A DNA stretch of 31,191 nt from NCBI GenBank assembly GCA_015494165.1, contig WGBS01000185.1, positions 1 to 31,191 of the forward strand. Direction: 5' to 3'. Positions 1-31,191 of this stretch are shown here, in pieces. The DNA is from Gammaproteobacteria bacterium (GTDB lineage Bacteria > Pseudomonadota > Gammaproteobacteria > S144-34). Made by a program: the position numbers and the translations under genes. The notes beneath the pieces are model-generated. The model saw only the letters and a list, made by a program, of their open reading frames with translations, was not told the DNA's origin and did no database searches. Numbering within the stretch: the stretch's first letter is position 1; each line of letters opens with the position of its first letter.

Positions 1-213
1 CCCGGGGCCGTCGCTGGTGCCGTCGTGCCCCGCCAGTCGCTTCGCGCTAAAATAGCCGCGGCCCGGTGCGCTGTCAATGCGGACGTGCCGGGCCCCAGGC
101 CCCCCGAATCGCCGGCCCCGGGGCCTCGCCGCAGGCGGCGCGGGCCGGCCGGCAGTGCGGTCCCGCCAGCCCGGGCCGCCCCAGCGAGGCGCACGACGCC
201 CGGACGTAGGATC

Positions 214-1614
214 TTGGACGCCAAACCGCAACAAGCGCCGGCACCGCACTCCGGCGCCCACACGCCGCTCACCGACCTGCGCTTCGCCGAGCTCGGCCTC
301 GCGCCGGAGCTCCTGCGCGGGCTCGAGGACGCGGGCTTCGAGCGCTGCACGCCCATCCAGGCGCAGACGCTGCCGCTCGCCCTGCGCGGCCAGGACGTGG
401 CCGGGCAGGCGCAGACCGGCACCGGCAAGACCGCCGCCTTCCTGGTGGCCTGCTACGACCGCCTGCTGAAGCACCCGCCCTCGCCCGCGCGCCGCCCCAA
501 CCAGCCGCGCGCGCTCATCATCGCGCCCACGCGCGAGCTCGCCATCCAGATCCATCGCGACGCCGAGCTCATCGGCCGCCACGCGGGCCTGCGGCTCGCC
601 CTGGTGTACGGCGGCACCGGCTACGAGGAGCAGCGCCGGCGCCTGCGCGAGGGCGTCGACATCCTGATCGGCACCCCGGGGCGCATCATCGACTACTTCA
701 AGCAGCACGTCTTCGACCTGCGCGAGGTGCAGGTCGTGGTGATCGACGAGGCCGACCGCATGTTCGACCTCGGCTTCATCCGCGACGTGCGCTACCTGCT
801 GCGCCGCTGCCCGCCGCCCGAGAAGCGCCTCGGCATGCTGTTCTCGGCCACGCTCAGCCTGCGCGTGACCGAGCTCGCCTACGAGCACATGAACAACCCG
901 CAGCTGGTGCGGATCGAGCCCGAGCGGGTCACGCCCGAGACCGTGCACCAGACGGTCTACTATCCGGCCAACGAGGAGAAGATCCCGCTCCTGATCGGCC
1001 TCATGCGCAGGCTCGAGCCCGAGCGCACCATGGTCTTCGTCAACACCAAGCGTGCCGCCGACGAGGTCGCCGCCTGGCTGCGCGGCAACGGCATCGAGGC
1101 GGCGGTGCTCTCGGGCGACGTGCCGCAGCGCAAGCGCCAGCAGCTCTTCCTCAAGTTCCAGCGCGGCGAGATCCCGGTGCTGGTCGCCACCGACGTCGCC
1201 GCGCGCGGCCTGCACATCCCGGGCGTGACGCACGTGTTCAACTACGACCTGCCGCAGGACCCCGAGGACTACGTGCACCGCATCGGGCGCACGGCGCGCT
1301 TCGGCGCGAGCGGCACGGCGATCAGCTTCGCCTGCGAGGCCTACGCCTTCTCCCTGCCCGAGATCGAGGCCTACATCGGCTACAAGATCCCGGCCGAGCC
1401 CGTCACCGAGGAGCTGCTCGCAGAGCCTGCACCCCCCGAGCGCGTGCCCCGGCGGCGGCGCGGCGGCGCGGGGCCACGGCGCAGCGGGGAGGGCCGCCGC
1501 AGCGCCGAGCGCGACAAGCAGAAGGAAGCGCCCACCGACGCGGGCGGCGCGCGGGCCGAGAGCCGCCCCCGCCGGCGACGGCGTCGGCGCCGTGGCCGCC
1601 GGCCGGAGGGCTGA
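214..1614 (+). CDS. rhlB: ATP-dependent DEAD-box RNA helicase RhlB
   Basis: Motifs [18 protein letters not shown] ([12 protein letters not shown]), SAT, HRIGRT; RhlB-like GDVPQRKR and [14 protein letters not shown]; Arg-rich C-tail. The ORF is open from 25; TTG at 214 after GTAGG is the likelier start. Confidence 0.92.
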
Positions 1615-1668
1615 GCCCGCCGGAGCCGGGGCCCCCGCGCCGGCGGGGCGGCATGCTAGATTGGGCCG

Positions 1669-3228
1669 GTGCCGGGCGGCGACGACACCACCATCCCCCT
1701 GCGGGTGCCCCCGCTGCGCGAGACGCACGATCCGGCGGTCGAGCGCAGCGAGCGCCGCGTGCGCGAGTGGGTGGCCGAGCTGCCGGTCCTCAATCCCGTC
1801 GCCTGCCTCGACGCCCTGCTCGACGCCCTCGAGCCCCTGAACCGCGAGCCCCTCGCCCCCGGCGCGCGGCTCGCCCTCATGGAGGCCTACCGGCCGGGGG
1901 TGCTTGCGGTGCTGCGCGGCATGGACGCGCGCACGCTGCGGCGCCTGCCGCTCGCGCCGGAGTCCCGGGCCGAGGCGCGCGCGCGCCTCGTGCGCCTGTG
2001 CGAGGCGCAGGCGGCGGGCTACAAGCACGTGGTGCGCGCCGCCCTCGCTGCCGGGCGGGAGCCGGGCGGCGGCGACGCGACGCTCGATGCCGCCTGGTTC
2101 CGCGCCCTCGAGCACGCGGGCTGGGTGCTGGCCGCCGCCTGGCGCGCGCGCCAGGACCCGCCGCCCTTCACCTGGCTCGAGCTGCACCAGCTCCACGCGC
2201 GTCTCGCCGCGCGGGAGGTGGCGCTGGCGGCCCCCGCGGGCGAGCCCGTCCCGCCCGCGCGCGAGGCGGGCGCGCTCTATCGCCTGTGGCTGCTCGCCGC
2301 CGCCGCGGACCCCTTCCGCCTCGCCGACGAGGAGCAGGCCGCCCTGCCCGCGCTCCTCGCCCCGGCCGCCGCCGCCTGCGAGCTTCGGGCCGAGCCCTGC
2401 GCGCGCGGCGCCGGCGCGCAGCTCGCGCTCGACCCCGAGGCGGACAGCCCCCCGCTCCCGGCCGCGCGCCTGCGCCCTGGCGCGAGTCCGGGCCCGTTCT
2501 GTCTGGATGCGGCCGCGGCGGAGGCGGACCTGCGCCGGCTCGCGGCCGACGGAGGCAGCCACGCCGGCCTGGCGCGGCGCGTGCTCGCCCAGCTCCGCCC
2601 CGGCGAGCGGCGCGGCGACGAGCGGCGTCCCGTCGACCGGCCGGTGCTCCTCGCGCGCGGGCTCGGGGCGCTCCACGACCTGCTCGGCCTCGGGCCCGAG
2701 CGGCTCGCCGACCTCGTCGCGGGCCAGCGTCTCGGCATGTCGGTCCTCAGCCTCGAGTCCGAGGACGAGCAGGCGGTGGCGCTCGACGCCTGGCGCGCGG
2801 TGAACGACAGCGTGCGGGGCCTGATGGTGCTGCCGCGCGCGGCGGGCGCCGACGTCCCGGAGGCGGGCGAGCCCGTCGCGGTCGTGGCGCAGGAGGACGA
2901 GGGCGGGGTCTGGCGCGTCGAGGCGGCGCTCGCCCGCTGGGTGCGCGCCGCCGCCGGCGCGCCGGGGCCGGCGGTGGGCCTCGAGCGCGTGCCGGGGCGC
3001 ACGGTGCCCGTCACCGTGAGGGCCGCTACGGGGACGGGGGCCGCCGTCTACGCGGCCCCCGTGCCGGCGCTGTCGCTGCCGGCGCGGCTGCTGTGCGAGC
3101 CCGGACTCGTCGCGGAGGCCGGCGTGCGCCTCGAGGTGCGCATCGAGGGCCGCACCGCGGCCGCACGCGTCGCCGCCGTGCTCGAGCGCACGCCGCACGT
3201 GGCCGTGCTCGCGCTCGCGCCCGCCTGA
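1669..3228 (+). CDS. Hypothetical protein with helical N-terminus and C-terminal PilZ-like region
   Basis: 519-aa ORF with normal codon pattern; RxxxR (RRGDERR) followed by NxSxxG (NDSVRG), the two PilZ c-di-GMP motifs; beta-rich C-terminus. Confidence 0.6.
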   Translation: MPGGDDTTIPLRVPPLRETHDPAVERSERRVREWVAELPVLNPVACLDALLDALEPLNREPLAPGARLALMEAYRPGVLAVLRGMDARTLRRLPLAPESRAEARARLVRLCEAQAAGYKHVVRAALAAGREPGGGDATLDAAWFRALEHAGWVLAAAWRARQDPPPFTWLELHQLHARLAAREVALAAPAGEPVPPAREAGALYRLWLLAAAADPFRLADEEQAALPALLAPAAAACELRAEPCARGAGAQLALDPEADSPPLPAARLRPGASPGPFCLDAAAAEADLRRLAADGGSHAGLARRVLAQLRPGERRGDERRPVDRPVLLARGLGALHDLLGLGPERLADLVAGQRLGMSVLSLESEDEQAVALDAWRAVNDSVRGLMVLPRAAGADVPEAGEPVAVVAQEDEGGVWRVEAALARWVRAAAGAPGPAVGLERVPGRTVPVTVRAATGTGAAVYAAPVPALSLPARLLCEPGLVAEAGVRLEVRIEGRTAAARVAAVLERTPHVAVLALAPA

Positions 3229-3260
3229 GCCGGCGACGGGCTGTGGTAGAGTAGCGCGCC

Positions 3261-3668
3261 ATGTCCAGGCGAGCCGCCCGCAGCCGCCCGCGCGGGGTCC
3301 AGATCACGCCCGAGAACAAGTGCAGCTTCTGCGTCGGCAGCAAGTGCTGCAATTACGTCACGCAGAAGATCCCGGGGCCCCGATCCAAGTACGACTTCGA
3401 GCACCTGCTGTGGCAGGTGGCCCACGAGGGCGTCGAGGTCTACAAGGACGAGGACGGCTGGTTCCTGCTCTTCCACACGCGCTGCCGGCACCTGCGTGCC
3501 GACGGGCGCTGCGGCATCTACGAGCGCCGGCCGCAGATCTGCCGCGACTACGACAACGACTACTGCGAGTACGACGCCCCCGCGGAGGAGGGCTTCGAGC
3601 TCCACTTCCGCACCTACGACGAGCTCAACGCCTACTGCCGCCGCCGCTTCAGGCGCTGGGAGCGCTAG
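3261..3668 (+). CDS. YkgJ-family cysteine-cluster (putative Zn/Fe-S) protein
   Basis: CSFCVGSKCC and CRHL...CGIYERRPQICR pattern. Confidence 0.85.
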   Translation: MSRRAARSRPRGVQITPENKCSFCVGSKCCNYVTQKIPGPRSKYDFEHLLWQVAHEGVEVYKDEDGWFLLFHTRCRHLRADGRCGIYERRPQICRDYDNDYCEYDAPAEEGFELHFRTYDELNAYCRRRFRRWER

Positions 3669-3701
3669 TTCCGGGTGACGGTTTGCGGCGCACGCCCGCG
3701 A

Positions 3702-3904
3702 AGAGAGCGGTGGCAGAGACGAGAGACGGGTATCGGGAGGCGAGGGCCGGTCCGCGCTCCGCGCGCGGCCATCTGATCGGGCCTGGAGCCCCTCCCACAA
3801 TCGAGAGTGGCGGGTGGCGGGTGTCGGGAGGCGAGGGTTGGTGCGCCCTTCGGGCGCAGCCTTTTGGTCTTTCCCGTCACCCGTCTCCCGCAGCCCGTCA
3901 CCCG
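3702..3904. repeat. Intergenic heptad (GGG-N4) repeat and hairpin element
   Basis: 19/20 direct repeat at 3727-3746 and 3818-3837 (CGGGT[A/G]TCGGGAGGCGAGGG), each followed by a short GC hairpin; CCC at exact 7-nt period at 3873, 3880, 3887, 3894, 3901. Confidence 0.75.
3842..3872 (+). terminator. Probable intrinsic terminator between convergent genes
   Basis: Stem TGCGCCC-TTC-GGGCGCA (3842-3858) followed by GCCTTTTGGTCTTT. Confidence 0.6.
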
Positions 3905-4617
3905 ACGGGCAACAGGTCCGCGAGGGTGTCGACGGCGGCGAAGCCCTCGACCTCGCGTGCGGGGAGCGCGGAATCCGGGCGACGCACCGCCACCAGGTGG
4001 CGGATGCCGTAGTCGCGCGCTGCGCGCAGCACCGCGAGGCTGTCGTCGACGAGCAGGGTCCGGGCCGGCTCGTAGGGCTCGCGCCCGCGCAGCCACTCCC
4101 AGAAGGCGGGGTCCTCCTTGGGCCGCCCGAACTCGTGCGAGGAGACCAGGGCGTCGAAATGGCCGGCAATGCCGGTGCGCCGCATCTTCAGGGCCAGGCT
4201 CTTGCCGTGCGCGTTGGTCACGAGCAGCAGCCTGCGCCCCGAGCGCCGCACCGCGTCGAGGAACTCGATGGCACGGTCGTGCAGCCGGATCAGGTGGTCG
4301 ACCTCCTCCTTGAGGCCGGCGATGTCGAGCCCGAGGGCGCGCGTCCAGTAGTCCACGCAGTACCAGTCCATGGTGCCCTCGACGGCGCGGAAGCGCGGAT
4401 AGAGCTCGGCTTTGGCCCGCTCGAGCGACAGGCCGCGCGCCTCGGCGTAGCGCTGCGGCACGTGCTCGCGCCAGAAATGGTTGTCGAAGCGCAGGTCGAG
4501 CACCGTGCCGTCCATGTCGAGGAAGACGGTGTCGATCTCCGCCCAGGGCAGGCGCGGCCTGCCGGCCGACGGACGGCGGGCATCCGGGGTCTGCGCGTGC
4601 TGGCATTCGCGCTCCAT
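3898..4617 (-). CDS. yrfG: HAD-family GMP/IMP nucleotidase YrfG
   Basis: LPWAEIDTVFLDMDGTVLDLRFDNHFW, LVTNAH, GRPKEDPAFW, LLVDDS HAD motifs; start uncertain. Confidence 0.85.
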   Translation of the reverse strand: MERECQHAQTPDARRPSAGRPRLPWAEIDTVFLDMDGTVLDLRFDNHFWREHVPQRYAEARGLSLERAKAELYPRFRAVEGTMDWYCVDYWTRALGLDIAGLKEEVDHLIRLHDRAIEFLDAVRRSGRRLLLVTNAHGKSLALKMRRTGIAGHFDALVSSHEFGRPKEDPAFWEWLRGREPYEPARTLLVDDSLAVLRAARDYGIRHLVAVRRPDSALPAREVEGFAAVDTLADLLPVG

Positions 4618-4678
4618 GGCGGCCACACTTTAGCCCAGGAGCCGTTGGAGGCCATCCCCGGGAAGGGTGCGGGATTCG

Positions 4679-5362
4679 ATGCGCGCCGCCGCGATCGTCC
4701 ACGGGCTCGTCCTCGCCGCCGCCGTCCTCGCGGCGGCCGCGGGCGAGCCCACGCGCGAGGAGCTCGAGCGCTGGCTGGAGGACGACGCCGAGCTGCGCGC
4801 CCTCGCGGTCAACGAGGGCGAGCTCGAGTTCCTGCCGCACCCGCCCGACAAGCCCTTCCACCACCAGGTGAACCAGATCGAGATCCGCCGCACGAGCCTC
4901 GCCGACGGCTGGGTGACGCTCAGCCAGTGCCACTACAACCTCGACCGCGTCCCCAAGGCGCAGGTGGTCTACGGGCGCGAGCGCACGCGCCGGCTGCGCA
5001 TCGACCGCTTCACCGGCATCGGGCGCGCCTGGGTGCAGGGGCCCACGGTGCAGCTCGAGGACATCGGTCGCGGCGCGGTGCTGTGCGTGCGCGCCGAGAG
5101 CCGCGCGTTGCGCCGCGACGCCGACGGCGGCTGGACGCTGCGCAACGGCCCCTTCATGCGGCGCTTCCTCGACGGCTACTACCCGATGCGGGTCGAGCTC
5201 GACCTGCGCATGCCGCCGGGCCTGCTCCGGCTCGTGTCCGTGGACCCGCCCCCGCAGCCCGGCTTCCGCGTGGACCGCGCCCCCGGCCGCATCCACTACG
5301 ACGCGGTCTTCGAGGGCCGGCTGGTGACGGAGCTGCGTTTCCGGCGCGCGGGCGGTTCCTGA
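4679..5362 (+). CDS. Hypothetical exported protein
   Basis: Hydrophobic Ala/Leu signal-peptide-like N-terminus (MRAAAIVHGLVLAAAVLAAAAG), beta-rich body, typical codon pattern; no family recognised. Confidence 0.7.
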   Translation: MRAAAIVHGLVLAAAVLAAAAGEPTREELERWLEDDAELRALAVNEGELEFLPHPPDKPFHHQVNQIEIRRTSLADGWVTLSQCHYNLDRVPKAQVVYGRERTRRLRIDRFTGIGRAWVQGPTVQLEDIGRGAVLCVRAESRALRRDADGGWTLRNGPFMRRFLDGYYPMRVELDLRMPPGLLRLVSVDPPPQPGFRVDRAPGRIHYDAVFEGRLVTELRFRRAGGS

Positions 5363-5438
5363 AGCCGAAGGCGCGGCTCGCGCCGCGGCGCCGCGGCCCG
5401 TACAATGCGCCCTCCCTTTGCGACCGTACGGGTGAGGC

Positions 5439-6272
5439 GTGGCCGAAGACGGCACCGGCATCGACCCCTGCGCGCTCGTCGAGCCCGCGGTGGCGCTCGC
5501 GCGCGAGGCCGGCGAGCGCATCATGGCCATCTACGAAGGCGGCTTCAGCGTCGCCGAGAAGGCCGACCGCACCCCCCTCACCGAGGCCGACATGGCCGCC
5601 CACCGCACCATCGTCGAAGGCCTGCAGCGGCTGACTCCGGGACTGCCGGTGCTCTCGGAGGAGTCCGCTGAGATCCCCTTTGAGGAGCGCGCGCGCTGGC
5701 GCACCTACTGGCTCGTGGACCCGCTCGACGGCACCCGCGAGTTCATCAAGCGCAACGGCGAGTTCACCGTCAACATCGCCCTGGTGCGCGACCACGAGCC
5801 GGTGCTCGGGGTGGTGCACGCCCCCGCCCTGGGCCTGACCTACTGGGCCTGCCGCGGGGGCGGCGCCTGGAAGCAGGCCGGCAGCGAGGCGCCCCGGCGC
5901 ATCCGTGTGCGCCCCTTCCGGCCCGGCCGGGCAGTGGTCGCCGGCAGCCGCTCGCACAGCGACGAGCGCCTCGCCGCCTACTGCGAGCGTCTCGGGCCGC
6001 ACGAGCTCGTGAGCATGGGCTCGGCGCTCAAGTCCTGCCTGGTGGCCGAGGGGCGCGCGGATGTCTATCCCCGCTTCGGCCCCACCTCCGAGTGGGACAC
6101 CGCGGCGGCACAGTGCATCGTGGAGGAAGCGGGCGGCCATGTCGTCGACGCCGCCGGCCGGCCGCTGCGCTACAACACCAAGCCTTCGCTGCTGAACCCG
6201 GATTTCCTCGTCTGCGGCGATCCGGCCGGCGACTGGCTGCGGCCGGTGCGTGACGCCGTCCTCGAGCGCTGA
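5439..6272 (+). CDS. cysQ: 3'(2'),5'-bisphosphate nucleotidase CysQ
   Basis: KADRTPLTEAD, LSEES, WLVDPLDGTREFIKRNGEFTVNIAL, GSALK, EWDTAAAQ motifs; TACAAT -10-like hexamer at 5401-5406. Confidence 0.95.
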   Translation: MAEDGTGIDPCALVEPAVALAREAGERIMAIYEGGFSVAEKADRTPLTEADMAAHRTIVEGLQRLTPGLPVLSEESAEIPFEERARWRTYWLVDPLDGTREFIKRNGEFTVNIALVRDHEPVLGVVHAPALGLTYWACRGGGAWKQAGSEAPRRIRVRPFRPGRAVVAGSRSHSDERLAAYCERLGPHELVSMGSALKSCLVAEGRADVYPRFGPTSEWDTAAAQCIVEEAGGHVVDAAGRPLRYNTKPSLLNPDFLVCGDPAGDWLRPVRDAVLER

Positions 6273-6372
6273 GCCCGTGCCGGAGGCCGCCGGCGGTCCG
6301 TCCGGCGGCTCGCGAGCCCCGTCCGCGCCCGCCCGTGGCGCCGCCGCCGGCGCCCGTCGCTATGCTTTGGGT

Positions 6373-7551
6373 ATGCGCTCCTCAGGCACCCACCTCCGAC
6401 CCGCCATGCGCTTCCGCCCCGCCGGGCTGGAGCGGCGCTTCCGCCTGCACAGCGAGCGGCGCTTCCGCGGCACGCGCCGCCTCGCCCTGGGTGCGGGCAT
6501 CCTTCTCTACGTCCTCTTCGGCGCCCTCGACCGGGTGCTGTTCCCGGACGACCACGTGACGCTGTGGGCGACCCGCTACGGCTTCGGCCTCCCGCCGCTG
6601 CTCGCCGCCTTCGTCTACCTCATGCGCCCGGGCCCGCGGCGGAATGCCGAAGCGGTGCTCGCAGGTGCGGTGCTGGCCGCGGGGCTTTCCATCGTCGCCA
6701 TGATCGCGCTCGTGCCCGCCGCGCGCGAGATCTACTTCGCCGGCCTCATCCTCGTCTCCATGTTCGGCTACACGGTCTTCCGCCTGCGCTTCTGGCCGGC
6801 GACGGCGGTGAGCTGGCTCACGGTGGGCTGCTTCGAGGTCGTCGCCGCGCTCACGGACTACGCGCTGCGGTCGCTCGTGGCCGCCAACTTCTTCTACCTC
6901 GCGGGCAACGTGGTCGGGATGATGGCCTGCTACGCCCTCGACTGGGACGCGCGGCGCAACTTCCTGCTGCTGCGCACGCTGCGGCGCGAGCGCGCGCGCG
7001 TGGCGCGGCTCGCGCGCCACGACGCCCTCACGGGCCTGCTCGGGCGCCGTGCCTTCCTCGAGCAGCTCGAGTCCGAATGGGCGCGCTGCGCGCGCCTCGG
7101 GCTGCCGCTCGGCCTTCTCGCCGTGGACGTGGACCACTTCAAGCGCCTCAACGACAGCCTGGGTCACGCCGCCGGCGACGAATGCCTGCGCCGCGTGGCG
7201 CGCGCGCTCGAGGAAGCGACGCGGCGGCCCGGCGACGCCGCCGGGCGCCTCGGCGGCGAGGAGTTCGCGCTGCTGCTGCCGGGGGCCGCGCACGCGGACG
7301 CCCGCGCCATCGCCGAGTCCCTGCGCGCGCGCATCGAGGCCGAATGCATCCCGCACCCGGACTCGCCCGTCGGGCCCTGCATCACGGTGAGCGTCGGCGT
7401 CGCGACCGCCGAGCCCGCGGGCGCCGCGGGGCCCGGCTGCGAGGCGCTGCTGCGGCAGGCCGACCGCGCCCTCTACGCGGCCAAGCGCGGCGGGCGCAAC
7501 CGCGTCGTCGCCCTGCCGCCGCCTGGCCTCGCGCGCGACCGCAGCGCATGA
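6373..7551 (+). CDS. Membrane-anchored diguanylate cyclase (GGDEF domain)
   Basis: About 6 hydrophobic segments, then HDALTGL, DVDHFKRLNDSLGHAAGD, RPGD I-site, RLGGEEF, ADRALYAAK. Alternative start 6406. Confidence 0.9.
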   Translation: MRSSGTHLRPAMRFRPAGLERRFRLHSERRFRGTRRLALGAGILLYVLFGALDRVLFPDDHVTLWATRYGFGLPPLLAAFVYLMRPGPRRNAEAVLAGAVLAAGLSIVAMIALVPAAREIYFAGLILVSMFGYTVFRLRFWPATAVSWLTVGCFEVVAALTDYALRSLVAANFFYLAGNVVGMMACYALDWDARRNFLLLRTLRRERARVARLARHDALTGLLGRRAFLEQLESEWARCARLGLPLGLLAVDVDHFKRLNDSLGHAAGDECLRRVARALEEATRRPGDAAGRLGGEEFALLLPGAAHADARAIAESLRARIEAECIPHPDSPVGPCITVSVGVATAEPAGAAGPGCEALLRQADRALYAAKRGGRNRVVALPPPGLARDRSA

Positions 7552-7590
7552 GGCTTCGAGCTGCGCCGGCCGCGCGCAGGCGGGCACCCC

Positions 7591-7607
7591 TGTCAGAAAT
7601 CTTTACG
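7591..7607. promoter_or_regulatory. Candidate enhancer for a sigma54 activator
   Basis: AT-rich imperfect palindrome TGTCAGAAATCTTTACG about 75-90 bp upstream of the -24/-12 site. Confidence 0.4.
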
Positions 7608-7682
7608 GTTCCGGGTCCGAGCCGGGTCACGCCCGCCCACGGCTGGCCAAAAATCCGCTTCTGCTCAAAATCTTGCCGGACC

Positions 7683-7698
7683 GGGCACGCGCCTTGCT
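7683..7698 (+). promoter_or_regulatory. Sigma54 (-24/-12) promoter
   Basis: GGGCACG-CGCC-TTGCT against consensus TGGCACG-N4-TTGCW, with correct GG-N10-GC spacing. Confidence 0.75.
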
Positions 7699-7793
7699 GC
7701 CTTCGGATACCCCGGACAAGGCGCCGCGAGTGCTAGCCGCCGCACGCCAGCAGCGGCCCGGCGGGGGTGACCGAGCAGAGGAAGGAGCGCGCC

Positions 7794-8594
7794 ATGACGA
7801 CCATCACGTGCAGACTTGGACCCCAACGATTCGTCCGAACCCTCTCGCTGGCAGCCGCGGCTTGCGCCGCCCTCGCGGGCTTTCCGAAAGCGCTCCCGGC
7901 AGCCCCCGTCTACACCTACTCGTTCGAGGCGACGCTCTCCGAGGCGCCCTTGGACCTCCTCGGTGCCGCGGCCTCGGAAGGCATCAGCCTCGGCAGCGTG
8001 AGCGGGACCTTCTCGGTCGACGCGGCCGCCCCCGAGAACCCTGCCACCGCGGGCGACCCCGTGCACGGCTCCTATCCCGGCGCGGTGCCGTCGTTCTCGA
8101 TCGAGATCGACTCGGCCACGGCCTCGGGCACCGGGCTCGACGTCAGCGTGACGGACGTCGGGACGCCGCCTCCCGGCGACACGCTCTTCATCGCGGGAGG
8201 CGTGACGGGGATCGACCTCGCCGGCCTCTTTTCGCTCTCGGAGATCTTACTCGGGCTGACCGACAGCGCCGCGGCCGCCTATGCGAGCGACGGCCCCCCG
8301 GCACCCCTGCCGGACCTTGCGCAATTCTTCGACGACGCCGGAGACGTGCATCGCATCAGCCTGGGCTTCGCCGACCTCCTGTCCGACACGGATCCCTTCG
8401 ACTTCTCGGTCGGCCTGACGGTCGTCTACGCCATCTACACCATCGACAGCCTGGTGCCCGTGGAGGTGACGGGTGGACCGGGCGGCGCGGTCCCGGCCCC
8501 CGCCCCGGCGTGGCTCGTCCTATCCGGCCTCGCCGGCCTCCTCGCCGCCCGCCGGCGTTCAGCTGCCCTTTCCGGCAAAAAATGGGGGCACTAA
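7794..8594 (+). CDS. PEP-CTERM/VPLPA-CTERM-like surface protein (exosortase substrate)
   Basis: Signal peptide, low-complexity acidic Ser/Thr/Gly/Asp-rich body, C-terminal VPAPAP + hydrophobic helix + RRR; RBS GAAGGAG before ATG 7794. Confidence 0.8.
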   Translation: MTTITCRLGPQRFVRTLSLAAAACAALAGFPKALPAAPVYTYSFEATLSEAPLDLLGAAASEGISLGSVSGTFSVDAAAPENPATAGDPVHGSYPGAVPSFSIEIDSATASGTGLDVSVTDVGTPPPGDTLFIAGGVTGIDLAGLFSLSEILLGLTDSAAAAYASDGPPAPLPDLAQFFDDAGDVHRISLGFADLLSDTDPFDFSVGLTVVYAIYTIDSLVPVEVTGGPGGAVPAPAPAWLVLSGLAGLLAARRRSAALSGKKWGH

Positions 8595-8599
8595 GGTAG

Positions 8600-9180
8600 G
8601 CGCAGACCGGCCTGCCAAGGGCTGGAGGCGGGAAGGAGACCACTGCACCACATCCGGCATCTGTCGGTGGCGTCTTCGCTGCGATGCCGGGACGTGAAGG
8701 TATCCGCCGGCAGGGGCCGAATCTGAAAAGCGAGCTCGTCGCCCGAGGGCTTCCACGGGTTGCCCTGCCGCGGGCCAGCCGACCTGTTTCGCCTTCAGCC
8801 CGCTGGCGCGATCATGAACGCAGGCTATGCGCCTGTCCTGTGCGGTGCCGGTGCTGCCTCCTTCGCTCGTGCGACACAGGCCGTCTGCGCTCGCCACGGC
8901 TCGCCGCGACGTGGCACCGCCTAGGTCTGGCAGGCGAGCTTGTTGGCCAGCGCCACGGCCACCACCTTGGGCCGGGGTCGGCGCACGAGGCGTTCGGCCC
9001 AGGGTCGGGCGCTCGGCCGAGCGGCGGCATGTGCCGGCGCACGTGCTGCAGCCGCGGTCGGGCATCGAGCACCAGCAACCGGCACAGGTAGCCATTGCCG
9101 CGCTTGCTGATACGCCTGAGCCGCTGGCGCTCGCCCAAGCTGTGCTCCCCAGGCCGCCGCCAGGGGTTACCATCTGCCGG
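8600..9180 (-). mobile_element. IS110-family (IS1111-type) remnant: degraded transposase C-terminus plus 3' non-coding end
   Basis: Minus-strand fragments EHS.G.RQRL.RISKRGNGYL.RLLV and WAERLVRRPRPKVVAVALANKLA..*AV.RRGEP, with frameshifts and a TAG at the usual Trp position; the N-terminal part is absent. Confidence 0.8.
8630..8800 (-). ncRNA. Putative bridge/seek RNA-like region of the IS1111-type remnant
   Basis: Lies downstream of the transposase remnant; perfect 8-bp stems 8654-8661/8683-8690 and 8708-8715/8763-8770; GCGAAACAGGTCGG...CAACCCG...GCGGATACC...GCCGGATG layout resembles IS1111-type 3' ends as I recall them. Confidence 0.5.
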
Positions 9181-9213
9181 ACGCAAGCCGGGGAGGCTGC
9201 GGGCGCGGAGGAC

Positions 9214-9861
9214 ATGGCCAGACGGCTGAAGGGGGCGGAACGCCGCCGGCTCATCCTGCAGAGGGCCAAGCGCCTGTTCGCGCGCAGGGGCTACGGGGGC
9301 GTGTCCATGGACGAGCTCGCGGCGGCCTGCGGCGTCAGCCCGGCCGTGATCTATCGGCACTTTCCTTCCAAGGAGGCCCTCTACCGGGAGGTGCTGCATA
9401 CCTTCGCCTGCGCGCGCGAGGACTACCTGGCCGCCCTGCTCGAAGGCCCCGACGACTTCGCGGAGACGCTCCGACGCCTCACGCTGGCCTACCTGCGCGC
9501 CCGCCTCCGGGACCGCGACACGCTGCGCATGGAGCTGCGCAGCATCGCCGACCAGGACCGCGTCCGCCGCGCGATCTACGAAAGCCAGTGGGCGGGCCTG
9601 GCCGGCTACGTCGAGGACGTGCTGCGCGAGCGCGCCGGCGGCGACGGCCGGCGCGCGGCGGAGATGGCACGCCTTGCGGCGCTCGCCTATGTCGGCATGG
9701 TGCGCGAGGCGCTGATCCGGCTCGGCCTGAAAGCCGCTCCGGCGGAGACCGGCGAGGAGGGGCTCGAGGGGCTCAGCCGCGATCTCGTCACCATCTTCCT
9801 GGAGGGGGTCGCCGGGGCGATGCGGCGCTCATCCGGCCCCCGCGTCCAAGACCAGGCGTAG
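9214..9861 (+). CDS. TetR/AcrR-family transcriptional regulator
   Basis: ERRRLILQRAKRLFARRGYGGVSMDELAAACGVSPAVIYRHFPSKEALY HTH; RBS GGAGGA before ATG 9214. Confidence 0.92.
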   Translation: MARRLKGAERRRLILQRAKRLFARRGYGGVSMDELAAACGVSPAVIYRHFPSKEALYREVLHTFACAREDYLAALLEGPDDFAETLRRLTLAYLRARLRDRDTLRMELRSIADQDRVRRAIYESQWAGLAGYVEDVLRERAGGDGRRAAEMARLAALAYVGMVREALIRLGLKAAPAETGEEGLEGLSRDLVTIFLEGVAGAMRRSSGPRVQDQA

Positions 9862-10460
9862 ACCCTCGCCCCGCCCTTCCCAGTAGGCGAGCTTGACCCA
9901 CAGCAGCGCCGCCGCCTCCAGGCAGAGCGCGTTCTCGAGCCTTCCGCAATCGACGGGGAGGAATCCGCAACGGGCGGCGAGCGTCATCACCCGGGCCCTG
10001 GCCTCGTCCGAATCGCCGCAGCACCAGACCTGCCTCACGGGCGGCCCGTGCACCGGACCGTCGATCAGCTCCGCCTTCAGCCCGTTGAAGGCCTTGACCA
10101 CCTCGACTCCGCCAGCCGCGGCCGCGATGCGCTCGGCACCGGAGAGCCCGCCCTCGCCCACGTCCAGCCGGCTCCAGTCACCGGATTGGTCGCATCCGCC
10201 AGGACCCTGCCGGCCAGCACCGGCCGGAGCCGCGCGGTCGTCTCCACCGCGACGCGCCACGGGACGGCCAGCACGATGAGCCCGGACGCGCGGCAGGCGT
10301 CCTCATAGGGCATGACGTCGCCTCCGTGCACCGCCCGGACCTGCGGCGTGTCGTGCCGGCGTGAGCCCACCGCCACCCGGAGGCCCGCCCGCCGCATGCG
10401 CCCGGCGAGCGCCGAGCCGAGCTTGCCCGCTCCGAGCACCGAGACGTCGTAGGCGATCAC
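9829..10460 (-). pseudogene. NADP oxidoreductase (F420-dependent NADP reductase-like), frameshifted
   Basis: GAGKLG Rossmann motif, VLAVPW and DATNP in one frame; SGAERIA, VVKAFN, CGD and ENALCLE in another; frame switch at about 10177-10184. Confidence 0.8.
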
Positions 10461-11152
10461 CCGCCCTCTCCGCCCTGGCCGGAACGAGGGCCCGCGTCGC
10501 GCCCGCTTCCGAACCGCCCCCAGTGCACGATGTCCTCGAAGCCGCGCCGCTGCTGCCGCGGCAGCTCGGGGCCCGCCGGGTGGCCGACGGCGATCAGCAT
10601 CGCGACGATGTAGTTGTCCGGCACGCCCAGCAGCTCCCGCACGCCCCGGGGATCGAAGCCGATCATCGGGAGCGTCGCGAGGCCCATGCCGTGGGCCACC
10701 AGCATGAAGGTCATGGCCGCGAGACAGGCCCCGCCCACGGCGTGCTCGATACGGCGCGCCTCGTCCGGATAGAGCACGTCGACCGCCTCCATGTACGCGC
10801 GCCGCTTCTCCTCGTCGATGTAGCCGTTCTCGACGAACTGCCGCAGGACCTCCTCCGAACGCCGGTGCGGATCCTTGTCACCGAGCACGGCCACGACCGC
10901 GGCCGCATCGAGCACCGGACGCTGGTTCCAGCACAGGGGATAGAGGGCGCGCTTGCGGTCCTCCTAGTCGACGACCACGAAGTCCCAGGGCTGGAAGTTG
11001 AAGGACGAGGGGCTGAGCTCCGTCAGCTCGAACAGCTTGCGCCACTGCGCCTCGGAGATCCTCGTCCCCGGCCTGAAGCGGTGCACCGAGCGCCTCGTGC
11101 GCACCGCCTCCTCGAGCGGCATCCCGATCATGCCCGCCTCGTCGTCCATCAT
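10457..11152 (-). pseudogene. Nitroreductase-family protein with an in-frame amber stop
   Basis: RRSVHRF, SPSSFNFQPWDFVVVD-TAG-EDRKRALYPLCWNQ, then MLVAHGMGLATLPMIGFD and MLIAVGHP; a single TAG at 10964-10966 with the same frame on both sides. Confidence 0.85.
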
Positions 11153-11170
11153 GCGCCTCCTTCTGTTATG

Positions 11171-11212
11171 AATGAACGTTCACTGTGTAGACGGCCCCGC
11201 GGCGGCCGTCAA
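11171..11212 (-). promoter_or_regulatory. Sigma70-like promoter with palindromic operator for the nitroreductase operon
   Basis: TTGACG-N17-TACACA on the minus strand; perfect palindrome TGAACGTTCA at 11173-11182 just downstream; RBS AAGGAGG. Confidence 0.6.
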
Positions 11213-11364
11213 GGCGCCCTCTGCATCCCATGCGCTCGGCACGCCCCCTAAGCCGCCGGCGGCCGCGCACCGCCGCCTCCCCGACCGGGATGAGCCGGCA
11301 AGGCCAAGCGGGACGCCCGAACCCGGGGGGACTCCGCTTCACTGGACGGATCCCGTGCGGCGCG

Positions 11365-11544
11365 CACGTGGAGACCCGCCGGCGAGCGGCGCTCCACGGG
11401 GAAGTGGCTGCTCAGGGTCGGCTGGACGTCGGCGTCGACCAGCAGGACGCGGGCGCCGAGGTCCGCGAGCAGGCCGCCCAGGTTGGCCGTGAGGGTGGTC
11501 TTGCCGACGCCACCCTTTGTGGAACAGACAGTTACGGTCGCCAT
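11365..11544 (-). pseudogene. N-terminal fragment of ParA/Soj ATPase (ICE-type)
   Basis: [10 protein letters not shown] Walker A and [14 protein letters not shown]; recognisable similarity stops after about 60 codons. Confidence 0.75.
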
Positions 11545-11586
11545 GGCCCAGTCCTCCCTCGGTGCCGGGAGGTGGGCCGCCGCCCG

Positions 11587-11642
11587 TTGCATACCGCAGC
11601 GCAGCAAGCTATGTTTTGGTCTACTGTTGACGTTAACGTTAA
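11587..11642 (+). promoter_or_regulatory. Sigma70-like promoter and MerR-type palindromic operator
   Basis: TTGCAT-N17-TATGTT; near-perfect 16-bp palindrome TTGACGTTAACGTTAA at 11627-11642 directly before RBS AAGGAGG. Confidence 0.55.
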
Positions 11643-11654
11643 AAAGGAGGCGCC

Positions 11655-11894
11655 ATGACAGCCAGTAGTTTCAAGGCGGACGTTCTCATTCACGTGAACA
11701 GCGCCCTCGACGGAACCACCTTCAACCGCGTGGCAGCTGCACTCCGGCGCGTCGAGGGTGTCAACGCGGTCGAGTTCGCTCCCGCAGGCGCACATCTGGT
11801 ACGGGTGAGCTACGACCCCCAGCAGGCACGCTCGGACCGGCTGCTCGAGACCGTGACCGCGCTCGGGCACCAGGCCCAGCTGGTCGGCCTCTGA
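11655..11894 (+). CDS. Small HMA-like (ferredoxin-fold) protein lacking CxxC
   Basis: Strong RBS; 79 aa with the GV..V...HLVRVSYDP....LLETV..LG pattern of HMA folds; contains no Cys. Confidence 0.7.
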
Positions 11895-11899
11895 GCCCC

Positions 11900-12409
11900 G
11901 TGGGCAAAGCACGGAAGACGGTTCCTATCGGCTCGTTCAAGGCGCTCAAGATCGGTGAGGCCGCACAGCGGCTCGGTGTCACCCCTCGAACGCTGCGCTT
12001 CTACGAGGAGCTTGGACTCGTGCAGCCGCACCGCACAGCGCGGGGCACCCGGCTCTACCGAGAGGCCGATCTGAAGCGCCTTGAGGTGGTCCAAACGCTG
12101 GCGCAGCTCGGGATGCCCCTTGCCGAGGCGCAAGCGCTCGCCCGAACGCGGCCAGACAGCGCAAGCGGAGACGAGGCGAGCCATAGAGTGGCCGCAATCT
12201 TGGACCGGCTTGAAAAGGAGCTGGAGGCGAAGATGCACGCCTGCCGAGACACGCTGGCCCAAATCAGGGCCGCTCGACAGGTGGTGGAAGCTTGCTTCGG
12301 ATGTAAGCGTCCACCGACCCGACAGGGCTGTAGTGGGTGTCCGGTCGCCAAACGCCGGCACAGCTCACGACTCTTCAATCTCATATGGGAACCTGACCCG
12401 GAAAGCTGA
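11900..12409 (+). CDS. MerR-family transcriptional regulator with C-terminal Cys cluster
   Basis: IGEAAQRLGVTPRTLRFYEELGLVQPHRTARGTRLY HTH; C-terminal CFGC-x8-CSGC. Confidence 0.9.
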   Translation: MGKARKTVPIGSFKALKIGEAAQRLGVTPRTLRFYEELGLVQPHRTARGTRLYREADLKRLEVVQTLAQLGMPLAEAQALARTRPDSASGDEASHRVAAILDRLEKELEAKMHACRDTLAQIRAARQVVEACFGCKRPPTRQGCSGCPVAKRRHSSRLFNLIWEPDPES

Positions 12410-12533
12410 AGCGCGCGGTAACACGCCGCCCAGCTTCACCAGACGCGGCTTCGCTCCGCGGCCGGTACGGACCATGCGCACCTAGCCTGCGAAGCGCAAT
12501 GGCGCCATGGCCCCAGAGACGAACCCTGCCGGC

Positions 12534-12731
12534 CTAAGGCCTAAGGGTGGTGGCCATGTAGCATCCAATCCGCCAGTTGGTGATGGCCTTCTCGGCCGCC
12601 TCCAGCACCTGGCCGATCCGCTCCTCGTCGAGCCCCAGCCGTGACCTGCGAAGGCGCTTTCGGAGAAGGTCGGCAAGGCTCGCGTCCCAGCGGAATTCGA
12701 CGAGCTCCCAAAAGTCACCAGGCGACCACAT
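12534..12731 (-). CDS. Small hypothetical protein or gene fragment
   Basis: 65-aa ORF with ATG and a GAAGGGG RBS-like sequence; no family recognised. Confidence 0.35.
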   Translation of the reverse strand: MWSPGDFWELVEFRWDASLADLLRKRLRRSRLGLDEERIGQVLEAAEKAITNWRIGCYMATTLRP

Positions 12732-12830
12732 GCGCCCCCCTTCAGCGCAGCCCCTTGTGGAGATGCGCTGCGCCAGGCCGGCAAGGGGAACCGGCTTTTC
12801 GGGAGCGACCCTGGGCGCAGCGGCTGATCG

Positions 12831-13091
12831 TCAGCGGTAGACCTCCTTGCGGTGGCCGACCCTCACCACCTCGATCACGAGTAGCCCGGTCTCGACGGAA
12901 TAGATCAAGCGATAGTCCCCCACCCGTATGCGCCACGTGTGCTCGGCGCCGTGCAGCTTGCGCGCACCCGGCGGGAACGGATCATCCGTAAGCCGCTCGG
13001 CCGCCTCGACCAGCCGGCGTACCGCCTCCCGCGGGAGCTTGCGCAGCTCGCGCTCGGCCGAGCGCTTCCAGACGAGCCTATAGGAGCCCAT
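12831..13091 (-). CDS. RelE/ParE-family toxin
   Basis: 86 aa; YRLVWKRSAERELRKL, KLHG, WRIRVGDYRLIY, VGHRKEVYR. Confidence 0.92.
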   Translation of the reverse strand: MGSYRLVWKRSAERELRKLPREAVRRLVEAAERLTDDPFPPGARKLHGAEHTWRIRVGDYRLIYSVETGLLVIEVVRVGHRKEVYR

Positions 13092-13272
13092 CGGCGCGGA
13101 GCCGCTTGACCAGCTCCTCGTGCGTCACCGTCGGCTCGTCGCGCCGCTCGGCCACCGCCGCGAGGTCCGCCAGGTCCTCGAGCAGCGCCTCGTACTCCTC
13201 GACGGGCAGCACCACCGAGACGCGGTTGCCGTGCTCGTCGGTGATCCAGGCCGGATGCAGCTTCCCGTTCAT
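13078..13272 (-). CDS. Cognate antitoxin (RelB/Phd-like)
   Basis: 64-aa acidic protein (VVLPVEEYEALLEDLADL) overlapping the toxin start by 14 nt; RBS GAGGAGG. Confidence 0.85.
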   Translation of the reverse strand: MNGKLHPAWITDEHGNRVSVVLPVEEYEALLEDLADLAAVAERRDEPTVTHEELVKRLRADGLL

Positions 13273-13284
13273 GGCGGCTCCTCC

Positions 13285-14514
13285 TCAGCGGTTGCGGCCC
13301 GTCACCGGCAGCACAACCACCTTGTCGCCCTCGCGGAGCATGTCCAGGTAGTCGGCCCAGCGCTGCATCATCTCGCGGCGCTGTTCCAGGAAGCGCGTGC
13401 GGTTGTAGGCCCGCCCCAAGCGGTCCGGCACCTCGTGGCCGAGCTGGTGCTCCACCACGTCGGGCTCGTAGCCCAGCCGCTCCGCGAGCAGCGTGCGCGC
13501 CACCGCCCGCCAGCCGTGGGCGGTGATCTCGTTGCGCGTGTCGATGCCCATGCGGCGGTAGGCCGCGTTGATCGCCTCGGCCGACAGCGGCCGCAGCGCC
13601 GAGCGGGCGCCCGGGAACACCCACCCGCCCGGCAGGTGGGCCGTCTGCGGGCGCAGCTCCTCGAGGATCGCCACCGCCTGGCGCGCGAGCGGCACCAGGT
13701 GCGCATGGCCCGTCTTGCTCGCCGTGAAGCGCCACTCGGCCGCCTCGAGGTCCACCTGCTCCCAGCGCATGTGCCGCAGCTCGCCCGGCCGCACGAACAG
13801 CAGCGGCAGCAGCCGCAGCGCCGCCCGCACCACGGGCGTGCCCTGGTAGCCGTCGATCACCCGCAGCAGCGCGCCCACCTCCCGCGGGTCCTCGGGGGCC
13901 GGCATGTGCCGCTGCTCCACCGGGGCGAGCGCGCCCTTCAGGTCCGGCGTGGGGTCACGCTCCGCCCGGCCCGTCGAGACCGCGTAGCGCATCACCTGGC
14001 CGATGTGCAGCAACACCTTCCTCGCGGTGTAGGGGCTGCACTCGCGCTCGGCCCGCCGCACCACCGCCAGCACCTCCGGCGGCTCGATCTCGGCCACGGG
14101 GCGGCGGCCCAGGTACGGAAAGGCGTAGGCCCGCAGCCGCTGGATGACACCGCGCGCGTAGGACGGCGCCCAGCCCGGGGAGCGGTGGGCGAACCATTCC
14201 TCGGCCACGGCCTCGAAGGTGTGGCGCGCCAGCTCCTGGCGGCGCAGCTTCTCCTCGCGCCGCCGCTCGGCGGGGTCCTCGCCCTGGGCGAGCACCCGGC
14301 GGGCCTCGTCACGCAGCACGCGCGCGTCCGCCAGCCCCACCTCGGGATAGCGGCCAAGCGCCAGGCGCTTCTCCTTGCCCGCGAAGCGGTACTTCAGACG
14401 CCACAGCTTCGAGCCCGCCGGGGTGACCTCCAGATAGAGACCGCCGGTGTCGTACACCCGGAAGGTGCGCTCGCGGGGCTTGGTGGCGCGGATGACGGCA
14501 TCGGTCAGCGGCAT
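13285..14514 (-). CDS. P4-family tyrosine recombinase/integrase
   Basis: MPLTD start, arm-binding domain (DTGGLYLEV, WRLKYRFAGKEKRLALG.YP), catalytic RPGELR, K (ASKT), HGWR, LGH and Y (YNR); RBS GGAGG. Confidence 0.95.
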   Translation of the reverse strand: MPLTDAVIRATKPRERTFRVYDTGGLYLEVTPAGSKLWRLKYRFAGKEKRLALGRYPEVGLADARVLRDEARRVLAQGEDPAERRREEKLRRQELARHTFEAVAEEWFAHRSPGWAPSYARGVIQRLRAYAFPYLGRRPVAEIEPPEVLAVVRRAERECSPYTARKVLLHIGQVMRYAVSTGRAERDPTPDLKGALAPVEQRHMPAPEDPREVGALLRVIDGYQGTPVVRAALRLLPLLFVRPGELRHMRWEQVDLEAAEWRFTASKTGHAHLVPLARQAVAILEELRPQTAHLPGGWVFPGARSALRPLSAEAINAAYRRMGIDTRNEITAHGWRAVARTLLAERLGYEPDVVEHQLGHEVPDRLGRAYNRTRFLEQRREMMQRWADYLDMLREGDKVVVLPVTGRNR

Positions 14515-14576
14515 GGCATGGGCCTCCACAGGCGGTGTCGCGGGTTCGATTCCTCGTGGGAACCGAACAGGGCGCG

Positions 14577-14625
14577 TGCCCCCAGGGGGTCGATATGCCC
14601 CCAAATATGCCCCCAGAATGCCCCC
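14577..14625. repeat. Integrase arm-type site array
   Basis: TGCCCCC four times; three copies at 12-bp period (ATATGCCCCCA at 14593 and 14605, AATGCCCCC at 14617). Confidence 0.7.
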
Positions 14626-14635
14626 GTTGGCAATG

Positions 14636-14715
14636 GACGCCGCTGGACGTCACCGGACAGGTTTTTGCTGTAGAGGCGGGACGTTGCGGGAGCCTTTCAG
14701 ACGCCGCTGGACGTC
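14636..14715. repeat. 16-bp perfect direct repeat in the att-int spacer
   Basis: GACGCCGCTGGACGTC at 14636-14651 and 14700-14715. Confidence 0.8.
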
Positions 14716-14729
14716 CCTGAACGCGCTGT

Positions 14730-14805
14730 TGGTGGCCAGGGACGGAATCGAACCGCCGACACGGGGATTTTCAGTCCCCTGCTCTACCAACTGAGCTACC
14801 TGGCC
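14730..14805 (-). tRNA. tRNA-Phe (GAA)
   Basis: 76 nt GGCCAGGTAGCTCAGTTGGTAGAGC...CTGAAAA...GGTTCGATTCC...CCTGGCCACCA; cloverleaf with encoded CCA. Confidence 0.97.
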
Positions 14806-14916
14806 GCTCGGAAGGGAGGGGTATTGAACGGCCGCCCGCGCGGGGCTGTCAAGCGCGTGCGTCCAGCGGCGGCACCAGCCGGGGCAGACACGGGCGGGTG
14901 GCCGCCCGCGGGCGGC

Positions 14917-15201
14917 TCAGCCGCCGGCGCCGGTCCCGGGCGGCGTCCAGCCCGCGGGCGGCTCGGCGCCGCCGCCGAAGAGGAAGCGCTCCATCTCGCG
15001 CTCGAGGAAGCGCCGCGCCTCGGGGTCGGTGAGCACCAGGCGGTGCTCGTTGATGAGCATGGTCTGGTGGCGAAGCCACATCTGCCAGGCCTCCTTGGAG
15101 ACCTGCTCGTAGATGCGCCGCCCCAGCTCGCCCGGGTAGGGCGGGAAGTCGAGGCCCTCGGCCTCGCGGCCGAGCTTGACGCACTGCACCATGCGGGCCA
15201 T
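14917..15201 (-). CDS. yggX: Fe(II)-trafficking/oxidative damage protection protein YggX
   Basis: [28 protein letters not shown]...[16 protein letters not shown]; directly after mutY. Confidence 0.95.
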
Positions 15202-15202
15202 G

Positions 15203-16264
15203 TCAGGCTCCCCCGAGCGCGCGTTCGACAAGGCGCGCCACCGGCGCCGGCATGCCGGGGCGCGGCCGCGCGCGCACCTTGTACCACAGGGCCGCGCCGG
15301 CTTCCATCACGCCGCCGGCGGCGGAGCCGGGCGCGAGCTCGGCGCGCAGGGGGCGGATGCGCAGCCGGAAGTGGGTGAAGGCGTGGCGCATGGGCTCGAG
15401 CTCGCGCAGGCCGCGCACGCGCAGCCCGAGCGCGCGCCGCGCCCAGCGCCCGGGCGCCTCGCCCTCCGGCACCTCGGGCGGGCACCACAGCCCGCCCCAC
15501 ACGCCCGCCGGCGGCCGCCGGGTGAGCAGCACGCGCCCGGCGCCGTCGACGACGAGCAGCATGCGCGTCTCGCGCTCCGGGAGCGCGCGCCGCGGGCGCG
15601 GGGCCGGCCAGCGCGTGGGCTCGCCGCTCGCATGCGCCGCGCAGCCTGCGCGCACGGGGCACTCGCCGCAGCGCGGCGCGGCGCGCGTGCACACGGTGGC
15701 GCCGAGGTCCATGATCGCCTGGGTGTAGGCGCGCGCCTCGCGCGAGGGCGTATACGCCTCGGCGAGCGCCCACAGGCGGCGGGCCACGGCGGGCTCGCCG
15801 GGCCAGCCCTCGACAGCATGGAAGCGGGCGAGCACGCGCCGGGCGTTGCCGTCGAGGATGGGATACGGAAGGCCGTGGGCCAGCGCCAGGATCGCGCCCG
15901 CGGTCGAGCGCCCGATGCCCGGAAGCGCCGCGAGCGCCCCGGGGTCGGCCGGCAGCTCGCCGCCGTGGCGCTCGACCACGATGCGCGCGGCGCGGTGGAG
16001 GCTGCGGGCGCGCGCGTAGTAGCCGAGCCCGGCCCACAGCGCCAGCACCTCGTCGAGCGAGGCGCGCGCGAGCGCGGCGGCGTCCGGGAAGCGCGCCACG
16101 AAGCGCTCGAAGTAGGGGATTACGGTCGCGACGCGCGTCTGCTGGAGCATGATCTCCGAGACCCACACGCGGTAGGGCGTGGCCGGGTTCTGCCACGGCA
16201 GGTCGTGGCGCCCGTGGCGGCGCTGCCAGGCCACCAGGCGGCGGGCGAAGGCGGCGGGCGTCAC
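15203..16264 (-). CDS. mutY: A/G-specific adenine glycosylase MutY
   Basis: [56 protein letters not shown] Fe-S cluster, NUDIX-like C-terminus. Confidence 0.96.
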
Positions 16265-16839
16265 GGAAGGTCCTCCTCCGCGTCCTCGGCCCCGTCGGCG
16301 TCCTCGCCGTCCATGTGCCGCACGACGGCCTCGGCCATGGCGCGCAGCTTCAACCGCAGCACCCAGGGGCCGATCAGGGGCGGCACCCAGAAGGCGGGCT
16401 CGAGCTCGCTCTCCATGCGCAGGCGCGTGCCCGCGCCCTCCGGGAGGATGCGCCAGCGGGTGCGCCCGTGCCGGAAGTCGCTGCCCTCGCGCACCGTGTG
16501 CGCCTCCACCGTCCAGGGGTCGGGGGTGCGGAAGTCCATGACGTGGCGCAGGTCGCGGCAGAAGAAGAGCACGCAGCCGCGCAGCACCGTGCGCATGCGG
16601 CGCACCCCGGGCCGCGGGGCGTCGAGCTGCTCGAGCTCTACCAGCCACGGCATCACCCGCGGCCAGTGGGCGGGGTCCAGGATCATGGCGCGCACCGCGG
16701 CCGGCGCCGCGCGCAGGCGCGCGTCGAGCTCGACGCGGTAGACGCCGGCCGCGTCGCGCCGCACGTCCAGGCGCTCCACCTCGGCGCCGGCGGCCGCCGA
16801 GGCCGCCGCCAGCAGCAGCGCCGCGCCCGCCGCCCTCAC
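16261..16839 (-). CDS. Exported SRPBCC/START-like (polyketide cyclase-like) protein
   Basis: Signal-peptide-like start; LRAAPAAVRAMILDPAHWP, RTRWRI, LEPAFWVPPLIGPW; GTGA overlaps with both asmA and mutY. Confidence 0.65.
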   Translation of the reverse strand: MRAAGAALLLAAASAAAGAEVERLDVRRDAAGVYRVELDARLRAAPAAVRAMILDPAHWPRVMPWLVELEQLDAPRPGVRRMRTVLRGCVLFFCRDLRHVMDFRTPDPWTVEAHTVREGSDFRHGRTRWRILPEGAGTRLRMESELEPAFWVPPLIGPWVLRLKLRAMAEAVVRHMDGEDADGAEDAEEDLP

Positions 16840-18992
16840 CGGAGCAGGCCCCGCAGCCGCTCCTCCAGGTCGCGCCCGAGCTCTTCGCCCAGCTCCTTCT
16901 CGAGCTTGCGCCGCAGCTTCTCCTCGAGCTTCCTGCGCTTCTTCTCGAGCCGCTTCTTCTGCGTCTCCTTCAGGAGCGTCTCGACGTCGAGCGTGACCTC
17001 GGGCGAGGCGAGCGGGCCGCGCAGGCGCAGCGGTACCGGCACGCCCTTGAGCTCCTCCAGCCCCTCGCCGCCCTGCCCCTTGGCGGTGCTCACCACCACG
17101 GCGCGCAGGCGGTAGTCGAGGCGCTCGCGCACGAGGTCGACCGTGCCGCGCCCGGTCACGCGCAGGAAGGGCGACTTGCCGAGCAGGTCGTCGTTGCGCA
17201 GCACGCCGTCGCGCACCCGGCCCGTGGCCGTGATCTCCGTGAAGTCGGTGCGCCGGGGACCGGACGCGGCGGGCGAGGGCTCCCCGCGCAGCCGCGCGCG
17301 CGCCTCGCGCAGGAGCGCGGCGACGTTGACGCCCTCGATGGCGCCGTCGCGCAGCGCCACGGCGACCTCGCCGGAGAGTGTGCGGCGCAGCGCCAACGGG
17401 TCCGCACCGCGGGCGGCGAGGCGCGCGCGCACGGTGCCGGTGCCGCTGAGGCGCTCGAAGCCCGCGAGGTCGCGCAGCAGCGGCCGGAGCCGCACGCCCT
17501 CGAGGCGCTCGTCCAGGCGCACCACGGGCACGGGGCCGCGCGCGTCGATGCGCACGTCCCCGCGGTAGCGGCCGCCGTAGAGGCGCGCGCGCGCGGGATG
17601 CAGGCGCAGCCGCCCGCCCTCGGCCGCGAGGCGCACCGTCACCTCGCGGGAACGGATGCCCCAGGCGCGCAGCTCGCCGACGGCGAGCTCGGCCGAGGCG
17701 CGCAGGGCGCGCAGCGTCCCGACCGGGAGCAGGGCGCCCGCGGCCGCCGCCCCCCCGGGGCTCGCCCCGCGCGCACCGGCCTTCGCGCGCGGCGGCAGGT
17801 AGCGGTCGAGGTCGAGGCGGTCCACCCGCAGGGTCGCCAGGTAGCGCGGCCGGCTGCCGTCGAGGCCGCGCACGGCGAGCTCGCCCTCCGCCGTGCTCTC
17901 GTCGAGCACCAGGCGCAGGCGCTTGAGCTCGACGGCGGTCGCCGAGGCCCACAGCCGGGTCTTGAGCTCCAGGTGCACGAAGGTGCGCGGGTCGGCCGTC
18001 TTCGGCGGCTCGATGCCGAGCGCCATCAGCGTCCCGCGCGGGTCGAAGGGCGCCACCGCCAGGTCACCCACGAGACGCGGCGCCGAGGCGAGCCGCTCCA
18101 CCCGCGCGCCCTTGAGCAGCGCCTCGACGCCCGCAAGCCGCAGCCGCAGCGGCTCGAGCACCAGCCGGTCCGCGCCCGGCTCGAGCGCGCCCCCGCCCTC
18201 GGCCTCGAGCTCGAGGCCCGCCGGCGGCAGGCCCTCGCCCTTCGCGCGCACGCGCAGCGCCAGCCCGCGCACGGCGTGCGCGCCCGCCGCGAGGTCGGCG
18301 AGCACCCGCGCCCGCAGGCGTGCCGTCCCCTCGAGCGCCGGCCGCGCGAGCCGGAAGGCGCCCTCGACGCGCACCGGGAAGGCCTCGCCGGGACGGAAGG
18401 CGCCGACCTCGAGCTCGAGGCCGCTCACGGCGAGCTCCCGGCCGGCCCGCAGGTCGCGGAAGCGCACCGCGGCGTCTTGTACCACGAGACCGCCGACGGC
18501 GAGCGCGGCCACGGGCGGCGCGCCGCCCGTGCGCCCGGCGCCGTGCTCGCCCGCCGCGGCGGTACCCGCCTCCTTGCTTCCGCCCCCGGCGCCGAGGCCC
18601 TCGAAGTTGCTGCGCCCGTCGCCAAGACGGACCAGGTTGAGCCGCACGCCGTCGAGCTCCACCGTCCCCACCTCGACCTCGCGCCGCAGGAGCGGCAGCA
18701 GCCGCACGCGCACCGCCATGCGGCGCGCCTCGAGCAGCGGGGCCTCCGAGGCCGGGAACCCCTCGGGGTTGCCGAGGCGCACCCCCTCGGCCTCGAGGCC
18801 CAGCCAGGGGAAGACCTGCAGCCGCAGCGGCCCGCGCAGCTCGAAGGGCCGCTGGAGGGCCTCGCTCACGAAGGCCTCGATGCGCGGCCGGTAGGTCTCG
18901 GGCTCGAACAGGACGCGCGCGGCGACGAGCGCCGCCACCACCAGCAGCGCCAGGATTCCGGCAAGGATCAGGATCGGACGCAGGGCGCGCAT
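16836..18992 (-). CDS. asmA: AsmA-family protein
   Basis: N-terminal TM, LRLQVFPWLGL, LYGG, DGAIEGVN, TDFTEITAT, NDDLLGKSPFLRVTGRG; usual position upstream of mutY. Confidence 0.88.
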   Translation of the reverse strand: MRALRPILILAGILALLVVAALVAARVLFEPETYRPRIEAFVSEALQRPFELRGPLRLQVFPWLGLEAEGVRLGNPEGFPASEAPLLEARRMAVRVRLLPLLRREVEVGTVELDGVRLNLVRLGDGRSNFEGLGAGGGSKEAGTAAAGEHGAGRTGGAPPVAALAVGGLVVQDAAVRFRDLRAGRELAVSGLELEVGAFRPGEAFPVRVEGAFRLARPALEGTARLRARVLADLAAGAHAVRGLALRVRAKGEGLPPAGLELEAEGGGALEPGADRLVLEPLRLRLAGVEALLKGARVERLASAPRLVGDLAVAPFDPRGTLMALGIEPPKTADPRTFVHLELKTRLWASATAVELKRLRLVLDESTAEGELAVRGLDGSRPRYLATLRVDRLDLDRYLPPRAKAGARGASPGGAAAAGALLPVGTLRALRASAELAVGELRAWGIRSREVTVRLAAEGGRLRLHPARARLYGGRYRGDVRIDARGPVPVVRLDERLEGVRLRPLLRDLAGFERLSGTGTVRARLAARGADPLALRRTLSGEVAVALRDGAIEGVNVAALLREARARLRGEPSPAASGPRRTDFTEITATGRVRDGVLRNDDLLGKSPFLRVTGRGTVDLVRERLDYRLRAVVVSTAKGQGGEGLEELKGVPVPLRLRGPLASPEVTLDVETLLKETQKKRLEKKRRKLEEKLRRKLEKELGEELGRDLEERLRGLLR

Positions 18993-19213
18993 CTTCGCCT
19001 CCCGTGGTGCCGGCAGCCGCCGCTCGCGCGAGTATACGGCCTGCGCGGCGCGGCGGCGCCGGCGCCTGCTAAGATGAGGCAAGGGACGGCACGTCCGGCG
19101 GGGCCGGCGCGGCGGGCTTGGAAAGGCTGCACCAGGCCCCAATTGCCCAAGCAGGGCGGGCGGCCCTGCCCGCAACCCGCGCAGGAATCCTCACTTGGCG
19201 AAGGGGGAAAGGC

Positions 19214-19711
19214 ATGAGCGAATACGTGGTGGTTGTCGCCGACGGCTCCCGGGCACGGTTCTTCACCCTGGAGCCCGCCGAGATCCCGGAGATCGAGGGC
19301 GGCCCGAACCTGGTCGAGCGTGAGGACCTCGCCAACCCGGAGCGCGAGCTGCCCGACCGCGAGCTGTGGTCGGAGCCCAAGACCGGGCGCAACCGCGCCC
19401 CCAACGGCGGCCCCGCCCACGGCTATGACGACCACCGCGCGCAGCACGAGGCCGAATACGAGAAACGCTTCGCGCGCACGGTCGCCGAGCGCACCGTCGC
19501 GCTCGCCAATGCCAACGGCACCCGGCGCGTGGTGATCGCCGCCGAGAAGCGCATGCTCGGCTTCCTGCGCAACGAGCTTGGCGCGCTCGAGCGCGCCGGC
19601 ATCGAGGTGCGCGAGGTGGCCCGTGACCTGAGCAAGCTCGGCGCGCGCCAGATCCACGAGCACCTGGCGAAGGAGGGCGCACTGCCGCGCCGCAGGAGCC
19701 CGGCCGCCTGA
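19214..19711 (+). CDS. Host attachment protein family (aeRF1-related baeRF-like)
   Basis: VVVVADGSRARFF, GR motif, E..FARTVAE, VIAAEKRMLGFLR, DLSKL; RBS GGAAAGG. Confidence 0.8.
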   Translation: MSEYVVVVADGSRARFFTLEPAEIPEIEGGPNLVEREDLANPERELPDRELWSEPKTGRNRAPNGGPAHGYDDHRAQHEAEYEKRFARTVAERTVALANANGTRRVVIAAEKRMLGFLRNELGALERAGIEVREVARDLSKLGARQIHEHLAKEGALPRRRSPAA

Positions 19712-19729
19712 GCCGCCGGAAGGCGCGCG

Positions 19730-19757
19730 TTGACAGCCCCCGGCGCGCCCCTACAAT
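19730..19757 (+). promoter_or_regulatory. Stable-RNA-type sigma70 promoter of tRNA-Gly
   Basis: TTGACA-N16-TACAAT with a GC-rich discriminator. Confidence 0.8.
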
Positions 19758-19775
19758 GGGTTGGCGCCCTCACGG

Positions 19776-19851
19776 GCGGGCGTAACTCAGCTGGTAGAGT
19801 GGCAGCTTCCCAAGCTGCAGGTCGCGGGTTCGAGTCCCGTCGCCCGCTCCA
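19776..19851 (+). tRNA. tRNA-Gly (CCC)
   Basis: GCGGGCGTAACTCAGCTGGTAGAG...CTTCCCAAG...GGTTCGAGTCC...CGCCCGCTCCA, 76 nt. Confidence 0.96.
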
Positions 19852-19881
19852 GATCCGTTCTCTCCCGCGCGCGGACCACGC

Positions 19882-21696
19882 TCAGGCGGGCCCTGCCGCG
19901 TACATGGCCTCGATCTCGGCCGCGAGACGCTCGCACACCACGCCGCGCTTGAGCTTGAGCGTGGGCGTGAGGGTGCCGTCCTCGACGGTCCACGGCTCGA
20001 GGGTGGCGTGCACCTGGCGCACCTTGGCGTAGCCCGGAAAGCCGCGCAGGGCCTCGGCGATACGCCGCAGCAGCGCGCGCTTGACCTTGGGCGAGGCGAG
20101 GCTCGCCCGGTCGAGCGGGTCGACGCCGAGCGCGCGCGCGAAAGGCACCCACTGCTCGGCGTCGAGCACCACGCAGGCGGCGAGATAGGGCCGGCCCTCG
20201 CCCACCACCAGCGCCTGCTCGAAGAGCGGGTCCAGGCAGATCGCCTGCTCCATGTCCACCGGCGGCACCTTCTCGCCGTTGGACAGCACGATGATGTCCT
20301 TGAGCCGCCCCGTGATGTAGATGTGGCCGTGCTCGATCCGGGCCTGGTCGCCGGTGTGGAGCCAGCCCTCGGCGTCGATGGCCGCGCTGGTGGCGGCATG
20401 GTTGTTCCAGTAGCCGAGCATGACGCCGGGGCCGCGCACGAGGAGCTCGTCGTCCTCGCCGATGCGCACCTCCACGCCCGGCAGCGGGATGCCGACGCTG
20501 CGCGGGTCGTTGTCGTCGAAGGTGTTGACGCTCACCACGGGCGCGGTCTCGGTGAGGCCGTAGCCCTGGAGGATGGGGATGCCCAGGCCGATGAACACGC
20601 GCGCGACGTCGAGCGGCAGCGCCGCCCCGCCGCTCACCGCCGCGCGCAGCCGCCCGCCGAGCCGCTCGCGCACCTTTTCCGCCACCAGCCGCTCGAGCAC
20701 CGGCCAGAGCGCGAAGTCCGGCGACCAGCGCCCGCGCCCCTGCGCGTGCTCGAAGCGGCGCCAGCCGATGGACACGGTCGCACGGAACAGCGCGCGGCGC
20801 ACCGCCGGCCCCTTGGCGAGCTGCTGGCGCAGACGCACGTAGACACGCTCGAAGATGCGGGGCACCGCGATGATGAGCGTGGGGCGCACCGTGCGCAGGT
20901 CCTCGGCGAGCTGCGGGATGGAGCGCGCGTAGGCCACCGCCGCCCCTGCCATCATCGGCAGGTAGTAGCCGCCGGTGCGCTCCAGCGTGTGCGACAGCGG
21001 CAGGAAGGAGAGGAACAGGTCCTCCTGGTAGCAGTCGACGAGCGTGAGCGCCGCGTGCGCCACCGCCAGCATGTTGTGGTGGCTCAGCATCACGCCCTTG
21101 GGGCGCCCCGTGGTGCCCGAGGTGTAGACGATGGAGGCGAGCGCGTGCGGGTCGCCGCGCCGCGCGCGCAGCTCGCCCTCGGCCGGCAGCCACTCGGCCG
21201 CGTAGCGCGCGCGCTCGTCGCCGAGCTCGCCCGCCGGCTCGCCGAGCACGACGACGCGCCGCAGAGTCTCGATGCCGGCCACCGCCGGCGCCTGGCGGCG
21301 TCTGGCGCCGGCGTCCTGCACCACGAGGACCTTGGCCGCGGAGTCGGCGAGGATGAAGGCGACGTTGTCGGGCCGGTCGTCACAGTAGAGCGGCACGTCC
21401 ACCAGCCCGAGCCCGAGCGCCGCCTGGTCGACCGCCACCCACTCCGGCCCGTTGCGCAGGCTGAGCGCGACGCGGTCGCCCGGCTCGAGGAAGCCCTCGG
21501 CGGCGAGCGCCGCCTGCCAGCGCCCCGCGAGCCGCGCCGCCTCCGCCCAGCTCAGGCTGCGCCATGCCTTGGCGCCGCGGTCGAACCAGCGGTAGGCCTC
21601 ACGGTCGGGGCTGCGCCGCACGCGCACCCGGAAGAGGCCGTCCAGCGTGCCGGCCTCCTCGACGGAGATCAGGTCCTCGTTCCACACCCCAGCCAT
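19882..21696 (-). CDS. Long-chain fatty acid--CoA ligase (AMP-dependent synthetase)
   Basis: YTSGTTGRPKG, SFLPLSH.LER, QGYGLTET, GWLHTGD, ITGRLKDIIVLSNGEKV, TPTLKLKR. Confidence 0.92.
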   Translation of the reverse strand: MAGVWNEDLISVEEAGTLDGLFRVRVRRSPDREAYRWFDRGAKAWRSLSWAEAARLAGRWQAALAAEGFLEPGDRVALSLRNGPEWVAVDQAALGLGLVDVPLYCDDRPDNVAFILADSAAKVLVVQDAGARRRQAPAVAGIETLRRVVVLGEPAGELGDERARYAAEWLPAEGELRARRGDPHALASIVYTSGTTGRPKGVMLSHHNMLAVAHAALTLVDCYQEDLFLSFLPLSHTLERTGGYYLPMMAGAAVAYARSIPQLAEDLRTVRPTLIIAVPRIFERVYVRLRQQLAKGPAVRRALFRATVSIGWRRFEHAQGRGRWSPDFALWPVLERLVAEKVRERLGGRLRAAVSGGAALPLDVARVFIGLGIPILQGYGLTETAPVVSVNTFDDNDPRSVGIPLPGVEVRIGEDDELLVRGPGVMLGYWNNHAATSAAIDAEGWLHTGDQARIEHGHIYITGRLKDIIVLSNGEKVPPVDMEQAICLDPLFEQALVVGEGRPYLAACVVLDAEQWVPFARALGVDPLDRASLASPKVKRALLRRIAEALRGFPGYAKVRQVHATLEPWTVEDGTLTPTLKLKRGVVCERLAAEIEAMYAAGPA

Positions 21697-21800
21697 GGCG
21701 CGTATTTGGGCAAAGCCGGCCGCCCGAGGCAAGTGCTAGAATGAGTGCTTCCCGGAAGGAGCGGACGGCGGGCGCACGCGCGCGCCCCGGCGGTGCCCGC

Positions 21801-22001
21801 ATGGAGATCGTGGTCAACGGCGAGCGGCGCGAGGTGCCCGAGGGCCTGACGGTGGCCGCGCTCGTCGAGCGCATGGGCCTCGCCGGGCGGCGCCTCGCCG
21901 TCGAGGTCAACCGCGAGATCGTGCCGCGCAGCCGGCACGCCGAGCACCGGCTGCGGCCGGGCGACCGCGTCGAGATCGTCCACGCCATCGGCGGCGGCTG
22001 A
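21801..22001 (+). CDS. thiS: Sulfur carrier protein ThiS
   Basis: 66 aa, VNGE...[12 protein letters not shown]...[13 protein letters not shown]. Confidence 0.96.
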
Positions 22002-22035
22002 GCCCCGCCGCCCGCCCGAGGCCGACGGAGGAAGC

Positions 22036-22848
22036 ATGGCGACCGTACCCCAGACACGCCCCACGGGACCCGACGATGCGCTCGTGATCGCCGGGCGCAG
22101 CTACCGCTCGCGCCTGCTCGTGGGCACGGGCAAGTACCGCGACCTCGACGAGACGCGCCGCGCGGTCGAGGCGAGCGGGGCCGAGATCGTCACCGTGGCG
22201 ATCCGCCGCACCAACATCGGGCAGAACCCGGACGAGCCCAACCTGCTCGATGTGCTGCCGCCGGACCGCTACACCATCCTGCCCAACACCGCCGGCTGCT
22301 ACACGGCCGAGGACGCGGTGCGCACCTGCCGCCTCGCGCGCGAGCTGCTCGACGGGCACGCTCTGGTCAAGCTCGAGGTGCTGGGCGACGAGCGCACCCT
22401 CTTCCCGGACGTGATGCAGACCCTCGAGGCCGCCGAGACGCTGGTCGCCGAGGGCTTCGAGGTGATGGTCTACACCAACGACGACCCGGTGATGGCCAGG
22501 CGCTTCGAGGAGATCGGCTGCGTGGCGGTGATGCCGCTCGCCGCTCCCATCGGCTCCGGCCTCGGCATCCAGAACCGCTACAACATCCTCGAGATCGTCG
22601 AGAACGCCAAGGTGCCCATCCTGGTGGACGCGGGCGTGGGCACGGCCTCGGACGCGGCCATCGCCATGGAGCTCGGCTGCGACGGCGTGCTCATGAACAC
22701 GGCGATCGCCGGCGCCCGCGACCCGGTCCTGATGGCCTCGGCCATGCGCAAGGCGGTGGAGGCCGGGCGCGAGGCCTTCCTCGCGGGCCGCATCCCGCGC
22801 AAGCGCTACGCGTCGGCCTCCTCGCCCATCGACGGCACCTTCTTCTGA
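22036..22848 (+). CDS. thiG: Thiazole synthase ThiG
   Basis: [48 protein letters not shown]. Confidence 0.97.
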
Positions 22849-22877
22849 GCGCCCGCGCGCGGCGGGCACGCACGCGG

Positions 22878-23609
22878 ATGGAGCGCGAGCACGGGAGGCC
22901 CCCGGCGGCGCCGGTGCGCACCTACGTCCGGCGCGAGGGGCGCATGACGCGCGCCCAGCGCCGCGCGCTCGAGACCCTGTGGCCGCGCTACGGCGTCGAG
23001 CCCGGCGAGGGCGTGCTCGACCTCGACGCCGTCTTCGGCCGCCACGCCCCGCGCGCCCTCGAGATCGGCTTCGGCATGGGGGATGCCCTGCTCGCGATGG
23101 CCGCGGCGCGCCCCGGCTGGGACTTCCTCGGCGTCGAGGTCTACCGCCCGGGGGCGGGCAGCCTCATCCGTCGCGCCCACGAGCAGGGGCTGCCGAACAT
23201 CCGCGTGGTGCTGGGCGATGCGGTCGAGCTGCTCGAGCGCCACCTGCCGCCGGCCTCGCTCGACGCCGTCTACGTCTTCTTCCCGGACCCCTGGCCCAAG
23301 AAGCGCCACCACAAGCGCCGCCTCGTGCAGCCGGCCTTCGCCGCGCGCGTGGCGCGGGTGCTGCGGCCCGGCGGCGTGCTGCACCTCGCCACCGACTGGG
23401 AGCCCTACGCCGAGCACATGCTGGCTGTGATGGAGGCGGCGCCGGGCTTCCGCAACGCCGCCGGCCCCGGCCGGTACCTGGAGGGCCGCGGCGAGCGCCC
23501 GGAGACCAAGTTCGAGCGGCGCGGCCGCGCCCTCGGCCACCCGGTGCGCGACCTGCTGTACGTGCGGGAGGCGGGAGACGGGAAACGGGAGACGGGCGGA
23601 GGCCGGTGA
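22878..23609 (+). CDS. trmB: tRNA (guanine-N7)-methyltransferase TrmB
   Basis: LEIGFGMG, FLGVEVY, FFPDPWPKKRHHKRRLVQ, LATDWEPYA, TKFERRG. Confidence 0.96.
   Translation: MEREHGRPPAAPVRTYVRREGRMTRAQRRALETLWPRYGVEPGEGVLDLDAVFGRHAPRALEIGFGMGDALLAMAAARPGWDFLGVEVYRPGAGSLIRRAHEQGLPNIRVVLGDAVELLERHLPPASLDAVYVFFPDPWPKKRHHKRRLVQPAFAARVARVLRPGGVLHLATDWEPYAEHMLAVMEAAPGFRNAAGPGRYLEGRGERPETKFERRGRALGHPVRDLLYVREAGDGKRETGGGR
23565..23596 (+). repeat. Heptad CGGG-N3 tandem repeat in the trmB 3' end
   Basis: CGGGAGG CGGGAGA CGGGAAA CGGGAGA CGGG, five GGG runs at 7-nt period. Confidence 0.75.
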
Positions 23610-23772
23610 CGGCCGGGCCGGTCCCCCGCGGCGGCGCGTGGCGCCCCGGCGGCCCTTTCCCCTAAAATGCCGCGCTCCGGCCGCCCGCCCCGCCGCGGCG
23701 GCCCACCGGATCCGCGGCCCCGCCAGCCCTGGACGGCGGGGCGGCCAAACTCGAGAGCACGGGGGGAAAGGC

Positions 23773-24648
23773 ATGTCCAAGAAGCACCCGATCATCGCGG
23801 TCACCGGCTCCTCGGGCGCCGGCACCACCACGGTCAAGGTCGCCTTCGAGCACCTGTTCCGGCGCATGGGGATCAACCCGGTCATCGTCGAGGGCGACAG
23901 CTTCCACCGCTACGACCGCTACGAGATGAAGGAGGCCATCGCCAAGGCCCAGGCCGAGGGGCGCAACCTCAGCCACTTCGGGCCCGAGGGCAACCTCTTC
24001 GACAAGCTCGAGGAGCTGTTCCGGACCTACGCCGAGACCGGCACCGGCATGCGCCGCTTCTACCTCCACAGCCAGGAGGAGGCCGAGCCCTACGGCCAGA
24101 AGCCCGGCACCTTCACCCCCTGGGAGCCCATCCCAGAGGGCACGGACCTGCTCTTCTACGAGGGCCTGCACGGAGGGGTGGTTACGGACGAGGTCAACGT
24201 CGCCCAGCACGTGGACCTGCTCATCGGCGTGGTGCCGATCGTCAACCTCGAGTGGATCCAGAAGATCCACCGCGACGCCAAGGAGCGCGGCTACTCGCCC
24301 GAGGCCATCGTGGACACCATCCTGCGGCGCATGCCGGACTACGTGCGCTACATCACGCCGCAGTTCTCGCGCACGGACATCAACTTCCAGCGCGTGCCGA
24401 CCGTCGACACCTCCAACCCCTTCATCGCGCGCGACATCCCCACGCCCGACGAGAGCTTCGTGGTGATCCGCTTCCGCAACCCGAAGGGCGTGGACTTCCC
24501 CTACCTGCTCAACATGATCCACAACTCCTTCATGTCGCGGCCCAACACCATCGTCGTCCCCGGCGGCAAGATGGGCTTCGCCATGGAGCTCATCCTCCAG
24601 CCCATCCTCGAGCGCATCATGGAGGAAAAGCGCAAGGCGGGCGGCTGA
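23773..24648 (+). CDS. prk: Phosphoribulokinase (proteobacterial type)
   Basis: IAVTGSSGAGTTT, EGDSFHRY, YEGLHG, VPIVNLEWIQK, RRMPDY, FQRVPTVDTSNPF. Confidence 0.95.
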   Translation: MSKKHPIIAVTGSSGAGTTTVKVAFEHLFRRMGINPVIVEGDSFHRYDRYEMKEAIAKAQAEGRNLSHFGPEGNLFDKLEELFRTYAETGTGMRRFYLHSQEEAEPYGQKPGTFTPWEPIPEGTDLLFYEGLHGGVVTDEVNVAQHVDLLIGVVPIVNLEWIQKIHRDAKERGYSPEAIVDTILRRMPDYVRYITPQFSRTDINFQRVPTVDTSNPFIARDIPTPDESFVVIRFRNPKGVDFPYLLNMIHNSFMSRPNTIVVPGGKMGFAMELILQPILERIMEEKRKAGG

Positions 24649-24672
24649 GCAGGCCTGGGTCCGCGGAGCGGG

Positions 24673-25644
24673 CTACGGCCCGCCGCCCCGTCGCGCCGCC
24701 GGCCCCTCGGGCGCGCCACCGCCGGGCCCCGCGCGGCGCCAGTTCTCGTCGTCGCGGTAGACCTCGTGGCGCGCCCAGCGCGCGAAGCTGCGCGCGTCGG
24801 TGACGCCGCTCGTGCGCCGCCCCGCGCCGGCGACGACCTTGTAGACGATCTGCCGCTCCGCGGGCGGCCGCGACTCGTCCCAGTCCACGATCTGGCGCAC
24901 CGACCAGGCCTCCCCGAACGCGCCGTTGCTGTAGCAGGCGCCGAGGCGCAGGTCCTCGGGCCGCAGCCCGGGCCCGGCCCCCGCGCCGCGCGTGGCGAGC
25001 TCGTAGATGCGCAGCAGGTCGGCCTCGCTCACGTCCATGAAGGTGTCGAGCTGGCTGAGGGCGTAGACGAAGCGCTCGTGGGGAATGGCCGGCGGACCTT
25101 CGCGCCGCGCGCGCGGCGCGAGCGCGAGCGGGTAGCGGCGCCAGCGGAAGGGCAGGTTCCAGGCCACGGCCGCGAGCACGATGGCGAGCGCATCCAGGCC
25201 CACGGGGCGCAGCACGTAGCCGAAGCCGACGTCGTGCACGGCGGCGCCGAGCAGGACCGCCGAGAGTGCCGTAGCCCCGCCCGGCGGGTGGATGCAGCGC
25301 GCGTAGTGCATCACGAGCACCGCCAGCGCCACGGCGAGCGGCCCCGCCACCAGCGGCTGCGGGACCGCCAGCGCCACCGCCACGCCCACCACGGCGGAGA
25401 GCAGGTGCCCGCCGAGCACCGGCCAGGGCTGGGCCAGCGGGCTGTGCGGCACGGCGAAGAGCAGCACCGCCGAGGCGCCCATGGAGGCGACGACGAGCGG
25501 CCCGCCCGGTGCCATCGCCCCGGCCCAGGCGAGGGCGAAGACGGTCAGGATGCCGACGAAGGCGCCCCCGCCCGAGACCCAGCGCTCGGTATGGCTGACG
25601 CGCTGCCGCTCGACGCCGAGCACCTCGAGCCACCGCCATGCCAT
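24673..25644 (-). CDS. HPP-family membrane protein with unrecognised C-terminal domain
   Basis: ASMGASAVLLFAVPHSPLAQPWPVLGGH, CIHPPGGATAL; about 140-aa soluble extension that is not CBS-like. Confidence 0.88.
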   Translation of the reverse strand: MAWRWLEVLGVERQRVSHTERWVSGGGAFVGILTVFALAWAGAMAPGGPLVVASMGASAVLLFAVPHSPLAQPWPVLGGHLLSAVVGVAVALAVPQPLVAGPLAVALAVLVMHYARCIHPPGGATALSAVLLGAAVHDVGFGYVLRPVGLDALAIVLAAVAWNLPFRWRRYPLALAPRARREGPPAIPHERFVYALSQLDTFMDVSEADLLRIYELATRGAGAGPGLRPEDLRLGACYSNGAFGEAWSVRQIVDWDESRPPAERQIVYKVVAGAGRRTSGVTDARSFARWARHEVYRDDENWRRAGPGGGAPEGPAARRGGGP

Positions 25645-25737
25645 GCCCCTGCCCTCCCGCGTGCCAGGAACCGGAGGGCCGCCATTGTAGCGGCCTGCTA
25701 GAATGGGAATCCGGACCGTTTCCGGGCGGAGCCCTCC

Positions 25738-26877
25738 ATGTCCACGCATCCCCAGGCCGCGCCCGCGCGCGAGCCCTTCCCCGCAGGCGCCTCCACCGCC
25801 GGCGAGTGGCGCGAGGCGGTGCGCGAGTGCGCGCGCGCCATCGGCCGCGGCCACGGCGCCGGCCTCGGCTTCGTCTACGCGACCGACGCCTGGGCCGACG
25901 CCTTCCCCGCCATCGTCGGCGCGCTGCGCGAGGAGACGGGCATCGAGCACTGGGCGGGCACGGTCGGCAGCGGCATCTGCTGGACCGGCCACGAGCACTA
26001 CGAGCGCCCGGGGCTCGCCGTCATGGCCGCACCGCTCCCCCCGGAGCGCTGGCGCCTGCTGCCGCCCTTGCGCGAGGACCTGAGCGCGCTCGCCGAGCAC
26101 GCCGACTGGCTCGGGCGCCTGGAGAGCTGCCTCGGCGTGGTCCACGGCGACCCGCACAACCCCCACCTGCCGCGCCTCATCGGCCAGCTCGCCACGGTGC
26201 TGCCGAACGGCTTCCTGGTGGGCGGGCTCACCTCCTCGCGCGGCCGCCACGTGCAGGTGGCGGGCGCGACCGCCGAGGGCTGCCTCTCGGGCGTGCTCCT
26301 CGACGGCGCCCTCGGGGTGCGCACCGCGCTCAGCCAGGGCTGCACCCCCATCGGCCAGCGCCACGTGGTCACCGAGTGCGAGCGCAACATCCTCATCGGC
26401 ATCGACGGCCGCCCGGCGCTCGACGTCTTCGAGGAGGAGATCGGCGAGGTGCTGGCGCGCGACCTGCGCCGCGCGGCGGGCTACATCTTCGCGGGCTTCC
26501 CCGTCCCCGGCGACGACACCGGCGACTACCTGGTCCGCAACATCGTGGGCGTCGACACCCGCCACCGCCTGCTCGCGGTGGGCGAGCTGCTCGAGCCCGG
26601 CCAGCCGCTGCTGTTCTGCCGGCGCGACGCCAACACCGCCTGGCGCGACCTCGAGCGCATGGCCGACGAGCTCGCCGCCCGCCTCGACCACCCGCCGCGC
26701 GGGGCGCTCTACTTCTCCTGCCTGGGGCGCGGCCGCCACACCTTCGGCGAGGGCTCGCGCGAGCTCGGCCTCATCCGCGAGCGCCTCGGCGAGGTGCCGC
26801 TGGTCGGCTTCTTCGCCAACGGCGAGATCCACCGCGACCGCCTCTACGGCTGGACCGGCGTGCTGGCCGTCTTCTGA
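25738..26877 (+). CDS. FIST-domain sensory protein
   Basis: FIST-N/C pattern: GGLTSS, LSQGCTPIG, DYLVRNIVG, YFSCLGRG, VGFFANGEI. Confidence 0.88.
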   Translation: MSTHPQAAPAREPFPAGASTAGEWREAVRECARAIGRGHGAGLGFVYATDAWADAFPAIVGALREETGIEHWAGTVGSGICWTGHEHYERPGLAVMAAPLPPERWRLLPPLREDLSALAEHADWLGRLESCLGVVHGDPHNPHLPRLIGQLATVLPNGFLVGGLTSSRGRHVQVAGATAEGCLSGVLLDGALGVRTALSQGCTPIGQRHVVTECERNILIGIDGRPALDVFEEEIGEVLARDLRRAAGYIFAGFPVPGDDTGDYLVRNIVGVDTRHRLLAVGELLEPGQPLLFCRRDANTAWRDLERMADELAARLDHPPRGALYFSCLGRGRHTFGEGSRELGLIRERLGEVPLVGFFANGEIHRDRLYGWTGVLAVF

Positions 26878-26894
26878 GCGCGACGGGAGCCGCC

Positions 26895-27938
26895 ATGGAG
26901 CGCCGCCCCCTCGGCGACAGCGGCATCGAGGTGAGCGTGCTCGCCCTGGGCACCATGACCTTCGGCGAGCAGAACACCGAGGCCGAGGCCCACGCCCAGC
27001 TCGACCGCGCCCTCGACGCCGGCGTCAACCTGATCGACACCGCAGAGATGTACCCGGTGCCGCCGCGCGCGGCCACGCAGGGCGAGACCGAGGCCATCAT
27101 CGGCCGCTGGCTGGCGAAGGCGCCCGGGCGGCGCGACCGCGTGGTCCTCGCCACCAAGGTGAGCGGGCGCGCCGACTGGCTGCCCTGGATCCGCGGGGGG
27201 CCGAGGCTCGCCGCCGCCCACGTGCGCGCCGCCCTCGAGGGGAGCCTCAGGCGCCTGCGCACCGACCATGTGGACCTCTACCAGGTGCACTGGCCGGACC
27301 GCAGCACCAACTTCTTCGGCCGTCTCGGCTACACGCCGGAGCCGGACCCGCCGGACGTGGTGCCGATCGAGGAGACGCTCGAGACGCTGGCGGCGCTGGC
27401 GCGCGAGGGCAAGGTGCGCGCCATCGGCGTCTCCAACGAGACGCCCTGGGGCGTGATGCGCTGGCTGCACGCGGCCGAGCGGGCGGGGCTCCCGCGCATC
27501 GCCTCCATCCAGAACCCCTACAGCCTGCTCAACCGCACCTACGAGATCGGGCTCGCCGAGATCTCCCACCGCGAGGGCGTGGGGCTGCTCGCCTACTCGC
27601 CGCTCGGCTTCGGTGTGCTCACGGGCAAGTACCTTGGCGGGGCGCGGCCGCCAAGGGCGAGGCTCACCCTGTATCCGGACTATCGCCGCTACAGCTCGCC
27701 GGAGGCCGAGCGCGCCACGGCCGAGTACGTGGCGCTCGCCCGCCGCCACGGCCTCGATCCCGCGCAGATGGCGCTCGCCTACGTGCGCACGCGCCCCTTC
27801 GTGACCTCGGTCATCCTCGGCGCCACCACCATGGAGCAGCTCGAGGCCGATCTCGCGAGCGCCGACCTCGAGCTGCCGCCAGAGGTGCTCGAGGGCATCG
27901 AGGCCATCCACGCGCGCCAGCCCAACCCCGCTCCCTAG
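26895..27938 (+). CDS. tas: NADP(H)-dependent aldo-keto reductase Tas
   Basis: LGTMTFGEQN, DTAEMYPVPP, DLYQVHWPDR.TN.FG, GVSNETPWG, QNPYSLLNR, AYSPLGFG.LTGKY. Confidence 0.9.
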   Translation: MERRPLGDSGIEVSVLALGTMTFGEQNTEAEAHAQLDRALDAGVNLIDTAEMYPVPPRAATQGETEAIIGRWLAKAPGRRDRVVLATKVSGRADWLPWIRGGPRLAAAHVRAALEGSLRRLRTDHVDLYQVHWPDRSTNFFGRLGYTPEPDPPDVVPIEETLETLAALAREGKVRAIGVSNETPWGVMRWLHAAERAGLPRIASIQNPYSLLNRTYEIGLAEISHREGVGLLAYSPLGFGVLTGKYLGGARPPRARLTLYPDYRRYSSPEAERATAEYVALARRHGLDPAQMALAYVRTRPFVTSVILGATTMEQLEADLASADLELPPEVLEGIEAIHARQPNPAP

Positions 27939-27973
27939 CCCGCGGACCGCGCGGGGGCGGGGGCGCGCTGCCG

Positions 27974-29071
27974 TCAGACGACCCGGAACTGCGGCAAGGC
28001 CTGGAGGCCGCCGCGCAGCACGCTCACCTCGATGCCGCGCTGCATGAGCAGGAAGGCCGCGGCCGAGGCGCGCCGCCCGGTGCGGCAGTAGCACACGTAG
28101 TGCGTGCCGGGGTCGAGCTCGTCGAGCCGCAGCCTGAGCTCGTGCAGCGGCAGGTTGACCGCGCCCGGCAGGTGGAAGCGGTGGAACTCCTTGGCGTGGC
28201 GCACGTCGAGCCAGCGCGCACCGGCGTTGACGCGCCGGCGCGCCTCGTCGGCCTCGATCCAGTGCAGCACGGGCTCCTTGAGCAGCGTGTCGAAGTCCTG
28301 CTTCGACAGGCGCAGCAGCACGCCGTCTGTCTCCATGGTGACGGTGGCGTTGCGCCGCCCCTCCGAGAGCAGCGCCTCCTCGCCGAAGCCCGCCCCCTGC
28401 GACAGGCGCGCGAGCTCGATGGTGCGCGTCACGCGCGCGCGCCCCTGGTCGATCAGATAGTAGTAGTCGCCCCGCTCGCCCTGGCGTACGACGACGTCGC
28501 CGGCGCGCACCGGCACGCGCTCGATGCGCTCGAGCAGCCGGCGCAGGTTGGCCGGCGGCACCGCCCGGAAGGGCAGGGCGCGAAGGAGCCGCCGCAGCCG
28601 GCGCCCCGCCTCCCCGTCCTCGCGCGTGTCCTCTCCGCCCGCGCCCTCCAGGGCCGTGATCTGGTCCCAGGTGAGCATGTAGTCGAGGAGGTTTGCGTCG
28701 ACGCGCAGCACCGTCACCGCCGTCATCGCCACGGCTGTCGCGCGCCGCGGCTGGCGGTCGCCGAGGGGATGGCGCGCCTCCTCGGTGCCGGCCTTGACGA
28801 TGCGCTCGGCGTCCTCCTCCGGGAAGAGCAGCCGCACCTGCCCCGAGAGCAGATAGAGCGCCTGGTTGTCGAGCTCCCCGCGCCGGAAGAGCACCGTCCC
28901 CGCCGGCTGGCTGTCGAGGCTCGCCAGGGAGACGAGCTCCTCGAGGCGCTCGTCGGAGAGGCTGCTCAGGGGCACCAGCTCGCGCAGCGCCGCCCGCTCC
29001 GGCAGCAGGCCGCGGGGCTCCGGCGCGGCCCCGCCCTCGCGCACCTCGTGCATCATGGCGCTCACCTCCAT
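27974..29071 (-). CDS. Tandem cNMP-binding domains fused to a C-terminal rhodanese domain
   Basis: Two CAP-like repeats (the second with FGEEALL...RNATV); rhodanese LDVR..EF...HLPGAVNLP and active loop CRTGRR. Start 29071, 29056 or 29053. Confidence 0.88.
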   Translation of the reverse strand: MEVSAMMHEVREGGAAPEPRGLLPERAALRELVPLSSLSDERLEELVSLASLDSQPAGTVLFRRGELDNQALYLLSGQVRLLFPEEDAERIVKAGTEEARHPLGDRQPRRATAVAMTAVTVLRVDANLLDYMLTWDQITALEGAGGEDTREDGEAGRRLRRLLRALPFRAVPPANLRRLLERIERVPVRAGDVVVRQGERGDYYYLIDQGRARVTRTIELARLSQGAGFGEEALLSEGRRNATVTMETDGVLLRLSKQDFDTLLKEPVLHWIEADEARRRVNAGARWLDVRHAKEFHRFHLPGAVNLPLHELRLRLDELDPGTHYVCYCRTGRRASAAAFLLMQRGIEVSVLRGGLQALPQFRVV

Positions 29072-29288
29072 CCGCGCGGGGCCGCCGGCGCACGGCCGGC
29101 CCCGCGCTCGTGTTCTTGTTGTTCTCCCTCCCGCCGGCGCGGAGGCCAGCGTCACGGAACTCTCCATGCTAGGCACCGCCGCGCGCGCTGCCGTGACGGC
29201 GGTCACGCCGCGCGGCTCTTGAAGGGCCACCCGGCGCGGCTATATTCACGGTAGAGCCCCTTGTCCTGTCGCAAGAGGAGGTGACGTC

Positions 29289-29516
29289 ATGATCGTCTCC
29301 ACCACCGATCCCATCACGGGCCGCGACATCAAGGACCCCGAGAACCACCCCTACGTCATCGAGGGCGAGGGCGAGATGGCGGTGAAGATCTACTTCGAGT
29401 CCGAGGAGACCAAGCGCCAGTACCTCGAGCTCGAGGTGGAGAACCCCGCCAAGCACTTCGAGCACAGCCTCGACAACCCCGCGGGGATGGGCCCCGGCGA
29501 CACCAAGCACGTCTGA
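29289..29516 (+). CDS. Small acidic hypothetical protein (YHS/TRASH-like, Cys-free)
   Basis: RBS GAGGAGG; TDPITG...IYFESEET echoes YHS DPVCG...YFCS; strong C/G third-position bias. Confidence 0.75.
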   Translation: MIVSTTDPITGRDIKDPENHPYVIEGEGEMAVKIYFESEETKRQYLELEVENPAKHFEHSLDNPAGMGPGDTKHV

Positions 29517-29556
29517 GGCCGGAGCCCGCCGGCGCGGGGCCGGCGGGCCGACCGTC

Positions 29557-30183
29557 ATGGCCGCGCAAGCGCCGCGCCCCGCGGCGGGGGTCGAATGCGA
29601 GCGCATCGTCGACGCCGCGGTCGCCCTCGCCGAGGAGCTGGGCTCGTGGGAGGCGGTGCGCCTGCACCACGTGGCCGACCGCCTCGGCATCGGCCTCGAG
29701 GAGGTGCGCGCCTGCTTTCCCGAGAAGGACGCCCTGATCGACGCCTGGTTCGACCGCGCCGACCGCGCGGCGCTGGCGGCCGCCCGCGCGCCGGGCTTCC
29801 GCCGCCGGCCGCTGCGGGCGCGCCTCGTTGCGGTCATCTGGGCATGGCTGGAGGCGCTCGCCGCCCACCGGCGCGTCACCCGGCAGATGATCCTCGCCAA
29901 GCTCGAGCCCGGACACATCCACATCCAGATCCCCGCCCTGGTGCGGATCAGCCGCACGGTGCAGTGGATGCGCGAGGCCGCCGGCATCGAGCACGCCGGC
30001 CCGCGGCGCGCGATCGAGGAGACCGCCCTCACCGCCATCTACCTCGCGGCCTTCGCCCGCTGGATAGCCGACGCCTCCCCGGATAGGATGGAGACCCGCC
30101 ACCTGCTCGAGCGGCTGGTGGCGGCCTTCGTCGCCGTCCACCGCCCGCGGGAGGCCGCTTGGACCCCTTCACCCACGCCCTGA
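29557..30183 (+). CDS. TetR/AcrR-family transcriptional regulator
   Basis: RIVDAAVALAEELGSWEAVRLHHVADRLGIGLEEVRACFPEKDAL HTH. Confidence 0.8.
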   Translation: MAAQAPRPAAGVECERIVDAAVALAEELGSWEAVRLHHVADRLGIGLEEVRACFPEKDALIDAWFDRADRAALAAARAPGFRRRPLRARLVAVIWAWLEALAAHRRVTRQMILAKLEPGHIHIQIPALVRISRTVQWMREAAGIEHAGPRRAIEETALTAIYLAAFARWIADASPDRMETRHLLERLVAAFVAVHRPREAAWTPSPTP

Positions 30184-31169
30184 GCGGCGCCCTCGCCGGG
30201 CGCGCGTTGAGCCCGCCCGGCGCCGAGCGCCGCCTGAGGCGCGCCGCCACGTGGACCGGCGTCGCGGCGGCGCTGGCGCCGGACCTCGACTATCTGCTGC
30301 GCCTGCTGGCCGACCCGCTGACCTACCTCAACTGGCACCGCACCTTCACGCACGCCCTGCCCCTGCTGCCCCTGTGGGCGGGCCTGCTCGCCTGGCTGCT
30401 GCGCCCGGCGCGCCGCCTGCTGGGGATGCGGCGTGTCTGGGCGCTGTGCCTCGCGGGCATGGCCGTGCACGTGGCCGGAGACCTCATCACGCCCTTCGGC
30501 ACCGCCCTGCTGTGGCCGCTGAGCGGGCGGCGCTTCAGCCTCGAGAGCACCTTCGTAGTGGATCCGCTGGTGACGGCTCCGCTCGCCGCCGGCGTGCTCG
30601 CCGGTGCGCGCTGGGGCCTGCGGCGCACCGCGCTCGCCGCGCTCGCCGCCGCGGCGGCCGTGGTGGGCCTCGAGGCGGGGCTCCACCAGCGCGCCCTCGC
30701 GATCGCGCGCGCCCACGCCGCCGCGCTGGGGATCGCGCGCGACCGCGCGCGGGCGCTGCCCCAGCCGCTCTCGCCGCTGCGCTGGAAGCTCGTGGTGGAG
30801 ACGCCCGCGGGCTACGAGGTCGCGCACGTGCGCCTCGGCACGGGCGGCGTGGCGCACGCGGCCGGCGGCGACGGCTGGCTGGAGCGCATCGCCTCGGTCT
30901 ACCGCCCCGCGGGCGCCCTGCGCTGGGAGGCGCTGGAGCATCCGGGGCGCGGGGGGCGGTCGCCGCTGGTCGCCGCCGCCTGGGCGCGGCCCGAGCTCGA
31001 GGGCTTCCGCCGCTTCGCGGCCATGCCCTTCGTGCTGGCCGCGGGCCGCGACGCGGCCGGGCGCGAATGCGTGTGGCTCTCGGATCTGCGCTTCGTCGTG
31101 CCGGGCCTGCCGCCGCCCTTTCGCTTCGAGCTCTGCCGCGGCGCCCTGGGCGGCCTCAGTCCGCCATGA
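30159..31169 (+). CDS. Inner-membrane metal-dependent hydrolase (YdjM/LexA-binding-like family)
   Basis: DPFTH, PDLD, HRTFTH, H..GDLITPFGT motifs with hydrophobic segments; TTG start overlapping the TetR end. Confidence 0.85.
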   Translation: MDPFTHALSGALAGRALSPPGAERRLRRAATWTGVAAALAPDLDYLLRLLADPLTYLNWHRTFTHALPLLPLWAGLLAWLLRPARRLLGMRRVWALCLAGMAVHVAGDLITPFGTALLWPLSGRRFSLESTFVVDPLVTAPLAAGVLAGARWGLRRTALAALAAAAAVVGLEAGLHQRALAIARAHAAALGIARDRARALPQPLSPLRWKLVVETPAGYEVAHVRLGTGGVAHAAGGDGWLERIASVYRPAGALRWEALEHPGRGGRSPLVAAAWARPELEGFRRFAAMPFVLAAGRDAAGRECVWLSDLRFVVPGLPPPFRFELCRGALGGLSPP

Positions 31170-31191
31170 AGGGCGCGTGCGCCCCGCGCGG

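What the first reader, a model, noticed from the sequence alone, without database searches (positions are those of the whole stretch)
8600..9180. Dead IS1111-type transposase with an apparently preserved bridge/seek RNA-like 3' region
Seen: the transposase C-terminus is truncated, frameshifted and carries a nonsense codon, yet the downstream non-coding region keeps two perfect 8-bp stems (8708-8715/8763-8770 and 8654-8661/8683-8690) enclosing A/T-richer loops. Established: IS110-family elements use a structured non-coding RNA to specify target and donor DNA, and in the IS1111 group it is typically encoded 3' of the transposase. Inference: this is a relic or orphan guide RNA that could still program an intact IS110 recombinase in trans or have been co-opted. 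The ORF track does not reveal this element.
Basis: partly seen in the sequence, partly recalled or inferred. Interest (0 to 1): 0.7.

Follow-up and report, generated by a model that had tools for sequence, protein, structure and literature searches.

The report
Decayed IS1111 relic with bridge-RNA gene
This is the broken tail end of an IS1111-type jumping gene that still carries a recognisable but partly ruined copy of the guide RNA such elements use to pick their landing site; it is an ordinary genomic fossil, not a working or co-opted guide.

Summary
Window 9153-8591 (minus strand) is the last 39% of a 1.45-kb IS1111-group insertion sequence. It holds about 92 C-terminal transposase codons and the about 285-nt 3' non-coding region. 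The coding part has a 1-nt frameshift, an in-frame TAG and a mutated stop codon.

Intact relatives from metagenomes (transposase P0005, 76% identical to the relic) have 13-bp subterminal inverted repeats. They insert into a hairpin that ends a repeat of about 165 nt, abundant in this genus.

A covariance model built from the intact 3' regions finds the same structured RNA 3' of the transposase gene in about 40 distant relatives, with strong covariation. Four loop segments track each element's own left flank, right flank, left end and right end. So this is the family's bridge/seek RNA.

Stem 2 is a window-specific pairing. The window's target guides are intact and match 32 of 35 exact hairpin sites in its own genome. 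However, one donor guide has lost 3 nt and the right-end repeat is 8/13. The RNA region as a whole has decayed as fast as the pseudogene. No cognate transposase or promoter was found.

Verdict: a real, correctly identified relic, probably non-functional.

The parts
9028..9153 (-). Transposase relic, piece 1 (aa 256-297 of intact relative P0005). It includes the 'RISKRGNGYL' part of the Transposase_20 domain. The conserved GL-P----S(T)G motif reads ...PGEHSLG.
   Evidence: tblastn 76% identity, E 3.5e-22; alignment to L057; translation
9028..9029 (-). Frameshift: one base is missing between 9029 and 9028 relative to all intact copies (CACAT-GCC against CACATGGCC).
   Evidence: alignment
8879..9004 (-). 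Transposase relic, piece 2 (aa 306-347 of P0005), in the second frame.
   Evidence: tblastn 76% identity
8921..8923 (-). In-frame TAG that replaces the TGG (Trp) of the conserved ...ANKLARQAWAV...
8876..8878 (-). Position of the ancestral stop codon (TGA in L057 and L059), mutated to TGT in the window.
   Evidence: alignment
8814..8875 (-). Variable spacer between the coding sequence and the RNA. It is also poorly conserved and rich in indels among intact copies.
8591..8813 (-). Bridge/seek-RNA gene relic: a full-length match (model positions 1-220) to covariance model R1, which was built from intact relatives.
   Evidence: 143 bits, E 1e-43 to 1e-45, against 246-264 bits for intact or young copies
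8763..8773 (-). 5' arm (CCGCGGCAGGG) of the helix that closes the target-binding loop.
   Evidence: helices 5/6 (helix 6: 97% paired, 7/7 pairs with compensatory changes)
8746..8754 (-). Target guide T (GGAAGCCCT). It is the reverse complement of AG+GGCTTCC, that is, the right half of the host hairpin site.
   Evidence: The guide tracks the right flank in L056 (11/11), L090 (10/11), L057 (9/11), L091 and L104. It matches 32 of 35 exact sites in G000.
8731..8745 (-). Distal hairpin inside the target loop (CGGGC-GACGA-GCTCG).
   Evidence: helix 8 (89% paired, 4/5 pairs with double changes)
8721..8729 (-). Target guide B (TTTTCAGAT). It equals the left half of the site (TTTTCAG) plus the first bases of the left end (AT).
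   Evidence: Left flanks and left ends of intact copies. B tracks the left flank in L076 (12 nt), L109 (10), L094, L065 and L091.
8704..8715 (-). 3' arm (CCCTGCCGGCGG) of the closing helix.
8697..8703 (-). Candidate donor guide for the left end (ATACCTT; compare the reverse complement of the left end ATGGTAT = ATACCAT). It is retained in the window.
   Evidence: Family-wide match of this segment to the reverse complement of each element's own left end: L091 TCCCAT, L094 TGCCAT and L102 TGTCAT are 6/6. This is inference by covariation.
8669..8688 (-). Conserved hairpin of the donor half (GGCACC/GGTGCC in intact copies). The window has GGCATC...GACGCC: one compensatory change and one broken pair.
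   Evidence: helix 10 (98% paired, 5/6 pairs with double changes)
8654..8690 (-). It is perfect only in the window. Two window-specific substitutions create it, and it competes with the conserved hairpin.
8646..8655 (-). Remnant of the donor guide for the right end. Intact copies read GGATGTAAG (matching the right end CCATGTAAG). The window reads GGATGTGGTG, 3 nt shorter than the intact sequence, with the AAG lost.
   Evidence: Guide and right end co-vary across the family: GTAA, ATAA, ACAA, GTAG, AGAT.
8591..8608 (-). Degenerate right end: GGTCTGCGCCTAC+CTTAG against the intact subterminal inverted repeat GGGCGGCGTCCAT+GTAAG (8/13 in the repeat, 13/20 in the last 20 nt). The flank beyond it (TGCCCCC) is not the predicted target half GGCTTCC.

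Best explanation
The feature is a neutrally decaying 3' fragment (about 563 of 1,453 bp) of an IS1111-group insertion sequence.

How the intact element works. A DEDD transposase of about 347 aa is followed by an RNA of about 220 nt, closed by a long-range helix.
- The first half of the RNA is a stem that encloses a loop with two guides. Guide T pairs with the top strand of the right half-site. Guide B pairs with the bottom strand of the left half-site plus the start of the element.
- The second half carries two segments that match the element's own left and right termini (donor recognition).
- The element inserts, without a target duplication, at TTTTTCAG^(G/A)GCTTCC. This site lies in the 3' arm of a palindromic hairpin that ends a repeat of about 165 nt, abundant in this genus.

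What the window has kept: the last about 92 transposase codons (frameshift, TAG, lost stop) and the whole RNA gene. The target-loop scaffold and both target guides are intact and tuned to the host's own hairpin variant.

What the window has lost: one donor guide is 3 nt short, the right-end inverted repeat is degenerate, and the left end, promoter region and transposase are gone.

Shown: the homology, the conserved covarying structure, the guide-to-flank and guide-to-end correspondence, and the decay pattern. Inferred: that the RNA is no longer made or used.
For: - Relic against intact element L057: 83% identity over element positions 885-1432, colinear to the right end.
- Intact relatives P0003, P0004 and P0005 carry PF01548+PF02371 and are 346-353 aa.
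- A 13-bp subterminal inverted repeat and precise ends are seen in 5 intact copies.
- Target hairpin and repeat consensus.
- Covariance model R1 hits 3' of the transposase gene in about 40 relatives that share 41-56% transposase identity.
- Covariation: 88% of cells paired, 51 of 58 pairs with changes on both sides, score 0.437 against at most 0.056 for slid controls.
- Guides track flanks and ends.
- Host-specific match: the G000 sites are 32/35 GGCTTCC and the window guide has C. The G001 sites are mostly AGCTTCC and the G001 copies have T.
- Decay at sites invariant in intact copies: CDS 12.5%, target loop 6.8% (not different from the CDS, p=0.26), donor loop 21%, right end 37%.
- Window score 143 bits against 246-264.
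- No second copy, no left end and no cognate transposase in G000.
- No promoter-like site.
Against: - The target-binding half is nearly intact (4 substitutions in 59 invariant sites) and is significantly better kept than the 3' half (p=0.008). This could hint at retention, though it does not differ from the pseudogene rate.
- G000 is a 333-contig MAG, so a multi-copy intact IS could have been left out of the assembly or the bin.
- Expression was not tested. The promoter scan covers only sigma-70 consensus sites.
- Published work reports that a short seekRNA carrying only the target matches sufficed for ISEc11 (PMC11187229). Loss of the donor guide may therefore not abolish all activity.
Confidence: 0.85

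Rival explanations
1. Orphan guide that is still usable. The relic RNA is transcribed and can load onto a cognate IS1111-type transposase supplied in trans, either by an unassembled copy or by an incoming element. It would then direct that transposase to the host's hairpin repeats.
For: - The closing helix, distal hairpin and both target guides are intact.
- The guides match 32 exact sites in G000.
- The NCR works in trans for ISEc11, and a short seekRNA is sufficient there (PMC11187229).
- The MAG is fragmented.
Against: - No cognate transposase or second copy in G000.
- The only intact IS110-family gene is 34% identical and has no related RNA.
- The donor guide is 3 nt shorter with its AAG lost, several helices of the donor half are broken, and the score is halved.
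- No promoter-like site was found, and the natural promoter sources (the left end or the circle junction) are gone.
- Any incoming intact element brings its own RNA.
Confidence: 0.07
2. Co-option. Part of the relic has been kept for a host function. One version is that it supplies the 3' end of the upstream ORF. Another is that the target-loop half acts as an RNA that pairs with hairpin-repeat transcripts or DNA.
For: - The TAA stop (8592-8594) of ORF 7767-8594 lies inside the last bases of the element's right end.
- The target-loop half is better kept than the 3' half (p=0.008).
Against: - Supplying a stop codon needs no RNA structure.
- The target loop's substitution rate does not differ from that of the adjacent pseudogene (p=0.26).
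- The locus is unique to G000 among the three genomes of the genus, so there is no conservation to point to.
- There is no promoter or terminator signal.
Confidence: 0.05
3. Chance stems in G+C-rich intergenic DNA, unrelated to any mobile element.
For: Two perfect 8-bp inverted repeats are within the chance expectation for this composition (84 of 500 shuffles). Rfam and Pfam give no hit on the relic itself.
Against: There is 83% nucleotide identity over 555 nt to an intact IS. The region gives a full-length 143-bit hit to a model built without it.
Confidence: 0.01

Closest known systems
IS1111-group insertion sequences with a 3' seekRNA (ISEc11, ISKpn4, ISPa11, ISPst6; Siddiquee et al. 2024, PMC11187229)
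   Same: - Transposase of 346-353 aa with a GL-P----SG motif.
- Subterminal inverted repeats.
- A long non-coding region 3' of the transposase gene.
- Site- and orientation-specific insertion without duplication.
- A stem-loop RNA whose 5' segment complements the top strand of the target and whose 3' segment complements the bottom strand, with the two matches overlapping at the insertion point.
   Different: - A new element and a new target: a hairpin at the end of a genus-specific repeat of about 165 nt.
- Transposase only about 38% identical to the named member IS4321.
- The window copy is a 5'-truncated, mutated relic.
IS621/IS110-group bridge RNA (Durrant et al. 2024, PMC11208160)
   Same: - A two-part RNA with separate target-matching and donor-matching segments.
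- Guides that co-vary with the flanks and with the element's ends.
- That paper also predicts right-end-encoded bridge RNAs in 93% of IS1111 elements.
   Different: - Here the RNA lies 3' of the recombinase gene, and the order of the guides is reversed.
- The subterminal repeats are 13 bp rather than 2-3 bp.
- The donor-matching segments flank the conserved hairpin of the donor half. I did not establish whether they sit inside an internal loop, as they do in IS621.
ISPpu9 and its ssr9 module in Pseudomonas putida (PMC12288879)
   Same: - An IS110-family element that inserts into REP-type palindromes.
- Sub-modules and solo fragments bounded by repeated end-like boxes occur in the genome, as in the sister genome G001: a solo 130-nt right-end fragment and internally deleted copies.
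   Different: - ISPpu9 belongs to the IS110 group.
- Ssr9 is not required for its transposition and is not a bridge RNA.
- In the window there is only a single dead fragment.

Membership tests
IS1111 group of the IS110 family | DEDD transposase with PF01548 (N-terminal) and PF02371 (C-terminal) domains, about 330-350 aa | tested here: met
   Intact relatives are 346-353 aa and carry both domains. The window keeps only aa 256-347, at 76% identity to P0005. Pfam does not score the relic pieces on their own.
IS1111 group of the IS110 family | Subterminal inverted repeats of 7-17 bp | tested here: met
   A 13-bp repeat, ATGGACGCCGCCC / GGGCGGCGTCCAT, lies 5 bp in from each end in L056, L057, L058, L059 and L090. 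The window's right-end copy is degenerate (8/13) and its left end is absent.
IS1111 group of the IS110 family | The long non-coding region lies downstream of the transposase gene | tested here: met
   The region is 294 nt in L057 (1481-1774), against about 115 nt upstream. The window is colinear with it.
IS1111 group of the IS110 family | Sequence-specific, orientation-specific insertion with no target-site duplication | tested here: met
   The flanks TTTTTCAG|...|(A/G)GCTTCC rebuild the uninterrupted hairpin site of the host repeat. For the window's own copy the right flank (TGCCCCC) does not fit, and the left junction is lost.
IS1111 group of the IS110 family | The transposase clusters with IS1111-type rather than IS110-type proteins | tested here: inconclusive
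   P0005 aligns with IS4321-family transposases at 38% identity, E 1e-41. It aligns with the genome's other IS110-family gene at 34%, E 3e-25. No tree was built.
Bridge RNA / seekRNA | A structured RNA conserved next to the recombinase gene, with covariation | tested here: met
   Model R1 hits 3' of the transposase gene in about 40 relatives. 88% of cells are paired, 51 of 58 pairs change on both sides, and slid controls are far lower. Caveat: the alignment was fitted to the model.
Bridge RNA / seekRNA | Loop segments complementary to both strands of the target, changing with the target | tested here: met
   T against the right flank: L056 11/11, L090 10/11, L057 9/11, L091 9, L104 9. B against the left flank: L076 12, L109 10, L094 8. 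The window's guides match the host site variant.
Bridge RNA / seekRNA | Segments complementary to the element's own ends (donor recognition) | tested here: met
   Five distinct right-end types are matched by the guide (GTAA, ATAA, ACAA, GTAG, AGAT). Left-end triplets are matched in L091, L094, L102 and the window's clade. In the window the right-end guide is 3 nt shorter, with its AAG lost.
Bridge RNA / seekRNA | The RNA is expressed and bound by the recombinase | not testable with these tools
   There are no expression data. No sigma-70-like promoter was found in 8450-9350.
   Window-specific substitutions are 28/187 (15%) over the RNA against 30/240 (12.5%) in the pseudogene. Only the target-loop half is lower (6.8%), and that difference is not significant.
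   tblastn finds only the relic and a 34%-identical gene on C55, which has no R1-type RNA. Caveat: the MAG has 333 contigs.

The most novel reading that the evidence does not exclude
The target-binding half of the relic RNA (about 8775-8704) has been kept on purpose. It has 4 changes in 59 invariant sites, against 23 in 96 for the 3' half. Its guides match 32 hairpin-repeat sites of its own genome exactly. A 'half bridge RNA' of this kind, lacking donor recognition, could act as a decoy. It might occupy target hairpins, or titrate an incoming cognate transposase without allowing integration, giving a form of immunity derived from the element itself.
Probability: 0.04. Interest if true: 0.7.

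Novelty: new member of a known kind. Interest (0 to 1): 0.3.

Why it matters
The relic itself is an expected by-product of IS decay and changes little.

Following it up gave three things of some value:
- A previously undescribed IS1111-group element, with its ends, target and RNA defined.
- A natural example of guide retuning. A one-base difference in the target guide tracks the G/A variant of the hairpin repeat that predominates in each host species.
- Comparative evidence that IS1111-type RNAs carry segments matching both element ends as well as the target. This bears on the open question of how this group recognises its donor.

The relic also marks a locus where a pstS...pstB-phoU operon found in a sister species has been replaced.

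Tried and rejected
- Rfam at E up to 10 over 7500-10000 gave only noise.
- Pfam on the relic's translated pieces gave no hit. The PF02371 scan of the genome missed the relic.
- tblastn of the 46-aa piece against plasmids gave nothing.
- blastn against plasmids gave only 43-55-nt matches in Microvirga and Rhizobium IS110 genes. These were useful only as a first protein reference.
- A search of 58 other genomes of the class found no related DNA.
- No intact transposase of this type is present in sister genomes G001 and G002. G001 holds only fragments at contig ends and deletion derivatives.
- A single-sequence fold of the window RNA is no better than shuffles (z = -0.40), and the L057 RNA is only slightly better (z = -1.48). 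Thermodynamics alone would not have shown the structure.
- Model R1 finds nothing next to the genome's other IS110-family gene.
- The promoter and terminator scan was empty.
- No orthologue of ORF 7767-8594 exists in G001 or G002, so an ancestral empty site could not be reconstructed.
- Considered and rejected: that the window element is a variant with different ends and a co-varying donor guide. Its donor-guide remnant (GGATGTGGTG) does not match its own right end (CCTACCTTAG).
- An earlier-findings look-up returned nothing.

Full report
**What is in the sequence**

On the minus strand, window 9153-9028 and 9004-8879 translate in two different frames to the last third of an IS110-family transposase. 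The closest intact relative is P0005 (347 aa, PF01548+PF02371). It matches these two pieces at 76% identity, covering aa 256-297 and 306-347.

Relative to every intact copy:
- The window lacks one base between 9029 and 9028, which causes the frameshift.
- It has TAG (8923-8921) where the others have the Trp codon of 'QAWAV'.
- Its original stop has mutated from TGA to TGT (8878-8876).

The first 884 bp of the element are missing. These would hold the left end and about 255 codons. The break at about 9147-9150 coincides with the point where synteny with sister genome G002 begins, at 97.6% identity on the TetR side.

**The two stems**

Both perfect 8-bp inverted repeats are at the stated coordinates. 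Two such repeats in 330 nt of this composition are not unusual: shuffles give a mean of 0.71, and 17% of them reach 2 or more. Single-sequence folding is no better than shuffles (z = -0.40). The stems alone are not evidence.

**Finding intact relatives**

The genome is G000, a 2.48-Mb MAG in 333 contigs. It holds no second copy and only an unrelated IS110-family gene on C55.

Sister genome G001 holds several copies of the 3' region. Most lie at contig ends. There is also an internally deleted copy that keeps the first 32 codons. Using that N-terminus as a query recovered full-length proteins P0003, P0004 and P0005 and their contigs L056-L059. A metagenome scan added L090, and about 110 further relatives at 41-64% identity came from genome and metagenome scans.

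**Anatomy of the intact element**

- L057 carries a 1,453-bp element, ATGGT-ATGGACGCCGCCC ... GGGCGGCGTCCAT-GTAAG. This means 13-bp inverted repeats set 5 bp in from each end.
- The non-coding region 3' of the transposase gene is 294 nt.
- The flanks are TTTTTCAG| on the left and |(A/G)GCTTCC on the right. Joined, they rebuild the 3' arm of a palindrome, GGAAGC(C/T)CTGAAAAAT-CGA-ATTTTTCAG(G/A)GCTTCC.
- This palindrome ends a repeat of about 165 nt that gives 82-96 matches in each of the three genomes of the genus.

These are the defining features of the IS1111 group as described in PMC11187229 and PMC11208160.

**The 3' region encodes the family's guide RNA**

The window is colinear with the intact 3' region all the way to the right end. 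I built covariance model R1 from four intact copies, without the window.
- R1 scores the window at 143 bits over its full length.
- It scores a second relic in G001, which was not in the training set, at 246 bits.
- It scores its four training copies at 253-264 bits.
- It finds a match immediately 3' of the transposase gene in about 40 distant relatives.

On the resulting alignment, 88% of cells are paired. 51 of 58 pairs show changes on both sides. The covariation score is 0.437, against at most 0.056 when the partners are slid. One caveat applies: the alignment was fitted to the model.

The RNA is closed by a long-range helix and has two halves.

**Guides**

In the first half, a helix closes a loop that contains a small hairpin flanked by two segments. 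The window's arms of this helix are 8773-8763 and 8715-8704.
- The 5' segment equals the reverse complement of the right flank plus the terminal AG. The match is 11/11 in L056, 10/11 in L090, 9/11 in L057, and 9 nt in L091 and L104.
- The 3' segment equals the left flank plus the first bases of the element. The match is 12 nt in L076, 10 in L109 and 8 in L094.

This is the order reported for IS1111 seekRNAs: the top-strand complement comes first (PMC11187229).

In the second half there are two further segments.
- One follows each element's right end. The five types GTAA, ATAA, ACAA, GTAG and AGAT are all matched.
- The other follows the reverse complement of each left end: TCCCAT, TGCCAT and TGTCAT at 6/6, and the window's clade at 5/6.

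I read these as donor guides. That reading is an inference from covariation.

**State of the window's copy**

- The closing helix, the distal hairpin and both target guides (GGAAGCCCT at 8754-8746; TTTTCAGAT at 8729-8721) are intact.
- The guides specify TTTTCAG|GGCTTCC. Of the 35 exact 16-mer sites in G000, 32 have this G variant. In G001 most sites have A, and the G001 copies carry the matching T in the guide. The element was therefore tuned to this host lineage.
- The right-end donor guide is 3 nt shorter than in intact copies (GGATGTAAG has become GGATGTG..), with its AAG lost.
- Several pairs in the donor half are broken.
- The right-end repeat is 8/13.
- The flank beyond the right end (TGCCCCC) is not the predicted half-site.

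**Preserved or decaying?**

I counted window-specific substitutions at sites invariant among four intact copies.

| Region | Substitutions | Rate |
|---|---|---|
| Pseudogene (CDS relic) | 30/240 | 12.5% |
| Target-loop half | 4/59 | 6.8% |
| Donor half | 12/56 | 21% |
| Distal part | 4/21 | 19% |
| Right end | 7/19 | 37% |
| Whole RNA | 28/187 | 15% |

The target loop does not differ from the pseudogene (p=0.26). The 3' half is worse than both (p about 0.01). Among intact copies, the donor half and the right end are the best conserved parts, at 90-100%. Their decay in the window therefore signals loss of constraint.

The RNA has diverged as much as the CDS, and one guide is destroyed. Expression could not be tested, and no promoter-like site was found. 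The only other IS110-family protein in the genome is 34% identical and has no related RNA.

**Context**

In G002, the GGDEF gene (window 6250-7551) is followed by phoU and pstB, and the TetR gene (window 9214-9861) is preceded by pstS. In G000 this interval holds only ORF 7767-8594 and the relic. ORF 7767-8594 has no Pfam hit and no orthologue in the sister genomes. G000 keeps a pstB-phoU copy that is only 70-75% identical, on another contig. The relic thus sits at a replacement or deletion junction. The stop codon of ORF 7767-8594 lies within the last bases of the element.

**Verdict**

The RNA gene is a recognisable, half-intact fossil of a known kind of system. There is no evidence that it is maintained, expressed or paired with a recombinase.

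Noticed in passing
G000 genome-wide (e.g. C28:1716-1868, C193:6247-6404); G001 L009:1161-1307; none in the window: A repeat of about 165 nt gives 82-96 matches in each of the three genomes of the genus. It starts with a 19-bp-stem hairpin (CTCTGATCAATCCGC...GCGGATTGATCAG) and ends with a second palindrome, GGAAGCCCTGAAAAAT-CGA-ATTTTTCAGGGCTTCC. That second palindrome is the insertion site of the IS. The G/A variant at the site is species-specific: G000 32/35 G, G002 29/31 G, G001 about 37/48 A.
   Followed up: partly
G001 C69 (L009:1308-1724), G001 C53 (L042:1656-1950), protein P0001 from another sample: An internally deleted mini-element. The left end and the first 32 transposase codons are fused in frame-shifted fashion to the last about 45 codons, followed by the RNA gene. 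The same deletion junction occurs at two or more loci and in a separate metagenome. This suggests a non-autonomous derivative that carries its own guide RNA and is moved in trans.
   Followed up: partly
G001 C140 (L010:112-309): A solo 130-nt right-end fragment that begins exactly at the B guide (TTCAG|ATTCGGG). It is preceded by a shortened hairpin repeat and followed by the normal right flank. It looks like a deletion between the left junction and the internal guide DNA that mimics that junction. This recalls the A'/B' boxes of ISPpu9.
   Followed up: no
window 7552-9213, compared with G002 C65 (L170:1-1500) and C150 (L005:1569-2854): In G002, pstS and pstB-phoU lie between the GGDEF gene and the TetR gene; the stretch between them lies beyond the contig ends, so a whole pstSCAB-phoU operon there is inferred, not seen. 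In G000 this interval is replaced by an orphan ORF and the IS relic. G000 keeps only a pstB-phoU copy that is 70-75% identical, on C116.
   Followed up: partly
window 7767-8594 (+): An orphan 275-aa ORF with an N-terminal signal-like segment and a C-terminal hydrophobic stretch followed by RRR (PEP-CTERM-like by eye). It has no Pfam hit and no orthologue in G001 or G002. Its TAA stop (8592-8594) lies inside the terminal bases of the IS right end.
   Followed up: partly
L057:426-438, L056:378-390, L059:868-880, L090:990-1002: A third, imperfect copy of the terminal inverted repeat (GGGCGACGTCCAT) overlaps the transposase start codon in every intact element, about 100 nt inside the left end. It might be a binding or regulatory site, or an alternative end.
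   Followed up: no
G001 C21 (L004:1222-1846): A second, independent relic of the same IS. Its coding part is cut by an IS630-like transposase fragment on the opposite strand and its right end is truncated, yet its RNA region still scores 246 bits.
   Followed up: partly
G000 C55 (L003:1324-2373, minus strand): An intact 349-aa IS110-family transposase gene, with an orthologue in G002 C368. It is unrelated to the relic's subfamily (34% identity) and has no R1-type RNA nearby.
   Followed up: partly

What the first reader, a model, noticed from the sequence alone, without database searches (positions are those of the whole stretch)
14535..14553. Integrase mRNA leader is complementary to the T-arm of its own target tRNA
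Seen: + strand 14535-14553 GTGTCGCGGGTTCGATTCC matches the tRNA-Phe variable loop/T-arm GTGTCGGCGGTTCGATTCC at 17/19, in inverted orientation to the gene (14744-14762). It also matches tRNA-Gly GTCGCGGGTTCGAGTCC (19821-19837) at 16/17. On the integrase mRNA this is an anti-tRNA stretch ending 7 nt before the GGAGG RBS. Inference: read-through pre-tRNA could fold back, or tRNA/tRNA fragments could pair in trans, linking integrase translation to tRNA processing or status. Alternatively it is an inverted att relic or a secondary core-type site.
Basis: partly seen in the sequence, partly recalled or inferred. Interest (0 to 1): 0.6.

Follow-up and report, generated by a model that had tools for sequence, protein, structure and literature searches.

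The report
tRNA-like palindrome in integrase leader
The integrase gene of a small mobile island beside tRNA-Phe does carry a back-to-front copy of a tRNA T-arm just ahead of its start, but it is half of a local palindrome in a changeable leader module, not a device for sensing the tRNA.

Summary
Window 14535-14553 (+) matches the tRNA-Phe variable loop/T-arm at 17/19 in inverted orientation. It ends 7 nt before the GGAGG of a P4-type integrase, and shuffles expect 0.02 such matches.

The proposed anti-tRNA riboregulation is not supported:
- The 19-mer is one arm of a 10-5-10 palindrome (14544-14568). This palindrome is perfect in 7 of 8 environmental variants.
- The same island, with the same leader, sits at tRNA-Met in other genomes. 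Both tRNAs end in GCCACCA.
- In relatives with 90% identical integrase, the tRNA-like core CGCGGGTTCG lies on the opposite strand. In a 93% relative it is gone, and extra integrase arm-type repeats sit there.
- Only 4 of 160 homologous tRNA-linked loci carry any inverted T-arm copy.
- The family has its own conserved promoter inside the arm-type repeats, so int mRNA need not include the tRNA.

Best reading: a tRNA-derived palindrome or hairpin module, about 45 nt, clade-specific, in the autoregulated int leader (attL P' arm). It probably acts as a protein operator or an mRNA hairpin.

The scan noted a similar inverted tRNA copy in another island family (e1-5330537).

The window's island is a truncated int-RelB/ParE remnant of a larger int-TA-AlpA-primase element. 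Interest is modest.

The parts
14535..14553 (+). T-arm-like 19-mer (variable loop, 5' T-stem, T-loop and CC), antisense to int
   Evidence: exact sequence. It is 17/19 to tRNA-Phe 14744-14762 and 16/19 to tRNA-Gly and tRNA-Met.
14544..14568 (.). Palindrome GTTCGATTCC-TCGTG-GGAACCGAAC (10-5-10). The window copy has one G.T position at 14563.
   Evidence: Position 14563 is T, giving a perfect palindrome, in contigs of 4 vent metagenomes and in 7 of 8 cluster variants.
14523..14527 (-). Ribosome-binding site GGAGG, 8 nt before the ATG
13285..14514 (-). P4-type tyrosine integrase, 409 aa
   Evidence: Arm-DNA-bind_3 (2e-27), Phage_int_M (6e-33), Phage_integrase (5e-17). Translation.
14576..14625 (-). 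Arm-type repeat block. GGGGGCAT occurs 3 times (14595-14602, 14607-14614, 14618-14625). An inverted copy lies at 14585-14594 and a fourth direct copy, GGGGGCAC, at 14576-14583.
   Evidence: The same repeat type is found in homologous leaders.
14604..14633 (-). Predicted int promoter: TTGCCA, 18 nt, CATATT. It overlaps the arm repeats.
   Evidence: 1 site found against 0.0 in shuffles. TTGAC is enriched in 83 of 218 leaders, with a positional peak.
14636..14715 (+). Two 16-nt direct repeats GACGCCGCTGGACGTC (14636-14651 and 14700-14715), a second repeat type in the P' arm
   Evidence: A related GTCCAG motif occurs in L016 and L021.
14730..14805 (-). tRNA-Phe(GAA), the integration target. Its 3' end GCCACCA is the shared core.
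   Evidence: Rfam tRNA, 71.8 bits. Empty sites.
12548..12556 (-). Distal junction: a 9-nt direct repeat of the tRNA 3' end (TGGCCACCA)
   Evidence: Homology with intact islands stops exactly here.
12831..13272 (-). RelB-like antitoxin (13078-13272) and ParE toxin (12831-13091), the island cargo
   Evidence: The same gene pair follows int in all variants.

Best explanation
The 19-mer is the 3' arm of a 25-bp palindrome. It sits in a clade-specific module of about 45 nt, between the last integrase arm-type site and the ribosome-binding site. That places it in the innermost part of the attL P' arm and in the 5' UTR of int.

The island is a P4-type integrase element. It inserts at the GCCACCA 3' end of tRNA-Phe or tRNA-Met.

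I think the tRNA likeness records origin: tRNA T-arm DNA picked up or copied during recombination at tRNA genes. I think the module works locally. It could be a DNA palindrome bound by Int or by the island's AlpA-type excision factor. It could also be the equivalent hairpin in int mRNA. Either would add to the known negative autoregulation of integrase promoters that overlap attL. It does not sense or pair with the tRNA.

- **Shown:** the anatomy, the palindrome, its variants, its rarity, the two targets, and the family promoter motif.
- **Inferred:** protein binding or hairpin function, and the tRNA origin.
For: - **Palindrome.** It spans 14544-14568. It is perfect in 7 of 8 variants and in metagenome contigs.
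- **Two targets, one leader.** An identical leader sits next to tRNA-Met in L278 and L282, and next to tRNA-Phe in the window, L280 and L281.
- **Changeable module.** L286 and L287 (Int 90% identical) carry CGCGGGTTCG in sense orientation plus an extra arm repeat. L279 (93%) has no tRNA-like core but three extra GGGGGCAT repeats at the same place.
- **Conserved in a deep sister.** L039 (61% identical Int) keeps GGATTCGAACC 30 nt before the ATG in a leader of the same architecture. The outgroup L136 has the standard leader.
- **Promoter position.** In the family the -35 TTGACA peaks 60-80 nt before the ATG. In L001 and L039 it lies 119 and 110 nt before it, so an extra module sits in the 5' UTR.
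- **Published precedent.** Integrase promoters that overlap attL are repressed by Int and by the excision factor; P4 Vis is thought to act on int mRNA (PMC2951348). IntS bound at attP shuts off intS (PMC11963761).
- **An excision factor is available.** Intact relatives encode an AlpA-family protein.
Against: - No binding or expression data exist. RNA runs held only about 5% of the sampled words.
- The local hairpin is not more stable than shuffled controls in this 74% GC context (z = -0.19).
- L039 and L021 lack a comparable long palindrome.
- The palindrome half-site occurs nowhere else in the island, so there is no second site for a cooperative binder.
- The structural turnover among close relatives would also fit a functionless, unstable relic.
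Confidence: 0.5

Rival explanations
1. It is a neutral relic. The inverted T-arm fragment is a by-product of aberrant integrase recombination or of template switching at the hairpin-prone T-arm. It is carried along in the attL arm with no function.
For: - It is sporadic: 4 of 160 loci, in at least three separate lineages.
- L022's copy lies at the junction of two different P' arm sets, as in a decayed tandem array.
- The module is rearranged, inverted or lost among relatives 90-93% identical.
- In L001, L021 and L022 the adjacent tRNA is the best or joint-best match within the own genome, as expected for copies derived from the target.
- An earlier scan note (e1-5330537) reached this reading for another island family.
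Against: - The T-loop-like core stays at the same distance from the ATG in L001 and L039, although their integrases are only 61% identical.
- The palindrome is perfect in most variants.
- In the 93% relative that lost it, extra integrase arm repeats sit in that stretch, which hints at a constrained site.
Confidence: 0.3
2. It is a secondary core-type (pseudo-att) site. Read as 9-7-9, the palindrome mimics a tyrosine-recombinase core. It could act as a decoy, or as a real substrate for Int-mediated rearrangement.
For: - The geometry, 10-5-10 or 9-7-9, fits core sites.
- The module shows an inversion-like polymorphism between versions A and B.
- The window's island seems to have been truncated at an internal pseudo-core, CATGG|ACAC, joined to CCACCA. 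This suggests Int uses secondary sites.
Against: - The arms do not resemble the sequences flanking the real crossover at GCCACCA.
- Recombination with the tRNA T-arm would invert 190 bp and destroy the only tRNA-Phe gene found.
- No joint at this site was seen in four metagenomes.
Confidence: 0.1
3. The leader is an anti-tRNA stretch that pairs with read-through pre-tRNA or with tRNA or its fragments, coupling int translation to tRNA status.
For: - The potential duplex has 6 + 11 bp, and the minimum-energy fold of a tRNA-plus-leader transcript uses it.
- No intrinsic terminator is predicted between tRNA-Phe and int.
- L021 has its own tRNA-Met variable loop and T-arm copied at the same distance from the ATG. 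That tRNA is the unique best match in its genome.
Against: - The same leader serves tRNA-Phe and tRNA-Met.
- The core is in sense orientation in 90% relatives and absent in a 93% relative.
- 156 of 160 homologues lack it.
- L022's copy lies 196 nt from the start.
- int has its own promoter.
- Most homologues carry a terminator right after the tRNA.
- Half of the stretch is sequestered in the local hairpin.
- The mature T-arm is buried in tRNA tertiary structure (established knowledge).
- No Rfam family matched.
Confidence: 0.07
4. The resemblance to a T-arm is chance.
For: From base composition I estimate about 3.6 chance occurrences of GGTTCGANTCC in the genome. Three non-tRNA occurrences are seen (the estimate is my arithmetic).
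Against: - The match extends to 17/19 including the variable loop, inside a 215-nt leader next to a tRNA. Shuffles expect 0.02.
- Similar elements recur in L039, L021 and L022.
Confidence: 0.03

Closest known systems
Autoregulated tRNA-adjacent integrase promoters (KplE1 IntS/TorI; P4 Int/Vis), PMC2951348
   Same: - tRNA and int face the same way.
- The intergenic region is about 215 nt.
- Arm-type repeats overlap a -35/-10 promoter.
- An AlpA-family (Pfam PF05930) gene, a likely excision factor, is present in intact relatives.
   Different: This clade has an extra module of about 45 nt between the last arm site and the RBS. The module holds a tRNA-like palindrome. No such element is described for KplE1 or P4 in the texts I read.
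ICEMlSymR7A IntS, a P4-type integrase that targets phe-tRNA (PMC11963761)
   Same: - P4-type integrase with a tRNA-Phe 3' end target.
- Several arm-type sites in attP.
- Int bound at attP represses int.
   Different: - The arm motif differs (TGKTGGTATC against GGGGGCAT).
- No T-arm palindrome is reported.
- The present island also uses tRNA-Met.
att-site duplications of tRNA 3' ends at genomic-island borders
   Same: They derive from the target tRNA and mark recombination at tRNA genes.
   Different: Those are direct repeats of the segment 3' of the crossover, at the island's far end. This is an inverted copy of tRNA positions 44-62, which lie 5' of the crossover, and it sits next to the int start.
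T-box and other tRNA-sensing leaders
   Same: A leader with sequence complementary to part of a tRNA.
   Different: - There is no specifier or NCCA pairing and no Rfam match.
- The complementarity is to the T-arm.
- Orientation and presence are not conserved.

Membership tests
P4-type (Arm-DNA-bind_3/DUF4102) tyrosine integrase | N-terminal arm-binding domain, central SAM-like domain and C-terminal catalytic domain | tested here: met
   PF13356 (2e-27), PF22022 (6e-33), PF00589 (5e-17)
P4-type (Arm-DNA-bind_3/DUF4102) tyrosine integrase | Catalytic R...HxxR...Y residues | tested here: inconclusive
   By eye in the translation: VRPGE, HGWR and RAYNR motifs are present. They were not aligned to a reference structure.
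tRNA-inserted genomic island | Integrase next to the tRNA 3' end, and an empty site in relatives | tested here: met
   G001 and G002 join the tRNA-Phe 3' end to window position ~11581; joint 11581>14730 in 3 metagenomes.
tRNA-inserted genomic island | Direct repeat of the tRNA 3' end at the distal border | tested here: met
   9-nt TGGCCACCA at 12548-12556. The repeat is short because the island is truncated.
Autoregulated integrase promoter overlapping attL (KplE1/P4 type) | Same-orientation tRNA-int layout, with Int arm sites overlapping -35/-10 | tested here: met
   TTGCCA-18-CATATT lies within the GGGGGCAT repeats. The motif is conserved across the family.
Autoregulated integrase promoter overlapping attL (KplE1/P4 type) | Repression of int by Int and the excision factor | not testable with these tools
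   Needs reporter and binding assays
tRNA-sensing or anti-tRNA leader RNA | Complementarity covaries with the cognate tRNA, and its orientation is conserved | tested here: not met
   the same leader sits at tRNA-Phe and tRNA-Met; sense orientation in L286 and L287, absent in L279; 4 of 160 loci.
tRNA-sensing or anti-tRNA leader RNA | Match to a described RNA family (T-box and others) | tested here: not met
   only the tRNA itself scores. Nothing else reached its family's gathering score.
Core-type recombination site of a tyrosine recombinase | Inverted binding arms flanking a 6-8 bp spacer | tested here: met
   10-5-10, which can also be read as 9-7-9
Core-type recombination site of a tyrosine recombinase | Arms resemble those of the functional att core, and recombination products exist | tested here: not met
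   no resemblance to the flanks of GCCACCA; no joint at this site.

The most novel reading that the evidence does not exclude
Inverted copies of the target tRNA in integrase leaders are a recurrent, functional device. They are seen here in at least three lineages of P4-type integrases, and an earlier scan note reports them in an anticodon-loop-targeting family. The proposal is a tRNA-derived pseudo-core or decoy site, through which the integrase's core-binding domain (or its excision factor) shuts off int or holds attL in a closed complex. Less likely, it is a genuine anti-tRNA riboregulator.
Probability: 0.13. Interest if true: 0.6.

Novelty: new variant of a known kind. Interest (0 to 1): 0.3.

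Why it matters
If the palindrome is a working operator or hairpin, it adds a tRNA-derived cis module to the known autoregulation of tRNA-linked integrases. It would also help explain how such islands tune their own stability.

As it stands, the main value is negative. An attractive tRNA-sensing idea fails its comparative tests.

The side results give a clean natural series for experiments:
- one integrase serves two tRNA targets through a shared GCCACCA end;
- the leader exists in three structural versions among near-identical islands;
- the window's copy is a remnant truncated at a secondary site.

Tried and rejected
- **Pattern scan of viral contigs** for an antisense T-loop before an MPLTD start. 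It gave 18 hits: 17 by chance and one integrase without the motif.
- **Search for the leader DNA in the two sister genomes**. Nothing was found; the G001 copy of int starts at a contig end.
- **Search for close relatives of L021's leader**. That family holds only 3 genomes, so nothing usable came back.
- **80 metagenome relatives**. None has the motif near the start.
- **RNA evidence**. Metatranscriptome runs held only about 0.05 of the sampled words.
- **Rfam**. No family matched.
- **Invertible promoter switch between the tRNA T-arm and the leader copy.** Rejected, because inversion would replace tRNA positions 63-76 and destroy the only tRNA-Phe gene found.
- **Eyeballed LexA, IHF and sigma-54 consensus matches.** None was convincing, and none was tested formally.
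- **Cognate covariation within the L001/L039/L043 clade.** L001's element is as close to L043's tRNA-Ala (17/19) as to its own tRNA-Phe. L039's own tRNA is not the best match in its genome.
- **Two literature searches**. Neither found a description of T-arm copies in integrase leaders.

Full report
**Observation**

The + strand at 14535-14553 reads GTGTCGCGGGTTCGATTCC. tRNA-Phe(GAA) lies on the - strand at 14730-14805. Its variable loop, 5' T-stem, T-loop and first two 3' T-stem bases (14744-14762) match the 19-mer at 17/19 in inverted orientation. tRNA-Gly(CCC) matches at 16/19. Shuffles of the window expect 0.02 such matches.

On the - strand the element is followed by 7 nt, then GGAGG (14527-14523), 8 nt, and the ATG (14514) of a 409-aa integrase. 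The integrase has Arm-DNA-bind_3, Phage_int_M and Phage_integrase domains.

Within the window's own 2.48-Mb, 74% GC genome, tRNA-Phe is the best-matching tRNA, with 2 mismatches against 3 for five others. The core GGTTCGANTCC occurs only 3 times outside tRNA/tmRNA genes. The stretch is tRNA-like beyond chance.

**Context: what the island is**

Two sister genomes join the tRNA-Phe 3' end directly to window position ~11581. The same joint, 11581>14730, is present in contigs of three hydrothermal-vent metagenomes. So 11582-14729 is inserted DNA.

The part next to the tRNA (12548-14729) holds int, a RelB-like antitoxin and a ParE toxin. It ends at a 9-nt repeat of the tRNA end, TGGCCACCA.

Relatives with 93-99% identical integrase show the full element: int, RelB, ParE, a 245-aa ORF, an AlpA-family gene, a 145-aa ORF and a primase/helicase. 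The window's copy breaks off inside the 245-aa ORF, at CATGG|ACAC. That sequence resembles the att core CCTGG|CCAC. The window's copy therefore looks like a deletion derivative made at a secondary site.

The same island, with the same leader, sits at a tRNA-Met gene in L278, L279, L282, L286 and L287. It sits at tRNA-Phe in the window, L280 and L281. The two tRNAs share the 3' end GCCACCA.

**Anatomy of the leader (215 nt between tRNA and int)**

Reading from the tRNA towards int on the - strand:
- two 16-nt direct repeats, at 14700-14715 and 14636-14651;
- a predicted promoter, TTGCCA, 18 nt, CATATT (14633-14604), overlapping three GGGGGCAT arm-type repeats;
- an inverted arm-like copy and a fourth direct repeat (14576-14625);
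- the palindrome GTTCGGTTCC-CACGA-GGAATCGAAC (14568-14544), whose 3' arm runs on into the rest of the 19-mer;
- the RBS and the start codon.

Across 218 homologous leaders, TTGAC is enriched (83 against 27 for a control word). Its position peaks sharply 60-80 nt before the ATG, directly ahead of each island's own arm repeats. The family therefore has its own int promoter inside the attL arm. This is the layout shown experimentally to be repressed by Int and the excision factor in KplE1, and reported for P4 (PMC2951348; see also PMC11963761).

In the window and in L039 the -35 lies 119 and 110 nt before the ATG. These two carry an extra module of about 45 nt in the 5' UTR, and the tRNA-like element lies in that module.

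**Comparative tests of the anti-tRNA idea**

1. *Frequency.* I compared each leader with the 3' 50 nt of its own tRNA in 160 tRNA- or tmRNA-linked loci (integrases about 37-64% identical to the window's, from genomes and metagenomes).
   - Only four leaders stand out for an inverted T-arm copy: the window, L039, L021 and L022. L021 stands out by its ungapped 15/19 match; its local-alignment score was only 18.
   - In the first 105 loci, local-alignment scores of 20 or more occur 4 times inverted (the window, L022, L039, and an unexamined match in L047) against once direct. In the other 55 loci they occur 0 times inverted against once direct.
   - The 80 closest metagenome relatives have none near the start.
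2. *Phylogeny.*
   - L039 (61% identity, tRNA-Met) and L043 (tRNA-Ala) form a clade with the window's integrase. The outgroup L136 has the standard leader.
   - L039 keeps GGATTCGAACC 30 nt before its ATG, in the same leader architecture.
   - L021 belongs to another clade. It carries a 15/19 inverted copy of its own tRNA-Met T-arm 22 nt before the ATG. That tRNA is the unique best match in its genome.
   - L022's copy reproduces the unusual T-loop TTCAACT of its tRNA-Leu. However, it lies 196 nt from the start, at the junction of two different arm-repeat sets.
3. *Specificity.*
   - The window's element matches tRNAs of other genomes and types as well or better: 18/19 to a tRNA-Thr and to another tRNA-Phe, and 17/19 to L043's tRNA-Ala.
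   - L039's own tRNA is not the best match in its genome.
4. *Close variants.*
   - Eight full-length members of the 90% protein cluster, plus one 90% neighbour, gave leaders.
   - Seven have the same module, with 14563 C>T. That change makes the palindrome perfect, and it is also seen in four metagenomes.
   - One further substitution in L284, like the window's G at that position, leaves a G.U pair in the int-sense RNA. Two such cases prove nothing.
   - L286 and L287 (90%) keep the palindrome centre, TTCC-CACC-GGAA. They carry the tRNA-like core CGCGGGTTCG on the other strand, in sense with the tRNA, followed by an extra arm repeat.
   - L279 (93%) has no tRNA-like core and has three extra GGGGGCAT repeats at this place.
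   - Presence and orientation are therefore not conserved even among near-identical islands, and the leader does not change with the target tRNA.

**Folding**

A tRNA-plus-leader transcript folds in silico with the T-arm paired to the 19-mer. Any 17/19 complement would do that. The leader alone forms the 10-bp local hairpin, which occupies 10 of the 19 nt. Neither this hairpin nor L021's is more stable than shuffled sequence (z = -0.19 and -0.20; L039 z = -2.1).

No terminator is predicted between tRNA-Phe and int in the window. Most lower-GC homologues, in contrast, carry an obvious terminator right after the tRNA.

**Interpretation**

The element is real and tRNA-derived. The data speak against a tRNA-pairing function. 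It is best described as a palindrome or hairpin module in the autoregulated int leader. It is retained in a small clade and is structurally plastic.

I favour a local cis role, either as an operator for Int or the AlpA-type factor, or as an mRNA hairpin. Three points support this:
- the T-loop core keeps its distance from the ATG across a 61%-identity split;
- the palindrome is perfect in most variants;
- in the relative that lost it, extra integrase-binding repeats sit in that stretch.

A functionless recombination relic remains a strong rival (0.3). A pseudo-core site (0.1) and the anti-tRNA model (0.07) are less likely.

It also reads it as a recombination by-product. Together with L021 and L022, this suggests that such inverted tRNA fragments recur near tRNA-linked integrase genes. 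I found no description of this in two literature searches.

**Verdict**

I class this as a new variant of a known kind, with modest interest.

Noticed in passing
window 12548-14729; L278:1-4428: The window's int-RelB-ParE unit is a truncated copy of a larger element: int, RelB, ParE, a 245-aa ORF, AlpA, a 145-aa ORF and a primase/helicase. The break lies at an internal sequence, CATGG|ACAC, which resembles the att core and is joined to CCACCA. This suggests an integrase-made deletion at a secondary site.
   Followed up: partly
L278, L279, L282, L286, L287 against window, L280, L281: One integrase (90-99% identical copies) is found at two different tRNA genes, tRNA-Met(CAT) and tRNA-Phe(GAA). 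The two share the 3' end CCCTRGCCACCA.
   Followed up: partly
window 11582-12547: A second inserted segment (about 65% GC, two + strand ORFs) lies between the int-TA remnant and the conserved flank. It is absent from empty-site genomes, where 46 nt stand instead. It is probably an older island remnant.
   Followed up: no
L280:1-1520: Upstream of this island copy there is only the 3' part of tRNA-Phe, from the anticodon loop onward. A different 319-aa integrase gene precedes it. This looks like a second island inserted in the anticodon loop of the same tRNA.
   Followed up: no
L022 (G116:C115), 437-nt tRNA-int spacer: Two different sets of arm-type repeats lie in tandem: a GTTGGTA type, as in L029, then a CCGTAAT type. 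An inverted T-arm copy sits at their junction. This looks like a decayed tandem array of two islands at tRNA-Leu(TAA).
   Followed up: partly
homologous leaders L136, L138, L142, L145, L147, L042, L083, L087, L040, L041: The family-wide leader design is: TTGACA, three direct arm repeats that contain the -10, a spacer of about 20 nt, then one inverted arm repeat abutting the RBS or ATG. The inverted repeat over the start looks like a built-in translation or transcription block by Int.
   Followed up: partly
window 3715-3869: Two 64-nt direct repeats, 75% alike and 91 nt apart, in a non-coding-looking stretch (family D8).
   Followed up: no
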